From Candidatus Aenigmatarchaeota archaeon (GTDB lineage: Archaea > Aenigmatarchaeota > Aenigmatarchaeia > CG10238-14 > SpSt-28): a stretch of 43,705 bases of DNA. How positions within the stretch are numbered: the first letter of the stretch is position 1; the number at the start of each line of letters is the position of its first letter. The position numbers and the translations under genes are program-made. The notes beneath the pieces were generated by a model. That model was not told the origin of the DNA. It did no database searches and saw only the letters and a program-made list of their open reading frames with translations. Where the stretch lies: NCBI GenBank assembly GCA_032249395.1, contig JAVVFY010000006.1, positions 1 through 43,705 of the forward strand, read 5' to 3'. Positions 1 to 43,705 of the stretch are shown piece by piece.

Positions 1-120
1 TATGAAGTTGTTGAAAATCCAAAAACGGGATTACCATTTTTAAGAAAGAAAAAGTTTGGTGGATTTTTTGGTTTATTTGGCGGAGGAAGGAAAGAGGAAG
101 AAACAAAAGAGAAGAGCTAG
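1..120 (+). CDS. 3' end of a partial CDS, unknown product (…YEVVENPKTGLPFLRKKKFGGFFGLFGGGRKEEETKEKS*)
   Basis: Frame 1 is open from the window start to TAG at 118-120, with coding-like composition. Confidence 0.6.
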   Translation, partial: YEVVENPKTGLPFLRKKKFGGFFGLFGGGRKEEETKEKS

Positions 121-137
121 AATTTATAGAAACAATT

Positions 138-563
138 TTAGCTAGAGTATCCAGATATTAAAGTTTCTACTTCTCTATCAGAGAGAACTTGGATAATTTT
201 TTGTCTCTTCAACCTGGGTTCCCTAGACCATATTGGTGATTTGTTAAAAGCTAAAAATAGCGCAAATAATGGAGCATCTTCTTTATGAGGGGAAATCTTT
301 AAAGCTTCATCTAAAAATATTTCATATTCAGATTTTGGAACTACTTCTATCAATAACTTTAATAGCTGAAAAGAATTAGCATATTCTTCTTTTGTGATAC
401 CTCTTTTCGTAATCTTTTCTCTTAAATTCTCCAACTCTTCCATAACAAACTGTGGAACAATCAATTTGACTCCACTTAAATACAGTTTTTTAAAAATTTC
501 TACAACCCTTTTGCTACCGAAAAAAGCAAATAGGACATTTGTGTCTATTATCAATATTTTCAT
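138..563 (-). CDS. PIN-domain (VapC-like) ribonuclease toxin
   Basis: N-terminal IIDTNVL motif, central EEL and 'EDAP…A' acidic residues typical of PIN domains; 4-nt overlap with the upstream small ORF. Confidence 0.85.
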   Translation of the reverse strand: MKILIIDTNVLFAFFGSKRVVEIFKKLYLSGVKLIVPQFVMEELENLREKITKRGITKEEYANSFQLLKLLIEVVPKSEYEIFLDEALKISPHKEDAPLFALFLAFNKSPIWSREPRLKRQKIIQVLSDREVETLISGYSS

Positions 564-793
564 AATAATCCATGTCTTTTTGCGACTTTTTCTTTTAGCT
601 CCTCCCCTAATTCTAATATTTCTTTATTGGATAGCTTGCTTTTTGATGCTGTTTTCTTTGCTCTTTCAAATAATAATTGTATTTTCAATTCCTCTTCAAT
701 TCCCCTCGCTATAACTCTTGGTAGAATATTTTCCCAATCTAGCTTTTTAATCAACTTTTCATATTCTTCTGGCAATTTTATTTCAACTTTCAT
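560..793 (-). CDS. Putative antitoxin of the PIN toxin
   Basis: 77 aa, N-terminal beta-strand/RHH-like start (VEIKLPEE), directly upstream of and overlapping the PIN gene. Confidence 0.7.
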   Translation of the reverse strand: MKVEIKLPEEYEKLIKKLDWENILPRVIARGIEEELKIQLLFERAKKTASKSKLSNKEILELGEELKEKVAKRHGLL

Positions 794-860
794 ATTTAGA
801 TTTGTATGTTGCTTTTAAATAAAATTTCAAACGAATTCACCTTCTCTTAAACACAAAAAT

Positions 861-1339
861 CTAGCCAAGGTAGTTTTTTATAAAAATACCAATCCAATTT
901 GCCAAAATTATAACTATAATAGCTACGATCAAGTGTTCCAATATAACTTTCCATGCAACTTCTTTTTCCCATTTTGCCAAAAAGTAGCTAAGTATTGAAA
1001 GTAAAGAAAGACCATAGAAAACATTTATGATTGCAGCTAATGAAAGAGGGAAAATTAATACTGCTGGTAAAAAAGAAAGACCAAAAATTGCTTTAAAAAA
1101 GAAAGTTGCCAAAGAAGCTTCCCAAATTTCTTTTCTCGTATGTTTACCTTCAGACTCCTCAGACAAAATGAATTCCTAAAGCATCTGAAAAAGCATCTGC
1201 TATAGCAATTGTTAGTATACAACATATAACAACGATTTTTGATTCTGTTCCTGAGATTAACCAATCATTAAAAACCAAGAGTTGCAATTATAGCTGAAGT
1301 TAAACCAAAGCTCAAACCAGTTTTAAATTGATGGTTCAT
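861..1339 (-). pseudogene. VIT1/CCC1-family membrane protein, frameshifted
   Basis: Joined frames read MNHQFKTGLSFGLTSAIIATLG / LISGTESKIVVICCILTIAIADAFSDALGIH / SEESEGKHTRKEIWEAS…; about 3 frameshifts, in T runs. Confidence 0.75.
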
Positions 1340-1422
1340 TCTTTGATTTTATATTTTGACCTTAAAAACTCCATAAAAATAAAAGATAAATTTATTGCAA
1401 TAAACTATTAATTGAGGAGAAA

Positions 1423-2205
1423 ATGGCAAGAATAATATCTGTTTTTTCATCAAAAGGAGGAGTTGGTAAAACAACAATAACAGCAAATTTGGGAGCTATA
1501 CTTGCATCTAAGTTTCAAAAGAAAGTCACTCTAATAGATTGTAATTTGACATCTTCTCATTTGGCATTGTATCTTGGAATTTATTATTCGCCAATAACCT
1601 TGAATAAAGTTTTGAGAGGAGATTATCAAATCAGTGAAGCAATTTATGTTCACTCAAGCGGAATGCAAGTTGTTCCCGCCTCACTTTCTGTTACTGAGCT
1701 TGAAGGTTCAGACCTATTGAAACTGCCAAACGTTATATCATCTTTAGAACCAACGAACGATTTTCTAATTTTAGATTCAGCCCCAGGCTTAGGAAGAGAA
1801 GCATTGGCTTCTTTAAAATCTTCTAGAGAAGTCTTACTTGTTACAACCCCAATCGTTTCCACAGTTTTAGATATTGTCAGAACTCAAGAAGTTTTGAGAG
1901 AAATTGGAATAAAACCAATAGGAATTGTTGTTAATATGGCAACTGGAGCTAGCTATGAAATGAGAAAAGAAGAGATAGAACAATTGACTGGTTTGAAAGT
2001 AATAGCAACAATACCTTATGATAAAGATGTTTATAGGAGCACTGCATTGAAGCAGCCAATATTTCTTTTGAATCCAAACAATAGGGCGAGCAAAGAACTT
2101 GTAAAGCTTGCAGCTTTTATAAGTGGAGTTGAATATTTTGAGAAGAAAAGTTTGTTAGAAAAAGTGGCTGATAAATTTAGAGTTATTAGAAGCTACTTTT
2201 ACTGA
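1423..2205 (+). CDS. minD: MinD/ParA-family cell division ATPase
   Basis: Deviant Walker A SKGGVGKTT, ILDSAPG Walker B, amphipathic C-terminus. Confidence 0.85.
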   Translation: MARIISVFSSKGGVGKTTITANLGAILASKFQKKVTLIDCNLTSSHLALYLGIYYSPITLNKVLRGDYQISEAIYVHSSGMQVVPASLSVTELEGSDLLKLPNVISSLEPTNDFLILDSAPGLGREALASLKSSREVLLVTTPIVSTVLDIVRTQEVLREIGIKPIGIVVNMATGASYEMRKEEIEQLTGLKVIATIPYDKDVYRSTALKQPIFLLNPNNRASKELVKLAAFISGVEYFEKKSLLEKVADKFRVIRSYFY

Positions 2206-2206
2206 T

Positions 2207-3751
2207 TCATCTTTCTAAGATGAACCTCTTTTTTGCTATTTGACTGTCTTCTATTCTTTCAATCAACATTTTTCTCTTCTTTCCAATTCCGATTATCGTT
2301 TCTTCTTTCAAAACTTTCAAAGCATCTTCTAATTTACTCTCACTTTCAGCATAAATTGTGAAAACTTTTTCTCCTTTTTTAACAGCATCTCCAACCTTTT
2401 TGTATAATAAAACTCCAGCTCCTTTGAAAATTGGAGAACCAGCAGCTCTAGCTAAAGAAGCAAAACCACCATTATCCATCCATATAACAAAACCATCTTC
2501 TTCAGCAACAAAATCGTAAGTATATTTGCCAATTGGAATATCTTCTGGCTTAATCTTCGGATTTCCACCCTGAGCTTCGATAATTTCTCTAAATTTCTTT
2601 TCTGCTTTTCCACTTTCTAAAATTTTCATAGCAAGCTCTTTTCCATTCTTTTTACCGACCATTTCTAATAGTATTCCAGCGATGCTTGTCACCTTATCTA
2701 TCTGATCTTCAACAATCTTCTTTCTCATCAAAATTTCTAAAGCCTCTTTAGCTTCCAAACCAGCGCCGATAGAATAGCCAATCGGTTGTTCCCCATAAGT
2801 TATTGCTACATTGACTTTAATTTTTAGCATACTTCCTAATGTTATGAAATCTTTTGCAAGGATTTGAGCGTCTCCTATTGTTTTAATTTTTGCTCCTCTT
2901 CCAGTTGGTATATCTATAACCAAATGAGTTGCGCCAACAGCTTTTTTCTTCGCCATTATTGAAGGGAATAATAATGGATCAATTTCAAGCGGATATTCGG
3001 CTTTGATAAAAATGTCGTCTGCTGGAGCCAAGTGTAAAGCTCCTCCCCAAACCAGACAACCATTTGTTTTTTCTAGAACTCTTTTCATTTCGCCTATTGT
3101 TAAATTAACTGGCATGATTGTTTCTACTTTATCAGCTGTTCCAGCTGGAGAAGTTATTGCTCTAGAAGAAGTTTTTGGAATAGTATAACCAAGAGAAGCA
3201 ATTATTGGGACCAAAAGCATACTTGTCTTATCTCCAATTCCGCCACCTATCGAATGTTTATCTAGAACAACCTTTTTATTAAGATCTAATTTTTCTCCGG
3301 TTTCGACCATTGCCATGGTCAAGCTAGCTGCCTCATTCAAATCTAAACCAAATGTATGCAATCCAACGACAAAAGCTGTAATTTCAGCTTCAGTAAGATT
3401 ACCTTCGACAACATCTTTAACAATTTTGTAAAATTCTTCATATTCAAGCTTCTTACCCTTTAACTTCTTTTTTATGTAAGTTAATGATTCAGGAAACGGA
3501 GCTAAATTTACATCCACTTCTTCTCCATCTTTTACTTTTAAAATGGAAGAAACCTCTTCATAAAGACCAATGTGACCTCTTTTAACTAAAGTTTTCGTCA
3601 CATTTGGTATTGATGTTATGGTTTTATCTTTGTATGAAATTTTCAGCCTGGTTGGTATTCTTGTCCCAAAATTCTGTAAATCGGCTTCATTGATTATTAC
3701 TATTTTTTTACCACCTGCAGAAGTTTTCAAATTTTTTGCTTTGAGCAACAT
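2207..3751 (-). CDS. AMP phosphorylase (thymidine phosphorylase family)
   Basis: DKHSIGG and PKTSSRAITSPAGTAD motifs, 514 aa with N-terminal extension, clustered with RuBisCO and R15P isomerase. Confidence 0.93.
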   Translation of the reverse strand: MLLKAKNLKTSAGGKKIVIINEADLQNFGTRIPTRLKISYKDKTITSIPNVTKTLVKRGHIGLYEEVSSILKVKDGEEVDVNLAPFPESLTYIKKKLKGKKLEYEEFYKIVKDVVEGNLTEAEITAFVVGLHTFGLDLNEAASLTMAMVETGEKLDLNKKVVLDKHSIGGGIGDKTSMLLVPIIASLGYTIPKTSSRAITSPAGTADKVETIMPVNLTIGEMKRVLEKTNGCLVWGGALHLAPADDIFIKAEYPLEIDPLLFPSIMAKKKAVGATHLVIDIPTGRGAKIKTIGDAQILAKDFITLGSMLKIKVNVAITYGEQPIGYSIGAGLEAKEALEILMRKKIVEDQIDKVTSIAGILLEMVGKKNGKELAMKILESGKAEKKFREIIEAQGGNPKIKPEDIPIGKYTYDFVAEEDGFVIWMDNGGFASLARAAGSPIFKGAGVLLYKKVGDAVKKGEKVFTIYAESESKLEDALKVLKEETIIGIGKKRKMLIERIEDSQIAKKRFILER

Positions 3752-3781
3752 TCAATTAATTTAGAATTTAGTTAAAAATAT

Positions 3782-4195
3782 TTATCTTGAAACGATGAAA
3801 ATTAAGCCTTCACAAGTGTTGTTTATGCATTTGCATTTCTCTTTTGGTTTTGGTACAGAAACATTTGGGCAAAGAACAAACTTGCTTTGACAATCAATAT
3901 AAGAATTTTTATTCAAACATTGCCATTGAGCACCGGCATCTTCTTTACAACAATTTGTAATTATCCAATCACAATCTTCATCTTTAGTACAATTTGTCAA
4001 TATCTCTGTAGGTCTAATAGTTGTGTTTTCTTCTTTATAAATTTTGATATTTCCGAAACCCTTAACTTCAACTATTTCAATAATTTGATTCTTTGATGCT
4101 TTGGTATAAAGAAGGATGTTTAAAAGGATCACAAAAATTAGTATAAGAAAAAGAATTCCAATAAAAGGCGATTTTTTCTTCTTTGCCATTATCAC
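3782..4195 (-). CDS. Membrane-anchored cysteine-rich hypothetical protein
   Basis: Basic N-terminus plus hydrophobic helix; C-terminal domain with 10 Cys. Confidence 0.7.
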   Translation of the reverse strand: MIMAKKKKSPFIGILFLILIFVILLNILLYTKASKNQIIEIVEVKGFGNIKIYKEENTTIRPTEILTNCTKDEDCDWIITNCCKEDAGAQWQCLNKNSYIDCQSKFVLCPNVSVPKPKEKCKCINNTCEGLIFIVSR

Positions 4196-4220
4196 TTTTA
4201 GAACATTATTTAATAATCAT

Positions 4221-5507
4221 TTATTTTGGTTTTTCTTTACCCCAAGTTTCTAATGCAACTTTTAACTCTTTGTGTGTTTCAGCGTATTCTTCCAGCGATA
4301 TTCCTCGTTTATACGCTTCAATAGCTTGCATTACCGCTCTAGCACCTGCTTCTATCCCAAGCGGATGACCATATATGCCACCACCAACTTGGATGACAAT
4401 GTTAGTCGTTCCATATATATCAAAAAGTTCCGGAAGAATCCCAGGATGAAGCCCACCAGATGCTACAGGCAATATTGGCTTTATGTGATACCACTTTTGA
4501 TGTAGCCTTAGGTTTTTAATTTCATCTACTTCTTCTTGAGTTATAAGCTCTTTTGTTGCTAATACCTCTTCCTTTCTTCCTTCTAGTTTTCCTATTACGG
4601 TCCCGATGTGAAGATTATCAATACCAGCAATTCTCATGAGTTTCGCTAGGAACAAGAAAGAAATTCCATGTTTTTCATTTCTTGTAAATGTGGCATGCAT
4701 TGCCCTATGACCATGAATAGCCATTTTGAGATCATGAGCAATTTCTGTTGCACTTTGAACTGCTGTAAATCCAGAAACAACAACATCAAGCATGAAATAC
4801 CTGAATCCATAATCATGTATCAATTTTATTCTTTTTTCCATCTCTTTGAGAGTAGGAGCTGTAACATTTATGAACGCATCTTTTGCTTCACCAGTTTCTC
4901 TTTCAGCTTTCTCTCTATATTTAGCTAAAAGTCTAACTCTTTTTTCAAATCTGTTGAATTTTTGGCTAGAAAGATTTTCATCATCTTTAATACAATCAAG
5001 CCCATTTCTCCAAAGCAAGTATCCAATTTTTGCGTGTTCCTCGCTAGTATAACCAACTTTCGGTTTTGGAACACTAGCAACGATTGGTCCTTCTTTCTTC
5101 TTGAAAATCTCCTTAATAGCTTTAAAGCCAAAAGTCGCTCCTCTGAAATATTTCAAATATTCTTTTGGAAATTCCACATCCATCAATCTCAAATTTTTCA
5201 CGGCTTTCATTCCAAAAATGTTTCCAGCTATTCCAGAAAGCAGGTTTGGTAATGAGCCCTCCTCAAAAAGTTCTATAGGATAGGAAATTTTAACAAAATT
5301 ACCATTTATTTCAAAAACTTTTGCTTTCAATTTTTCTATTCTTTTTGGAACGTGTATTAAATCACTCCATGTCCCGCATGAAGATTCGCTAGCAACTCTG
5401 GAAGAAGCATCTTTCATGTTAAAGTCTTTTGCTGGCTCAATTCTGAACAAAGCTACTATTTCATCTTTTGGTTTATGCTTCAAGTCAATAAAGTCTTCGT
5501 ACTTCAT
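4221..5507 (-). CDS. rbcL: Form III ribulose-1,5-bisphosphate carboxylase large subunit
   Basis: IKDDE catalytic motif, KPKVG, HGHRAMH, SGGLHP, GGGIYGHP; ATG at 5507 overlaps the upstream stop. Confidence 0.95.
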   Translation of the reverse strand: MKYEDFIDLKHKPKDEIVALFRIEPAKDFNMKDASSRVASESSCGTWSDLIHVPKRIEKLKAKVFEINGNFVKISYPIELFEEGSLPNLLSGIAGNIFGMKAVKNLRLMDVEFPKEYLKYFRGATFGFKAIKEIFKKKEGPIVASVPKPKVGYTSEEHAKIGYLLWRNGLDCIKDDENLSSQKFNRFEKRVRLLAKYREKAERETGEAKDAFINVTAPTLKEMEKRIKLIHDYGFRYFMLDVVVSGFTAVQSATEIAHDLKMAIHGHRAMHATFTRNEKHGISFLFLAKLMRIAGIDNLHIGTVIGKLEGRKEEVLATKELITQEEVDEIKNLRLHQKWYHIKPILPVASGGLHPGILPELFDIYGTTNIVIQVGGGIYGHPLGIEAGARAVMQAIEAYKRGISLEEYAETHKELKVALETWGKEKPK

Positions 5508-6331
5508 TCTATCAACCACCTATATACTTTTTTAACTTCTTGAATAAAAGTTTCTGGTTTTAGAACTCCAAGCTCGCTAATTATTCCAGTTATCAGCTTT
5601 GGATTAATTTTTTCAAAAACGTAATTTGAAATTTTTACCCCTCTTGGAGGTCTATCCCAAACTTCTTTGATAGCTCTTTTCTCTATTTCGACTTCAAAAC
5701 CAAAGAAGGTTAAAGGATCAAATTTTAAAGAATGAGTGGCAACATAAACTGGAACGTCATATCTGTTTGCAACTTCAGCAAAAAGCTCACTACCAATTTT
5801 ATTTATGACTATTCCTTCAGCTGTTATAGCGTCGCATCCTATAAGCATAATATTTGCTTTTTTCAAAGCCAATCTAGCAGCAGAATCGACAAAAATTTTA
5901 ACTGGAATACCTTCTGTAGCTAACTCTTTTGCCGTTATTCTTCCTTGGAAGAAGGGTCTTGTTTCTGTTACATGAACTTCAAATTTTTTTCCATCTTTCC
6001 AGGCTCTTTTCAAGATAGAAGTTACGGTTGAAGAATGGCAATGTGTATAAACTATGAAACCATCTTGAATTTTTTTGCTACCAATCTCTTCTATCTTTTT
6101 TCTATCTTCATCTAACTTTTTCAAAAGGCCTTCAGCATCTCCAAATCTCTCTAAATATTTCAAGACATTTCTTAACATTGGTTCAGTTGGTCTAGCCTTT
6201 ACCAATTTTTCTGAAGCCTTCTTTTTGTCTTTTGCTTTGCTCCAAGCAACTATAGCTGCTCTTGCTATGTTTTCAGCGCCTTGAATTTTCGACTCTTTTA
6301 TCTCTTTTACAGTCTTATCAACGATATCCAT
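5504..6331 (-). CDS. Ribose-1,5-bisphosphate isomerase (eIF-2B family)
   Basis: IQGA, RPTEPMLRN, THCHSS, ETRP, NKIGS motifs; adjacent to RuBisCO. Confidence 0.9.
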   Translation of the reverse strand: MDIVDKTVKEIKESKIQGAENIARAAIVAWSKAKDKKKASEKLVKARPTEPMLRNVLKYLERFGDAEGLLKKLDEDRKKIEEIGSKKIQDGFIVYTHCHSSTVTSILKRAWKDGKKFEVHVTETRPFFQGRITAKELATEGIPVKIFVDSAARLALKKANIMLIGCDAITAEGIVINKIGSELFAEVANRYDVPVYVATHSLKFDPLTFFGFEVEIEKRAIKEVWDRPPRGVKISNYVFEKINPKLITGIISELGVLKPETFIQEVKKVYRWLIE

Positions 6332-6362
6332 TATAATTATTGTTCGTTTGAGAATAAATTTT

Positions 6363-7022
6363 ATGGAAGAAGTTGAAAGACTTGTTGAAGAATATAAAAG
6401 ACTAGGCTATTTGAGAAGTAAAAAGGTTGAGAGAGCATTTAGAAAAGTTAAAAGAGAATTTTTTGTTCCAGATGAGTTAAAAGAACAAGCTTATGTTGAT
6501 GCACCTCTTCCAATTCCAGGAGGAGTAACAATCTCTGCACCTCATATGCACGTCATTTGCTTAGAAGAATTGGATTTGAAAAGAGGAGAGAAATTTTTAG
6601 AAGTTGGTGCTGGAAGCGGTATTTTTCTTGCATATGCTTATGAAATTATAAGAGAGAAAAACAAAGTTTTTGGGATTGAAATTAATGAAGAGACCTACAA
6701 TTTTGCTTTGAGAAACTTAGAAAGAGCAGGGTATGTAGATAAAGTAAATTTGATTTTGGGAGATGGTAGTTTAGGTTTAGCAGAAGAAGCACCATTCGAT
6801 AAAATTTTAGTTAGTGCGGCTGCTCCAGATTTTCCCAAACCACTAGTAGAACAATTAAAGGTTGGTGGGTGTATTGTAGCAATAATTGGATATCATGAGC
6901 AATATTTAGTTAAGGGAATAAAGAAGGATGAGAAAGAGATAGAAAAAAAAGTCGTTTTGCCGGTAGTTTTCTTGCCATTGAGAGGAGAATATGGTTGGAG
7001 CAATCCAAAAATTAAGTTTTAA
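6363..7022 (+). CDS. pcm: Protein-L-isoaspartate O-methyltransferase
   Basis: TISAPHM, LEVGAGSG, GDGSLG…APFDKI, VFLPLRG motifs. Confidence 0.92.
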   Translation: MEEVERLVEEYKRLGYLRSKKVERAFRKVKREFFVPDELKEQAYVDAPLPIPGGVTISAPHMHVICLEELDLKRGEKFLEVGAGSGIFLAYAYEIIREKNKVFGIEINEETYNFALRNLERAGYVDKVNLILGDGSLGLAEEAPFDKILVSAAAPDFPKPLVEQLKVGGCIVAIIGYHEQYLVKGIKKDEKEIEKKVVLPVVFLPLRGEYGWSNPKIKF

Positions 7023-7070
7023 TTTAATACAACTTTATTTTTATTTTTAAAGTTGGCATAAAAATTAAAT

Positions 7071-7568
7071 TTATTTTTTGTTTTTTCTTGTAATATAAAA
7101 AAAGTATACTAAACCACTTACTGTTGTAGCTAAAATTTGAGTAGTACTTAAATGAACATTAAGTGAGTTTAAAATTTTTTCGAGTGCTTCAAGTATGTAA
7201 TAAATGTCAAAATATAATAGCAAATTATTTATTGAGGCATAAAATCTTCCTGCACTTATACCATATAGAAGACTACTATAAACTTTCTTCCACTCATCTA
7301 TACTTAACACTTTTGATATTGCGTAAATTGTAGGAATATAAGATATAGCGATACAATAAAGAGGAATGATTGAAGCTTCTTCGCCTAATCTATAAAGAAT
7401 TTCTCTTGCTATTACGTTTGTTTCACTTTCTAATGTAAATTTTTTTACAACTATATAAGTGGACATCACATCTAATACACTTCCAATTAGGTAAGCTACA
7501 ATTGGCTTTGGTTGATACATTTCTAATACCATATTCTTAAACTTCTCTTTAAGACTCATAGCCGACAC
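7071..7568 (-). CDS. Hypothetical membrane protein
   Basis: 165 aa ORF with several hydrophobic segments and a D..ST…E.N motif. Confidence 0.6.
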   Translation of the reverse strand: MSAMSLKEKFKNMVLEMYQPKPIVAYLIGSVLDVMSTYIVVKKFTLESETNVIAREILYRLGEEASIIPLYCIAISYIPTIYAISKVLSIDEWKKVYSSLLYGISAGRFYASINNLLLYFDIYYILEALEKILNSLNVHLSTTQILATTVSGLVYFFYITRKNKK

Positions 7569-7583
7569 TCAATAAATTATTAT

Positions 7584-7683
7584 TGGGGCTGCTGGGATTT
7601 GAACCCAGATCAGCTGGTTTCCTCATTTTGTCGGAGCTCCATAGCTGGAGCCAGCCGTCCTAACCTGGTTAGACGACAGCCCC
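7584..7683 (-). tRNA. tRNA-Trp(CCA) with 26-nt intron at 37/38 (7619-7644)
   Basis: Acceptor GGGGCTG/CAGCCCC, anticodon stem GCTGG/CCAGC, CT-CCA-G, T-loop TTCAAAT. Confidence 0.9.
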
Positions 7684-7717
7684 ATAAATCATTTCTAACT
7701 TTAGCGTTTATTAAACT

Positions 7718-7789
7718 TGGGTCCGCTGGGAATTGAACCCAGCTCTCCGCCGTGTGAGGGCGGCGTCCTAACCGCTAGACTACGGACCC
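7718..7789 (-). tRNA. tRNA-Val(CAC)
   Basis: Cloverleaf with GGGTCCG/CGGACCC and CCGCC-CTCACAC-GGCGG. Confidence 0.95.
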
Positions 7790-7820
7790 AATAAATATTT
7801 TTGAAAACAAAAATTAGTTT

Positions 7821-8339
7821 ATGATTTTAAATAGCGAGGAAATAAAAGAGAGAATTTTAAAAGATAGGCTTATAGAGAATTTTATAGACTTAGAAACTCA
7901 ATTACAACCCGCGAGCTTTGATTTAACATTGGATGAAATTTATCTGCTTACAACTTCCGCTTCGATTGATTTTACAAACAAAGAAAGGAAGTTACCCAAC
8001 TACAAAAAGATAGAGTTCAAAAACGATTGGATCGAATTAAACGAAGGAATTTATCTTATTACTTTCAATGAAATCGTGAACATTCCTAAGGACTTACTTG
8101 CTCTTCTTCGGCCACGATCTTCTTTAGTAAGAAGCGGTGCTACAATTTTTTCTTCTCTTTGGGATCCAGGATATTCGGGAAAAAGCAATTGTTTGTTAGT
8201 TGTGTTCAACGAAAATGGAATTAGAATTAAGAAAAATGCGAGAATAGCACAAATGATTTTCTTCAAGCTTACATCTCCAGCAACAAAAATTTATTCTGGG
8301 ATTTACCAAAAAGAGGGTATAAACAATTTAAAGAAATAA
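7821..8339 (+). CDS. dUTPase / dCTP deaminase family (archaeal dUTPase)
   Basis: QLQPASFDLT, RPRSSLVR, WDPGYSG, RIAQ, YSGIYQ motifs. Confidence 0.85.
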   Translation: MILNSEEIKERILKDRLIENFIDLETQLQPASFDLTLDEIYLLTTSASIDFTNKERKLPNYKKIEFKNDWIELNEGIYLITFNEIVNIPKDLLALLRPRSSLVRSGATIFSSLWDPGYSGKSNCLLVVFNENGIRIKKNARIAQMIFFKLTSPATKIYSGIYQKEGINNLKK

Positions 8340-8353
8340 CTCAAGTAAATTTT

Positions 8354-8917
8354 ATGATTGAAAATTTTTACTTTGATAGAAAAGAATTAATTGAAATAAC
8401 AATCGCCATTTTTGTTTTGGTTTTAATTTTTTCTTTTGAAGGAGTTAGATTTAATTCTCAACTTTTGTTATTAAGTTCACTTTCAGTAGTAACAGCATTT
8501 CTGTTTCATGAATTAGCTCATAAATATGTAGCAATACTTCTTGGATACCATGCTAGATTTAGATTGTATCTTCCAGCTGTTTTATTAAGTTTAGTTTTGG
8601 TTTTTACTGGAGTAAAAGTTGCTGCTTTAGGATGGGTTGAAGTATATCCTTATAAATTTAAAGACTGGCTTTATAGAAGGTTGAGATTTTCGTTAGAAGA
8701 AATAGGCAAAATCGCATTAGCAGGTCCCCTAACTAATATAATTTTGGCTTTTGTATTTTTGATCACAGGCTTAGACTTTTTTAAATTCGTAAATGCTTGG
8801 ATGGCTTTTTTTAATTTGTTACCAATTCCTCCTTTAGACGGTTCTAAAATTTTGCACTGGAAATTCGGGGGATGGGTATTCTTTTTTATAATTTCACTAA
8901 TTTTGCTTATAGTTTAA
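8354..8917 (+). CDS. Site-2 protease (M50) zinc metalloprotease
   Basis: HELAH, AGPLTN and FNLLPIPPLDG motifs; hydrophobic. Confidence 0.9.
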   Translation: MIENFYFDRKELIEITIAIFVLVLIFSFEGVRFNSQLLLLSSLSVVTAFLFHELAHKYVAILLGYHARFRLYLPAVLLSLVLVFTGVKVAALGWVEVYPYKFKDWLYRRLRFSLEEIGKIALAGPLTNIILAFVFLITGLDFFKFVNAWMAFFNLLPIPPLDGSKILHWKFGGWVFFFIISLILLIV

Positions 8918-9693
8918 AATTCAGAATAAAAATATTTTAAAGCATCAATTACATCTTTTACTTCTACTACTTTTATCCCTACACTCTTACCCACGTCTTC
9001 AACCTTTTTCTTATAAATTATTGTGCAGAAAGTGAAAAATTCTATTTTCTCACACTTTTCTTCAGGAACATAATTTATTTGTGTTCCTTGACCGACAGGC
9101 ACCAATAACATTGTGGCTCCAACTTCTTTAGCAGCTTGGGCTTTTGGGATTATTCCTCCTACAGCACCTATTGTTCCATCAGGATTTATAGTTCCGGTAA
9201 TCATAACTTTAGGATTTAGCGTTTTGTTTTCTATAGCAGCTATAGTCGCTATTGTTAGTGCGGCACCAGCAGATGGTCCTCCAACGACAGATGCATTTAG
9301 GTTTTCTAGAGAATAAACTAAGTCAAATTTCGAAAGATCAACTTTTGTTATATCTTGTGCTACTTTTTTTGCTGTCTGAATAGATTGCTGAGTGTCTATC
9401 CAAAATAGTATGTTATTTATGTCAACTAATATCTTTCCATCTCCACGCTTTATTCCAACTTTTAAAATTGTAGCCACACCTTTGCCTTCATTATCTACAG
9501 CAGGCACATAAATTTTTACAAACCTCTCTTCTGTTAAGTTTGAGGCGTTCGAAGCAAAAACTACTGTTTTCTCTTTTTCGAAATCCAAAATATTTATATA
9601 AACTAAAATAGCCAAAGTTGCAACAATAAGTAAAAAGATTGATGAAAAAATTATTTTATTTAAACGTTTCGAATTGTAGTTTTTTCTTGCCAT
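8914..9693 (-). CDS. Membrane-anchored S16 (Lon protease domain) serine protease
   Basis: GPSAG nucleophile motif, TGTINPDGTIGAVGGIIPK, N-terminal TM helix, no ATPase domain. Confidence 0.87.
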   Translation of the reverse strand: MARKNYNSKRLNKIIFSSIFLLIVATLAILVYINILDFEKEKTVVFASNASNLTEERFVKIYVPAVDNEGKGVATILKVGIKRGDGKILVDINNILFWIDTQQSIQTAKKVAQDITKVDLSKFDLVYSLENLNASVVGGPSAGAALTIATIAAIENKTLNPKVMITGTINPDGTIGAVGGIIPKAQAAKEVGATMLLVPVGQGTQINYVPEEKCEKIEFFTFCTIIYKKKVEDVGKSVGIKVVEVKDVIDALKYFYSEF

Positions 9694-9729
9694 TATAGTT
9701 TTTATTGAAAATAAAAATTAAAAAATTGT

Positions 9730-10000
9730 GGGTGACACGCCCTCGGTGGATAGACGTTATCTTACTACTTAATCCAACTAACCCTTCTAAACCCCGTATC
9801 TCTACAGCATTTAGTTATCTCCTTACCCTTGCTGCATTCCTGCCCTGGGGGATTCGGAGATAACTAAACCCATAGAGGCGAGGTTTCATCGTCGGGTAGT
9901 TGGGGTAGTAAGATAACGTCTACCGCCCTCGGGCTTCGGCCCGGCCATTATGGACCGTTTGCCGTGACAGGCGAGGCCCAGCCGCCCGGCCTAGTCACCC
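9730..10000 (-). ncRNA. ffs: Archaeal SRP RNA (7S)
   Basis: GC-rich; paired ends GGGTGAC/GTCACCC; Alu-like 5' GGCCGGGCGG; long helix 5; helix 8 CCAGG-GCA-GGAA-TGC-AGCAAGG. Confidence 0.9.
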
Positions 10001-10075
10001 ACTATTTATATTTTGAATGCATAGAAATATATTTAAATATTTCAACTCACTATAAGTATAGCATAGGTGAAAATA

Positions 10076-10177
10076 ATGGCAGAAGAAGAATGGGAAGAAG
10101 AGGAATTGGAAGACGAGGAATTAGAAGAAGAAATGGATGAAGAATGGGAAGAAGAAGGGGACGAGGAAGAATACTAG
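10076..10177 (+). CDS. Hyperacidic microprotein, 33 aa (MAEEEWEEEELEDEELEEEMDEEWEEEGDEEEY)
   Basis: AGGTGA SD 5 nt before ATG, upstream TTTAAATA, downstream T-tracts; not in the ORF track. Confidence 0.65.
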   Translation: MAEEEWEEEELEDEELEEEMDEEWEEEGDEEEY

Positions 10178-10189
10178 CATAAACATGAG

Positions 10190-10212
10190 ATTTTTTATTT
10201 TTTTTATTTTTG
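10190..10212 (+). terminator. Oligo-T archaeal terminator
   Basis: Consecutive T runs just after the microprotein stop. Confidence 0.45.
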
Positions 10213-10274
10213 TCCCTTTCTTTAGCTTTTTTAAATTTATAAGTGTTAAATCAAAACTAATAATTGGTGATAAG

Positions 10275-10562
10275 ATGGCAGTATTCGGTGGTTTAATAGA
10301 CTTGGGAATTGCGTTTCTTCTTTCAGCAGCTATTGCAGAATATCTAAAATTCAGAAGCGTTGCAAGAAAAGGTTTTAACTGGATTATTTTAGCAGGAGTA
10401 TTTTTTCTATTCGCAGGAACGTTCCAAGTCTCCACTAGCTTAAGTGGTTATCTTGGAACTACAGTATGGAATGGAACAGCACAACTCTTTGAAATCCTCG
10501 GATGGCTTTTTGCTTTGGTAGGAACATTGTTCGTAGTATATGAAGCTTTCATCGAGAAATGA
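10275..10562 (+). CDS. Hypothetical membrane protein (95 aa, about 3 TM)
   Basis: GGTGA SD before ATG 10275; the longer ORF-track start runs through terminator-like sequence. Confidence 0.7.
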   Translation: MAVFGGLIDLGIAFLLSAAIAEYLKFRSVARKGFNWIILAGVFFLFAGTFQVSTSLSGYLGTTVWNGTAQLFEILGWLFALVGTLFVVYEAFIEK

Positions 10563-10664
10563 GTATTGTCTTCCCTTTTTTATTTCTTTGTAAATTTTAA
10601 GATTTTATAAAAGATCGATGGTTTTATGTATAAATTAGGCATTTAAATTTTGCTTCTTTTTTGT

Positions 10665-11231
10665 TCATTTTCCTTTTATACTGAGTATTCTTTCTAGCTT
10701 AATTAATGGTACAGTTGAAAGTAGAGCTATAATAGCACCAATTAAAAATACCATTTGAAAACTTATGAAATCAGCTATAACACCCGCAACTATTGCAGCT
10801 AAGGCGCTAGAATAACCCATAGCCATGTAAATATAGCCGAACTCCTCACCTCTTTTCTTTTTTGAAGTTATATCTGCCATCATAGCTTGTTGAGAAGGAG
10901 ATGCTATAGAAGAACCTATACCTAATAAAATTTGTATAAGGTAGACATGATAAATATGTGTTATAAAAATATAACCAAAGAGCCCTATTGAATTTATCAA
11001 GTTTGCGAGAATTGAAAATCTTATTCTACCATACTTATCAGCTAATTTCCCCATAAATGGCTGTAATGTTGAAAATACTATACCATAAATAGCATAGGCA
11101 ACTCCAACAGAAAGAATATTTTCTCCAATATTCTTTACGAATATTGCATATATTGGTGCTATCATTTCAACGGCGAATGTGAATAGTAGACCCCAAGCAA
11201 TTAAGAGAATTATCTTATTTTTATTTTCCAT
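10665..11231 (-). CDS. Half-size MFS transporter (one 6-TM domain)
   Basis: Motif A GKLADKYGR and DITSKKKRGEEFG loop; only 188 aa. Confidence 0.8.
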   Translation of the reverse strand: MENKNKIILLIAWGLLFTFAVEMIAPIYAIFVKNIGENILSVGVAYAIYGIVFSTLQPFMGKLADKYGRIRFSILANLINSIGLFGYIFITHIYHVYLIQILLGIGSSIASPSQQAMMADITSKKKRGEEFGYIYMAMGYSSALAAIVAGVIADFISFQMVFLIGAIIALLSTVPLIKLERILSIKGK

Positions 11232-11285
11232 TAAAAGAGTTAAAAATTAAAATATAAAAGTTTTTGAAAGTGTATTAATTAGTGT

Positions 11286-11904
11286 ATGAGAATGTTTAAG
11301 TTAAAAATCCTACGGAAAATCTGTAAAAGGTAGGGATCATAAGAATAACGAGGATTCTTTTCTATGTAATAAGATAAAAAGGTTATTTGCTGTAGCTGAT
11401 GGTGTTACAAATTATCCTGGTGGAAAGGAAGCTAGTAGATTGGCTATAAGTTATTTGAATGAGTTATTTGAAGGGGATTTAGTAAAAGCTCCGTATAATA
11501 CAAACTTGAAAATATTACCAGATAAGTTAACTAGTCCTAACATACGTTATACAACATTAACTTCTGTTAATATTAAAGATAAACTAATTTTGGCTTACGT
11601 TGGAGACAGCCCTGTATTTATTATTAGAAATAACACTATTGGAAAATTAACAATACCTAATACAAAAACTATTTGAAATGGAAAATTTAGAATTTAGGAC
11701 AAGAAAGATTGAGTTAAAACACAATGACTTTATATTATTATGTACAGATGGGATTTCTTCTGTTTTAAGCGAAAGTGAAATTTTGAAAGTTTTTATTTAT
11801 AAAAAAATCCAAAGGAAACTGTTAATGAGTTAATTAAGAGAGCAGAAAACAAATTTCAAGCTTATAATGATGATAAAACAGCAATAGTGATAAGAGTTTT
11901 ATAA
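11286..11904 (+). pseudogene. PP2C/PPM-type Ser/Thr phosphatase, disrupted
   Basis: Motifs NED, AVADGV, YVGDS, LCTDG and DDKTAIVI spread over different frames; internal stop at 11676. Confidence 0.8.
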
Positions 11905-11912
11905 TGATTTTT

Positions 11913-12040
11913 TGCAGGGGGTGGGATTTGAACCCACGAAGGGACTAACCCAGCAGGTTTCTTCTTAGCACCTAAGCTTCGGCTAATTCTGAGCTTCAGC
12001 TTTTTATCTGCCGCCATCGACCAGGCTAGGCGACCCCTGC
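11913..12040 (-). tRNA. tRNA-Leu (most likely TAG) with introns at 30/31 and 37/38
   Basis: Same D-arm, variable arm and T-arm as the other two Leu tRNAs; removing 30 nt and 12 nt gives an 86-nt tRNA with CT-TAG-GA loop. Confidence 0.8.
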
Positions 12041-12093
12041 ACTAATAGAACTTGTTTTAGAAAAATTAAAAATGAATTCTTCCAAAGAATCAA

Positions 12094-12179
12094 TGCTCCC
12101 GGCGGGATTTGAACCCGCGTCTGAGCCTTTCTCCATTATCGAGAGGGCTCTATCCTTGACCTGGCTAGACGACGGGAGC
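12094..12179 (-). tRNA. tRNA-Glu(CTC) with 11-nt intron at 37/38
   Basis: GCTCCCG/CGGGAGC; GAGCC-CTCTCG[ATAATGGAGAA]A-GGCTC; CTCT/GGAG splice helix. Confidence 0.9.
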
Positions 12180-12204
12180 ACTAATTGAGAATTAGTTGAA
12201 GAAA

Positions 12205-12477
12205 TTAAAAAATATGAAAGTCAGAAAAATTAGTTTCAGATTGCAACTTCTCTATTTTTATATCTTTTACTTCTGCCAAAGGATGATTTTTTTTCATTAT
12301 TTCTATCATTTTTTCTATATCACTTTTTTCTCCACATAAAACAGCTTCTACTTTGTTATTTGGTAAATTTCTTACATATCCTTTTATTCCCAGCATTTTA
12401 GCATATCTCTGAACAAAGCTTCTGTATCCTATTCCTTGAACTTTTCCATAAACTAGAACTCTAACTTTTTCTTCCAT
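12205..12477 (-). CDS. acyP: Acylphosphatase
   Basis: VYGKVQGIGYR and GYVRNL motifs, 90 aa. Confidence 0.93.
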   Translation of the reverse strand: MEEKVRVLVYGKVQGIGYRSFVQRYAKMLGIKGYVRNLPNNKVEAVLCGEKSDIEKMIEIMKKNHPLAEVKDIKIEKLQSETNFSDFHIF

Positions 12478-12515
12478 TTCTTAAATAATTGATACACAAT
12501 CTATAAATTTTTTTG

Positions 12516-12589
12516 TGGGACGGGTGGGATTTGAACCCACGACGCACCGGTCTTCAGCCGGTCGCTCTCCCGGGCTGAGCTACCGTCCC
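12516..12589 (-). tRNA. tRNA-Phe(GAA)
   Basis: GGGACGG/CCGTCCC; ACCGG-CTGAAGA-CCGGT. Confidence 0.95.
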
Positions 12590-12648
12590 ATTAATAAGAT
12601 TTTCAAAATTTTCTTAAAAACTTTTAAAGCTACATTACAAGAAAATGA

Positions 12649-13824
12649 ATGCAAAATATAAAAATAAGTTCGTTCAAGTATGTTTTACCGAGAATTGAAA
12701 TTGTGGAAAGAAAAGGAATAGGACATCCCGATACAATTTGTGATTCTATCGCTGATAGATTTGCCTTGAATCTTACTCAATACTACTTAAAAAAATACAA
12801 TCAAATTTTTCACTTCAATGTTGACAAAGCTTTGTTAGTTGCTGGAGAAACTAAAACAAGGTTTGGTGGCGGAAAAATATTAAAGCCAATGAAGATTTTC
12901 TTTGGAGACAGGGCAACTTACAAAATTAATGACGAAGAAGTTCCTATAGATGAAATATTGAAGCAGTCTGTTTATAGTTGGCTGAAAGAGAATTTGAGGT
13001 TTGTTGGCGAAAAAGAAGTTGAAGTTATAAATGAAGTTAAGCGCGGCTCCGAAGAATTAACTTCCATTTTCAAAAGAAAAGATGAATATTTGCCAGCAAA
13101 TGATACAAGTGCTTTAGTTGGTTATGCTCCATTAACAACTCTAGAGAAAAGTGTTTTAGAGTTAGAGAGATACCTAAACTCAAAAGATTTCAAGAAAAAG
13201 TTTCCAGAAAGTGGAGAAGATATTAAGGTCATGGGTTTGCGAGAGGAAAATAACTTTAGTTATACCGTAGCTATGGCTTTTGTTGATAGATTTGTAAAAA
13301 GTGAGGATGATTATTTCAAGAAGAAAGATGAAATAAAGGAAGAAACGAAAAAGTTCTTTAATGCAAATTTTGGAATAGAACCCAACATTTATTTGAATAC
13401 TTTAGATGAAAGAGGAAAAGGGGAAGAAGGATGTTATTTAACAGTAACGGGAACTTCAGCAGAAGCTGGTGATTCTGGAGAGGTTGGAAGGGGAAATAGA
13501 GTAAATGGTATTATTTCTTTGAATAGGCCAGCAGGATCTGAGGCAGCTCCAGGTAAAAACATGGTTAGTCATGTTGGAAAAATTTACAATTTGCTTGCTT
13601 TTGATATTGCTAATAAAATTTACGAAAGAATAGGAAAATATAACTATGTTTGGCTTTTGAGTCAAATAGGAAGACCAATAAACAAACCTTTAGTAGTTTC
13701 AATAGAGGTTGATAATCTAGATAAAAAAGAGGAAGAGATGGTGAGAGAAATCGTGGAGAAAAGATTCGAGACTCTTAAAGATTTCTTGAAAGAGTTAATT
13801 GAAGGAAAATTCAGAGTTTGCTAA
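12649..13824 (+). CDS. mat: Archaeal-type S-adenosylmethionine synthetase
   Basis: [37 protein letters not shown] motifs. Confidence 0.93.
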
Positions 13825-14482
13825 GTCTGTATTTTAATCCTTCTATAAATATGAAAATCGACACACCGAGAACAACTCTTATCCCCCTTTTAATTCCACT
13901 TTTTTTATGATAAAAAACTTTTACAGGAACCTGCTTAACTCTTAATCCTTTTTTGATTGCATCACTCAAAATTGAATTCTCTATTATATAGCCACCATGT
14001 ATATTTTCTATTTCTTTTATTGCTTTTTCTCCAAATGCCATATAACCACAGTTTGTATCTCTGAATTTTGTGCCGTATAGAATATTGAATAATGTTCTCC
14101 ACACAAAGTTTCCCAGTTTATGTCTAAATGGTACTTCTTTCCAATTCCTATATCCCATTACGAGATCAGCTTCTCCTCGTTTGATTGGTTCTAAAAGTTT
14201 TCTTGCCTCTTCAGGCAAATACTGTAAGTCAGCATCTATAATAACAAAGCTTTTGATTTTCCTTTTTCTTGCAAACTCAAAAGCGGTTCTTAAGGCTTCT
14301 CCCTTTCCCTTGTTTGTTTTATGTTTCAAAACTATTGCTCCAGCTTCTTTTGCCAACTCATAAGTCCGATCTTTACTCCCATCATCAACGACTATTACTT
14401 TAAATTTCATTCTTCTAAGTTTTTTGACAACCTCATATATGTTTTTTTCTTCATTGTATGCTGGAACAATTGCATAGTCCAT
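13811..14482 (-). CDS. GT2 glycosyltransferase (dolichol-phosphate sugar synthase-like)
   Basis: IVPAYNEE, VDDGSKD, NKGKG, DADLQ motifs. Confidence 0.9.
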   Translation of the reverse strand: MDYAIVPAYNEEKNIYEVVKKLRRMKFKVIVVDDGSKDRTYELAKEAGAIVLKHKTNKGKGEALRTAFEFARKRKIKSFVIIDADLQYLPEEARKLLEPIKRGEADLVMGYRNWKEVPFRHKLGNFVWRTLFNILYGTKFRDTNCGYMAFGEKAIKEIENIHGGYIIENSILSDAIKKGLRVKQVPVKVFYHKKSGIKRGIRVVLGVSIFIFIEGLKYRLSKL

Positions 14483-14513
14483 TAATTAATTTGTAAGCCC
14501 CATATATGAATTA

Positions 14514-15065
14514 ATGATATGTCCGAGATGTGGTAGAAATGTTGATAAATTTTACGACAATTTATGTCTAGAGTGCTTTATAGATAGGCTAGAAATACAA
14601 AAAATTAACATAAGAAGATGTAAAGTTTGTGGAAGGTATTTTGTTTCAAACAAGTCTTTTGATAGTAGAGAGAATGCTATAGATTTTTATGTAAAGAAGT
14701 TTCTTTCTAAGAAGCATGGCGAAATTGTGAATTTATTGCCAACTAATAAAATTGAGATTTTTGAAAAACAGTTCTTTTGCAGCTATTGTAAAAAATTTGT
14801 TAGTAGAAAAATAGAAGCAATTCTTCAGCTTAGAGGGAAGAACGTCGAATATATTGTAGAAAAATATGGTTTGGTTGGTAAACCAGTTAGAGGAGGCTTT
14901 GATATCAATTTTTCATTTAAGAGATATGCTTACGAATTGATTAATAAGCTAAGAAAAAAATATAAATTATCGATGAAAGTTTCGAGAAAGCTAATGGGAT
15001 TGAGAGAAGGAAAAAAAGTATATAGAGATACTATATTGGTGAGAATAAATGGCAAAAAAGTATGA
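14514..15065 (+). CDS. NMD3-family ribosome biogenesis protein (compact)
   Basis: Four CxxC pairs, EAILQLR, C-terminal KL.G…GK.VYR.TILVR. Confidence 0.8.
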   Translation: MICPRCGRNVDKFYDNLCLECFIDRLEIQKINIRRCKVCGRYFVSNKSFDSRENAIDFYVKKFLSKKHGEIVNLLPTNKIEIFEKQFFCSYCKKFVSRKIEAILQLRGKNVEYIVEKYGLVGKPVRGGFDINFSFKRYAYELINKLRKKYKLSMKVSRKLMGLREGKKVYRDTILVRINGKKV

Positions 15066-15369
15066 GCCTAGTGAAGAAGAATTGGAAATAGCAAGAATTA
15101 GGCTGCCAAGAGAAGGAGAAGTTTTAGGTATTGTTGAAACTATGGTTGGTGGAGATAGGATGAAAGTTATTTGCGACGACGGTAAAGAAAGGATTTGTAG
15201 AATTCCAGGAAAACTAAGAAAAAGAGTTTGGATTAAAGAAGGAGATTTAATTTTGGTTATGCCTTGGAAAGTCCAAAGCGATAAGAGAGGTGATGTTATT
15301 TTTAGGTATACACCAACTCAAGCTTCTTGGCTGAAGAAGAATGGTTATATAAAGAACCTTCAGGTATAA
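15049..15369 (+). CDS. eif1a: Translation initiation factor aIF-1A
   Basis: CDDGKERICRIPGKLRKRVWI OB-fold signature. Confidence 0.95.
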   Translation: MAKKYEPSEEELEIARIRLPREGEVLGIVETMVGGDRMKVICDDGKERICRIPGKLRKRVWIKEGDLILVMPWKVQSDKRGDVIFRYTPTQASWLKKNGYIKNLQV

Positions 15370-15371
15370 AA

Positions 15372-16085
15372 ATGGAAGATTTTTTATCTGAAGGAAAAGT
15401 TGAAGGAAAAGTTTATGATAAAAGAACTTTAATGGCAATTTTCAAACTTATGAAAAGAGGAATTATAAAAACGTTAGAATCTACTGTCAAAGAAGGGAAA
15501 GAGAGTGTTGTAGTTGCAGCTAAGAATAAAGAGGGAGAATGGTTGGCTGTAAAAATTTACAGAGTTGAACATTGTGATTTTAAAAGTATGTGGAAGTATC
15601 TGATTTCTGATTATAGATTCGAAAGAATAAGAAAAAGTAGATGGCATGTCGTTATAAATTGGGCAAAGAGAGAATTCAAAAACATGCAAATAGCTTATGA
15701 AGCTGAGGTTACTTGCCCTAAACCAATTTCAGTTTATGAAAATGTTTTGGTTATGAGTTTTATTGGAGAAGATGGAATTCCGGCACCAACTTTAGCTCAG
15801 CTGGAGAATGAAGAATTGAATTGGGATGAAATTTACAATCAAGTTAAAAGTGAGATGATTAAATTAACTAAGGCGGGGATCATTCATACAGACTTAAGTG
15901 CTTTCAACATTTTGTATTACGATAAAGCTTACATTATAGATTTTAGTCAAGGAGTAACCGAGAGACATCCATTAGCTTTGCACTTTTTAGAAAGGGACGT
16001 TAAGAATATAAATGAGTTTTTTAGAAAAAAGAATGTGGAAATTGATGAGACTTTGTTTGAAAGTTTAAGGAGGCTGATTGAATGA
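15372..16085 (+). CDS. rio1: RIO1 serine protein kinase
   Basis: GKESVV, AVKIYR, WAKREF, IHTDLSAFNIL, IIDFSQ motifs. Confidence 0.92.
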   Translation: MEDFLSEGKVEGKVYDKRTLMAIFKLMKRGIIKTLESTVKEGKESVVVAAKNKEGEWLAVKIYRVEHCDFKSMWKYLISDYRFERIRKSRWHVVINWAKREFKNMQIAYEAEVTCPKPISVYENVLVMSFIGEDGIPAPTLAQLENEELNWDEIYNQVKSEMIKLTKAGIIHTDLSAFNILYYDKAYIIDFSQGVTERHPLALHFLERDVKNINEFFRKKNVEIDETLFESLRRLIE

Positions 16086-16579
16086 AAGATACAGTTGTTT
16101 TAACAGAAGAAAGGGCTAAAATGCTTAGAAATAAAAAGGAGTGGGTAGAGAAAATAGAAAGATTAAGCAATTGCAAAATTTCTTTAGAAGATCAAGAGGT
16201 TACGATTGAAGGAAATGATCCAATAACTGTTCTTAGAGTTAAGGAAGTCTTTAGAGCTCTTAATAGAGGGTTTGACTTGAACACAGCACTTTATTTGCTA
16301 GATGAAAACTATTTTCTTGATATAATAGATGTTAAGGATTATGGAAAAAGTAGAGAAAGACAAATTCAGCTTAAAGGAAGAGTTATTGGTAAAGAGGGAA
16401 GCATTAAGAGAATGATTGAAGAAAAAACTGGAACTAAAATTTGCGTTCATGGAAAAACGATTTCTATAATTGGAAGATGGGAAAATTTACAGGTTGCTAG
16501 AAAAGCAATAGAAATGCTTTTAGAAGGAAAAATGCATTCAAGTGTTCAAAAGTTCTTAGAACAAAACTTTGTTGCTTAA
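16082..16579 (+). CDS. KH-domain pre-rRNA processing protein (Dim2/Pno1)
   Basis: RGF, KGRVIGKEG, A.EML..G..HS.V; conserved position after rio1. Confidence 0.88.
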   Translation: MKDTVVLTEERAKMLRNKKEWVEKIERLSNCKISLEDQEVTIEGNDPITVLRVKEVFRALNRGFDLNTALYLLDENYFLDIIDVKDYGKSRERQIQLKGRVIGKEGSIKRMIEEKTGTKICVHGKTISIIGRWENLQVARKAIEMLLEGKMHSSVQKFLEQNFVA

Positions 16580-16607
16580 ACAATTTATACCTCAAAACCA
16601 AAAATTG

Positions 16608-18215
16608 ATGATTATGGAAGATGGTGTAATTACAGCAGAAGAAATTGCTGATAAAATAAGAGAAGTTAGTATAGCGGAGTTTTTCGAAAAAAACAGACAT
16701 TTGTTAGGATATGAAAATCCGACAAAAAGTTTATTTACTGTTGTCAAAGAAGCAGTTGATAACAGTGTTGATGCTTGCATAGAAGCAAGAATTCTACCAA
16801 AAATAAAGGTTAGTGTAAACCAAGTTGGAGAAAATATTTACAAGGTTAGAGTTGAAGACAACGGTCCTGGTTTGCCACCAGAAAAAATTCCAATAGCATT
16901 TGGTAAGTTCTTGGTAGGAAGCAAATTTTATAGATACAGACAATCAATTGGAACTCAAGGTATAGGTATAAAGGGTGCAATTTTGTATGCTCAATTGACA
17001 ACAGGCAAGCCTGCAAAAATAATAACTTATTACAAAAAGAAGAAGCACGAGTTTGAATTAATGATCGATGTTTTGAAAAACGAACCAAAAATAATTTCTC
17101 ATAATATAGAAAATCTAGAAAAAGATCTGCATGGCTTATCAATAGAACTATTGGTTGAGGGAAGATATATAGAAAAAGGACAATCAATACCAACTTACTT
17201 AAGATATATTTGGTTAGCAAACCCCTATGTTGAAATAATTTATGATGGACCAGAAAGTAGCTTTAAGCTTGAAAGAGTAGTTAATGTTTTACCTCCTTCA
17301 CCAAAAGAGATTAAGCCTCATCCTTATGGGGTTGAACTCGGAAGGTTCAAAAGAATGTTGCATTTATCTAATGCTAGAACTGTAGCTGGTTTTCTTTCTT
17401 CTGAATTTTCAAGAGTCAGCTTACAAACTGCAGAAAAGATTTGTAAGTTAGCTAGAGTAGATCCAAAAAAGAGACCAAAAGAAGTTACTGATGAAGAAGC
17501 AGAAAAATTGCATAAAGCAATGCAAAGTGTAAAATTAAAAGCTCCCCCAACTGATTGTCTTTCCCCGCTAAAAGAAGAGTTTTTAATTGAAGCCTTGCAA
17601 AAAGAATTTCAACCAGAGTTTGTTACAGCTGTTATAAGAAAACCGTCTGTATATAGAGGAAATCCGTTTCAGGTCCAAGTTGCTTTAGCTTATGGTGGAA
17701 AAATTTCGGAAAGTAATGAACAAGTTCAGACTTCAAAGCTTTTAAGGTTTGCCAATCATACTCCTTTACTTTACAATCAATCGGATTGTGCTATTACAAG
17801 AGCTGTTGAAGAGGTCGATTGGAGAAACTATGGTTTAAGCCAACCTTCAGGTAGCTTACCTCAAGCCCCTCTCATAATTTTTGTCGATTTCCTATCGGTT
17901 TGGATTCCTTACAAAAGTGAAGGAAAGCAAGCAATAGCCGAATACCCAGAGATAATAAAAGAAATTAAACTTGCTTTACAAGAAGCAGGAAGAAGACTTT
18001 CTGTGTTTTTACACAAAAAAATTAGAAGCGAGCAGCTAAGGATGAGAGCAAATATTTTTGAAGCATATACAAACGTTTTTAGCGAATTTGTATCCGAATT
18101 AACAGGAAAGAATGTTGAATACATTAAAAATAAAATTATTGAATTGATAAAGAAAGGAGAGTATAAGGAAGGGGAAGAAAAGAGATTGAAGGAAGAAGTT
18201 ATTGAGGTGAAATAA
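16608..18215 (+). CDS. top6B: DNA topoisomerase VI subunit B
   Basis: SIAEFFEKN, KEAVDNSVDA, VEDNGPG, RFAN..PLL; start codon uncertain. Confidence 0.95.
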   Translation: MIMEDGVITAEEIADKIREVSIAEFFEKNRHLLGYENPTKSLFTVVKEAVDNSVDACIEARILPKIKVSVNQVGENIYKVRVEDNGPGLPPEKIPIAFGKFLVGSKFYRYRQSIGTQGIGIKGAILYAQLTTGKPAKIITYYKKKKHEFELMIDVLKNEPKIISHNIENLEKDLHGLSIELLVEGRYIEKGQSIPTYLRYIWLANPYVEIIYDGPESSFKLERVVNVLPPSPKEIKPHPYGVELGRFKRMLHLSNARTVAGFLSSEFSRVSLQTAEKICKLARVDPKKRPKEVTDEEAEKLHKAMQSVKLKAPPTDCLSPLKEEFLIEALQKEFQPEFVTAVIRKPSVYRGNPFQVQVALAYGGKISESNEQVQTSKLLRFANHTPLLYNQSDCAITRAVEEVDWRNYGLSQPSGSLPQAPLIIFVDFLSVWIPYKSEGKQAIAEYPEIIKEIKLALQEAGRRLSVFLHKKIRSEQLRMRANIFEAYTNVFSEFVSELTGKNVEYIKNKIIELIKKGEYKEGEEKRLKEEVIEVK

Positions 18216-19319
18216 ATGAAGTTTTACATAAGGCCTAAGAAAAAAGAGGAGATTTTATCAACTCTTAAAGAGTTGGGTGAAAGTTTTTTGAAAGATGTAG
18301 AAGAAGGTAGAAATCCTAGTGTTGAAGTGCCAGTAAGAACTTTAAGAAATATAAAGTTTGATGCTAAAGAAAGAAAGATATTTCTTGGTGGTTATGTTGC
18401 AAAAAGATATTTGCTACATTTAGGCCAAATAAGGAGTTTTACTCAACTAACTGGAATTGCCGCGCTTTCAAAAAAATTGATTGAAGAAAACAAACATGTT
18501 AGCTTAAGAGAAGCTTTTTACATTTTAAAGAGAAACATTCCCGGACTTAATAAAAATATTGTTGATGAACAAGAAGAATCTAATAGAGCAGTTGAAGATT
18601 TAGAATTGGTTATAAATGCTTTAAGGGAGCAATTACATATAAATGCTAATAAGCTTGGGGCTGTAGCTGGCAATGTTATTATTAGGGATAGGGGAGATTT
18701 GATAGATTGGTCGAAGCTTGGTTCTGGTGGATGGTCCGTTCCAAGCAATGTAGAAGATATAGAGTTCGTTAAAGTTGATGCAAAGTTTATTCTTTACATA
18801 GAAAAGTCGGCGGTTTGGGAGAGATTGCATGAAGATAAAGTTTGGAAAAAGTTAAATTGCGTAATTGTTGCTTCTCAAGGTCAAGCAACGAGAGGAATAA
18901 GAAGACTATTGCAAAGACTAAATTACGAACATGGTTTGCCAATTTATGTTTTGACAGATTTCGATCCTTGGGGAATTTATATTTACTCTGTTATAAAGTT
19001 TGGTTCTATCGCTTTAGCTCATATTAGCGATAGACTAGCCATACCTTCAGCAAAATTTTTAGGTTTGACGGGAGATGACATTAAAAAATACGGATTAGAG
19101 AAGCATCTAATAAAGTTTAAGGATATTGATGCGAGAAGACTTGAACAAATAAGAGAATATGAGTGGTTCAAGAACAATAAAGAATGGCAAAGGCAGTTTG
19201 ATTTAATGAAAGAAATGAAAGCTAAAGCAGAATTAGAAGCTTTGTCGGCAAGAGGTATAACATTTATAAGCGAAAAATATTTGCCAGAGAAAATAAAGAA
19301 TGAAGAGTTTTTGGATTAA
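18216..19319 (+). CDS. top6A: DNA topoisomerase VI subunit A
   Basis: SLREAFY catalytic Tyr, IEK, TDFDPWG, KAELEAL. Confidence 0.95.
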   Translation: MKFYIRPKKKEEILSTLKELGESFLKDVEEGRNPSVEVPVRTLRNIKFDAKERKIFLGGYVAKRYLLHLGQIRSFTQLTGIAALSKKLIEENKHVSLREAFYILKRNIPGLNKNIVDEQEESNRAVEDLELVINALREQLHINANKLGAVAGNVIIRDRGDLIDWSKLGSGGWSVPSNVEDIEFVKVDAKFILYIEKSAVWERLHEDKVWKKLNCVIVASQGQATRGIRRLLQRLNYEHGLPIYVLTDFDPWGIYIYSVIKFGSIALAHISDRLAIPSAKFLGLTGDDIKKYGLEKHLIKFKDIDARRLEQIREYEWFKNNKEWQRQFDLMKEMKAKAELEALSARGITFISEKYLPEKIKNEEFLD

Positions 19320-19348
19320 ACTTTTATTTTTTGAAATCATTTCATTTA

Positions 19349-19639
19349 ATGGATTTGCTATTGTTTTGTAAAAAAGAAAATAACAAAAAACTAGAAGAGA
19401 GGCTTAAGAAGGATGATTTAGTTTCTGGTAGTTCTATTAAGATACGAGATGCAATTATAACTAATAAAGATGGTTTTTATTTTTATTTAGAGGGGACAGA
19501 AGATAGAATTGAAAAGGCGCGACATTTGGCGAAAGATTTGGCTATTGAAATTGAAGGAGAAGAAAAAGAAAGAGTCAAGAAAATTTTAAAAGAAGAAGAA
19601 GAAAGGGCGATAGAGGGTTTTGGAGCTATTCTTGGTTAG
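19349..19639 (+). CDS. Hypothetical protein
   Basis: Coding-like ORF ending EERAIEGFGAILG. Confidence 0.7.
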   Translation: MDLLLFCKKENNKKLEERLKKDDLVSGSSIKIRDAIITNKDGFYFYLEGTEDRIEKARHLAKDLAIEIEGEEKERVKKILKEEEERAIEGFGAILG

Positions 19640-19893
19640 TTTTCTCCGTCTAATGAAAATTTTTTCTCTATATCTAGTTCTCCTATTTTTTCTATTCCAG
19701 TTTTTAGTCGATTTTCAGTATGTACTGTTGTTTTTGCAGATCCGTAGTGTGGATATTTGTATGAGAGGGGATAAGAGGATGGCAAGTCACTATAATTACG
19801 ACTTGCTTCCATAGTTTCATGATATACTGAACATCTTAGAGAATATGTATAACTATTCTGAGGAGTCAAACCAGACTCTGTATCTTCCCCCAT
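19636..19893 (-). CDS. Hypothetical protein
   Basis: 85 aa ORF preceded by GGTGA SD. Confidence 0.5.
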   Translation of the reverse strand: MGEDTESGLTPQNSYTYSLRCSVYHETMEASRNYSDLPSSYPLSYKYPHYGSAKTTVHTENRLKTGIEKIGELDIEKKFSLDGEN

Positions 19894-19982
19894 TCTAGTT
19901 TCACCAATAATCTATATTAGTGTGTCGTTTTAAAAGCTTTTCTGTATAACTTATAAATTGCAATAGATAAAATTAATAAAAT

Positions 19983-20055
19983 GCGCCAGTAGTCTAGCCT
20001 GGTAGGACATGAGCTTGCCAAGCTCAGGGCCCGGGTTCAAATCCCGGCTGGCGCA
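19983..20055 (+). tRNA. tRNA-Gly(GCC)
   Basis: GCGCCAG/CTGGCGC; TGAGC-TTGCCAA-GCTCA; TATA-like TTATAAAT about 30 nt upstream. Confidence 0.95.
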
Positions 20056-20085
20056 AGGTTTTAAATTGAAAATTCAACTATTTTT

Positions 20086-20616
20086 ATGATTTTTGGTAAG
20101 AAGGAAAAAGAATTATCGATAGAGGAAAAGTTAAAAGAGATAGAGGAGAGGGTTAAAGGTCTAGGTAAATCCCCACAACAAAATTATCAACCAACAGAGA
20201 TAACTCAACAATCAATACAAAAAACGCAAAGTGTTGAAGAAAGAGAGGAAAAAACAGAAAAAGTTGAGGAGGAGTCGCAAGTTCCTCTCTTTGTTAAATT
20301 AGATAAATATAAGACGATCGTTTCATCTTTAATGCAACTAAAGACACTTTTAATATCTTTGAAAAATTCTTTGATGGTTTTAGAGCAAGTGGAAAAAACT
20401 CGAATAGAAACTTTTAACGCTATAATAAAGAACTTAGATAAGATGAATGAAAAAATTTCAACTTTAGAGAAAGAAGTGGTAAAACCAATAGGATTTTCTA
20501 TAGGAGCGCCAATACCAACCTATGGTTCGTATGAAGAAATTCAAAGTGTGCAAGCATCTATAGCAAATTTAAAAGCTCAAATAGAACAACTAAAAGCGCA
20601 ACTAGATTCGCTATAG
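20086..20616 (+). CDS. Coiled-coil hypothetical protein
   Basis: Heptad-rich segments and a PLFVKLDKY core. Confidence 0.7.
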   Translation: MIFGKKEKELSIEEKLKEIEERVKGLGKSPQQNYQPTEITQQSIQKTQSVEEREEKTEKVEEESQVPLFVKLDKYKTIVSSLMQLKTLLISLKNSLMVLEQVEKTRIETFNAIIKNLDKMNEKISTLEKEVVKPIGFSIGAPIPTYGSYEEIQSVQASIANLKAQIEQLKAQLDSL

Positions 20617-20648
20617 TAGAAATTTAAGATATAGATAAAAATTTCTTG

Positions 20649-21116
20649 ATGCTAAGTGAGAAAGATTTAGAGAAATTCTTGAAAGAAAGAGGAGTTGATT
20701 TTGAGCTGATTGAATTTAAAGAAACAGTAATGAATAGTGAATCTGCAGCGAAAAAAACCAATGGAATTGTTGTTAAAAGTATTTTGTTGATTTGTGACGA
20801 CGAACCTATCCTTTGTATTTTGCTTGGTAAAGACAAGATTGATTTTGAAAAAATAAAAAAAGAATTAAATTGCAGAGAGGTTAGACTTGCAAAAGCAAAA
20901 GAAGTTAAAGAAATTAGTGGTTATGATATTGGGGCTGTCCCACCATTTGTACATAAACAAAAGATAAGAACAATAATAGATAGTAAAGTCGATGGTTTGC
21001 GTGAAGATGAAGAAATATATTGTGGTGGTGGTTCCCATTATCATTTGCTAAAAATAAGAAAATCTGATCTAATGAGGGTAATAGAAAATGCAGAAATAAA
21101 AGATATAACTCAATAA
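20649..21116 (+). CDS. YbaK/EbsC aminoacyl-tRNA deacylase
   Basis: IVVKSILL, SGYDIGAVPPF, YCGGG motifs. Confidence 0.9.
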   Translation: MLSEKDLEKFLKERGVDFELIEFKETVMNSESAAKKTNGIVVKSILLICDDEPILCILLGKDKIDFEKIKKELNCREVRLAKAKEVKEISGYDIGAVPPFVHKQKIRTIIDSKVDGLREDEEIYCGGGSHYHLLKIRKSDLMRVIENAEIKDITQ

Positions 21117-21144
21117 ATTTTTGTAATGATAATGTCTTTAATGC

Positions 21145-21268
21145 GCGGGGGTCGCCTAGCCTGGTCGATGGCGGCAGGCTCAAGTAAGGTTTTCTTGAGC
21201 TTTGATTAGATGATGAGAAGAAACCTGCTGGGTTAGTCCCTTCGTGGGTTCAAATCCCACCCCCCGCA
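21145..21268 (+). tRNA. tRNA-Leu(CAA) with 38-nt intron at 37/38 (21185-21222)
   Basis: GCGGGGG/CCCCCGC-A, GCAGG/CCTGC stem, long variable arm; 86 nt after splicing. Confidence 0.9.
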
Positions 21269-21304
21269 GATTTTATTTAACTCAACAAAAACAATAATCA
21301 AAAA

Positions 21305-21928
21305 ATGGAAATTGAAAAAGTTATAGAAGACCTTAAGCAGAAAATAGGAGAAAATGTAAAAAACTGTTTAAATGAGTTCGAAAAAAACAGAAATTTGAGT
21401 AAAGAAGAAAAGTTTATCGAACTTTGTTTTTGTATATTGGTTGCAAACTCTTCAATGAAAAAAACTTTCAAGATTTGGAAAGAGATAGGAGATGAATTTT
21501 TAATACTTTCAAAAGAACAATTGTCTAAAAGACTAAAAGAGCTTGGATATCGTTTTTATAAAAAAAGGGCAGAATATATAGTAGAAGCGAGAAGTAAAAT
21601 TGAGTTGTTAGAAGATATTTTGAAATTCGATAATGAAATGGAGATAAGAGAAAAGCTTGTGGATAATTTTAGAGGAATTGGTTGGAAAGAGGCTTCTCAT
21701 TTTCTAAGAAACCTTGGATATAAAAATTTTGCAATAATAGATAGGCATGTTTTAAACACTTTAAAGGAATTTGGAATTATAGAAAAGATTCCAAATTCCT
21801 TGAATAAAAAAGTATATCTTTATATCGAAAACATCCTTAGAGAATTAGCAAACAAATTAAATATAAGCTTAGCCGAACTAGACTTTTATCTATTTTACAT
21901 TAGTTCTGGAGAGACTCCTATTAAGTGA
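21305..21928 (+). CDS. ogg: 8-oxoguanine DNA glycosylase/AP lyase (Ogg2 type)
   Basis: ELCFCIL.AN, GIGWKEASHFLRN, AIIDRHV, C-terminal K. Confidence 0.92.
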   Translation: MEIEKVIEDLKQKIGENVKNCLNEFEKNRNLSKEEKFIELCFCILVANSSMKKTFKIWKEIGDEFLILSKEQLSKRLKELGYRFYKKRAEYIVEARSKIELLEDILKFDNEMEIREKLVDNFRGIGWKEASHFLRNLGYKNFAIIDRHVLNTLKEFGIIEKIPNSLNKKVYLYIENILRELANKLNISLAELDFYLFYISSGETPIK

Positions 21929-21929
21929 C

Positions 21930-21998
21930 CTATTTTTTCCTCTTTCTTTTCTTTTCCTCTTCTTTCTTCCCAAAAAGTCTTTTTAACCAACCAAACAT
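21930..21998 (-). CDS. Candidate 22-aa microprotein MFGWLKRLFGKKEEEKKRKRKK
   Basis: ATG to TAG fills the ogg-PPIase gap; amphipathic helix plus charged tail. Confidence 0.4.
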   Translation of the reverse strand: MFGWLKRLFGKKEEEKKRKRKK

Positions 21999-22047
21999 AA
22001 ATTATTATTTGTAATTAAGCTTTTTAAATCTTTGACAAAATATTTAG

Positions 22048-22728
22048 ATGCAGAAAGGAGATTTTGTTTACATAAGTTATGTTGGAAGAATTAAAGAGAG
22101 TGGGGAAATTTTCGACGTTACTAGTGAAGAAATTGCAAAAAAGGAAGGAGTATATAATCCCGAATTTAGGTATGGGGATGTGCCAGTAATAGTTGGTGCA
22201 GGATTTTTAATAAGAGGTTTAGATGAAGAGCTGGAAAAGATGAGTGTTGGAGAAAAGAGAGTTGTTGAAATTGAACCTAAGAGGGCATTTGGTGAAAGAA
22301 GAGAAGATTTAGTGAAGCTAATACCTGAAGCAGATTTCAAGAAGCAGAACATAAATGTCAAGGTGGGGGATTTTGTTACTGTTAACGATATTGTGGGAAG
22401 AGTTATTAGTGTAAATGCAGGAAGAGTTATGGTTGATTTTAATCATCCTTTAGCTGGCAAGACTTTGGTTTATGAGGTTGAAGTTAAAAAGCAAATAATT
22501 GATGTAAAAGAAAAAGTTTATGCAATTTTGAAATATTTTTCTAATTTGGATGAAGATTCAGCTAAAGTTGTTATTGAGAATGAAGAAGCACAGATAGAAA
22601 TCAAAGATATTAAAATTACGAGCAAGGTTAAAGAAAATGTTGTTAAAACTATATTCCAATGGATTCCAGAAATAAAAAGAGTTAAGTTTTATGAGGTTTA
22701 CGAAAAATTAGAAAAACCTAAAAGCTAA
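22048..22728 (+). CDS. FKBP-type peptidyl-prolyl isomerase (long archaeal SlyD type)
   Basis: GEIFD.T, AFGER, VDFNHPLAGKTL motifs. Confidence 0.92.
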   Translation: MQKGDFVYISYVGRIKESGEIFDVTSEEIAKKEGVYNPEFRYGDVPVIVGAGFLIRGLDEELEKMSVGEKRVVEIEPKRAFGERREDLVKLIPEADFKKQNINVKVGDFVTVNDIVGRVISVNAGRVMVDFNHPLAGKTLVYEVEVKKQIIDVKEKVYAILKYFSNLDEDSAKVVIENEEAQIEIKDIKITSKVKENVVKTIFQWIPEIKRVKFYEVYEKLEKPKS

Positions 22729-22736
22729 TTATTCTT

Positions 22737-23807
22737 ATGGCAGTTAGACAAATAGTTTCCAAAGTTAACTCGAAGGAAGATGAAGAATTAAAAAAGTTTG
22801 TTGAAAAAGCGAGAATAAAAATAAAAGTTGTTGGTTGTGGAGGCGCGGGCAACAACACTATAAGCAGGTTAATGCAAATTGGAATTAAGAATGTCGAAAC
22901 TATAGCTATTAATACAGATGCCTTGGATTTGCTCTATACTGATGCTAACCAAAAAATACTGATTGGAAAAGAAACAACTAAAGGTTTAGGAGCCGGAGCT
23001 GATATTAACATTGGAAGGAAGGCTGCTGAAGAGCAAATTGATGAAATAAAAAATGCGATAAAGGGCGCAGATTTACTTTTCTTAACTGCAGGACTTGGAG
23101 GTGGTTCTGGTTCTGGATCTATTCCGCTAGTTGCTAGACTTGCAAAGGAAATGAACATTTTAAATATAGCTATAGTTACTTTGCCATTTTTAATGGAAGG
23201 TAAGCATAGAGCAGAAAATGCGAGAATTGCTCTAGAAGAATTAGAACAATATTCAGATACTTTAATCGTAATACAGAATGAAAGATTGCTCGAAATAGTA
23301 CCAAATTTATCTCTAGCTGAAGCTTTTAGCTTTGCTGACGAGATTTTAGCAAACGCAGTCAAAGGAATAGTTGACGTTGTTTTGAACCCAGGATTAGTTA
23401 ACGTCGATTTTGCAGATTTAAAAGCAATAATTAAAGAGGGAAAGTTTGGAGTGATTGGATTAGGAGAAAGTAAAAGCGAGAAGAGAGCGATTGAAGCTGC
23501 AGAGAAAGCAATTTCTCATCCTTTGCTTAACGTAGAGGTAAAAAATGGAAAAGCAGCTTTAATAGATATAATTAGCGATCCTTCTATTACTGTTAGAGAA
23601 AGTCAAAAAGTTATAGAAACCGTTGCTTCTCGTCTAAGCGAAGATGCAAAAATAATTTGGGGTGTGCAACTAGATAAAAATCTTGATGGTATATTGAAGA
23701 CCTTAGTTGTTATCACAGGATTAGAAAAACCGGAATATTTCAAAGTTAAAAGTTTTAAAAAGAGAAAAGAGATTGAAAAATATCTGGGTGTCGAGTTTGC
23801 TGAGTAA
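22737..23807 (+). CDS. ftsZ: Cell division protein FtsZ (FtsZ1-type context)
   Basis: GCGGAGNN, AINTD, GLGGGSGSG, NVDFAD; followed by secE-spt5. Confidence 0.95.
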   Translation: MAVRQIVSKVNSKEDEELKKFVEKARIKIKVVGCGGAGNNTISRLMQIGIKNVETIAINTDALDLLYTDANQKILIGKETTKGLGAGADINIGRKAAEEQIDEIKNAIKGADLLFLTAGLGGGSGSGSIPLVARLAKEMNILNIAIVTLPFLMEGKHRAENARIALEELEQYSDTLIVIQNERLLEIVPNLSLAEAFSFADEILANAVKGIVDVVLNPGLVNVDFADLKAIIKEGKFGVIGLGESKSEKRAIEAAEKAISHPLLNVEVKNGKAALIDIISDPSITVRESQKVIETVASRLSEDAKIIWGVQLDKNLDGILKTLVVITGLEKPEYFKVKSFKKRKEIEKYLGVEFAE

Positions 23808-23982
23808 TATTTTAAACAAAATAAAGGAGAATTTGGCTAGCTATAGAAGAGTTTTAGTAATAGCTAGAAAGCCTGATAAAGAAGATTTCATAAAAACTGT
23901 AAAAATTTGCATTGTTGGAATGAGTTTAATAGGTTTTGTTGGATTTATAATATATTCGTTTTCTATACTATTTCTATCTTAA
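23797..23982 (+). CDS. secE: Protein translocase SecE / Sec61-gamma
   Basis: YRRVLVIARKP.KE.F followed by a TM helix; start approximate. Confidence 0.9.
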   Translation: MLSNILNKIKENLASYRRVLVIARKPDKEDFIKTVKICIVGMSLIGFVGFIIYSFSILFLS

Positions 23983-24122
23983 GAATTACCAAAGTTTTTT
24001 TATTTTTTAATATAACTTTGTGTTCTTTGTCCTCTATTGAATAGTTGTTAAATTTTTAAGTTAAATGCATTTTTAGCTGCTATCTGAAATAAATTTAAAT
24101 TATCAAAGTTCAAACAATTGAA

Positions 24123-24560
24123 ATGATATTTGCGATTAGAACTATTGTTGGTAGCGAAAACGTTGTTTTGGATAGCCTTTATAATAGAGCGATAAAAAAC
24201 AATATACCAATTAAAGCTTTGTTACATCCAGAAGAAATAAAAGGTTATGTTTTTGTTGAAGGCGAATTAGAAGACATAAAAGAATTGATAAAGGGCGTGG
24301 TTAATGTTAGAGGTTTAATTACCTCTCCAGTTAACATTTCAGAGCTAGAAAAATTCATAAAACCTAAAGAAAGCAAGATAGAAATCAATATTGGAGATAT
24401 AACGGAAGTTATCAGTGGTCCTTTCAAAGACACAAGAGGAAAAGTTACTAGGATTGATATTATTAAAAGGGAGGTAACTATAGAGCCTTTAGATGTTTCT
24501 GTCCCCATACCTATAACTATTCCGATAGAATTTGTAAAAATTGTTGAGAAGAAGAAGTGA
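24123..24560 (+). CDS. spt5: Transcription elongation factor Spt5/NusG
   Basis: KGYVFVE NGN domain and KOW motif EVISGPFK. Confidence 0.93.
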   Translation: MIFAIRTIVGSENVVLDSLYNRAIKNNIPIKALLHPEEIKGYVFVEGELEDIKELIKGVVNVRGLITSPVNISELEKFIKPKESKIEINIGDITEVISGPFKDTRGKVTRIDIIKREVTIEPLDVSVPIPITIPIEFVKIVEKKK

Positions 24561-24566
24561 GAATTT

Positions 24567-25037
24567 ATGGAGAAGATAAACTTGATTGTAGATGCAGGAA
24601 AAGCTAATCTTGGACAACTTTCAAGTAAAATATCTTCTTTAGGTTTTAATGTCAATGAAATTCAAAAGGAGATTAATGAAAAAACAAAAGAGTTTTCCGA
24701 GTTAAAAGTTAATGTTATTTTGATTTTGGATAAGGACAACAAGAAATATGAAATAAAAGTTAAAGCTCCGAGCGTCGCAGATTTGGTTAAAAAAGAGCTT
24801 GGAGTAGAATTGCTTAAGCTTACAGAAGAAGATAAACAAAAAGGTAAGACTTATGTTGGAAATTTAACGATGGAACAAGTTGAAAAGATAGCAAAGATAA
24901 AGGCCGAAGAACTAGGAGAAAAAGATTTGAAGAAAGTTTTGAAAATGGTTATTGGTTCTATAAATACATTGCAAGGAGTTTTGATTGAAGGGAAGAAACC
25001 AAAAGAGATCTTAAGAGATCTTAAAATGAAAAATTAA
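24567..25037 (+). CDS. rpl11: Ribosomal protein uL11 (divergent)
   Basis: GKA, INEKTKEF, VGNLTMEQV..IAK.K; position after spt5. Confidence 0.85.
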   Translation: MEKINLIVDAGKANLGQLSSKISSLGFNVNEIQKEINEKTKEFSELKVNVILILDKDNKKYEIKVKAPSVADLVKKELGVELLKLTEEDKQKGKTYVGNLTMEQVEKIAKIKAEELGEKDLKKVLKMVIGSINTLQGVLIEGKKPKEILRDLKMKN

Positions 25038-25118
25038 AATTAAAAAATAAGATAATATAATAATATTTTGAGTTATTGTTAATCTTATCTTAATTATCTT
25101 CGGTTGTAAGAAAAACAT

Positions 25119-26141
25119 TTATTCTATCTTCTCTAAACTTTTGAAAAATTGCTCAATATTATTTACATAATCAAGAAATTCTGAAGTTGTCTTCGCAGTA
25201 TATGCTTTATTCAAATATTCCTCCAAAATAGTTTTTGTAGAAGAAGGTAACGCTTTCCACTGAGGAGTGTCTTTTATTTCCATTAATTTATATTTTGCAG
25301 GTTTTAAAAATTTTGGGTCAGAATTTGCTAGCTTTTTCGCCTCTGAAACGATTGGTGCAAAAAATTGAGCAAAACTTTTTTCTATATCTAGCTCTGATTT
25401 TATTGCTTCTCTAGTTTCCATTGCCATCTCTTCAGTCTTATACCAATCTTTCATTATCTTATCCAATCCTTTTGTAAAAATTACTGCCAGAAAGATTGCT
25501 CCGAAACCCCACGCTCCATAACCTGCAAAATTTAATAATAACTCTCCCATCATGGTTCGTGTAGCATACAAAGAAATTATAAAAGAAAGCAGCGCGCTTA
25601 TGTTAAACCGTACAGGGAACCAACCTTCTATTATTGATTTCATTATACCATACAATAATACCCAGATGAAAACGAAGGGAAGGATGATATAAAAGATATA
25701 GAAAACTGCCCAGCCTAAATCTCCTTCTGTTGCAGGGAAATATCCTGTAAGAACACAACTAGTATATTTTAGTGCATCATAAACGACCTGCCCTGTAGTA
25801 GATGGTTGAAAATAGTTTTGGCATGCTGTAATATCAACCTCTGTTGCTTTCACGAATTGCCTTACTATGTTTATCTCAACTAATAAGATCGTAATAAAAA
25901 GAAAAAAGAGAGCTACTTCTCTTAATATTTTCCCCCAGTTGTATGGTAAAAAACCACTAATTGCAAGCAACATGCCTGTGAAAGAAATTAATATCATTCC
26001 GTAAGGCGATGAAAGAAACCCAATCTCAAATCCTACTTGTAGTAGTATAAAGATGAGAATTAGAAATAAAAAAATTATTCCTATTCCAACAGCAACAACT
26101 TTCCATTTCACCATATTTATATTAATATTAATATTCACCAT
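25119..26141 (-). CDS. Multi-pass membrane hypothetical protein
   Basis: 340 aa, about 6 hydrophobic segments and a soluble C-terminal domain. Confidence 0.75.
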   Translation of the reverse strand: MVNINININMVKWKVVAVGIGIIFLFLILIFILLQVGFEIGFLSSPYGMILISFTGMLLAISGFLPYNWGKILREVALFFLFITILLVEINIVRQFVKATEVDITACQNYFQPSTTGQVVYDALKYTSCVLTGYFPATEGDLGWAVFYIFYIILPFVFIWVLLYGIMKSIIEGWFPVRFNISALLSFIISLYATRTMMGELLLNFAGYGAWGFGAIFLAVIFTKGLDKIMKDWYKTEEMAMETREAIKSELDIEKSFAQFFAPIVSEAKKLANSDPKFLKPAKYKLMEIKDTPQWKALPSSTKTILEEYLNKAYTAKTTSEFLDYVNNIEQFFKSLEKIE

Positions 26142-26186
26142 ATTTGTATTAATATTTCTTAATATTTAAAAATTTTATTTAAGCTT

Positions 26187-26267
26187 ATTGGCGACGTTAA
26201 GAAAATTGTTGAAAGTTTGAATAAAAGCATTAGAATAAAAGATATCCAGTTATTCAATGCCCAGTAG
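26187..26267 (+). pseudogene. Decayed internal fragment of rpl1
   Basis: Aligns to 27018-27105 (IGDVKKIVESLNKSIRIKD/PVIQCPV vs VGDVKKMVESLKKSVRLRIKDAPVIQCPV) with indels. Confidence 0.8.
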
Positions 26268-26308
26268 AGAGCCGGAAATAAATAATTTAGAATAAACTTA
26301 GCCTGGCA

Positions 26309-26512
26309 ATGTACAAGGAAGACGCAGCAATTTTATTTGGTGTCATATTAGCCGGAAGAAATGAAATCTGTGGAGCGAAAATTAGTATTTCACCTGTTCC
26401 TCCAGAAAAGAAGGAAGAATGCACTCTTAAGGGAACAGAAAGAACAATTTCAAGTTACCTTAAGTCAGAAAAGGTAGAAGAAGTCGAAGAAGAAAAAAAT
26501 AAAACACCTTAG
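26309..26512 (+). CDS. Hypothetical protein
   Basis: 67 aa ORF followed by a T-tract. Confidence 0.4.
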   Translation: MYKEDAAILFGVILAGRNEICGAKISISPVPPEKKEECTLKGTERTISSYLKSEKVEEVEEEKNKTP

Positions 26513-26607
26513 AAGCCAACTTCTTTTTTTAATTTTTGTATACTAAAAAATAGCTAAAGAAATAGGAATATTATATTTAAAGCTTTATTACAAGAATTGA
26601 AATATAA

Positions 26608-26630
26608 CTCTTACTGCTTCGGCAGGAGGT
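26608..26630 (+). promoter_or_regulatory. UUCG hairpin overlapping the rpl1 SD (GGAGGT)
   Basis: CTC-TTA-CTGC-TTCG-GCAG-GAG, GC-rich in an AT-rich context. Confidence 0.5.
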
Positions 26631-26636
26631 CTTTAA

Positions 26637-27260
26637 ATGACCGAAATATTGGAGGCAATAAAGAAAGCTAGAGAAGTTAGCAAAAAGAGAAATTTTGACC
26701 AGACTTTTGATTTAATCGTTAATTTAAGAGCAATAGATACAAGAAAACCAGAAAATAGGATTAATGAGATTGTTGAATTGCCTTATGGTACTGGAAAAGA
26801 AATAAAAGTTGTTGTTTTTTCTGATGAGATAAAAGAACTAGAAGGAGCTGAAATTATCAACTCTAAAGAAATTGAGGAAATAGCGAAAAACAAAAGGTTA
26901 GCTAAAAAGTTAGCAAAAAATACGGATTTCTTTGTTGCAGATCCCAAACTGATGCCAATCGTTGCTAAAAATCTAGGAAAATTTTTAGCCCCAAGAGGGA
27001 AAACTCCAAAACCAATAGTTGGCGATGTTAAAAAAATGGTTGAAAGTTTAAAGAAGAGCGTTAGATTAAGGATTAAAGATGCTCCAGTAATTCAGTGTCC
27101 AGTAGGTACTGAAAGCATGAAAGATGAGGAAGTTGAAGCAAATATAATTAAAATTTTAAAATTCTTAGAAGAAAGGTTGCCAAAAGGCAAAGCAAATATA
27201 AAGAATATTGTAATCAAATTGACAATGGGCAAGCCAGTTAAAGTGGAGGTTAAGAAATGA
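26637..27260 (+). CDS. rpl1: Ribosomal protein uL1
   Basis: KKRNFDQTFDLIVNL, LG..LAPRGK.P, KLTMG motifs. Confidence 0.95.
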   Translation: MTEILEAIKKAREVSKKRNFDQTFDLIVNLRAIDTRKPENRINEIVELPYGTGKEIKVVVFSDEIKELEGAEIINSKEIEEIAKNKRLAKKLAKNTDFFVADPKLMPIVAKNLGKFLAPRGKTPKPIVGDVKKMVESLKKSVRLRIKDAPVIQCPVGTESMKDEEVEANIIKILKFLEERLPKGKANIKNIVIKLTMGKPVKVEVKK

Positions 27261-28015
27261 AGAAAGAAGAGAAAATTGCATTAGCAGAGGAAATATCAAA
27301 AGAAATGAAGAGTTATAAAACTGTAGGAATTATTGATTTGCATAAAATTCCTACTAAAGAATTTAAAGAAATGAGAAAAGCTTTAAGCGAGTTTGCTAAG
27401 TTGAAAGTTATAAAAAAGAGTACATTGAAATTTGCTTGTGAAAAGGCTGGGGAAGAATTTAAAAAACTATTTGAGTTAAATCCGAACCAATTTGCTATTT
27501 TATTTTCAAACGAAGATCCTTTTTCCCTTTTCAAAAAGATTTCTTCAATAACTTCTGAAACTTATGCAAAAGAGAATGATATAGCAGAAGAAGATATATG
27601 GGTTTACGCAGGTCCAACACAGATTAAGGCTGGTCCTTCTATAAGCGAATTTGCTAAATTGAAAATCCCAGCAGGAGTAGAAGGTGGATTTATTGCAGTG
27701 AAGAAAGATACACAGGTTGCAAAAAAAGGAGATAAAATAAGTAAAGAGTTAGCCGCTCTTTTAAGAAAATTAAAAATCAAGGCAAAAAAAGTTAGATTAA
27801 ATGTTTTGGGCTTACTTCATGAAGGAACTCTTTATACAAAAGATACACTAAACTTAATTTTCGATTATCCAAAGTTATTGACACACGCCTATCAAAACGC
27901 TTTGAATTTGAGTGTAAATATAGGATATCCAACAAAAGAAAACATAAATATCTTAATTTCAAAATGTTATTTGAACGCTAAAGCTATAGAGAATTTGGTG
28001 GTAAAAAATGAATGA
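27257..28015 (+). CDS. rplP0: Ribosomal protein uL10/P0 (C-terminally short)
   Basis: AGPT…AGP, K.GD.IS.ELA.LL.KL.I, A..LS.N..YPT.E motifs; between rpl1 and rpl12. Confidence 0.9.
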
Positions 28016-28304
28016 AGTATATGCTGCATTGATATTGCATGAAGCAAAGAAGGAGATAAACGAAGAAAACATAAAGAAAATTCTAGAGGCTGCTGGCGCT
28101 CAAGTAGAGGAAGCAAAGATTAAAGCATTGGTGGCAGCATTGCAAGGAATTAACATAGATGAAGCATTAAGACAAGCTGTAGCATTTCAAGCTCAACCAA
28201 CTATGGTTGCACAAGAAAAGAAAGAGGAAAAGAAAGAGGAGGAAGATGAAGCTAAGAAAAGAGCAGAAGAAGCTGTAGCTGGTTTAAGCGCTTTGTTCGG
28301 CTAG
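28008..28304 (+). CDS. rpl12: Ribosomal stalk protein P1/L12
   Basis: YAALILH, KALVAAL, acidic tail ending GLSALFG. Confidence 0.95.
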
Positions 28305-28320
28305 TCTTTAGGTAATAGCA

Positions 28321-29181
28321 ATGAATGAAGAATCTATCAAAAAGCAAAAGGAAGCTTTCGAAAAAATGAAAATTGTTTTAGATTACGCAAAAAAGTTGGT
28401 TAATCCTGATGCTAATATTTTAGAAATAGCTGAAGCAATAGAGAAGAAAATTTTCGAAGTAGGGGCGAAACCAGCCTTCCCTGTTAATATAGGAATTAAT
28501 GAGGTTGCAGCACATTATACTCCTTCTTTAGATGATAAAACTATTATTAAAGAGGGGGATATGGTTAAAATAGATATAGGGTTGCATGTCGATGGTTATA
28601 TAAGTGATAATGCTTTTACAGTTTTTGTTGGTAAGGGTTCACACCCAATGATAGAAGTTGCAAAAAAGGCTGTAGAAGAAGCTAGAAAGGTTTTGAGGGA
28701 AAACGTTAAAATAAAAGAAATATCTGAAGTGATAGAAAATACTGTAACTTCTTCAGGATTTAAAGTAATTAGAAATTTGACCGGGCATTTTATTGATAGA
28801 TATGTTGTTCATGGAATTTCCATACCAAATGTAAAAAATGATATAAACATTCCTATACCAAAGGGTCAAGCAGTAGCTATAGAAGTTTTCGTTACTAATG
28901 GATCTGGATGGGTTAAAGAGAGTTCAGAAGTCCAAATATTTCAATTTAAAGAAGATAGGGGTTCAAGAATGAGAGAGGGGAAAAAGATTATAGAAATTGC
29001 AAAAAAAGATTTTGAAGGCTTGCCTTTTGCGAAAAGATGGTTGAAAGACATTCCAAGAATGAAGCTCGAATTGGCAATTAAAGATTTAATCGAAAGGGGA
29101 TGTTTAATAGATTATCCTGTTTTAAAGGAAGATAGCAATAGCTTGGTTGCTCAGTGGGAAGAGAGCTTTATTGTTGAGTAG
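28321..29181 (+). CDS. map: Type II methionine aminopeptidase
   Basis: AFPVN, AAHYTP, KIDIGLHVDGYISD, NLTGH, AIEVF motifs. Confidence 0.93.
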   Translation: MNEESIKKQKEAFEKMKIVLDYAKKLVNPDANILEIAEAIEKKIFEVGAKPAFPVNIGINEVAAHYTPSLDDKTIIKEGDMVKIDIGLHVDGYISDNAFTVFVGKGSHPMIEVAKKAVEEARKVLRENVKIKEISEVIENTVTSSGFKVIRNLTGHFIDRYVVHGISIPNVKNDINIPIPKGQAVAIEVFVTNGSGWVKESSEVQIFQFKEDRGSRMREGKKIIEIAKKDFEGLPFAKRWLKDIPRMKLELAIKDLIERGCLIDYPVLKEDSNSLVAQWEESFIVE

Positions 29182-29323
29182 ATTTTTTAATTGAAAAATT
29201 TAGCAGAGGCTTTGCTATTAAATATCCACAATTTATACATCTTCCTTCGTTCGCTAGTATAACTTTTTTTTGTATTAATTTTTTGCAACTCGGACACTTT
29301 ATTTTTGTGTTAACTATAGGCAT
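29168..29323 (-). CDS. Small zinc-ribbon protein, 51 aa (MPIVNTKIKCPSCKK…GRCINCGY…)
   Basis: Two CxxC pairs in a clean ATG-TAA frame; not in the ORF track. Confidence 0.6.
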   Translation of the reverse strand: MPIVNTKIKCPSCKKLIQKKVILANEGRCINCGYLIAKPLLNFSIKKSTQQ

Positions 29324-29385
29324 ATGTTTGATATAAGTAGAGAATTAAAAAAATTTCTTTTTCTTTGAAATATACAACGGAAAAT

Positions 29386-29697
29386 TTATTTCAGAGTATT
29401 TTTTGCCCACTTGAAGTATTCTTTATTAACCTCAACATTTATAACTCCTATAAATGGAACAGTATAAGGATGATTATTTTTAATAAAATTAATCAAATTA
29501 TTCGCTTTCGATTTCAACGTTTTCACTATCATTACAACTTCTTTAGTATTTTCTATCTTTCCGCCCCACCAATATAGACTTTTAATACTAAATATATTGC
29601 AACAAGCAGCAATTTTTCTCTCAATCAGCATTTTAGCTATTTTTTCTGCGTCTTTTTTCGAAGGGAAAGTTATGTAAACCATTAACATCTTTGGCAT
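29386..29697 (-). CDS. cutA: Divalent cation tolerance protein CutA
   Basis: AACCNI, SLYWW.G, HPYTVP motifs; GGTGGTGAG SD before ATG 29697. Confidence 0.92.
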   Translation of the reverse strand: MPKMLMVYITFPSKKDAEKIAKMLIERKIAACCNIFSIKSLYWWGGKIENTKEVVMIVKTLKSKANNLINFIKNNHPYTVPFIGVINVEVNKEYFKWAKNTLK

Positions 29698-29708
29698 CTC
29701 ACCACCAA

Positions 29709-29819
29709 TCCCGCCCCAGGGACTCGAACCCTGAACCTCCCGGTTTCGAGCGCCTGCTTTTAAGCCTTGCGGAAGCAAGGCTCTACAGCCGGGCGCTCTT
29801 CCAATTGAGCTAGGGCGGG
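29709..29819 (-). tRNA. tRNA-Tyr(GTA) with 38-nt intron at 37/38
   Basis: C1-G72 acceptor CCCGCCC/GGGCGGG-A; CCCGG-CTGTAG[..]A-CCGGG. Confidence 0.9.
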
Positions 29820-29851
29820 ATAAAAAATATTAAATGATGATTCTAAAAAAT

Positions 29852-31219
29852 TTATTCTAAAGTCTTTTTAATTCCTTTTTCATCAATAAATGTGGCTTTT
29901 GTTTTTGGAAGATCTAAAGAAATTATTTCAACAAGAGGAGAAGCTACATAACCCATTATGACTTCTTCTTCAGGCTTAACTTCCTTTATCGTCCAAACTA
30001 AATATCTTTTCTTGCCTATTTTTCTTTCTTCAAATCCCAATCCAATGTTAGATTCTACTTTTAGCATTGGTGGAACTTCTTCTATAACCTCAACATCTTT
30101 CATCGTCGATTTAGAATTATTTCTAAGTTTTATATAGACTTTAAACTTTTCTCCTTCTCTTTTGATATTTTTCAATAATGAGGGTTTGAACCCTTTTCTG
30201 AAAAAGTAAATTACAGCCAATAATATAGCTATTATTGCCAACCAAACTTGCCACAGAGAAATTTCATACTCAACTATTACGCTTTCTCCCGGACCCAAAG
30301 GTTTAACTAACCATCTATATACAACGTTTCCATTCTCAACTATTACTTCTTTAAATGGGGTTTTAGCCTTTACAAAATCTTTCATGAATCTAGGAACCCT
30401 TTCTTCTATGTAAAACTGATCGCTTATAGTATTTCCTTCATTCTTAACTTTTATTGAGATTGATGTAGATAGCAGAGAATACTTTATTTCTTTAGTTGTA
30501 TATTCTTGAGGCAACTTAACTATAGCTTTAACCTCGAACTTTGTTTTAGCTTCATCTATATAATTTCCTTTTAAGTCTTCCAATTTAACATTAACATCAT
30601 AAATACCAGCCTCTTGATATTTTTCTGCGACGAATTCTTGCGAAACATCTATTTTGCTGTTCGCTTCTATAAAGTCAGTAATAACTTCTTTCCTTAATAC
30701 TTCTTTACCATCTTTCAATATTAAAAACACAACCTTATAATTTGGTGTTATGTAACTTTTAGCGTTTTGAATAGTTACAGATATTCTTGTAGATTCTAAG
30801 GGTAGTATGCTGTATTTAGAAAGATTTATTGATGATATGTAAACGGGGTATTTTCTCGATACAGATATAGTTATTTCCCTTTCTATTTTATGATCTTCCG
30901 ACGATATAGTAAGTAAAAATAGATGTGAGGGTATTTCTTTGGATTCCTTAGAGGAATATACGTATAAATTTATTTTAGAGGATTGATTCGGCTCTAATGT
31001 AACAATTTTAGGGTATACATCGATTAAAACTTTCCTTTCTGCAAAATATGCGACAGGCCCAGTTAAATATATGTTATAAGTCCTTGTTTTATTGTATTCA
31101 TTAACTATAATAAAACTTAAAGTTTTGTTTTCACCAGCGTAAATTTCTATATTATCTAATCGAGCTATAGCTATTGAAAAAAATAGAGCAATTATAACGA
31201 AGGGTATTAGTTTTTTCAT
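29852..31219 (-). CDS. Secreted, membrane-anchored beta-rich (Ig-like repeat) cell-surface protein
   Basis: Signal peptide, repeated 'V.N.G…L.PGES' strands, TM helix near residue 330. Confidence 0.7.
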   Translation of the reverse strand: MKKLIPFVIIALFFSIAIARLDNIEIYAGENKTLSFIIVNEYNKTRTYNIYLTGPVAYFAERKVLIDVYPKIVTLEPNQSSKINLYVYSSKESKEIPSHLFLLTISSEDHKIEREITISVSRKYPVYISSINLSKYSILPLESTRISVTIQNAKSYITPNYKVVFLILKDGKEVLRKEVITDFIEANSKIDVSQEFVAEKYQEAGIYDVNVKLEDLKGNYIDEAKTKFEVKAIVKLPQEYTTKEIKYSLLSTSISIKVKNEGNTISDQFYIEERVPRFMKDFVKAKTPFKEVIVENGNVVYRWLVKPLGPGESVIVEYEISLWQVWLAIIAILLAVIYFFRKGFKPSLLKNIKREGEKFKVYIKLRNNSKSTMKDVEVIEEVPPMLKVESNIGLGFEERKIGKKRYLVWTIKEVKPEEEVIMGYVASPLVEIISLDLPKTKATFIDEKGIKKTLE

Positions 31220-31231
31220 CTGCCCACCATT

Positions 31232-31843
31232 TTATTTTTGTTTTTTAACTATAAATTCTCTAAGTTTTTCTATCTTTTCCATTATTAATTCGTGTAAAGT
31301 TTTGAAATCAAACTCAAATTTATTGCCATAATACTCCAAAAATGAAAATCTTGAATAATCAACCTCTTTTTCTTCAGGCTTCTCAGCAGGATAACCAACA
31401 GTTATTATTGCTACCGGTCTAACAAAATCAGGAAGCCTTAAAATGTTTTTTACGTCTTCTTCATCAAAAGCACTAACCCAACAAGTTGCAAGATTGAGAG
31501 CAGTTGCAGCTAATAGCATGTTCTCAATAGCAGCACCACAATCCAATAGTGAGTAGACAATTTCTCCTCTTTTCCCATATCGTAGACTTAAAACCTCTAG
31601 GTCTGAGCAAACAACAATTAAGACTGGAGCTTCTTTAATATGGTCCTGTCTAAGTGCAGCATTATAAAGCAATTCTTTTGTTTTTTTATCTCTAACAACA
31701 ATAAACCTCCAATCTTGTAGATTTCCTGCCGAAGGTGCTTGAGCAGCAGCCCAGAGTAAAACTCCTATAAGCTTATCATCCACATCTTTATCTTGATATT
31801 TTCTTATGCTTCTTCTTTTTGCTATTGCTTCAAAGACGTCCAT
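31232..31843 (-). CDS. Nitroreductase family protein
   Basis: RRSIRKY, APSAGNLQ.W.F, NMLLAA, TCWV motifs. Confidence 0.92.
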   Translation of the reverse strand: MDVFEAIAKRRSIRKYQDKDVDDKLIGVLLWAAAQAPSAGNLQDWRFIVVRDKKTKELLYNAALRQDHIKEAPVLIVVCSDLEVLSLRYGKRGEIVYSLLDCGAAIENMLLAATALNLATCWVSAFDEEDVKNILRLPDFVRPVAIITVGYPAEKPEEKEVDYSRFSFLEYYGNKFEFDFKTLHELIMEKIEKLREFIVKKQK

Positions 31844-31851
31844 ATTAGATT

Positions 31852-32079
31852 TTATTTAGCGAATTTATCCTTTTTTTCTTTGTAAATCTCGCTTATTTTA
31901 TATGTAAGAACTGTTGGAGAGCTGAATCTTCCCAATGTTATCTTTATTGTTGTTATTCCATGTCTAAAGCACTCATTTGGTGAAATAACTAAAGTATGAC
32001 CTTTGTCTTCCAAACAAACACAATCCAAAAGCCATTCTGGAGAGATTTTTTTCTCTTGTTCTTTTCTAATTTCCTCCAT
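31852..32079 (-). CDS. Hypothetical protein
   Basis: 75 aa ORF co-oriented with its neighbours. Confidence 0.55.
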   Translation of the reverse strand: MEEIRKEQEKKISPEWLLDCVCLEDKGHTLVISPNECFRHGITTIKITLGRFSSPTVLTYKISEIYKEKKDKFAK

Positions 32080-32093
32080 TTCTTTAATTGATT

Positions 32094-32258
32094 TTAATAT
32101 TTTTTAGTAGCTCCGCAAACAGGGCAAACCCAAAACTCTTCTTTAAAATTGTTTTCCTCGATAGACTGTCTAACCATTTCTACTTCCTCATGAGAATTCT
32201 TTCTACAAACCTCACAAACCTTGTACTTCCAACTTCTATCGTAAAATATATGGCCCAT
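32094..32258 (-). CDS. Small zinc-ribbon/rubredoxin-like protein
   Basis: CEVC and WVCPVCGA; GGAG SD before MGHIF. Confidence 0.65.
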   Translation of the reverse strand: MGHIFYDRSWKYKVCEVCRKNSHEEVEMVRQSIEENNFKEEFWVCPVCGATKKY

Positions 32259-32343
32259 TTTCTTTTTCTCCGCTATTGATTTTACAATTATAAAATAGAA
32301 GTTCAAGTTTTAAAACTTTTACATTTCACAAAGAATAAATTTT

Positions 32344-34044
32344 ATGGAATACAAACTTCTTTGCGATTATTATGAAAGATTAGAGAAGGAATCATCTAAA
32401 CTTGAAAAGACAAAAATTTTAGCTGAACTTTTTTCTAGATGTTCTTTAGAGGAATTAGAAAAAGTTGTTTTTTTAGTTCAAGGAATTGTTTACCCAAAAT
32501 ATACTCAACTTGAATTGGGAGTAGCTACTCAGTTAATGATAAAGGCGATGGCAAAAGCCTATGGTACTTCAGAAGAAAAAATAGAAGAAGAATTTGCGAG
32601 GCTCGGAGATTTAGGATTAGTTGCTGAAAAGTTGTCGAAGAATAAAAAACAAGTTACACTAGTTAAAAAAAGTTTAAGTGTGGAAAAAGTTTTTGAAGAA
32701 TTGAGAAAATTACCATTATTTTCTGGAGAAGGATCACAGGAGAGAAAAATACAAACAATTTACCATTTATTGCTTATGGCTGAACCTAAAGAAGCAAAAT
32801 ATGTCACAAGAACTATTCTTGGTGAATTAAGAATAGGAGTAGCGGAAGGATTGATAAGAGACGCTATAGTGGAGGCATTTCTACCAATTAAAACTAAAGA
32901 AGAGAAAGAAAAGTCGGAGGAAGCCGTTGATTATGCTTGGAATATTCTTTCTGATTTTTCTTTAGTAGCAAAAATAGCTAAAGAAAAAGGAATAGAAGGT
33001 TTAAAAAACGTTAAAATAGAGATAGGTAGACCTATCCAAGTGATGCTTGGAGAAAAAGCAGAAAGTATAGAGGAAGTTGTTCGAGAGTTTGGTGAAGTAG
33101 CTGCCGAATGGAAGTATGACGGGATGAGAACGATAGTAATGAAGAAAAACGATAAAGTCTGGTTATTTACTAGAAGGCAAGAAGATGTTACAAAACAATT
33201 TCCTGATTTAGTAGAATTATGTAAAAAAGGAATTAAAGCAAATGAATGTGTGATAGAAGGAGAAACTATTGCTGTAGACCCAAAAACTAATATTCCTATG
33301 GCATTTCAAGTTCTTTCGCAAAGGATTCATAGGAAGTATGATATAGAAAAAATGATAGAAAAAATTCCAATTCAAATTCATTTGTTTGATATAGTATATT
33401 TAAACGGAGAGATGTTAATTGATAAACCGCTTATTGAAAGAAGAAAGATACTAGAAAGCATTATAGAAGTCATTCCTGGAAAGTTTGAATTAGCAAAGCA
33501 GATAATAACTAAAGATGTAAAAAAAATAGAAGAATTTTATAATGAAGCGATAAATGCTAAGCAAGAAGGTTTGATGTTGAAAGTTTTGAATTCTCCTTAT
33601 AGATTTGGAAGACATGTTGGCGGCTGGTATAAAATAAAACCAACAATGGAGAATTTGGACTTAGTTATTGTAGGAGCTACATGGGGTGAGGGAGCTAGAG
33701 CAAATTGGTTAACCTCTTTTGAGCTCGCTGTTAGAGATCCAGATACAGGCAATTTTTTAAGATGTGGAATGATGTCAACTGGCTTGACAGAAGAAGAATA
33801 TGAAATGATGACAGAAATGTTAAAGCCGCTAATAATTCAAGAAAAAGGAAAAGAAGTTAAAGTTAAGCCTAAGATTGTTGTTGAAGTTAAGTATCAAGAA
33901 ATTCAAAAGTCGCCAAATTACGAATCTGGTTATGCATTAAGGTTTCCAGCTTTTGTTAGACTAAGAGAAGATAAAGGACCTGAAGAAGCAGATACTATAG
34001 AAAGACTGGTAGAACTATATAAATCACAAGGAAAAGCTGGATAA
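32344..34044 (+). CDS. lig: ATP-dependent DNA ligase
   Basis: EWKYDG, EGE, FDI, EGLMLK, W.KIK, LRFP…R.DK motifs. Confidence 0.96.
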   Translation: MEYKLLCDYYERLEKESSKLEKTKILAELFSRCSLEELEKVVFLVQGIVYPKYTQLELGVATQLMIKAMAKAYGTSEEKIEEEFARLGDLGLVAEKLSKNKKQVTLVKKSLSVEKVFEELRKLPLFSGEGSQERKIQTIYHLLLMAEPKEAKYVTRTILGELRIGVAEGLIRDAIVEAFLPIKTKEEKEKSEEAVDYAWNILSDFSLVAKIAKEKGIEGLKNVKIEIGRPIQVMLGEKAESIEEVVREFGEVAAEWKYDGMRTIVMKKNDKVWLFTRRQEDVTKQFPDLVELCKKGIKANECVIEGETIAVDPKTNIPMAFQVLSQRIHRKYDIEKMIEKIPIQIHLFDIVYLNGEMLIDKPLIERRKILESIIEVIPGKFELAKQIITKDVKKIEEFYNEAINAKQEGLMLKVLNSPYRFGRHVGGWYKIKPTMENLDLVIVGATWGEGARANWLTSFELAVRDPDTGNFLRCGMMSTGLTEEEYEMMTEMLKPLIIQEKGKEVKVKPKIVVEVKYQEIQKSPNYESGYALRFPAFVRLREDKGPEEADTIERLVELYKSQGKAG

Positions 34045-34092
34045 AAAAACTTTACGATAAGTTTTTTAACTATTGTTTTTAAATAGGATTTT

Positions 34093-34518
34093 ATGGTAAG
34101 TATATTTGAGGTCCCTGCAGATAAGTTAATAGAAAGATTGAAAGAGGAGTTAAAGAAAATAGATACAATAAAGCCACCACTTTGGGCACAAATGGTTAAG
34201 AGCGGGCCTCATAGAGAAAGGCCCCCTCAACAGCCGGACTTCTGGTACATAAGAGCTGCTTCTATTCTAAGAAGAATTTATATAGATGGGCCAGTTGGTG
34301 TTTCAAGACTTAGGACGTATTATGGTGGAAGAAAGAGAAGGGGTAGGAGACCGGCAAAAACTTACAAGGCCGGAGGATCAATAATAAGGAAAATACTTCA
34401 GCAACTAGAGAGTGCCGGCTTAGTAAAAAAAGAGAAGAAAGGAAGGGTATTAACACCAAAAGGAAGAAAGTTTGTAGATAGTATTATAGGTGAAATTAGT
34501 GGAAGAATTAAGAGATGA
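34093..34518 (+). CDS. rps19e: Ribosomal protein eS19
   Basis: FWYIRAASILRRIY, YGG, IRKILQQLE motifs. Confidence 0.96.
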   Translation: MVSIFEVPADKLIERLKEELKKIDTIKPPLWAQMVKSGPHRERPPQQPDFWYIRAASILRRIYIDGPVGVSRLRTYYGGRKRRGRRPAKTYKAGGSIIRKILQQLESAGLVKKEKKGRVLTPKGRKFVDSIIGEISGRIKR

Positions 34519-34714
34519 AGAAAAAAAGCAAATTTTGAGAAGAATTATCTCTTCTGAAGGCAGGGAAAGGCTTGCTAGAGTTAAACTAGTTAAGCCTGAG
34601 CTTGTTTCACAAATAGAAGATTATTTAATAAAGCTATATTTAAGTGGAAAAATTAAAAAAATGCTAAGCGAGGAAGAGGTAATTAAATTGCTTGAAGCAT
34701 TAAGTTCCAGGTGA
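34490..34714 (+). CDS. PDCD5/TFAR19-family DNA-binding protein
   Basis: ILR…EGRERLARVKLVKPE; follows rps19e. Confidence 0.88.
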   Translation: MKLVEELRDEEKKQILRRIISSEGRERLARVKLVKPELVSQIEDYLIKLYLSGKIKKMLSEEEVIKLLEALSSR

Positions 34715-34718
34715 GGAA

Positions 34719-34943
34719 ATGGGAAGAAAGAAAAAAGTAGGAAGCGCAGGTAGATTTGGAAGTAGATATGGTAAAAAAATAAGAGAGAAGGTATGGGAAA
34801 TAGAAAAAATAGAAAAACAAAGGCATATATGTCCCAATTGTAAAATGAAATATTTAAAAAGGGAAGGTACAGGAATATGGGTATGCAAGAAATGCGGGTC
34901 GAAATTTGCCGGTCAAGCTTATTATCCTCCAAGGGTGATGTGA
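34719..34943 (+). CDS. rpl37ae: Ribosomal protein eL43 (L37Ae)
   Basis: AGRFGSRYG, CPNC, GTGIW.C.KC motifs. Confidence 0.95.
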   Translation: MGRKKKVGSAGRFGSRYGKKIREKVWEIEKIEKQRHICPNCKMKYLKREGTGIWVCKKCGSKFAGQAYYPPRVM

Positions 34944-34944
34944 G

Positions 34945-35076
34945 ATGTATAAATGCTTTAAATGCAAGAAAATAATTACAGAATTGATAGAAGGAAGAGT
35001 GATGTGTCCATATTGCGGGTATAGAATTCTTGTAAAAGTGAGGCCTGAAGTGGTCAAAAGAGTTCAAGCAAGATAA
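34945..35076 (+). CDS. rpoP: RNA polymerase subunit P (Rpo12)
   Basis: MYKCFKC…CPYCGYRILVKVRPEVVKRVQAR, 43 aa, after rpl37ae; below the ORF-track cutoff. Confidence 0.92.
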   Translation: MYKCFKCKKIITELIEGRVMCPYCGYRILVKVRPEVVKRVQAR

Positions 35077-35108
35077 AAATTAATATTTGATTTTTTTTCT
35101 AAAAGTAT

Positions 35109-35429
35109 ATGGTAGAAAGAAGCGTTGAAGAGGAATATGTTTTAGCTGAACAGCAATTGAGAAGTGTTCTAATTCAAAAAGAAGCACTAAAATTACAAAT
35201 AGCTGAAATAGAGAATGCTTTAAATGAGTTAGAAAGGACTAAAGAAGAAAACGTTTATAAACTTGTTGGAAGCGTTTTGATAAAAAAGAGTAAAGATGAA
35301 GTTCAAAAAGAATTAATAGAAATAAAAGAAGACGTTGAAATAAAGATAGCGAGTTTGGAAAATGTAGAAAAGGATTTAATGGATAAAATTAAAAAAATAG
35401 AGGAAAAACTAAAGAGTAAAGGTGGTTAA
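35109..35429 (+). CDS. pfdB: Prefoldin beta subunit
   Basis: Coiled coils flanking a VYKLVGSVLI hairpin. Confidence 0.9.
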   Translation: MVERSVEEEYVLAEQQLRSVLIQKEALKLQIAEIENALNELERTKEENVYKLVGSVLIKKSKDEVQKELIEIKEDVEIKIASLENVEKDLMDKIKKIEEKLKSKGG

Positions 35430-35693
35430 ATGGAGTATAAACCTGTGATGGAAATACTTGATAGAATAATTAACGATAGGACTGTGCCTAAAAACATAAG
35501 AGAGAGTGTGGAAAGGGCTAAAAATGCTTTAAATAGCAATGAAGAAGAAGAATTAAAGATAAATTCGGCCATAGTTATCTTGGATGAGATATCTAACGAT
35601 CCAAACATGCCTTTATACACTAGGACTCAAATTTGGAATGTTGTAAGCTTGTTAGAGCAGATAAGAGCTAAAAAGAAAGAAAAGAAAAAATAA
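35430..35693 (+). CDS. UPF0147 family protein
   Basis: D.TVPKNIR and LDEISNDPNMP..RT.IW motifs. Confidence 0.9.
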   Translation: MEYKPVMEILDRIINDRTVPKNIRESVERAKNALNSNEEEELKINSAIVILDEISNDPNMPLYTRTQIWNVVSLLEQIRAKKKEKKK

Positions 35694-35730
35694 AATTTAA
35701 AGTTTTTAAATTAGTAAATTAGTGAATAGT

Positions 35731-36072
35731 ATGGTGCTAAAAAAACTTATTGATGTTCTGAAAAAAAGAGGAGAGAGAAAAGAGGAAGAAGTGAAAATTG
35801 GTGAGGAAGCGTTTAAAGAAGAAATTAAGCCTAAAATAAGAGTTGAAAAGTTATCCAGTTATGCTGACGTTCCTAAAATTCAAGAGTTTTTAAGAAACGG
35901 AGAAATAGTTTTTCTTAATATCAAGGAGTTGAAAGAGTCTAACTTAAGTGAGTTAAGAAAATCTGTAGAAAAACTAAAAAACACAATCTCTGCTATAGAT
36001 GGTGATATTGTTGGGATAGATGAGAACTATCTTCTTTTAACCCCTAGTTACGCAAAAATATTAAGAGGTTAG
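35731..36072 (+). CDS. sepF: Cell division protein SepF (archaeal)
   Basis: Amphipathic N-terminus, G.IV..NI, GDIVGI…LLLTP. Confidence 0.85.
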   Translation: MVLKKLIDVLKKRGERKEEEVKIGEEAFKEEIKPKIRVEKLSSYADVPKIQEFLRNGEIVFLNIKELKESNLSELRKSVEKLKNTISAIDGDIVGIDENYLLLTPSYAKILRG

Positions 36073-36078
36073 ATTTTT

Positions 36079-36699
36079 GTGACAATAAAAATAGAAATTT
36101 TGGAGAAATCAAATGATACAATAAAATTTTCTGTAGAAGGAATAAAGCCCTCTTTTGCTAATGCACTGCGAAGAATAATGATCTCAGAAATACCTACAAT
36201 GGCTATCGAATGGGTAGATTTTAAAAAGAATGATTCTGCGCTTTACGATGAATTATTAGCTCATAGACTAGGGTTAATTCCTTTAACTTATGATAAGAAA
36301 GCCTATAAATTGCCTGAAGAGTGTAGAGATGCAAGCGTTAAAGATGCTCAATGTTTTGCAAAATTGAAATTGAAGAAAAAGGGGCCTTGTGTTGTTTATT
36401 CTGGAGATTTAGAATCTGAAGATGAGAGCGTTAAACCCGTTTTTGATAAAATTCCTATAGTTGAGCTTTTTGCGGGTCAAGAAATTGAATTGATTGCTTA
36501 TGCAAGGCTTGGTTATGGAAGAGAGCATATAAAATGGCAGGGAGCTGTTGTTGGTTACAGTATAGATGATAATGGAAAAATTACTTTTGAAGTCGAGAGT
36601 TGTTCTGGTTTAAAAGCCGAGGAAATTGTTTTAATGGCGGTGGAAGTTTTCGAGAAAAAATTAAAAGAATTCAAAGCACTATTATCAAAACTCAAGTAG
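36079..36699 (+). CDS. rpoD: RNA polymerase subunit D (Rpo3)
   Basis: FANALRR, DELLAHRLGLIPL, G.G.EH.KW, F.VES.. motifs. Confidence 0.93.
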   Translation: MTIKIEILEKSNDTIKFSVEGIKPSFANALRRIMISEIPTMAIEWVDFKKNDSALYDELLAHRLGLIPLTYDKKAYKLPEECRDASVKDAQCFAKLKLKKKGPCVVYSGDLESEDESVKPVFDKIPIVELFAGQEIELIAYARLGYGREHIKWQGAVVGYSIDDNGKITFEVESCSGLKAEEIVLMAVEVFEKKLKEFKALLSKLK

Positions 36700-36741
36700 A
36701 ATTAAAAAATAAAATTTCAATTATTTTAATTCAGCTTATCA

Positions 36742-36876
36742 GCCGGGGTCGCCTAGCCTGGTCGATGGCGGCAGCGCCATTGTCGAAGCTTAAGTGCTGG
36801 CTAGGCACATAAGCTCAGATTAATGAAGAAACCTGCTGGGTTAGTCCCTTCGTGGGTTCAAATCCCACCCCCGGCA
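36742..36876 (+). tRNA. tRNA-Leu(TAA) with introns at 30/31 (36775-36787) and 37/38 (36795-36830)
   Basis: Leu-type arms and A73; removing 13 nt and 36 nt gives an 86-nt tRNA with GCAGG-CTTAAGA-CCTGC. Confidence 0.85.
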
Positions 36877-36947
36877 GTTATTAAAATTCTGGTCATGATA
36901 AAGATTTAAATACTTCAATCTTCTAAAAAATAGTAGGCATTTATACA

Positions 36948-37106
36948 ATGTTTATTGGAATAAAATTACTATTTAGGATAATAAGAAAATACAAAGTTGT
37001 AAACGAAGATATAATTGAGCGTATGTTTTTAGAAAGTCCAGATTGGAGTGACGATGAAATAAAAAGGTATTTAGATGAATTAGAGAAGATATTTGCACCT
37101 CATTAG
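36948..37106 (+). CDS. Small hypothetical protein (52 aa)
   Basis: Clean ATG-TAG frame with upstream TTTAAATA, in the tRNA 3' flank. Confidence 0.45.
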   Translation: MFIGIKLLFRIIRKYKVVNEDIIERMFLESPDWSDDEIKRYLDELEKIFAPH

Positions 37107-37129
37107 TCTAGATTTCCATTAAAAATATT

Positions 37130-37408
37130 TTAAAATTTTGGTAGTTTCTTTTTTATTCTGTCTTCAGGTCTACCAACCAAAACCCATCCCTCAACTTCCA
37201 CTTTTTTGCCATTAGGTAATTTGAAAATGAAAACACAACTTTTTTTCTCAATCATTTTTTCTCCTTTTTTTGTTTCGATAACAAGCATTTTATAAGTTTC
37301 ATCAACAACCCTTCCTTTAATTCCTATTTGACTCTTATTTGTACTATTTTTTACTTCAACTTCCAGTCCAATTAACTCATGTCTAACCAGATTTCTCTCG
37401 TTTATCAT
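37130..37408 (-). CDS. rnp1: RNase P protein Rpp29
   Basis: HELIGL, G.VVDET, RPEDR motifs. Confidence 0.93.
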   Translation of the reverse strand: MINERNLVRHELIGLEVEVKNSTNKSQIGIKGRVVDETYKMLVIETKKGEKMIEKKSCVFIFKLPNGKKVEVEGWVLVGRPEDRIKKKLPKF

Positions 37409-37429
37409 TATTTTAATTTTATGAAGCCT

Positions 37430-37720
37430 CTATAAAATTTCTATTTGCTCTTCCTTAAAACCAAGAGCAACTAACACTTCTTTTATTCTCTTTCTATGGT
37501 CTCCTTGCAACTCAATATGATTATTTTTAAAAGTTCCACCACAAGCAAGAGTTCTTCTTAATTCCTTAAGAATCTCCTTGACATTTTCTCTTATTCCTTC
37601 TATTATTGTTATCGGTTTGCCGAACCTTCTAGTTTCGATATAAACTCTTATCTTTGCTTCTTCTTTTTCTAAAGCTTCTTCAATTCCAAGCTCTTCAGGC
37701 AATCCAGTTATTTTTTTCAT
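37430..37720 (-). CDS. Translation initiation factor SUI1/aIF-1
   Basis: RRFGK..T.IEG, LACGGT.K, IELQGDH motifs. Confidence 0.93.
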   Translation of the reverse strand: MKKITGLPEELGIEEALEKEEAKIRVYIETRRFGKPITIIEGIRENVKEILKELRRTLACGGTFKNNHIELQGDHRKRIKEVLVALGFKEEQIEIL

Positions 37721-37935
37721 TTTTGGGATCTCTCCCTAATAACAGTTAGTATCCTAGCTATATTTCTTTTCAGATTTTTTATTTTTGACGTATCTTTTAT
37801 AGGTCTACCACTAGCTACAAAACCTCTTTCTTTCATCAGTTCTAGTCTTAAATCATTCAGCCTTTTCTTTAATTGATCCAACGGTTCCTCCCTTATTTTC
37901 TTCAGAAACTCTCCTATCTTCCTCACTCTTTTCAC
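37717..37935 (-). CDS. rpl29: Ribosomal protein uL29
   Basis: L..LR.EL…IK..K.NIARILT; after rps3. Confidence 0.88.
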   Translation of the reverse strand: MKRVRKIGEFLKKIREEPLDQLKKRLNDLRLELMKERGFVASGRPIKDTSKIKNLKRNIARILTVIRERSQK

Positions 37936-38536
37936 CCTTTTCTATCTTCTTCTCAAAAATAAACTCTTTTGGCATTTCTTTCATTATTCTAACTTCAACA
38001 CCCACAATACCAAATTTAATTAAAGCTTGAGCTTGAGCTTTATCAACAAACCTTTCAGCATATTCTCCGCTAGTAGCAATAAAACCATCTTTAAACTTAA
38101 CTCTTCTCGACCTTTCTTTACCCATTATTTTACCGGAAATAACGATTAAAGCTCCTACAGCTCCGGCTTTCATTATTTGATATAGATAATAAAGAGCGAC
38201 CTTTTTATAATTGATTCCTCTTTCGATGGCTCTAGCAATTCTTCTAGCAACAATATTAGCATCTAAATAAGGATTTGTCACCTCTCTAACATCTATTAAA
38301 GGATTTTCTATTTTAAATTTCTCTTTTATTTCCTCAACGAGCTCATCAATTTTTCTTCCAGACCTTCCGATGATTAAACCTGGCTTATAAGCATAGATTA
38401 TTATTCTAGTTCCGATAGGAGTTCCTTCTATTTCTGCTCTACTATAGCCAGCATGCTCAAATTTCTTTTTTAAATATTCTTGTAAATCTGCTTCTTTTAT
38501 TCCCTGTTTAATAAAAATTCTTTCAACCGCCATCAT
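37853..38536 (-). CDS. rps3: Ribosomal protein uS3
   Basis: KH motif PGLIIGRSG, GA.G…ISGK, G..GV.V.IM. Confidence 0.95.
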   Translation of the reverse strand: MMAVERIFIKQGIKEADLQEYLKKKFEHAGYSRAEIEGTPIGTRIIIYAYKPGLIIGRSGRKIDELVEEIKEKFKIENPLIDVREVTNPYLDANIVARRIARAIERGINYKKVALYYLYQIMKAGAVGALIVISGKIMGKERSRRVKFKDGFIATSGEYAERFVDKAQAQALIKFGIVGVEVRIMKEMPKEFIFEKKIEKGEKSEEDRRVSEENKGGTVGSIKEKAE

Positions 38537-38889
38537 CTCTCCTCCAGAATTACTGTCAAATGTGTAGTTTTAGCTTTTCTAGGTACAAACTTTGCTCTTT
38601 TCGGTAAATACATCGTTTCTCCTTTATCTGCTTTGATTGTTTTTATAAAAAGTTTATCTACGTTCAAACCTTTTTTCTTTGCATTTGCTTCAGCTTGTTT
38701 TAAAAGAGAAATAAATTCTTTTGTAGCGTTCGTATAGTATTTTCCGTCATAGCTTTCTTTTTGTTTTAATACATTCTCGAGAAAAGTTTTCGCCCTTGAT
38801 AACTTTTTGCCCTTCAAAAACTTGCAAATTGTAATTGCATGTTTTAAAGAAATTCTAGAATTCCTAGTTCTAGCTATCGCTATCTTCAT
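38533..38889 (-). CDS. rpl22: Ribosomal protein uL22 (compact)
   Basis: RIS.K.A..IC, LL..AEANA..KGL, HL.VILEE motifs. Confidence 0.88.
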   Translation of the reverse strand: MKIAIARTRNSRISLKHAITICKFLKGKKLSRAKTFLENVLKQKESYDGKYYTNATKEFISLLKQAEANAKKKGLNVDKLFIKTIKADKGETMYLPKRAKFVPRKAKTTHLTVILEER

Positions 38890-39188
38890 ACTTCGCTTCC
38901 TCTCCCACTTTTCTTGCAGATTTTCCCATCGCTACCGCCCTCTGTTAATAAAAGATTTGAACATAATAGAATTTAAATTTATTTTCAAGATAGTATTTAA
39001 ATTTCAAAACTATAGAAACTTTACTTAACTAAGTAATTTTATGAGTGTTGAGATTGATTGTGGGAGAATTTGTAACTAGAAAAGTTAGACTTTCTGATGA
39101 AAAAAGGATGATCTATATTTCATAAACTCTCTTGTTGAAGGAACACTTAAATTTCAATAAATAAAAGAATGAGTCGAACAACTTTTAC

Positions 39189-40379
39189 CTATAGGGTAAA
39201 CTCGCTTACTTTCTTTTGACTATAAAAATTTCTCAGTATTCTAGAATTTCTAATCCATACTTCAACAGGAATTTCTAGCTTTGAAGAGATGTATTGCAAT
39301 GATTTCTCTAAACTGTCAAAAACTTCTGGTTTCTCTCTAATCATGTTTCTTACAGTCTCTCTAACATTCCATACTCCAACTGGAATATAATTTTTATGGA
39401 TTTCTCTTAAAATCAAGACTCCAGCCTGTCTTCTCTCTTCAAAAAGCTTTTCGGCAACCATCGCTCTAGCAGCATACCAACAACCTCCAATGCTTGCGTA
39501 CTCTTTCTTAAACTCATAACCTTCATAGTCGCCGCCTATTGCTAAAGAATCTACTATTGTTCCTGGATACCATGCTTCTATACTTTCATACTGCCAGTAG
39601 CTTGGAAACATGAGAACAATCCATCTATTATCCAAGTATTCCTTGTAGTAAACTCGAAATTCATTTATTTGTGGATATGTTTTTACTTTTTCTAACAGGA
39701 ACTTACCAATTATATCGTCTACAGCAGTAATAGACCATCTTGTTGGAACGAGCCTTCTTTTAACTCCGAGCATTCCTATACTCAAAGCTTGCTGAATTTT
39801 AGAGATTGGTGTTTTGTTTTGATAAAGCCAAAAAATTGCTTCGCTTGCTTTAAAATCAAAATCGTAAAAAACTTTTTCAAGTTTGAAATCTGTAGAGGAA
39901 GGATATAGCTTGAAGTCTTCAATAAAAGCAGAAGGTCCAAAAGGTTGATGATCTAAAGAAATTCTAAAGCCTCTTGGAATATGTTTAAATTTAACTTCAG
40001 CTTCTACGCTTTTTCTGGAAAGCAAAGCCTCTTGCAATTTCTGAACATTTTTATTGTTTAAATCCTTAACTTTTGCTGCTATCTTTCCTCTAACAGCTTG
40101 AAACCTTAAAGCAAAAATTTCCTCTAAACTTTTACCAAACCAGTTTTCTGTATAAAGCAAATCTTCTGAATTTTCCAAAGGAGAAACCATTGGACCAACG
40201 AAAACTTTTGGATAACCAATTCTACCAACAAAAACCTCTGGTGGGGAAGAGCCAGCAATTTCTTTTGACTTTATTTTTGGTAAAAATTCTCTTAGCTTCT
40301 TTTGAAGAAATGCATTAATCTCTACCCTAGTAATTTTTACAGGTTCAAAATTTTTTGAGACAAACAAAAGTTTCTTCAT
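39189..40379 (-). CDS. nreA: Nre-family DNA repair protein (NreA)
   Basis: GSSPP.VFVGR.GYPKV, LVPTRWSITAVD, PVGVW.VRE, C-terminal PIP-like QKKVSEF. Confidence 0.88.
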   Translation of the reverse strand: MKKLLFVSKNFEPVKITRVEINAFLQKKLREFLPKIKSKEIAGSSPPEVFVGRIGYPKVFVGPMVSPLENSEDLLYTENWFGKSLEEIFALRFQAVRGKIAAKVKDLNNKNVQKLQEALLSRKSVEAEVKFKHIPRGFRISLDHQPFGPSAFIEDFKLYPSSTDFKLEKVFYDFDFKASEAIFWLYQNKTPISKIQQALSIGMLGVKRRLVPTRWSITAVDDIIGKFLLEKVKTYPQINEFRVYYKEYLDNRWIVLMFPSYWQYESIEAWYPGTIVDSLAIGGDYEGYEFKKEYASIGGCWYAARAMVAEKLFEERRQAGVLILREIHKNYIPVGVWNVRETVRNMIREKPEVFDSLEKSLQYISSKLEIPVEVWIRNSRILRNFYSQKKVSEFTL

Positions 40380-40524
40380 AAATCGAGTTAAAAAATAAAC
40401 TTAAATAGATGTAAAATTTTATTAATCGAATTGTTTAATTTCTTTTGTTTTTCTTAACAAAAATTTTTATAAAGTTTTTTGAAAAGCTTAAAAAGATTTT
40501 TAAATACCTTTTTAAATATTTATT

Positions 40525-41062
40525 GGTGAAGATATGAAAGCTATTAGCCCAATGATAGCAACAGTTCTTCTAATTGGCTTTACAATAGCAGTAGGAGCAA
40601 TTCTTTCTCTTTGGTTCACAACATTCACAAGAACTCAAACTACAGCAGTGGGAGCAGGAGCAGCTTGTGCTTCAAACCCTGTATATGTAAGAGCGATTGG
40701 ATTGAGTAGCAATACTCTCACATTACTAGTTAGCAATGGTGGTCCAGATAGCGTAACAGTAACATCTGCTGTAGTAACTTGTGGCGGTAATTTAGTTAAT
40801 TCCACAAATCCTAATCTTTTTGTTGCTTCAAATTCTCAAAACACAACATCTATTTTAGTGACTGGAGCATGTAGTACAAGCAACATTGGTGTAAGTACAG
40901 TAGCAGCTTGTAGTAGAGGCGGAACAACATCAACAGCATGTCCAGAAGGAACATGTTTTAGTTAGGTGAAGATATGAAAGCTATTAGCCCAATGATAGCA
41001 ACAGTTCTTCTAATTGGCTTTACAATAGCAGTAGGAGCAATTCTTTCTCTTTGGTTCACAAC
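40525..41062 (+). repeat. 98-bp perfect direct repeat (40525-40622 = 40965-41062)
   Basis: Identical SD plus the first ~30 codons of both pilin genes. Confidence 0.9.
40534..40965 (+). CDS. Archaeal type IV pilin 1
   Basis: Class III signal MKA/ISPMIATVLLI, hydrophobic helix, Ser/Thr/Asn/Cys-rich head. Confidence 0.88.
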   Translation: MKAISPMIATVLLIGFTIAVGAILSLWFTTFTRTQTTAVGAGAACASNPVYVRAIGLSSNTLTLLVSNGGPDSVTVTSAVVTCGGNLVNSTNPNLFVASNSQNTTSILVTGACSTSNIGVSTVAACSRGGTTSTACPEGTCFS

Positions 41063-41420
41063 TTTTACAAGAACACAAACTGCAACAATAACAGGTTCTG
41101 CAGCTTGTCATGCAGGAAACGTAAAGATAATGTCTAATGCTACAACTACAGCAGGTAGTGCCGTTAGAGTTTTTGTTACAAACTTAAGAAGCGACATGAA
41201 TATTATTATAAATAGCATAACAGTAGTATGCGATGGTAGTAGTAGCTCTAACGCATCTCCAATACCTCTTTTTATTTTAGCAGGACAGACAAATTCTTCA
41301 GATGTGAGCGGACTATCAGGGTGTACTTCCGCTAACGTTAGAGTAGATGTAATGGGAAGATGTAGTACAGGAGGTTCATTCTTAGCAACTTGTCCAAGAG
41401 GAACGTGCGGCGTTTACTAA
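40974..41420 (+). CDS. Archaeal type IV pilin 2
   Basis: Same N-terminus as pilin 1; divergent head with conserved Cys spacing. Confidence 0.88.
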   Translation: MKAISPMIATVLLIGFTIAVGAILSLWFTTFTRTQTATITGSAACHAGNVKIMSNATTTAGSAVRVFVTNLRSDMNIIINSITVVCDGSSSSNASPIPLFILAGQTNSSDVSGLSGCTSANVRVDVMGRCSTGGSFLATCPRGTCGVY

Positions 41421-42901
41421 TCTTTTTTTATTTTTACTTTTTTAAAGAGAATTCCCATTTTCTTTGGTTTCCACTTAAATTCTCCAAACTTACAATCATT
41501 AAATCCTTGCCTTTCTTCGATTCCTAACATTCCTCTAATTTTCTCTGCAGTTTCTGGTAAGAACGGATAAAGTAAGATAGAAAGAATTCTTAAACTTTCA
41601 AGCAAATTGTAGAGAGCATTCGATAATTCCTCTCCTTTTAACTTCCAAACCTCTTTTTCGTTTATGTATTTATTGCATGCTTTAACAAAATTCCATATTT
41701 CAGTTAAAGCTAAATCAACTCTAAAGTTTTCCATATGCTTATCGATTTCTTCTAACTTCAATTCTTTTTCTAACTCTGGCCTTCCTTTAATTTCTCCGCT
41801 AAATCTTTCTGCAAGCGTCAAGACTCTGTTCACCAAATTTCCCAATTCATCTGCTAATTCATTATTCAACCTTTCTACTAATGCTTCCTCGCTGAAATCT
41901 CCATCTTCCCCAAAAGGCACTTGTCTTATCAGAAAGTATCTTATTGCATCTAATGGATATTTTTCTGCTAATTTTACGGGATCAATAACATTGCCTAAAC
42001 TTTTACTCATTTTTTCTCCTTTAACAGTCCAAAACCCATGGGCATAAACATGCTTTGGTAATGGTAAACCAGCTGACATTAACATAGCGGGCCAAATAGC
42101 ACAATGAAATTTTATTATGTCTTTTCCAACCAAGTGAACATCAGCTGGCCAAAATTTCTTAAACTTTTCTTCATCATATCCAAAACCAATGCCACTTAAA
42201 TAATTTATTAGAGCGTCAAACCAAACGTAAACAACTTGAGAAGAGTCATTTGGAAATGGAATACCCCATTTTTGAGTTTGTCTAGAAATGCTTATATCAC
42301 CAAAACCACTCTTTATATAATTCAAAACTTCATTCTTCCTTGCTTCTGGCAAAATAAAATCTGGATGTTTTTCAATGTAATCTAGCAAAGCTTGTTTATA
42401 TTTGCTTGCTGCAAAAAACCAATTTTCTTCTTCAAGCAAAGTGGGTTCTCTTTTATGTATAGGACATTTACCATCGACTAAATCGCCTTTCGTTAAGAAA
42501 GCTTCACAATCAACACAATAATAGCCAACATACTTCCCTTTGTAAATATCTCCTTTTTCCATTACCCTTCTGAAAAATTCATAAACAGCTTTTTTATGCC
42601 TCTCTTCTGTTGTTCTTATAAAATCATCAAAACTTATATTCAATTTTTTCCAGGTCTCTTTCCAAATAGAAGCCATTTCATCTACATATTGCTTAACATC
42701 TTTACCTACTTTTTCCGCAGCCTTCACACTTTTCTGACTATTTTCGTCCGTTCCTGTTAAAAAGAATACCTCTTCTCCCTTTAACCTATGCCATCTCGCC
42801 AATACATCTGCTATTAAAGTTGTGTAAAAATGGCCTAAATGAGGCTTGTCGTTAACGTAGTAAATTGGAGTTGTTATATAGAACTTAGCGAGTTTTATCA
42901 C
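41417..42901 (-). CDS. metG: Methionine--tRNA ligase (short, no C-terminal OB domain)
   Basis: HLGH, YVWFDALINY, KMSKS motifs and a zinc knuckle. Confidence 0.95.
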   Translation of the reverse strand: MIKLAKFYITTPIYYVNDKPHLGHFYTTLIADVLARWHRLKGEEVFFLTGTDENSQKSVKAAEKVGKDVKQYVDEMASIWKETWKKLNISFDDFIRTTEERHKKAVYEFFRRVMEKGDIYKGKYVGYYCVDCEAFLTKGDLVDGKCPIHKREPTLLEEENWFFAASKYKQALLDYIEKHPDFILPEARKNEVLNYIKSGFGDISISRQTQKWGIPFPNDSSQVVYVWFDALINYLSGIGFGYDEEKFKKFWPADVHLVGKDIIKFHCAIWPAMLMSAGLPLPKHVYAHGFWTVKGEKMSKSLGNVIDPVKLAEKYPLDAIRYFLIRQVPFGEDGDFSEEALVERLNNELADELGNLVNRVLTLAERFSGEIKGRPELEKELKLEEIDKHMENFRVDLALTEIWNFVKACNKYINEKEVWKLKGEELSNALYNLLESLRILSILLYPFLPETAEKIRGMLGIEERQGFNDCKFGEFKWKPKKMGILFKKVKIKKD

Positions 42902-42946
42902 CCCTATGATTAGTTATTTATGCTCCAAACTTTTTAAATTTTTCGC

Positions 42947-43705
42947 TTACTTATTCATCAACCTTAGTAAATCTTTAATAGAGTTTATTACCGCATCTGG
43001 TTTAATTTCTTTTGCAACTCTTCTATCAACACCATTTTTCACGAATACCGAAAAAAATCCAGCTTTCTTAGCAAACTCCATATCTGCTTTATTCTCATCT
43101 CCAAAGTAGATAACTTTTCCTTTTACAACTTTCCTAACCTCTTTTAGCATGAAATCTGAAGGCTTTCCTAGCATTATAGCCCTTTTACCAGAGCAATACT
43201 CTAGACCAGCTGTTATAAGACCTGTTCCTGGAACTATTTCGTTTTTAAATATCCAGAGTTTTCCGTAAGCTGTAGTATAAAACTTTGAATTTTCTTTCAA
43301 CAGTATTTTTAGTGCAACATTCGCTTTATTATAATTGAAGTTGGTATCATGTCCTATTACAACAGAATTTGCATCCTCATTTTTACAAATTCTGACTCCA
43401 TTTTTCTTTAATTCTTCTTCTAAACCTTTTCCAATTGGAAAAACTAGCTCGTTTTTTAAAACTTTAGCAGCTACATAGCTACTTGTTATAATTTGTTCTT
43501 TACTCACAAAAATTCCATTTTTTCTAAAAATTTCAACAACACCTTCTCTATCTAAATAAGTGAAGTTAGAAACAAATATAACCCTCTTACCATACTCAAT
43601 AAGTTTTTCATAAATTTCTTTGGCTCCATCAACTAGCTTAGGATACCACCAGAACGTTCCATCTAAATCAAAAACAAAGGTATCAAAATTTTTTATTAAA
43701 TCTTT
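42947..43705 (-). CDS. HAD-IIA (NagD-like) hydrolase, 5' end outside the window
   Basis: Frame open to the window end: FVFDLDGT, FVSN, GKPS, GD…D motifs. Confidence 0.88.
   Translation of the reverse strand, partial: KDLIKNFDTFVFDLDGTFWWYPKLVDGAKEIYEKLIEYGKRVIFVSNFTYLDREGVVEIFRKNGIFVSKEQIITSSYVAAKVLKNELVFPIGKGLEEELKKNGVRICKNEDANSVVIGHDTNFNYNKANVALKILLKENSKFYTTAYGKLWIFKNEIVPGTGLITAGLEYCSGKRAIMLGKPSDFMLKEVRKVVKGKVIYFGDENKADMEFAKKAGFFSVFVKNGVDRRVAKEIKPDAVINSIKDLLRLMNK

What the first reader, a model, noticed from the sequence alone, without database searches (positions are those of the whole stretch)
7619..7644. 26-nt tRNA-Trp intron: a stripped-down version of the classic Trp-intron guide RNA
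Seen (minus strand): CTATGGAGCT-CCGA-CAAA-ATGAGGA-A, with D+5 pairing to C34. Established: euryarchaeal pre-tRNA-Trp introns encode a full C/D + C'/D' RNA guiding Cm34 and Um39. Inference: only one guide and one K-loop remain here, an extremely small candidate guide and a plausible ancestor of the Leu-intron modules. The Glu and Tyr introns in this window lack the module, which acts as an internal control.
Basis: partly seen in the sequence, partly recalled or inferred. Interest (0 to 1): 0.8.

Follow-up and report, generated by a model that had tools for sequence, protein, structure and literature searches.

The report
Minimal one-guide methylation module in tRNA-Trp intron
The 26-base intron of this archaeon's only tryptophan tRNA gene is a conserved, extremely reduced version of the known intron-borne guide RNA that directs methylation of the anticodon's first base, with one guide and one protein-binding kink motif instead of two.

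Summary
Minus strand 7644..7619 is a 26-nt intron at position 37/38 of the genome's only tRNA-Trp(CCA). It reads CTAT-GGAG-CT-CCGA-CAAA-ATGAGGA-A. The fifth base upstream of CCGA pairs with C34.

A Trp anticodon arm was recognised in 78 genomes of the same order, and all 78 carry xGAG-N2-NNGA. In 74 of them a UGA-NN box follows within 2-14 nt.

The two box positions predicted to pair do covary. D1:C6 is paired in 66 of 67 unique sequences (U-A, C-G, U.G, A-U), matched by 0 of 10,000 shuffles. Relatives have canonical CUGA and GAUGAUG boxes.

The UGGAG-N2-NNGA unit is also found in classic two-guide Trp introns of euryarchaeal records. Fifteen of 67 relatives keep a second guide aimed at position 39; the window has lost it. 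Fibrillarin, Nop5 and L7Ae genes are present.

The same module, always aimed at position 34, sits in six other tRNA introns of this genome. In the window the C box also supplies the splice-helix strand, so the guide fold and the splice fold exclude each other.

Methylation itself is not shown. Synthetic single-site complexes were active but non-specific. Verdict: a new variant of a known kind.

The parts
7584..7683 (-). tRNA-Trp(CCA) gene, the only Trp tRNA called in the genome. The 5' exon is 7683..7645 (G1-G37) and the 3' exon is 7618..7584 (A38-A73).
   Evidence: Rfam tRNA 52.8 bits; aragorn -i.
7646..7650 (-). Target strand C32 U33 C34 C35 A36. C34 is at 7648 and the anticodon CCA is 7648..7646.
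   Evidence: Direct reading; anticodon.
7619..7644 (-). The 26-nt intron at position 37/38.
   Evidence: G37 and A38 flank the insert in all 67 unique relatives, which fixes the splice sites.
7635..7641 (-). Guide UGGAGCU. UGGAG pairs with A36..C32, and the next C and U could pair with G31 and G30. The N+5 base is G at 7639, which pairs with C34.
   Evidence: hairpin in the MFE fold. xGAG followed by N2 then NNGA in 78 of 78 arms.
7631..7634 (-). D-type box CCGA, a variant of CUGA.
   Evidence: GA is invariant in 67 of 67 unique relatives. Box counts: TTGA 35, CTGA 17, ATGA 5, CCGA 4. A strain variant in a metagenome reads CTGA.
7627..7630 (-). CAAA, the loop of the K-loop. With A19 and U20 of the C box it leaves 6 nt between the two GA dinucleotides.
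   Evidence: Direct reading. Loop length and sequence vary among relatives.
7620..7626 (-). C-type box AUGAGGA, a variant of RUGAUGA. G21 and A22 are the sheared-pair partners of the D-box GA. G23 and G24 pair with C12 and C11 of CCGA.
   Evidence: UGA is invariant. D1:C6 is paired in 66 of 67. D2:C5 is U.U 29, U-A 23, C-G 5, U.G 5, G-C 1, and 4 non-pairs.
7621..7624 (-). GAGG, the strand of the central helix of the splicing (bulge-helix-bulge) fold. It would pair C32-G, U33.G, C34.A and C35-G, and it overlaps the C box.
   Evidence: This strand is GAAG in 53 and GAGG in 8 of 67 relatives. The BHB-like fold of the window arm scores -3.8 kcal/mol against -15.0 for the guide fold.
7618..7620 (-). 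AA|A, the presumed 3-nt bulge holding the 3' splice site (A25, A26, A38).
   Evidence: AAA in 46 of 67 relatives. Its role is inferred from the BHB rule.
7707..7715 (-). TTTAATAAA, a possible archaeal TATA-like element about 28 nt upstream of G1.
   Evidence: Direct reading only. This is inference and was not tested.

Best explanation
The intron is a genuine, selectively maintained box C/D-type methylation guide reduced to one site.

In the pre-tRNA, intron bases UGGAG fold back on C32-A36 across a 4-nt loop (G37 plus three intron bases). Two bases further on, CCGA and AUGAGGA form a K-loop: tandem sheared G.A pairs, then two C-G pairs, closed by a 6-nt loop instead of a stem.

L7Ae would bind the K-loop and recruit Nop5-fibrillarin. 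The fixed distance from the D-type box would place the 2'-OH of C34 (N+5) in the fibrillarin active site, giving Cm34.

The C-box bases GAGG are also the strand that must pair with C32-C35 to build the splice-site fold. The guide fold and the splice fold therefore exclude each other, so methylation would come before splicing.

Shown here: the anatomy, its conservation and covariation, its continuity with classic two-guide Trp introns, and the presence of the three protein genes.

Inferred: L7Ae binding, RNP assembly on a single K-loop, action in cis, the order of events, and the methylation itself.
For: 1. Anatomy and the N+5 geometry are as described.

2. Conservation. A covariance model built from 23 relatives was run on 118 genomes of the order, and the best hits were fetched. 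A Trp(CCA) anticodon arm was recognised in 78 of 93 genomes with loci. All 78 carry xGAG-N2-NNGA. In 74 a TGA-NN box follows within the same intron.

3. Covariation in 67 unique sequences. D1:C6 is U-A 31, C-G 24, U.G 6, A-U 5, with 1 non-pair; 0 of 10,000 shuffles reach this level of pairing. D2:C5 is the canonical U.U in 29, U-A 23, C-G 5, U.G 5, G-C 1, with 4 non-pairs. The D-box GA and the C-box UGA are invariant.

4. Relatives reach canonical CUGA and AGAUGAUGA boxes.

5. The unit TGGAG-NN-NNGA is shared with classic C-g39-D'-C'-g34-D introns in records titled Methanobrevibacter, Thermoplasmatota and Methanomassiliicoccales. The classic intron guides Cm34 and Um39 according to the literature (passages read).

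6. A second guide with N+5 at position 39 is present in 15 of 67 relatives. Registers N+3, N+4, N+6 and N+7 give 1, 0, 1 and 0.

7. Fibrillarin (234 bits), Nop5 (210.6 bits) and L7Ae (96.7 bits) are encoded in the genome.

8. In the same genome the module with N+5 at position 34 occurs in 7 of 18 intron-bearing tRNA calls: Trp, Met, Leu-CAA, Ser-CGA, Ser-TGA, Glu-TTC and Gln-TTG. The other registers give 0, 2, 0 and 0. Trp, Met and Leu(CAA) are the tRNAs whose position 34 is guide-targeted in Pyrococcus.

9. Chance is excluded.

10. The strict pattern matches 103 of 371 genomes sampled from the phylum. The same pattern read backwards matches 0 of 371.
Against: There is no modification or expression data. 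The one RNA run found does not cover the gene.

The guide-target duplex is only 5 bp (7 if G30 and G31 open), well short of the usual 10-12.

There is no second C'/D' motif. By its abstract, a synthetic single-site archaeal C/D RNP was active but non-specific for the site, and earlier single-site constructs were not viable.

The boxes deviate from consensus: CCGA, and AUGAGGA with G at position 5. No Rfam C/D family matches; the best is sR33 at 10.3 bits, E 5.8.

The fixed spacing could also follow from a fixed three-way-junction geometry, because the guide helix always starts at C32.

Retrieval was biased. The model and the patterns were built from module-bearing sequences. In 15 of 93 genomes my script recognised no Trp arm, so Trp genes without the module could have been missed.

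Related genomes are not independent samples.
Confidence: 0.68

Rival explanations
1. The K-loop is real and binds L7Ae, but only as a structural or chaperone element. It would hold the pre-tRNA in a given fold, time or license splicing, or be a decaying relic of the classic guide. It would not direct methylation.
For: Covariation proves the K-loop pairing, not catalysis. Synthetic single-site RNPs lost site specificity (abstract). The duplex is only 5 bp. The C box overlaps the splice-helix strand in 23 of 67 unique sequences, which would suit a splicing switch.
Against: The 2-nt spacer that sets N+5 at position 34 is invariant in 78 of 78 arms and in classic introns. The second guide in relatives also obeys N+5, at position 39. 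The module follows the anticodon in six other tRNAs, always at N+5 = 34. Fibrillarin and Nop5 are retained in a 0.75-Mb genome in which I found no excess of stand-alone guides.
Confidence: 0.17
2. The conserved bases reflect only what the splicing endonuclease needs (anticodon-intron pairing plus a relaxed bulge-helix-bulge). No K-loop forms and no L7Ae binds.
For: Anticodon-intron pairing is common in tRNA introns. The 3' element GAAG/GAGG-AA is shared by introns of different tRNAs.
Against: D1:C6 covaries as U-A, C-G and A-U even where C6 lies outside the splice helix, for example in G018 and G025. The D-box GA has no role in the BHB fold. In relatives with longer introns the C box and the GAAG element are separate. 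In four genomes the C box lies in a different insertion, with a terminal stem, forming a true K-turn.
Confidence: 0.05
3. The excised (possibly circularised) 26-nt intron acts in trans on other pre-tRNA-Trp molecules or on another RNA, rather than in cis. This concerns the mode of action and is compatible with the best explanation.
For: For Haloferax, in vitro data favour action in trans (passage). Archaeal tRNA introns can be circular and stable.
Against: A 5-7 nt guide is very short for a bimolecular duplex at hot-spring temperatures (habitat label). A 4-nt loop joins guide and target in the shortest forms.
Confidence: 0.08
4. The box-like words are there by chance.
For: None beyond the shortness of the motifs.
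Against: 6 of 2,000,000 shuffles reproduce the module. Conservation and covariation also argue against it. The reversed-pattern control matched 0 of 371 genomes against 103 of 371 for the pattern.
Confidence: 0.01

Closest known systems
Classic euryarchaeal pre-tRNA-Trp intron box C/D RNA (Haloferax volcanii; Pyrococcus sR50), which guides Cm34 and Um39
   Same: Same host gene and same intron position (37/38). Same guide-plus-box unit UGGAG-N2-NNGA putting C34 at N+5 (for classic-type sequences; function from passages). Same protein set encoded. Part of the guide pairing uses exon bases, so the reaction must come before splicing.
   Different: The window intron is 26 nt, against 103 nt in H. 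volcanii and a median of 65 nt for archaeal Trp introns. It has one guide, not two. It has no 5' C box and no internal D'/C' pair. The C-type box lies 3' of the D-type box and forms a K-loop rather than a terminal K-turn. The duplex is 5-7 bp. The C box doubles as the splice-helix strand.
Nanoarchaeum equitans tRNA-Met 66-nt intron proposed as a C/D box sRNA (Randau 2012, PMC3491384; passages read)
   Same: It is a DPANN archaeon with a C/D-type RNA inside a tRNA intron other than Trp. This parallels the Met, Leu, Ser, Glu and Gln modules seen in this genome.
   Different: It is 66 nt, with a consensus D box and a long GC hairpin. It is not a 25-40 nt single K-loop module, and the passages I read named no N+5 target.
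Synthetic single-site ('hemi') archaeal box C/D RNPs (Hardin & Batey 2006, PMC1635284; abstract read)
   Same: One K-turn motif plus one guide, which is the architecture proposed here.
   Different: It is an engineered, trans-acting construct. It was active but non-specific for the methylated site. The natural module has its target tethered in cis by a 4-nt loop, which might restore specificity (inference).
Stand-alone C/D sRNAs targeting position 34 of tRNA-Met, Leu(CAA), Leu(UAA) and Trp (Pyrococcus sR49 and others; Haloferax sR-tMet)
   Same: Same target position and overlapping tRNA set.
   Different: Those are separate genes with both C/D and C'/D' motifs. Grosjean et al. 2008 state that the Met guide is 'always exonic'. 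Here the Met guide is inside the Met intron.

Membership tests
Archaeal box C/D methylation guide RNA | C box RUGAUGA | tested here: met
   The window has AUGAGGA, which matches 6 of 7 positions (G instead of U at position 5). The UGA core is invariant in 67 of 67 relatives, some of which have AGAUGAUGA. The position-5 change is matched by C at D-box position 2, giving a C-G pair.
Archaeal box C/D methylation guide RNA | D box CUGA | tested here: met
   The window has CCGA, which matches 3 of 4 positions. Among relatives the box is TTGA in 35, CTGA in 17, ATGA in 5 and CCGA in 4; GA is invariant. A strain variant reads CTGA.
Archaeal box C/D methylation guide RNA | K-turn or K-loop: tandem G.A pairs followed by a 2-bp non-canonical stem | tested here: met
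   D1:C6 is paired in 66 of 67 sequences with four pair types, matched by 0 of 10,000 shuffles. D2:C5 is U.U or a standard pair in 63 of 67. The sheared pairs themselves are inferred from the invariant GA dinucleotides.
Archaeal box C/D methylation guide RNA | Guide directly upstream of the D box, with the target nucleotide opposite N+5 | tested here: met
   G at 7639 (N+5) pairs with C34. The spacing is identical in 78 of 78 arms.
Archaeal box C/D methylation guide RNA | Guide-target duplex of about 10-12 bp | tested here: not met
   5 bp (UGGAG:CUCCA), or at most 7 if G30 and G31 leave the anticodon stem.
Archaeal box C/D methylation guide RNA | Bipartite architecture with both C/D and C'/D' motifs | tested here: not met
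   There is only one D-type and one C-type box in the 26 nt. The window has no second guide.
Archaeal box C/D methylation guide RNA | L7Ae, Nop5 and fibrillarin encoded in the genome | tested here: met
   PF01248 96.7 bits, PF01798 210.6 bits, PF01269 234 bits.
Archaeal box C/D methylation guide RNA | 2'-O-methylation of the predicted nucleotide | not testable with these tools
   No modification data exist for this lineage. The RNA run found does not cover the gene.
Classic dual-guide pre-tRNA-Trp intron | Located in the 37/38 intron of tRNA-Trp(CCA), with a guide for C34 | tested here: met
Classic dual-guide pre-tRNA-Trp intron | Second guide for position 39, with its own D-type box | tested here: not met
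   Absent from the window. Present in 15 of 67 unique relatives.
Archaeal bulge-helix-bulge tRNA intron | A 4-bp central helix flanked by two 3-nt bulges holding the splice sites | tested here: inconclusive
   The central helix would be C-G, U.G, C.A, C-G, and the C34.A mismatch is conserved among relatives (GAAG in 53 of 67). The outer helix is 0 bp in 29 of 67. The window's BHB-like fold scores -3.8 kcal/mol. Two endonuclease-domain genes are present.

The most novel reading that the evidence does not exclude
This DPANN lineage uses natural single-site ('half-mer') box C/D RNPs that assemble on a K-loop inside pre-tRNA introns and methylate the wobble nucleotide of their own host tRNA in cis. 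The system is spread over at least seven tRNA species in this genome. It may be the main or only set of guide RNAs left in the genome. A built-in fold switch, with the C box doubling as the splice-helix strand, would make splicing wait for methylation. That would give the smallest known RNA-guided modification unit (22-26 nt) and a functional reason for intron retention in reduced genomes.
Probability: 0.4. Interest if true: 0.85.

Novelty: new variant of a known kind. Interest (0 to 1): 0.72.

Why it matters
Reconstitution work holds that archaeal C/D enzymes need two juxtaposed motifs for efficient and specific methylation. A conserved natural module with one K-loop and a 5-7 nt guide tethered to its target would test that rule directly, and would define the minimal RNA needed for guided 2'-O-methylation.

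It also bears on why tRNA introns persist. Here the intron would pay for itself by supplying Cm34, which keeps tRNA-Trp from reading UGA (rationale).

It shows a graded series from classic 60-100 nt dual guides to 22-nt single guides across DPANN lineages. It extends intron-borne guides from Trp to Met, Leu, Ser, Glu and Gln tRNAs. A 2014 review called the Trp intron a unique example, and a 2008 survey stated that the Met guide is never intronic.

Tried and rejected
- **Clouet-d'Orval 2001 (PMC92551):** not held. The box order of the classic intron was therefore read from classic-type sequences, not from that paper. What I say about Lin et al. 2011, Tran et al. 2003 and the K-turn 3b.3n rules is recalled, not read.
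- **Expression and splicing evidence:** 20 runs hold the stretch, all labelled hot springs metagenome, and one is RNA. When laid, the RNA run's contigs cover only 7684-7800 and not the Trp gene, and no joints were seen. This gives no evidence either way.
- **Rfam at permissive threshold:** only tRNA matched. sR33 at 10.3 bits, E 5.8, is noise.
- **Stand-alone canonical double-guide C/D sRNAs in the genome:** the strict regex found 0. The relaxed versions found 16, 18 and 1, against shuffled genomes giving 9-20, 17-21 and 0-1. This is a crude scan and does not prove absence.
- **Protein-coding reading:** only a mechanical 45-aa ORF on the plus strand overlaps the two tRNAs. Rejected.
- **Bacterial-type promoter and terminator scan:** uninformative.
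- **Palindrome GGAGCTCC as a dimerisation site:** not conserved (GGAGCACC in G009 and G015). Dropped.
- **Literature searches for a described single-site or DPANN Trp-intron guide:** searches found none. The library holds only open-access papers and preprints.
- **Structure and complex prediction tools:** not used, because the object is RNA.

Full report
**What is there**

On the minus strand, 7584..7683 is a tRNA-Trp(CCA) gene. It scores 52.8 bits against the Rfam tRNA model, with a 30-nt insertion in the anticodon loop. aragorn in intron mode calls Trp (cca) with a 26-nt intron. Default ARAGORN missed the gene. It is the only Trp tRNA among 45 calls in the 752,806-base, 25-contig genome.

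G37 and A38 flank the insert in every relative. The base before A38 varies (A, C, G or T). Only a cut at 37/38 yields a purine at position 37 in all of them, so that is where splicing must occur.

UGGAG is the complement of C32-A36. Counting back from CCGA, the fifth base pairs with C34.

The minimum-free-energy fold of the precursor forms this guide:anticodon hairpin and a 3-bp stem joining UCC to GGA around the box region (-41.7 kcal/mol, z = -2.6).

**Chance**

The whole arrangement appears in 6 of 2,000,000 shuffles of the intron. With the guide held fixed, it appears in 175 of 500,000 shuffles.

**Machinery**

The genome encodes fibrillarin, Nop5 and L7Ae (234, 210.6 and 96.7 bits). It also has two splicing-endonuclease-domain genes.

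**Relatives**

BLAST of the precursor against 41 related genomes, followed by aragorn, gave 23 Trp genes with introns of 22-46 nt. All carried the same layout.

A covariance model built from these hit all 118 genomes of the order. I fetched the best hit per genome.

My script recognised a Trp(CCA) anticodon arm in 78 of the 93 genomes for which I held loci. All 78 have xGAG-N2-NNGA, and 74 have TGA-NN within 2-14 nt after it. In the other 15 genomes the script recognised no arm. For several of these, aragorn output shows the module anyway.

The 74 arms were collapsed to 67 unique sequences for counting:
- The D-box GA and the C-box UGA are invariant.
- D box: TTGA 35, CTGA 17, ATGA 5, CCGA 4, others 6.
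- D position 1 with C position 6: U-A 31, C-G 24, U.G 6, A-U 5, one non-pair. None of 10,000 column shuffles reaches this level of pairing.
- D position 2 with C position 5: U.U 29 (the canonical C/D pair), U-A 23, C-G 5, U.G 5, G-C 1, four non-pairs.

The window's own deviations from consensus (C at D2, G at C5) form one of the C-G pairs. A strain variant in a hot-spring metagenome has CTGA with UGAGG, which gives U.G, plus a compensatory 29:41 change in the anticodon stem.

These are the pairs expected for the non-canonical stem of a K-turn. Because the two boxes are joined by a short loop, the motif is a K-loop.

**Link to the classic system**

Three kinds of layout appear:
- Records titled Methanobrevibacter, Thermoplasmatota, Methanomassiliicoccales and some Micrarchaeota show the classic order: C box, guide, D', C', guide, D. 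In these, the guide upstream of the 3' D box is ...UGGAG-NN-NNGA.
- Records titled Woesearchaeota, Undinarchaeota, Nanohaloarchaea, Altiarchaeales and other Micrarchaeota have a single guide, then the D box, a short hairpin, and a C box (a K-turn closed by a stem-loop).
- Records titled Aenigmatarchaeota have the loop-only mini form seen here.

The g34-D unit is thus common to all three, and the window is the reduced end of a series.

The literature establishes that the classic intron guides Cm34 and Um39 (passages). It also states that Pyrococcus C/D sRNAs target position 34 of Trp, Met, Leu(CAA) and Leu(UAA).

In a sample of 371 genomes of the phylum the strict pattern matched 103. The pattern read backwards matched none.

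**Loss of the second guide**

In 15 of 67 unique relatives, the 5' part of the intron (sometimes together with exon bases 35-37) pairs for at least 4 bp with positions 38-43. It is followed by NNGA, such that N+5 pairs with position 39. Registers N+3, N+4, N+6 and N+7 give 1, 0, 1 and 0. The window has no such element.

**Splicing fold**

The four bases before the last two of the intron are GAAG in 53 and GAGG in 8 of the 67. They would pair with C32-C35 as C-G, U-A or U.G, C.A, C-G. The 3' bulge is AAA in 46 of 67. An outer helix is absent in 29 of 67.

In the window these four bases are the C box itself. The C box overlaps the splice-helix strand in 23 of 67 sequences. The guide fold of the window arm scores -15.0 kcal/mol and the BHB-like fold -3.8. 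The two folds exclude each other. I infer a switch in which RNP action comes before splicing.

**Same genome, other tRNAs**

A register test on 18 intron-bearing tRNA calls found the guide/D/K-loop/C module with N+5 at position 34 in seven. These are Trp, Met(CAT), Leu(CAA, in the window at 21145-21268), Ser(CGA), Ser(TGA), Glu(TTC), and a tRNA that aragorn calls 'Stop tta' but which I read as Gln(TTG). The other registers gave 0, 2, 0 and 0. The guide changes with the anticodon while the spacing stays fixed.

**Weaknesses**

- There are no modification or expression data.
- The duplex is 5-7 bp, and there is no second motif.
- A synthetic single-site RNP was active but non-specific (abstract).
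- My searches were built on module-bearing sequences, so they cannot count Trp genes that lack the module.
- Relatives are not independent samples.
- The constant spacing could partly reflect a fixed junction geometry.

**Literature**

Four searches found no description of single-site or 22-26-nt Trp-intron guides in the open-access library. [quoted passage not shown] A 2014 review calls the Trp intron a unique example. A 2008 survey says the Met guide is always outside the intron, which does not hold in this genome.

**Verdict**

This is a new, minimal variant of a known kind of system. Its activity remains to be shown.

Noticed in passing
window 21145-21268 (+), and genome contigs C2:102786-102892, C4:20739-20842, C5:26684-26803, C5:36039-36152, C12:6099-6208: Six other tRNA introns carry the same guide-N2-NNGA-loop-UGA-NN module with N+5 at position 34: Leu-CAA, Glu-TTC, Met-CAT, Ser-TGA, Gln-TTG (which aragorn calls 'Stop tta') and Ser-CGA. 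The guide follows the anticodon.
   Followed up: partly
relatives G010, G022, G026, G029, G030, G044, G051, G052, G055, G057, G059, G060, G061, G063, G097 (loci L026-L099): Longer Trp introns keep a second guide complementary to positions 38-43, followed by NNGA with N+5 at position 39. No C-type box lies between the two guides, so the box order differs from the classic intron.
   Followed up: partly
L023/L111 (G021), L112 (G067), L104 (G113), L090 (G114): In four genomes the 37/38 intron has the guide and D box but no C box. A C-box-like word (GATGATA, GATGAGA, ATGAAGA or ATGATTA) sits in an extra insertion between the D arm and the anticodon stem. Bases flanking it are complementary to those after the D box (for example TATCA/TGATA, TTCC/GGAA, CTTC/GAAG). 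This would make a true K-turn that wraps the target.
   Followed up: no
whole genome G000: There is no excess of stand-alone canonical double-guide C/D sRNA candidates over shuffled genomes, although fibrillarin, Nop5 and L7Ae are encoded. This was a crude regex scan.
   Followed up: partly
window 11912-12041 (-) and 36742-36876 (+): aragorn calls these 'Phe aaa' with a 44-nt intron and 'Asn att' with a 50-nt intron. They look like mis-called tRNAs (probably Leu) with insertions at non-canonical places that contain CTGA/CAGA words.
   Followed up: no
G225:C4:17473-17513, G224:C17:8809-8854 (another family of the class): These modules are even more compact, for example TGGAG-CG-GTGA-GA-TGA-AA directly before the anticodon stem. 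They suggest reduction in a second family.
   Followed up: no
window 7615-7653, laid contigs of run X5: A strain variant in hot-spring metagenomes changes CCGA to CTGA, changes loop bases, and makes a compensatory U29-A41 to C29-G41 change.
   Followed up: partly
window 9729-10001 (-): Archaeal SRP RNA, 145.8 bits.
   Followed up: no
genome C11:3498-4214: aragorn calls a 'tRNA-Arg tct' with a 625-nt intron. This is probably a false call on structured RNA.
   Followed up: no

What the first reader, a model, noticed from the sequence alone, without database searches (positions are those of the whole stretch)
21185..21222. Minimal box C/D-like guide inside the tRNA-Leu(CAA) intron aimed at its own wobble C34
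Seen: the intron reads …TCTTGAGCT-TTGA-TTAG-ATGATGA-GAAGAA. That is antisense to the tRNA's own G30-A38, a D'-like box (21202-21205), a 4-nt loop and a perfect C box (21210-21216). The fifth base upstream of the D box pairs with C34. Established: box C/D guides direct 2'-O-methylation by the D+5 rule; D'-loop-C' forms an L7Ae-binding K-loop; Leu(CAA/UAA) wobble bases are 2'-O-methylated by TrmL in bacteria. Inference: a single-K-loop guide built into a Leu intron. I know intron-encoded guides only from the larger two-guide euryarchaeal tRNA-Trp intron.
Basis: partly seen in the sequence, partly recalled or inferred. Interest (0 to 1): 0.9.

Follow-up and report, generated by a model that had tools for sequence, protein, structure and literature searches.

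The report
Self-aimed methylation guide in tRNA-Leu intron
The short intron of this hot-spring archaeon's leucine tRNA gene carries one protein-binding kink motif next to a stretch that pairs with the tRNA's own anticodon loop, a pared-down design shared by many tRNAs of its lineage that most likely directs a sugar methylation of the first anticodon base before splicing.

Summary
Window 21145-21268 (+) is a tRNA-Leu(CAA) gene with a 38-nt intron (21185-21222) at position 37/38. The intron reads: 9-nt connector, CUUGAGC (antisense to nt 31-37), U, UUGA, UUAG, AUGAUGA, GAAGAA. The fifth base upstream of UUGA pairs with C34.

It is one member of a large family. Ten tRNAs of this 0.75-Mb genome carry the same module, each with an antisense matching its own anticodon. 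Twenty-seven Leu orthologues keep it, with G-to-A switches where C34 becomes U34. A covariance model finds it in 81 of 151 sampled genomes of the phylum, and in 50 of 51 sampled genomes of the same order. A public-genome scan puts it almost only in Aenigmatarchaeota. Fibrillarin, Nop5 and L7Ae are encoded; no SpoU/TrmL gene was found.

Best reading (about 0.55): a single C'/D' K-loop guide in the pre-tRNA directs 2'-O-methylation of C34, in a fold that excludes the splicing fold. Methylation is not shown. Published single-motif complexes lose site specificity, which counts against this reading.

Closest known are the two-motif tRNA-Trp intron guide, Pyrococcus sR47 (Cm34 of tRNA-Leu(CAA), in trans) and the Nanoarchaeum tRNA-Met intron. 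This is a new variant of a known kind. Earlier notes of this scan describe the same design in other DPANN genomes.

The parts
21145..21268 (+). tRNA-Leu(CAA) gene with intron; CCA is not encoded and a T-run follows
   Evidence: Rfam tRNA 40.8 bits; aragorn -i
21145..21184 (+). 5' exon (nt 1-37)
21181..21183 (+). anticodon CAA; the proposed target C34 is base 21181
21178..21184 (+). target strand GCUCAAG (nt 31-37), which pairs with the intron antisense
   Evidence: 7 of 7 Watson-Crick pairs; covariation
21185..21222 (+). 38-nt intron at canonical position 37/38
21185..21193 (+). 9-nt connector loop UAAGGUUUU; variable in length and sequence among orthologues
   Evidence: alignment
21194..21200 (+). 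guide-like antisense CUUGAGC (n8 to n2); n5 is G21197, opposite C34
21201..21201 (+). n1 spacer U; U in 58 of 77 family members; can pair with the last A of the C' box
21202..21205 (+). D'-like box UUGA; the GA is invariant in 77 of 77 family members
21206..21209 (+). K-loop spacer UUAG, variable among orthologues
21210..21216 (+). C'-like box AUGAUGA; a second register GAUGAGA (21212-21218) is also possible
21217..21222 (+). tail GAAGAA: the 3' half of a relaxed bulge-helix-bulge motif. G21220 can pair with C32 and A21219 with U33; the bulge is A21221-A21222|A38
   Evidence: 71 of 77 members have the bulge AA|A; 2-4 of 4 helix pairs in all 77
21223..21268 (+). 3' exon (nt 38-73)
7584..7683 (-). 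tRNA-Trp(CCA) with a 26-nt intron (7619-7644) of the same design: UGGAGC-U-CCGA (7631-7634)-CAAA-AUGAGGA (7620-7626); n5 is opposite C34 (7648)
36742..36876 (+). tRNA-Leu(UAA) with two introns. The second (36795-36830) has the same design: UAAGC-U-CAGA (36816-36819)-UUA-AUGAAGA (36823-36829); n5 is opposite U34 (36791)

Best explanation
The intron is a minimal, single-motif box C'/D'-type methylation guide built into the pre-tRNA. Inferred sequence of events: (1) After transcription, nt 31-37 of the anticodon loop pair in cis with the intron antisense CUUGAGC. (2) The adjacent UUGA and AUGAUGA form a K-loop (tandem sheared G.A pairs closed by a 4-6 nt loop) that binds L7Ae. (3) L7Ae recruits Nop5-fibrillarin. 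(4) Fibrillarin 2'-O-methylates the nucleotide opposite the fifth guide base, C34, giving Cm34. (5) The RNA then refolds so that C32-U33 pair with the AG of the intron tail and the 3' splice site sits in the AA|A bulge. (6) The splicing endonuclease removes the intron.

Shown here: the anatomy, its conservation, the covariation of guide and anticodon, the fixed register, the presence of the three proteins, and the mutual exclusivity of the two folds. Inferred: L7Ae binding, methylation, the order of events, and whether the guide acts in cis or, as an excised intron, in trans.
For: 1. Anatomy and register; 7 of 7 Watson-Crick pairs to nt 31-37, with n5 opposite C34.

2. Same module in other tRNAs of this genome. 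Nine further tRNAs carry it, each with an antisense to its own anticodon loop and n5 opposite nt 34: Leu UAA, Gln UUG, Glu UUC, Lys UUU, Ser UGA, Ser CGA, Trp, Met and Arg UCU. Seven other intron-bearing tRNAs and Leu(UAG) have no motif hit.

3. Orthologues. Twenty-seven Leu(CAA/UAA) genes from relatives keep the module, while loop lengths and sequences drift.

4. Covariation in alignment A2 (37 rows). Pairs 31:n2, 32:n3, 33:n4 and 34:n5 are paired in 37 of 37 rows. The 34:n5 pair has 10 double changes. Pairs 35:n6 and 36:n7 are paired in 36 of 37. None of 500 shuffles reaches the covariation score, and pairing collapses to 25-50% when the partner is slid by 1-3 columns.

5. Covariation in A3 (40 hits from more distant families, 39 distinct rows). 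34:n5, 35:n6 and 36:n7 are paired in 39 of 39 rows. 31:n2 is paired in 38 of 39, with 13 double changes.

6. K-loop core. In 77 of 77 sequences D' ends in GA and a TGA lies downstream.

7. Specificity and spread of covariance model R1. In the own genome it finds 8 hits at E<1e-5, all tRNA introns; the next hit has E=0.15. It matches 81 of 151 genomes of the phylum sample and 50 of 51 of the own order.

8. Machinery. Fibrillarin (234 bits), Nop5 (211 bits) and L7Ae (97 bits) are present. SpoU/TrmL-type enzymes gave 0 matches. FtsJ hits are only weak, at most 37.5 bits.

9. Choice of host tRNAs. In Pyrococcus, four sRNAs target nt 34 of Leu(CAA), Leu(UAA), Met and Trp (PMC7994747, passages), and the sR47 RNP methylates C34 of tRNA-Leu(CAA) in vitro (PMC5558902, passages). 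Those four tRNAs are the commonest hosts of the module: 36 of the 40 distant hits I fetched. All hosts have C34 or U34. By my curation, none of the 16 G34 tRNAs of this genome has it.

10. Same K-loops in ordinary guides of this genome. The 16S rRNA introns carry two-motif C/D RNAs whose internal K-loops have the same form: CCGA-8 nt-AUGAGGA and CUGA-CGA-AUGAUGA.

11. Folding. The nearest-neighbour minimum-energy fold of the arm contains the guide helix: -11.9 against -7.4 kcal/mol for the enforced splice-type fold at 37 C, and -3.2 against +1.5 at 70 C.
Against: No modification or binding data exist for this RNA.

There is only one K-motif. By eye I found no second C/D pair in the intron or exons. 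Hardin and Batey (PMC1635284, abstract and passages) report that a single-site hemi-complex is active only at very high salt and is not site-specific. They also report that adding a second C/D motif restores specificity.

The conserved duplex is 6-7 bp, whereas archaeal guides are 10-12 nt (PMC7994747, passages).

D' is UUGA, not CUGA, and the box motif alone occurs in 40% of shuffled introns.

In Leu(CAA) the UGAG inside the C' region is itself complementary to C32-A35. In one orthologue (G026) it forms a perfect 4-bp splicing helix, so part of the 'C box' may be kept for splicing.

In tRNA-Thr(UGU) a related intron helix persists in one relative (G017) without any K-loop. Such helices can therefore have a K-loop-independent role.

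The fixed register could also follow from a fixed junction geometry rather than from the +5 rule.
Confidence: 0.55

Rival explanations
1. The K-loop is an L7Ae-binding site that chaperones or times pre-tRNA folding and splicing at high temperature. The antisense helix only masks the anticodon loop until the intron is removed. Fibrillarin does not act and no methyl group is added.
For: The guide helix and the splice-type helix use the same nucleotides 32-35 and exclude each other. All 77 introns keep a relaxed 3' bulge-helix element. The Thr(UGU) intron helix survives without a K-loop in G017. Single-motif complexes are poor, unspecific methyltransferases in vitro (PMC1635284, abstract and passages). 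L7Ae has several roles outside methylation: RNase P and regulation of mRNA translation (search listings and abstracts).
Against: This reading does not explain why the helix always starts at nt 31, breaking the 31:39 pair, so that the fifth base faces nt 34. It does not explain why hosts are only C34/U34 tRNAs. It does not explain why the hosts include exactly the four tRNAs whose nt 34 is C/D-guided in Pyrococcus (PMC7994747). Seven other intron-bearing tRNAs of the genome splice without any K-loop.
Confidence: 0.2
2. The guide works only after excision. The free 38-nt intron, linear or circular, binds L7Ae-Nop5-fibrillarin and methylates C34 of other pre-tRNA or mature tRNA-Leu molecules in trans. 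Two intron RNAs may share one Nop5 dimer, which would supply the missing second motif.
For: The tRNA-Trp intron guide is described as acting in trans as pre-tRNA or as excised intron (PMC4090602 and PMC7994747, passages). The Nanoarchaeum tRNA-Met intron accumulates as a stable RNA (PMC3491384, passages). In own Leu, U21193 could add a pair with A38 of the spliced tRNA.
Against: The position opposite A38 is not conserved. The cis hairpin is the favoured fold, and its short connector is kept in all members. The RNA-library contigs show only an unspliced piece (21193-21268), and contigs cannot show a free intron.
Confidence: 0.12
3. The shared sequence is a relic of one intron family that spread among tRNA genes. 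Only the antisense and the AGAA tail are under selection, for splicing. The GA..UGA motif is compositional.
For: The box motif occurs in 40% of shuffled introns, and the loose motif is common genome-wide. Many introns of the genome look alike.
Against: The two GA dinucleotides are invariant in 77 of 77 sequences across families, while the loops between them vary from 2 to 17 nt. The motif sits at a fixed one-base distance from the antisense in every case.
Confidence: 0.05
4. The module recruits another activity to nt 34, for example a base modification guided by antisense pairing, rather than ribose methylation.
For: Wobble C/U carry many modifications in archaea, including ac4Cm, s2Um and mchm5Um (PMC7668247, passages). 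No ELP3 homologue was found.
Against: No such guided activity is known for K-loop RNAs in archaea. The boxes match the C'/D' motifs of this genome's own rRNA-directed C/D RNAs.
Confidence: 0.05

Closest known systems
Box C/D sRNA nested in the euryarchaeal pre-tRNA-Trp intron (Haloferax volcanii; Pyrococcus sR50)
   Same: It is an intron of a tRNA gene that carries an antisense to the tRNA's own anticodon region next to a D-type box. The target is nt 34 (and 39). The same three proteins are involved, and the guide fold competes with the splicing fold (PMC4090602 and PMC7994747, passages).
   Different: The Trp intron is a complete sRNA with both C/D and C'/D' motifs and two guides. Here there is a single K-loop, one 6-7 bp antisense and 26-38 nt in all. 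The host is tRNA-Leu, plus at least nine other tRNAs in the same genome. The 2014 review calls the Trp case 'a unique example'.
Pyrococcus abyssi sR47, a free-standing box C/D sRNA
   Same: Same substrate and site: C34 of tRNA-Leu(CAA), methylated in vitro by the reconstituted RNP (PMC5558902, passages).
   Different: sR47 is a separate gene with two box motifs and acts in trans on the tRNA.
Stable C/D-like RNA in the 66-nt intron of Nanoarchaeum equitans elongator tRNA-Met (Randau 2012, PMC3491384)
   Same: It is a DPANN archaeon whose tRNA intron carries one box C and one box D.
   Different: It is longer, has a GC hairpin, no target was assigned, and it was found in one tRNA only. Here the target register is explicit and the design recurs in many tRNAs and genomes.
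Engineered single-site 'hemi' box C/D complex (Hardin and Batey 2006, PMC1635284)
   Same: One K-motif plus one guide.
   Different: It is artificial, active only at high salt and not site-specific. If the natural module works, it must gain specificity in another way, for example from the cis hairpin, the tRNA body, or pairing of two RNAs on one Nop5 dimer.
TrmL (bacterial SpoU-type Cm34/Um34 methyltransferase of tRNA-Leu CAA/UAA)
   Same: Same proposed product on the same tRNAs. This function of TrmL is recalled from my own knowledge and comes from no call.
   Different: TrmL is a protein-only enzyme. No SpoU-family gene was found in this 89.5%-complete genome.

Membership tests
Archaeal box C/D guide RNA (canonical) | Box C (RUGAUGA) and box D (CUGA) that can form tandem sheared G.A pairs | tested here: met
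   AUGAUGA at 21210-21216 and UUGA at 21202-21205. The GA of both boxes is invariant in 77 of 77 relatives. The first D' letter is U rather than C in 62 of 77.
Archaeal box C/D guide RNA (canonical) | Two motifs per RNA (terminal C/D K-turn plus internal C'/D' K-loop) | tested here: not met
   Only one motif. No second GA/GA pair is conserved in the intron or flanking exons (by eye). The nearest D-like word in the 3' exon is CUGG.
Archaeal box C/D guide RNA (canonical) | Guide of 10-12 nt complementary to the target, directly upstream of D or D' | tested here: inconclusive
   The antisense is directly upstream of D' with a one-base spacer, but only 6-7 bp are conserved.
Archaeal box C/D guide RNA (canonical) | Target nucleotide opposite the fifth base upstream of D/D' is a plausible 2'-O-methylation site | tested here: met
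   n5 faces nt 34 in all 37 rows of A2 and all 39 distinct rows of A3. Nm34 is documented in archaeal Leu, Trp, Met and Gln tRNAs (PMC7668247, PMC5558902).
Archaeal box C/D guide RNA (canonical) | L7Ae, Nop5 and fibrillarin encoded in the genome | tested here: met
   all above the Pfam cut-offs.
Archaeal box C/D guide RNA (canonical) | L7Ae binding and guided methyl transfer | not testable with these tools
   Needs biochemistry or modification mapping.
K-loop (C'/D'-type L7Ae site) | D'-type xxGA and C'-type UGA closed by a short loop, with a non-canonical stem that continues into Watson-Crick or wobble pairs | tested here: met
   The loop is 2-10 nt in 73 of 77. All three flanking pairs are possible in 64 of 77, with the best GA chosen for each sequence, which favours the motif.
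Intron-encoded self-guide of the pre-tRNA-Trp type | The guide lies in the intron of the tRNA that it targets | tested here: met
Intron-encoded self-guide of the pre-tRNA-Trp type | A complete two-guide sRNA that directs Nm34 and Nm39 | tested here: not met
   One guide, one motif. Separate Thr and Cys introns of this genome have n5 opposite nt 39.
Archaeal tRNA intron with bulge-helix-bulge motif | 3' splice site in a 3-nt bulge next to the anticodon stem, followed by a 4-bp helix with nt 32-35 | tested here: inconclusive
   The bulge AA|A is present. Own Leu forms only 2 of 4 helix pairs; across the family 2-4 of 4 form. A proper 5' bulge with a closing helix was not found by hand. Two EndA-domain ORFs are encoded.

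The most novel reading that the evidence does not exclude
A whole archaeal lineage has moved its wobble-ribose methylation guides into the introns of the target tRNAs as natural 'hemi' C/D guides. One K-loop plus a 6-7 bp cis antisense would suffice for site-specific Nm34 on at least ten tRNA species per genome, with sister introns aimed at nt 39. This would contradict the in-vitro rule that two box motifs are needed for specificity. These tRNA introns would then be kept because they are the guides. In a genome where no ELP3 was found, Um34/Cm34 could be the main device that restricts wobble reading in the two-codon boxes. All five U34 tRNAs of purine-ending split boxes carry the module.
Probability: 0.35. 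Interest if true: 0.85.

Novelty: new variant of a known kind. Interest (0 to 1): 0.72.

Why it matters
If the module works as read, it is the smallest natural RNA guide for 2'-O-methylation. It would also be the first case where a whole set of tRNAs carry their own wobble-methylation guides in their introns. That would give a concrete function for the retention of tRNA introns in reduced archaeal genomes. It would give a natural test of whether a single K-motif can position fibrillarin precisely. It would offer a compact design for programmable RNA methylation. If the K-loop instead serves only folding or splicing, it would be a new role for L7Ae in pre-tRNA maturation.

Tried and rejected
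1. RNA evidence. One search found 18 DNA-type and 2 RNA-library runs, all kept as contigs. Laying X19, X20, X1 and X4 gave one 76-nt RNA-library contig over 21193-21268, an unspliced intron-to-3'-exon piece. There was no spliced joint in the RNA runs. The only joint (21177/21225, in DNA run X1) is the intron-less paralogue Leu(GAG). Contigs cannot show ends, levels or strand, and DNA may be present in such libraries, so this result supports neither reading.

2. Strict patterns for canonical two-motif sRNAs gave 0, 0, 0 and 1 hits. These patterns miss the C/D RNAs that I then saw in the 16S introns. A relaxed pattern gave 73 mostly coding hits. I therefore make no claim about the number of ordinary sRNAs.

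3. The loose genome-wide motif scan is not specific.

4. Leu(CAA) of G028 (L033) and own Leu(UAG) have an intron at 30/31 with a module-like element whose fifth base would still face nt 34. In G028 the 'guide' is also sequestered in an 8-bp intron hairpin, so I set this aside as ambiguous.

5. I looked by eye for a second K-turn, a C box upstream of the guide, or a D box in the 3' exon, and found none.

6. One folding constraint ('guide helix enforced') was mis-indexed by one base, so I ignore that line. The unconstrained minimum-energy fold already contains the guide helix.

7. Clouet-d'Orval 2001 (PMC92551) and Nolivos 2005 (PMC1289080) are not held. What I say about them comes from passages of papers that cite them.

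8. Searches for a published description gave no paper describing a single-K-loop guide in tRNA-Leu or in DPANN tRNA introns (tRNA intron/K-loop/Cm34; Nanoarchaeum/tRNA intron/sRNA; DPANN/kink-turn/L7Ae; half-mer/Nop5; intron-encoded/O-methylation/pre-tRNA; Aenigmarchaeota/tRNA/intron/fibrillarin). The library cannot search the string 'C/D' and lacks many subscription papers.

Full report
**What is there.** The window belongs to a 752,806-base, 25-contig archaeal genome that is 89.5% complete. Bases 21145-21268 (+) are a class II tRNA-Leu gene with anticodon CAA (21181-21183) and a 38-nt intron (21185-21222) after nt 37. Default ARAGORN and Rfam at gathering filters missed the gene. The intron reads UAAGGUUUU-CUUGAGC-U-UUGA-UUAG-AUGAUGA-GAAGAA. 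CUUGAGC (21194-21200) is the perfect complement of nt 31-37, GCUCAAG (21178-21184). Counting upstream from UUGA, the fifth base (G21197) faces C34 (21181). The pairing to G30 is only a possible G.U wobble. The pairing to A38 exists only in the spliced tRNA and is not conserved.

**Chance.** For this one intron, 47 of 200,000 shuffles reproduce an xxGA..UGA motif with at least 6 of 7 antisense pairs in the right register. The box motif alone appears in 40% of shuffles. A loose genome-wide scan is not specific either (312 hits against 151-179 in shuffles). The case rests on comparison with other sequences.

**A family, not a single case.** Nine further tRNAs of this genome carry the same plan: Leu UAA, Gln UUG, Glu UUC, Lys UUU, Ser UGA, Ser CGA, Trp CCA, Met CAU and Arg UCU. 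In each, the order is an antisense to the tRNA's own nt 31-36/37, one spacer base, xxGA, a short loop, (R)AUGAxRR, and a tail ending AGAA before A38. The motif regex gives one to five hits per tRNA. In each of the ten tRNAs, one hit has the tRNA's own anticodon loop as its best 7-nt target (6 or 7 Watson-Crick pairs), with the fifth base opposite the first anticodon base. Seven other intron-bearing tRNAs have no motif hit: Ile UAU, Tyr, Arg UCG, Glu CUC, Gln CUG, Pro GGG and the tRNA at C2:54231. Leu UAG has none either.

**Orthologues.** A BLAST search of 41 genomes (own plus 40 relatives) gave full-length, intron-containing matches. From 30 fetched loci I extracted 27 Leu(CAA/UAA) orthologues with the module. 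I left out L032 (an intron-less Leu UAG) and L033 (intron at 30/31). Loops vary in length and sequence, while the antisense, the two GA dinucleotides and the tail are kept. Where the anticodon is UAA, the antisense changes from G to A.

**Covariation.** On the 37-row alignment A2 (28 Leu plus 9 other own tRNAs), pairs 31:n2, 32:n3, 33:n4 and 34:n5 are formed in 37 of 37 rows. There are 4 double changes at 31:n2 and 10 at 34:n5. Pairs 35:n6 and 36:n7 are formed in 36 of 37, and 37:n8 in 22 of 37. None of 500 shuffles reaches the covariation score, and sliding the partner by 1-3 columns drops pairing to 25-50%.

**Spread.** A covariance model of the arm plus intron (R1) finds eight of the ten own members at E<1e-5, and nothing else in the genome better than E=0.15. 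In a sample of 151 genomes of the phylum, 81 have a hit at E<=1e-4. That is 50 of 51 genomes of the own order and 30 of 99 from other families, with up to 8 hits per genome. I fetched 40 hits, chosen by me from more distant families. They are Trp 16, Leu CAA 7, Met 7, Leu UAA 6, Gln UUG 3 and Glu UUC 1. On this model-fitted alignment, 34:n5, 35:n6 and 36:n7 pair in 39 of 39 distinct rows, and 31:n2 in 38 of 39 with 13 double changes. Over all 77 sequences D' ends in GA and a UGA lies downstream. D' is UUGA in 62, CUGA in 9 and CCGA in 3.

**Taxonomy.** An exact-pattern scan of one genome per prokaryote species gave 110 stretches, of which 80 were listed. Forty-one have a full-length model match of at least 34 bits. 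All 41 are labelled Aenigmatarchaeota or unnamed archaeon, except one labelled Woesearchaeota. The bacterial hits match the model only partly, at no more than 27 bits.

**Machinery.** Fibrillarin, Nop5 and L7Ae are encoded. No SpoU-family enzyme was found. FtsJ-type hits are only weak. No ELP3 was found. A PP-loop ATPase is present. Two ORFs carry the EndA catalytic domain. By inference this fits a heteromeric, broad-specificity endonuclease. The 16S gene (C13:566-3110, 2545 nt for a 1478-position model) contains introns with two-motif C/D RNAs. Their internal K-loops, CCGA-8 nt-AUGAGGA and CUGA-CGA-AUGAUGA, have the same form as those in the tRNA introns.

**Two folds.** The unconstrained fold of the arm has the stem 27-30:40-43 plus the guide helix, at -11.9 kcal/mol at 37 C. 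An enforced splice-type fold (anticodon stem, C32:G and U33:A with the intron tail) costs -7.4. At 70 C the figures are -3.2 and +1.5. In all 77 sequences, nt 32-35 can form 2-4 of 4 pairs with the four intron bases before the last two, and the bulge is AA|A38 in 71. The AGAA tail is therefore the 3' half of a relaxed bulge-helix-bulge. It uses the same nucleotides as the guide helix, so the two folds exclude each other. This has also been described for the tRNA-Trp intron; I recall that from memory, and the reviews I read say only that the guide acts in trans or intramolecularly.

**Mechanism and its weak point.** The best reading is a cis guide for Cm34. Box C/D-guided Cm34 of tRNA-Leu(CAA) is established in Pyrococcus (sR47; PMC5558902, passages). 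Four Pyrococcus sRNAs target nt 34 of Leu CAA, Leu UAA, Met and Trp (PMC7994747, passages). Nm34 is documented on Trp, Met, Gln and Leu tRNAs of thermophilic archaea (PMC7668247, passages). Those four tRNAs are the main hosts of the module. In the own genome all hosts have C34 or U34. All five U34 tRNAs of purine-ending split boxes carry the module, and no G34 tRNA does (my curation).

The helix always begins at nt 31, at the cost of the 31:39 pair, and this is what places nt 34 opposite the fifth base.

The weak point is the single motif. Hardin and Batey found that a single-site complex is barely active at ordinary salt and not site-specific, and that a second C/D motif restores specificity (PMC1635284, abstract and passages). 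The conserved duplex is also short. The natural module would therefore need another source of precision, such as the cis hairpin, the tRNA body, or two RNAs on one Nop5 dimer. None of these is tested.

A further caution comes from tRNA-Thr(UGU). Its intron pairs across the 3' splice junction with nt 38-42. A K-loop sits so that the fifth base faces nt 39, with compensatory changes in seven relatives. However, G017 keeps the helix without a K-loop, and G007 has neither.

**Comparison and novelty.** The closest known system is the complete box C/D sRNA in the euryarchaeal tRNA-Trp intron, which a 2014 review calls a unique example (PMC4090602, passages). The Nanoarchaeum tRNA-Met intron is a stable C/D-like RNA without an assigned target (PMC3491384, passages). 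I found no paper describing a single-K-loop guide in tRNA-Leu or in a set of tRNA introns (searches; the library is incomplete). Earlier notes of this scan describe the same design in other DPANN genomes and a guide in this genome's 16S intron. I used them as leads and checked what I could. I file the finding as a new variant of a known kind. It fails the two-motif criterion of canonical box C/D RNAs, so it is not a member of that family in the strict sense, but it most likely works like one.

Noticed in passing
G000:C1:71188-71287 (+) tRNA-Thr(UGU) and G000:C1:89845-89945 (+) tRNA-Cys(GCA); loci L042, L043, L090-L102: A second class of K-loop introns. The stretch upstream of the D'-like box pairs across the 3' splice junction with nt 38-42, so that the fifth base faces nt 39. 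This is the second site guided by the Haloferax tRNA-Trp intron. For Thr the pairing co-varies in seven relatives, but G017 keeps the helix without a K-loop and G007 has neither.
   Followed up: partly
G000:C13:566-3110 (-), locus L104: The 16S rRNA gene is 2545 nt long for a 1478-position model. It carries introns with two-motif box C/D RNAs antisense to the 16S itself. One has ..CCGA-8 nt-AUGAGGA-12 nt-CUGA against the region around position 790. Another, near the 3' end, has GAUGAUA-13 nt-CUGA-CGA-AUGAUGA. Guides sitting in introns of their own targets seem to be a theme of this genome.
   Followed up: partly
window 11913-12040 (-) tRNA-Leu(UAG); window 36742-36876 (+) tRNA-Leu(UAA); G000:C9:29202-29326 tRNA-Lys(UUU): These tRNAs have an extra intron at 30/31 (13-30 nt) in addition to the one at 37/38. 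In Leu(UAG) the 30/31 intron contains GAAGCU-CAGA..CGAAG, which would again put a fifth base opposite U34 from the 5' side. This is ambiguous.
   Followed up: partly
whole genome G000: No ELP3 (TIGR01211) and no SpoU-family methyltransferase were found in an 89.5%-complete genome, while a PP-loop ATPase (PF01171, 56 bits) is present. The wobble-uridine modification repertoire may be reduced.
   Followed up: partly
G000:C2:53656-53934 (-) and G000:C3:60241-60486 (-): Two ORFs (open frames of 225 and 408 aa) carry the tRNA-intron endonuclease catalytic domain. This suggests a heteromeric or multi-unit enzyme able to cut the relaxed splice motifs seen here.
   Followed up: no
window 9729-10001 (-): Archaeal SRP RNA (Rfam RF01857, 145.8 bits). 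It lies among a cluster of tRNA genes: Trp, Val, Leu UAG, Glu CUC and Phe.
   Followed up: no
locus L161 (record labelled Candidatus Woesearchaeota): A tRNA-Leu(CAA) intron with the same module and textbook boxes (CUUGAGC-A-CUGA-8 nt-AUGAUGA) but a different 3' tail. The design therefore occurs outside genomes labelled Aenigmatarchaeota.
   Followed up: no

Follow-up and report, generated by a model that had tools for sequence, protein, structure and literature searches.

The second intron, of 36 nt, in the tRNA-Leu(UAA) gene of an Aenigmatarchaeota archaeon is probably a self-targeting box C/D-type guide with a single kink-loop, which would direct the formation of Um34 and act on the unspliced precursor. 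The gene is located in a window of 43,705 nucleotides, which forms part of the 0.75-Mb genome (89.5% complete, 32% G+C) of this hot-spring archaeon. As judged from sequence comparison, the module is a variant of the guide present in tRNA-Trp introns that has been cut to one kink-loop and that occurs in about ten tRNA species throughout the phylum. We infer that L7Ae binds, that a methyl group is transferred, in which order the events occur and that the guide acts within the same molecule.

The tRNA-Leu(UAA) gene and the module in its second intron

The tRNA-Leu(UAA) gene extends over positions 36742-36876 of the forward strand and contains two introns. It was missed by ARAGORN in default mode and by Rfam at the gathering score, and Rfam at this score also reported no guide family at the locus. 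The intron mode of ARAGORN mislabelled the same stretch tRNA-Asn(att). The in silico excision of both introns causes the program to call an 86-nt tRNA-Leu(taa). The mature anticodon arm, GCAGG CTTAAGA CCTGC, is identical in the single-intron orthologue of genome G025. Intron 1, of 13 nt (CGCCATTGTCGAA), was read from the sequence at positions 36775-36787 of the forward strand, between nt 30 and 31, and its removal restores the stem GCAGG/CCTGC. By reading, it has a bulge-helix-bulge-like motif in which C25 G26 G27 C28 pairs with GTCG and the bulges are AG↓C and AA↓G (arrows, splice sites); in orthologues the corresponding helix strand is GTCG, GCCG or GCTG. Intron 1 was also considered as a second guide, but this was rejected, as its TCGA fits the splice helix instead. 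Intron 2 occupies the canonical 37/38 site at positions 36795-36830 of the forward strand, as derived from the sequence and from ARAGORN after intron removal. The earlier note had assigned 36795-36830 as the intron of this tRNA, and this stretch is indeed the entire 37/38 intron, but the additional 13-nt intron at 30/31 had been overlooked. In contigs of thin cover from two metatranscriptome and two DNA runs, neither intron was spanned by a joint, and the contigs gave no indication of the RNA ends. Elsewhere in the window, an archaeal SRP RNA was identified at 9729-10001 on the reverse strand (Rfam RF01857, 145.8 bits).

The standard archaeal box C/D guide possesses two box pairs, one of them terminal, in which boxes C (RUGAUGA) and D (CUGA) form a kink-turn that is closed by a terminal stem. 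Intron 2 contains, in this order and on the forward strand, an antisense element GCACATAAGCT (36805-36815), a D'-like box CAGA (36816-36819), the trinucleotide TTA (36820-36822), a C'-like box ATGAAGA (36823-36829) and a final A (36830); the string antisense-CAGA-TTA-ATGAAGA-A had been quoted in the earlier note and is present letter for letter at 36805-36830. The D'-like box is CAGA, CTGA or TTGA in orthologues. As in box C/D guides, there is an internal D'/C' kink-loop, CAGA-UUA-AUGAAGA, in which the two boxes provide the tandem G.A/A.G pairs, A.A at 3b.3n and a G-C pair at 4b-4n. The target strand (36787-36797, forward strand) starts with the final base of intron 1, runs through nt 31-37, with U34 at 36791, and ends three bases into intron 2. 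It pairs with the antisense at 10 of 11 positions, the exception being an A36.A mismatch, and the antisense base that is fifth when counted upstream from the D' box (N5, A36811), as placed by a register scan, lies opposite U34, again as in box C/D guides. When the antisense was slid along the precursor, 8 of 9 pairs were formed with N5 opposite nt 34, as compared to 4 in the runner-up register. The hairpin that had been proposed for this intron, GCTTAAGTGC/GCACATAAGC with a single A.A mismatch, is confirmed, and folding of the precursor by minimum free energy (-62.6 kcal/mol, z = -4.4) includes it. The pairing also reaches intron bases, as had been claimed, namely 3 bp into intron 2 as well as the last base of intron 1, and this inclusion of bases from both introns is compatible with a precursor as the substrate.

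The interpretation of this element as a guide module is supported, but the earlier note had overlooked that there is one box pair only, as opposed to two in a standard box C/D RNA. A second box pair (terminal C/D) was searched for in the intron, the exons and the flanks, and none was found. The flanks are unrelated among the nine orthologues in which they are readable, and a candidate for a second kink-turn in the leader or trailer, ATGATAA at 19 nt downstream of the gene, was rejected because it is common to no orthologue. The bare box pattern is poor evidence in an AT-rich genome: NNGA..RTGA was present in 15% of the shuffles of intron 2, and a loose genome-wide scan for the box pattern retrieved 227 matches, as compared to 212 in the reversed genome. 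An uncontrolled loose genome-wide motif scan, with 661 matches that were mostly noise, was dropped as evidence. The box pattern combined with 6 or all 7 of the pairs to nt 31-37, in the register seen here, was present in 0.15% of 20,000 shuffles.

The bulge-helix-bulge splice motif consists of a 4-bp helix that is flanked by 3-nt bulges at both splice sites. The last six bases of intron 2 appear to form the central helix and the 3' bulge of a relaxed version of this motif, which adjoins the anticodon stem. This 3' splice element, GAAG with the bulge AA↓A38 (36825-36831, forward strand), overlaps C' and was delineated from the pattern across 80 single-intron modules. In tRNA-Leu(UAA), GAAG pairs with C32 U33 U34 (3 bp), followed by an A35.G mismatch. 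In the 80 modules, position pair 32:-3 is C-G in 79 cases, 33:-4 is U-A in 72 and U.G in 5, 34:-5 is U-A in 31, U.G in 1, C-G in 5 and C.A in 43, and 35:-6 is A-U in 26, C-G in 12, U-A in 6, U.G in 12 and mismatched in 24, whereas the 3' bulge is AA↓A in 66. The 3' side of intron 2 in tRNA-Leu(UAA) fits a bulge-helix-bulge; past the 5' bulge, no helix could be drawn. Within the antisense helix, the 5' splice site is hidden in an uninterrupted duplex without a bulge. Since the separate conserved tail (GAAG-AA↓A) provides the splice-site helix, the antisense appears not to be needed for cleavage. GAAG corresponds to positions 3-6 of the C' box, so that the guide/kink-loop fold and the splice fold are mutually exclusive and the precursor must switch between them; because of this overlap, part of the C' conservation may stem from splicing. 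This double role of ATGAAGA, as a box and as a strand of the splice-site helix, had been overlooked in the earlier note. In the ordinary archaeal bulge-helix-bulge pairing between anticodon and intron, intron bases likewise pair with nt 32-35; unlike in these cases, this role is filled here by the 3' tail GAAG-AA↓A and not by the D'-adjacent antisense. Two EndA-family frames, both matching the catalytic domain of the tRNA-intron endonuclease, were identified in the genome, at G000:C2:53656-53934 and C3:60241-60486 (225-aa frame; match within 408-aa frame). Their number suggests a heteromeric or multi-unit endonuclease of broad specificity and fits with the many relaxed, non-canonical introns.

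Recurrence, covariation and distribution of the module

As read from the tRNA loci, 20 tRNA genes of the genome contain introns, and in 10 of them the module is present and has N5 facing nt 34, namely, Leu UAA, Leu CAA, Trp CCA, Met CAU, Gln UUG, Glu UUC, Arg UCU, Lys UUU, Ser UGA and Ser CGA. All of these nt-34 targets are C34 or U34, and none is G34. In each of the ten genes, the box pair with a pairable 4n:4b has nt 34 as its best register, tied with a neighbouring register in the Glu and Arg modules, and five further overlapping pattern matches in these genes aim elsewhere. Seven intron-bearing tRNA genes (Tyr GUA, Ile UAU, Arg UCG, Arg GCG, Pro GGG, Glu CUC and Gln CUG) are without the module. 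The sister module in the tRNA-Leu(CAA) gene (21145-21268, forward strand), CTTGAGCT-TTGA-TTAG-ATGATGA, has its antisense at 21194-21201, TTGA at 21202-21205 and ATGATGA at 21210-21216, and the D'+5 base is a G opposite C34 (21181). The change of this base from G in Leu CAA to A in Leu UAA, matching that from C34 to U34, had been claimed earlier for this intron and is confirmed in both genes; it is one case of a widely valid rule. The tRNA-Trp(CCA) gene (7584-7683, reverse strand; C34 at 7648) has a 26-nt intron with the module ATGGAGCT-CCGA-CAAA-ATGAGGA. The tRNA-Leu(UAG) gene (11913-12040, reverse strand) possesses two introns, of 30 nt at 30/31 and of 12 nt at 37/38. In its intron 1, GAAGCT-CAGA is located upstream of the target and has U34 at +5 over 5 bp only, and a C' box is not visible; the intron layout is matched in another genome (G029, L012). 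This intron may represent a degenerate or different form of guide.

In the tRNA set found, which is incomplete as the assembly is 89.5% complete, five of the six U34 tRNAs of two-codon boxes carry the nt-34 module, the exception being Ile UAU, in contrast to one of the eight of four-codon boxes (Ser UGA), and a one-sided Fisher test, worked by hand, gave ~0.016 for this difference. The tRNA-Ile(UAU) gene (G000:C1:83061-83152, reverse strand) was observed to have an 18-nt intron that ends in AAGAA↓A and is devoid of a kink-loop.

There is also a second target position. The genes for tRNA-Thr(UGU) (G000:C1:71188-71287, L042) and tRNA-Cys(GCA) (G000:C1:89844-89947, L043) have kink-loop introns in which N5 lies opposite nt 39 and the antisense pairs across the 3' splice site, with 9 of 9 pairs in the case of Cys(GCA). 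Among the 15 Thr(UGU) orthologues examined, the nt-39 register was found in all 11 that bear a kink-loop, and the other four have introns of 20-22 nt without one. Across genera, the Thr orthologues show compensatory changes, including that of G39 to C39. The Haloferax tRNA-Trp intron is reported, in the available sections of two reviews, to guide both nt 34 and nt 39 (PMC4090602, PMC11408192). A four-box RNA with guides for nt 34 and nt 39 is absent from the module-bearing introns of this genome, each of which has one box pair and one guide, so that nt 39 falls to introns other than those aimed at nt 34.

A first covariance model, based on 8 hand-checked modules, recovered 30 modules from the collected loci. 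Both GA dinucleotides are invariant in the aligned modules, and the target pair 34:N5 is U-A in 16 and C-G in 14 without any mismatch, in agreement with the earlier proposal of covariation at the predicted target. The pair 31:N2 is G-C in 27, C-G in 2 and U-A in 1, 35:N6 shows four pair types and one mismatch, and the box pair 4n:4b is C-G in 13, U-A in 13, U.G in 2 and other in 2. The covariation score amounted to 0.322, as compared to 0.127 for shuffled partners (0 of 500 reached 0.322) and to at most 0.126 for a slid partner column. An independent regular-expression parse of all loci, in which 4n:4b and 3n:3b were left free, yielded 103 different module sequences, of which about five represent artefacts of an alternative register. 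In this set, 34:N5 is C-G in 51, U-A in 50 and other in 2; 4n:4b is U-A in 53, C-G in 39, A-U in 3, U.G/G.U in 4 and mismatched in 4, and is thus pairable in 99 of 103; and 3n:3b is U-A in 49, U.U in 40, U.G in 7, A.A in 3, C-G in 2 and other in 2, although all such counts overstate independence, since the sequences are related and the model sets lean to G31-C32-U33 targets. The variation at 4n:4b and 3n:3b is that expected of the non-canonical stem of a kink-loop.

The tRNA-Leu(UAA) gene, both of its introns and an unchanged antisense are retained in eight genomes of the same genus, and the intron 2 module is also kept in the more distant genomes G023, G025 and G018. Within the genus, the boxes are CAGA/ATGAAGA in three genomes, the source genome among them, CTGA/GTGAAGA or CTGA/ATGAAGA in four and TTGA/ATGATAA in one, and those of the distant genomes are TTGA/ATGAAAG (G023 and G018) and CTGA/ATGAAGA (G025). 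D' and C' of the orthologues change jointly, and these box sets indicate that A.A at 3b.3n in the source genome is a derived variant. CAGA with RTGAAGA, and hence A.A at 3b.3n, arose independently in the Trp intron of G017 (L096).

With a second covariance model and a threshold of E <= 0.01, 37 of 41 relatives proved to contain the module, a single genome having as many as 8; at this threshold it was not found in G024, G027, G030 and G032, which are 88-97% complete. At E <= 0.001, the module is present in 46 of the 151 genomes sampled across the phylum. By family, it was found in 6/6 genomes of f1, 27/32 of f2, 1/1 of f3, 3/10 of f5, 1/1 of f6, 1/1 of f11, 3/12 of f16 and 3/11 of f18, and there were no covariance-model matches at this threshold in 20 other families of the phylum. 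All 60 matches that were fetched, 55 parsed by script and 5 read by eye, are located in tRNA genes (Leu CAA 10, Leu UAA 8, Met 11, Trp 11, Gln UUG 10, Lys UUU 5, Glu UUC 2 and Ser UGA 3), and the same applies to 10 of 10 more from other orders, which belong to the same set of tRNA species. In the three genomes from outside the phylum that were searched, two of Micrarchaeota and one of Altiarchaeales, there was no match at E <= 0.01. An extra intron in the T-arm was observed in module-carrying tRNA-Gln, Leu and Trp genes (L071 of G025 and L147-L149 of G044).

Proposed mechanism and rival explanations

In the proposed mechanism, the antisense at 36805-36815 would pair with nt 31-37 and the flanking intron bases in the precursor, and CAGA and AUGAAGA, with UUA between them, would fold as a kink-loop to which L7Ae binds. 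Nop5-fibrillarin would be recruited, and U34, which lies opposite the fifth position upstream of D', would be 2'-O-methylated to Um34. The precursor would then refold, its GAAG-AA↓A tail pairing with C32-U33-U34 and thereby creating the helix and the bulge of the splice site, and after this refolding both introns would be cut out. Specificity could be achieved via tethering in cis, via two precursors per Nop5 dimer or via a circular intron. Several features speak against this interpretation. The boxes are degenerate, with CAGA and not CUGA, AUGAAGA and not AUGAUGA, and A.A at 3b.3n, and pairing of the antisense is interrupted by an A.A mismatch only two positions away from the target. Furthermore, there is a single box pair only, whereas a one-motif 'hemi' RNA is described, in the accessible part of the report, as having lost site specificity (PMC1635284).

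A rather unlikely alternative is that the guide acts in trans, i.e. that the excised intron, linear or circularised, forms a complex with L7Ae, Nop5 and fibrillarin that methylates other pre-tRNA-Leu(UAA) molecules. In a variant of this mechanism, a Nop5 dimer may link two RNPs with one motif each, which would restore the two-motif geometry that is reportedly needed for specificity in vitro (PMC1635284). Action in trans has been reported for the Haloferax intron guide (PMC4090602, PMC11408192), and the loop between target and antisense has only 2-5 nt in several modules, which would make for a poor cis hairpin. However, the inclusion of three intron 2 bases and the last base of intron 1 in the pairing points to a precursor as substrate, and the cis hairpin lies within the minimum-free-energy fold; both speak against action in trans. 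That there is no methylation at all, and that the antisense hairpin and the L7Ae-bound kink-loop serve only as a folding or splicing device for the anticodon region or the splice sites, appears improbable. Pairing between anticodon and intron is general in archaeal pre-tRNAs, C' overlaps the 3' splice element, and L7Ae binds kink-turns also in RNAs that are not guides, all of which would be compatible with such a device. Nevertheless, the seven intron-bearing tRNA genes without the motif must still be spliced, and the antisense helix buries the 5' splice site while a separate tail makes the splice helix. From a folding device one would also expect neither a constant spacing of five bases to nt 34 or nt 39, which are known methylation sites, nor the restriction to C34 and U34 tRNAs, for which nt 34 is reported as a C/D target elsewhere (PMC7994747, PMC6009581).

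It is highly improbable that the module in tRNA-Leu(UAA) is a chance resemblance or a decaying relic. The frequency of the box pattern alone in intron shuffles and the departures from the consensus, A.A at 3b.3n and the N7 mismatch, would agree with this, but the full module is rare in shuffles (0.15%) and is conserved in all eight orthologues of the genus and in more distant ones. In addition, the combination of CAGA with RTGAAGA was found a second time in the G017 Trp intron, and the genus has kept the additional 4 bp on the far side of the mismatch.

Relation to known guide systems and significance

Fibrillarin, Nop5 and L7Ae are all encoded in the genome, with matches over the curated cut-offs. 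Guides for nt 34 are known from a number of archaea. Pyrococcus is reported to possess four C/D sRNAs with nt 34 as their target, those for tRNA-Leu(CAA), Leu(UAA), Met and Trp, of which, according to the part of that report at hand, the Trp guide is the only intron-borne one (PMC7994747). P. abyssi sR47 was found to methylate C34 of tRNA-Leu(CAA) in vitro (PMC5558902), the targets described for Pyrobaculum sRNAs include C34 of Trp and U34 of Gln (PMC6009581), and Um34 and s2Um34 have been reported in Sulfolobus tRNA-Gln(UUG) and Leu(UAG) (PMC7668247). The free-standing Pyrococcus C/D sRNAs share with the intron module the target nucleotide, the tRNA species and the five-base rule (PMC7994747, PMC5558902), but each of them has a gene of its own, contains two box pairs and works on the tRNA in trans.

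The closest parallels are the guides in the pre-tRNA-Trp introns of Haloferax volcanii and Pyrococcus (sR50). Like these, the module contains an antisense to nt 34 of its own tRNA that follows the five-base rule, and it lies in the 37/38 intron of the targeted tRNA. The Trp intron guide is reported to depend on L7Ae, Nop5 and fibrillarin (PMC7994747, PMC4090602, PMC11408192), the three proteins whose genes are encoded here, and its guide pairing and splice motif are described as mutually exclusive, as is the case in tRNA-Leu(UAA). The differences concern size and range. Pre-tRNA-Trp introns have a median length of 65 nt, full C, D', C' and D boxes and two guides, whereas intron 2 has 36 nt, a single D'/C' pair and one guide, and the module occurs in tRNA-Leu(UAA) and nine further tRNA species of this genome. 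The available sections of reviews from 2014 and 2024 describe intron guides only for tRNA-Trp (PMC4090602, PMC11408192), which is treated as a special case, whereas a much smaller intron guide appears to serve about ten tRNA species phylum-wide. A guide-like RNA outside Trp has been reported for another DPANN archaeon, Nanoarchaeum equitans, in the form of a stable C/D-like RNA that lies within the elongator tRNA-Met intron, with only tRNA-Trp known before, as stated in the part of the paper that is accessible (PMC3491384). It differs from the present module in its 66-nt intron, in the presence of a terminal C and D box and in its occurrence in one tRNA only. The Pyrococcus horikoshii 'hemi' RNA likewise has one kink-turn and one guide; this synthetic one-motif RNA was active in vitro, though without site specificity, and the two-motif architecture was termed absolutely conserved in nature in the portion of the article available (PMC1635284). 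However, the 'hemi' RNA is artificial, whereas the one-motif form described here is natural and has its target tethered in the same precursor. A description of a short one-motif module was not found in the literature searched, with most subscription papers outside our reach.

As a tentative generalisation, for which we would claim somewhat less than even chances, Aenigmatarchaeota may bring about ribose methylation of nt 34 and nt 39 by natural one-motif box C/D guides that reside in the introns of their own targets. If this is true, the precursor would be methylated in cis, or as Nop5-bridged pairs, and would then adopt the splice conformer, so that modification would be hard-wired before splicing, and these guides would constitute a natural exception to the two-motif architecture that is thought to be required for specificity. 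A working module would provide a clear selective reason for the persistence of tRNA introns. It would also imply that a single kink-loop with a tethered target can replace a two-motif guide RNA, and would represent a natural switch between conformations by which modification is made to precede splicing. In any case, the module predicts Um34 and Cm34, as well as Nm39, in an uncultured lineage. The Elp3 model TIGR01211 had no match in the 89.5%-complete assembly, whereas four of four archaeal control genomes scored over the cut-off, and one Ncs6/TtuA-type ATP_bind_3 frame was found at C2:14989-15516. The wobble-uridine chemistry of this lineage may be reduced, and in a genome in which no Elp3 was found, the intron guides would, if the above generalisation holds, be the main means of restricting the U34 tRNAs of two-codon boxes.

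A crude regular expression for four-box C/D sRNAs gave 0 matches in the genome and 0 in the reversed control. Beside the L7Ae gene, at G000:C2:25875 on the reverse strand, a 37-nt candidate sRNA was noticed that consists of ATGATGA, 26 nt and CTGA, is flanked by the complementary stretches TTAAA/TTTAA and has no evident internal box pair. On the rRNA contig G000:C13, at ~1548 and 562 on the reverse strand, CCGA...ATGAGGA and CTGA...ATGATGA follow stretches that are complementary to nearby rRNA, which suggests that they are guides embedded in rRNA introns.
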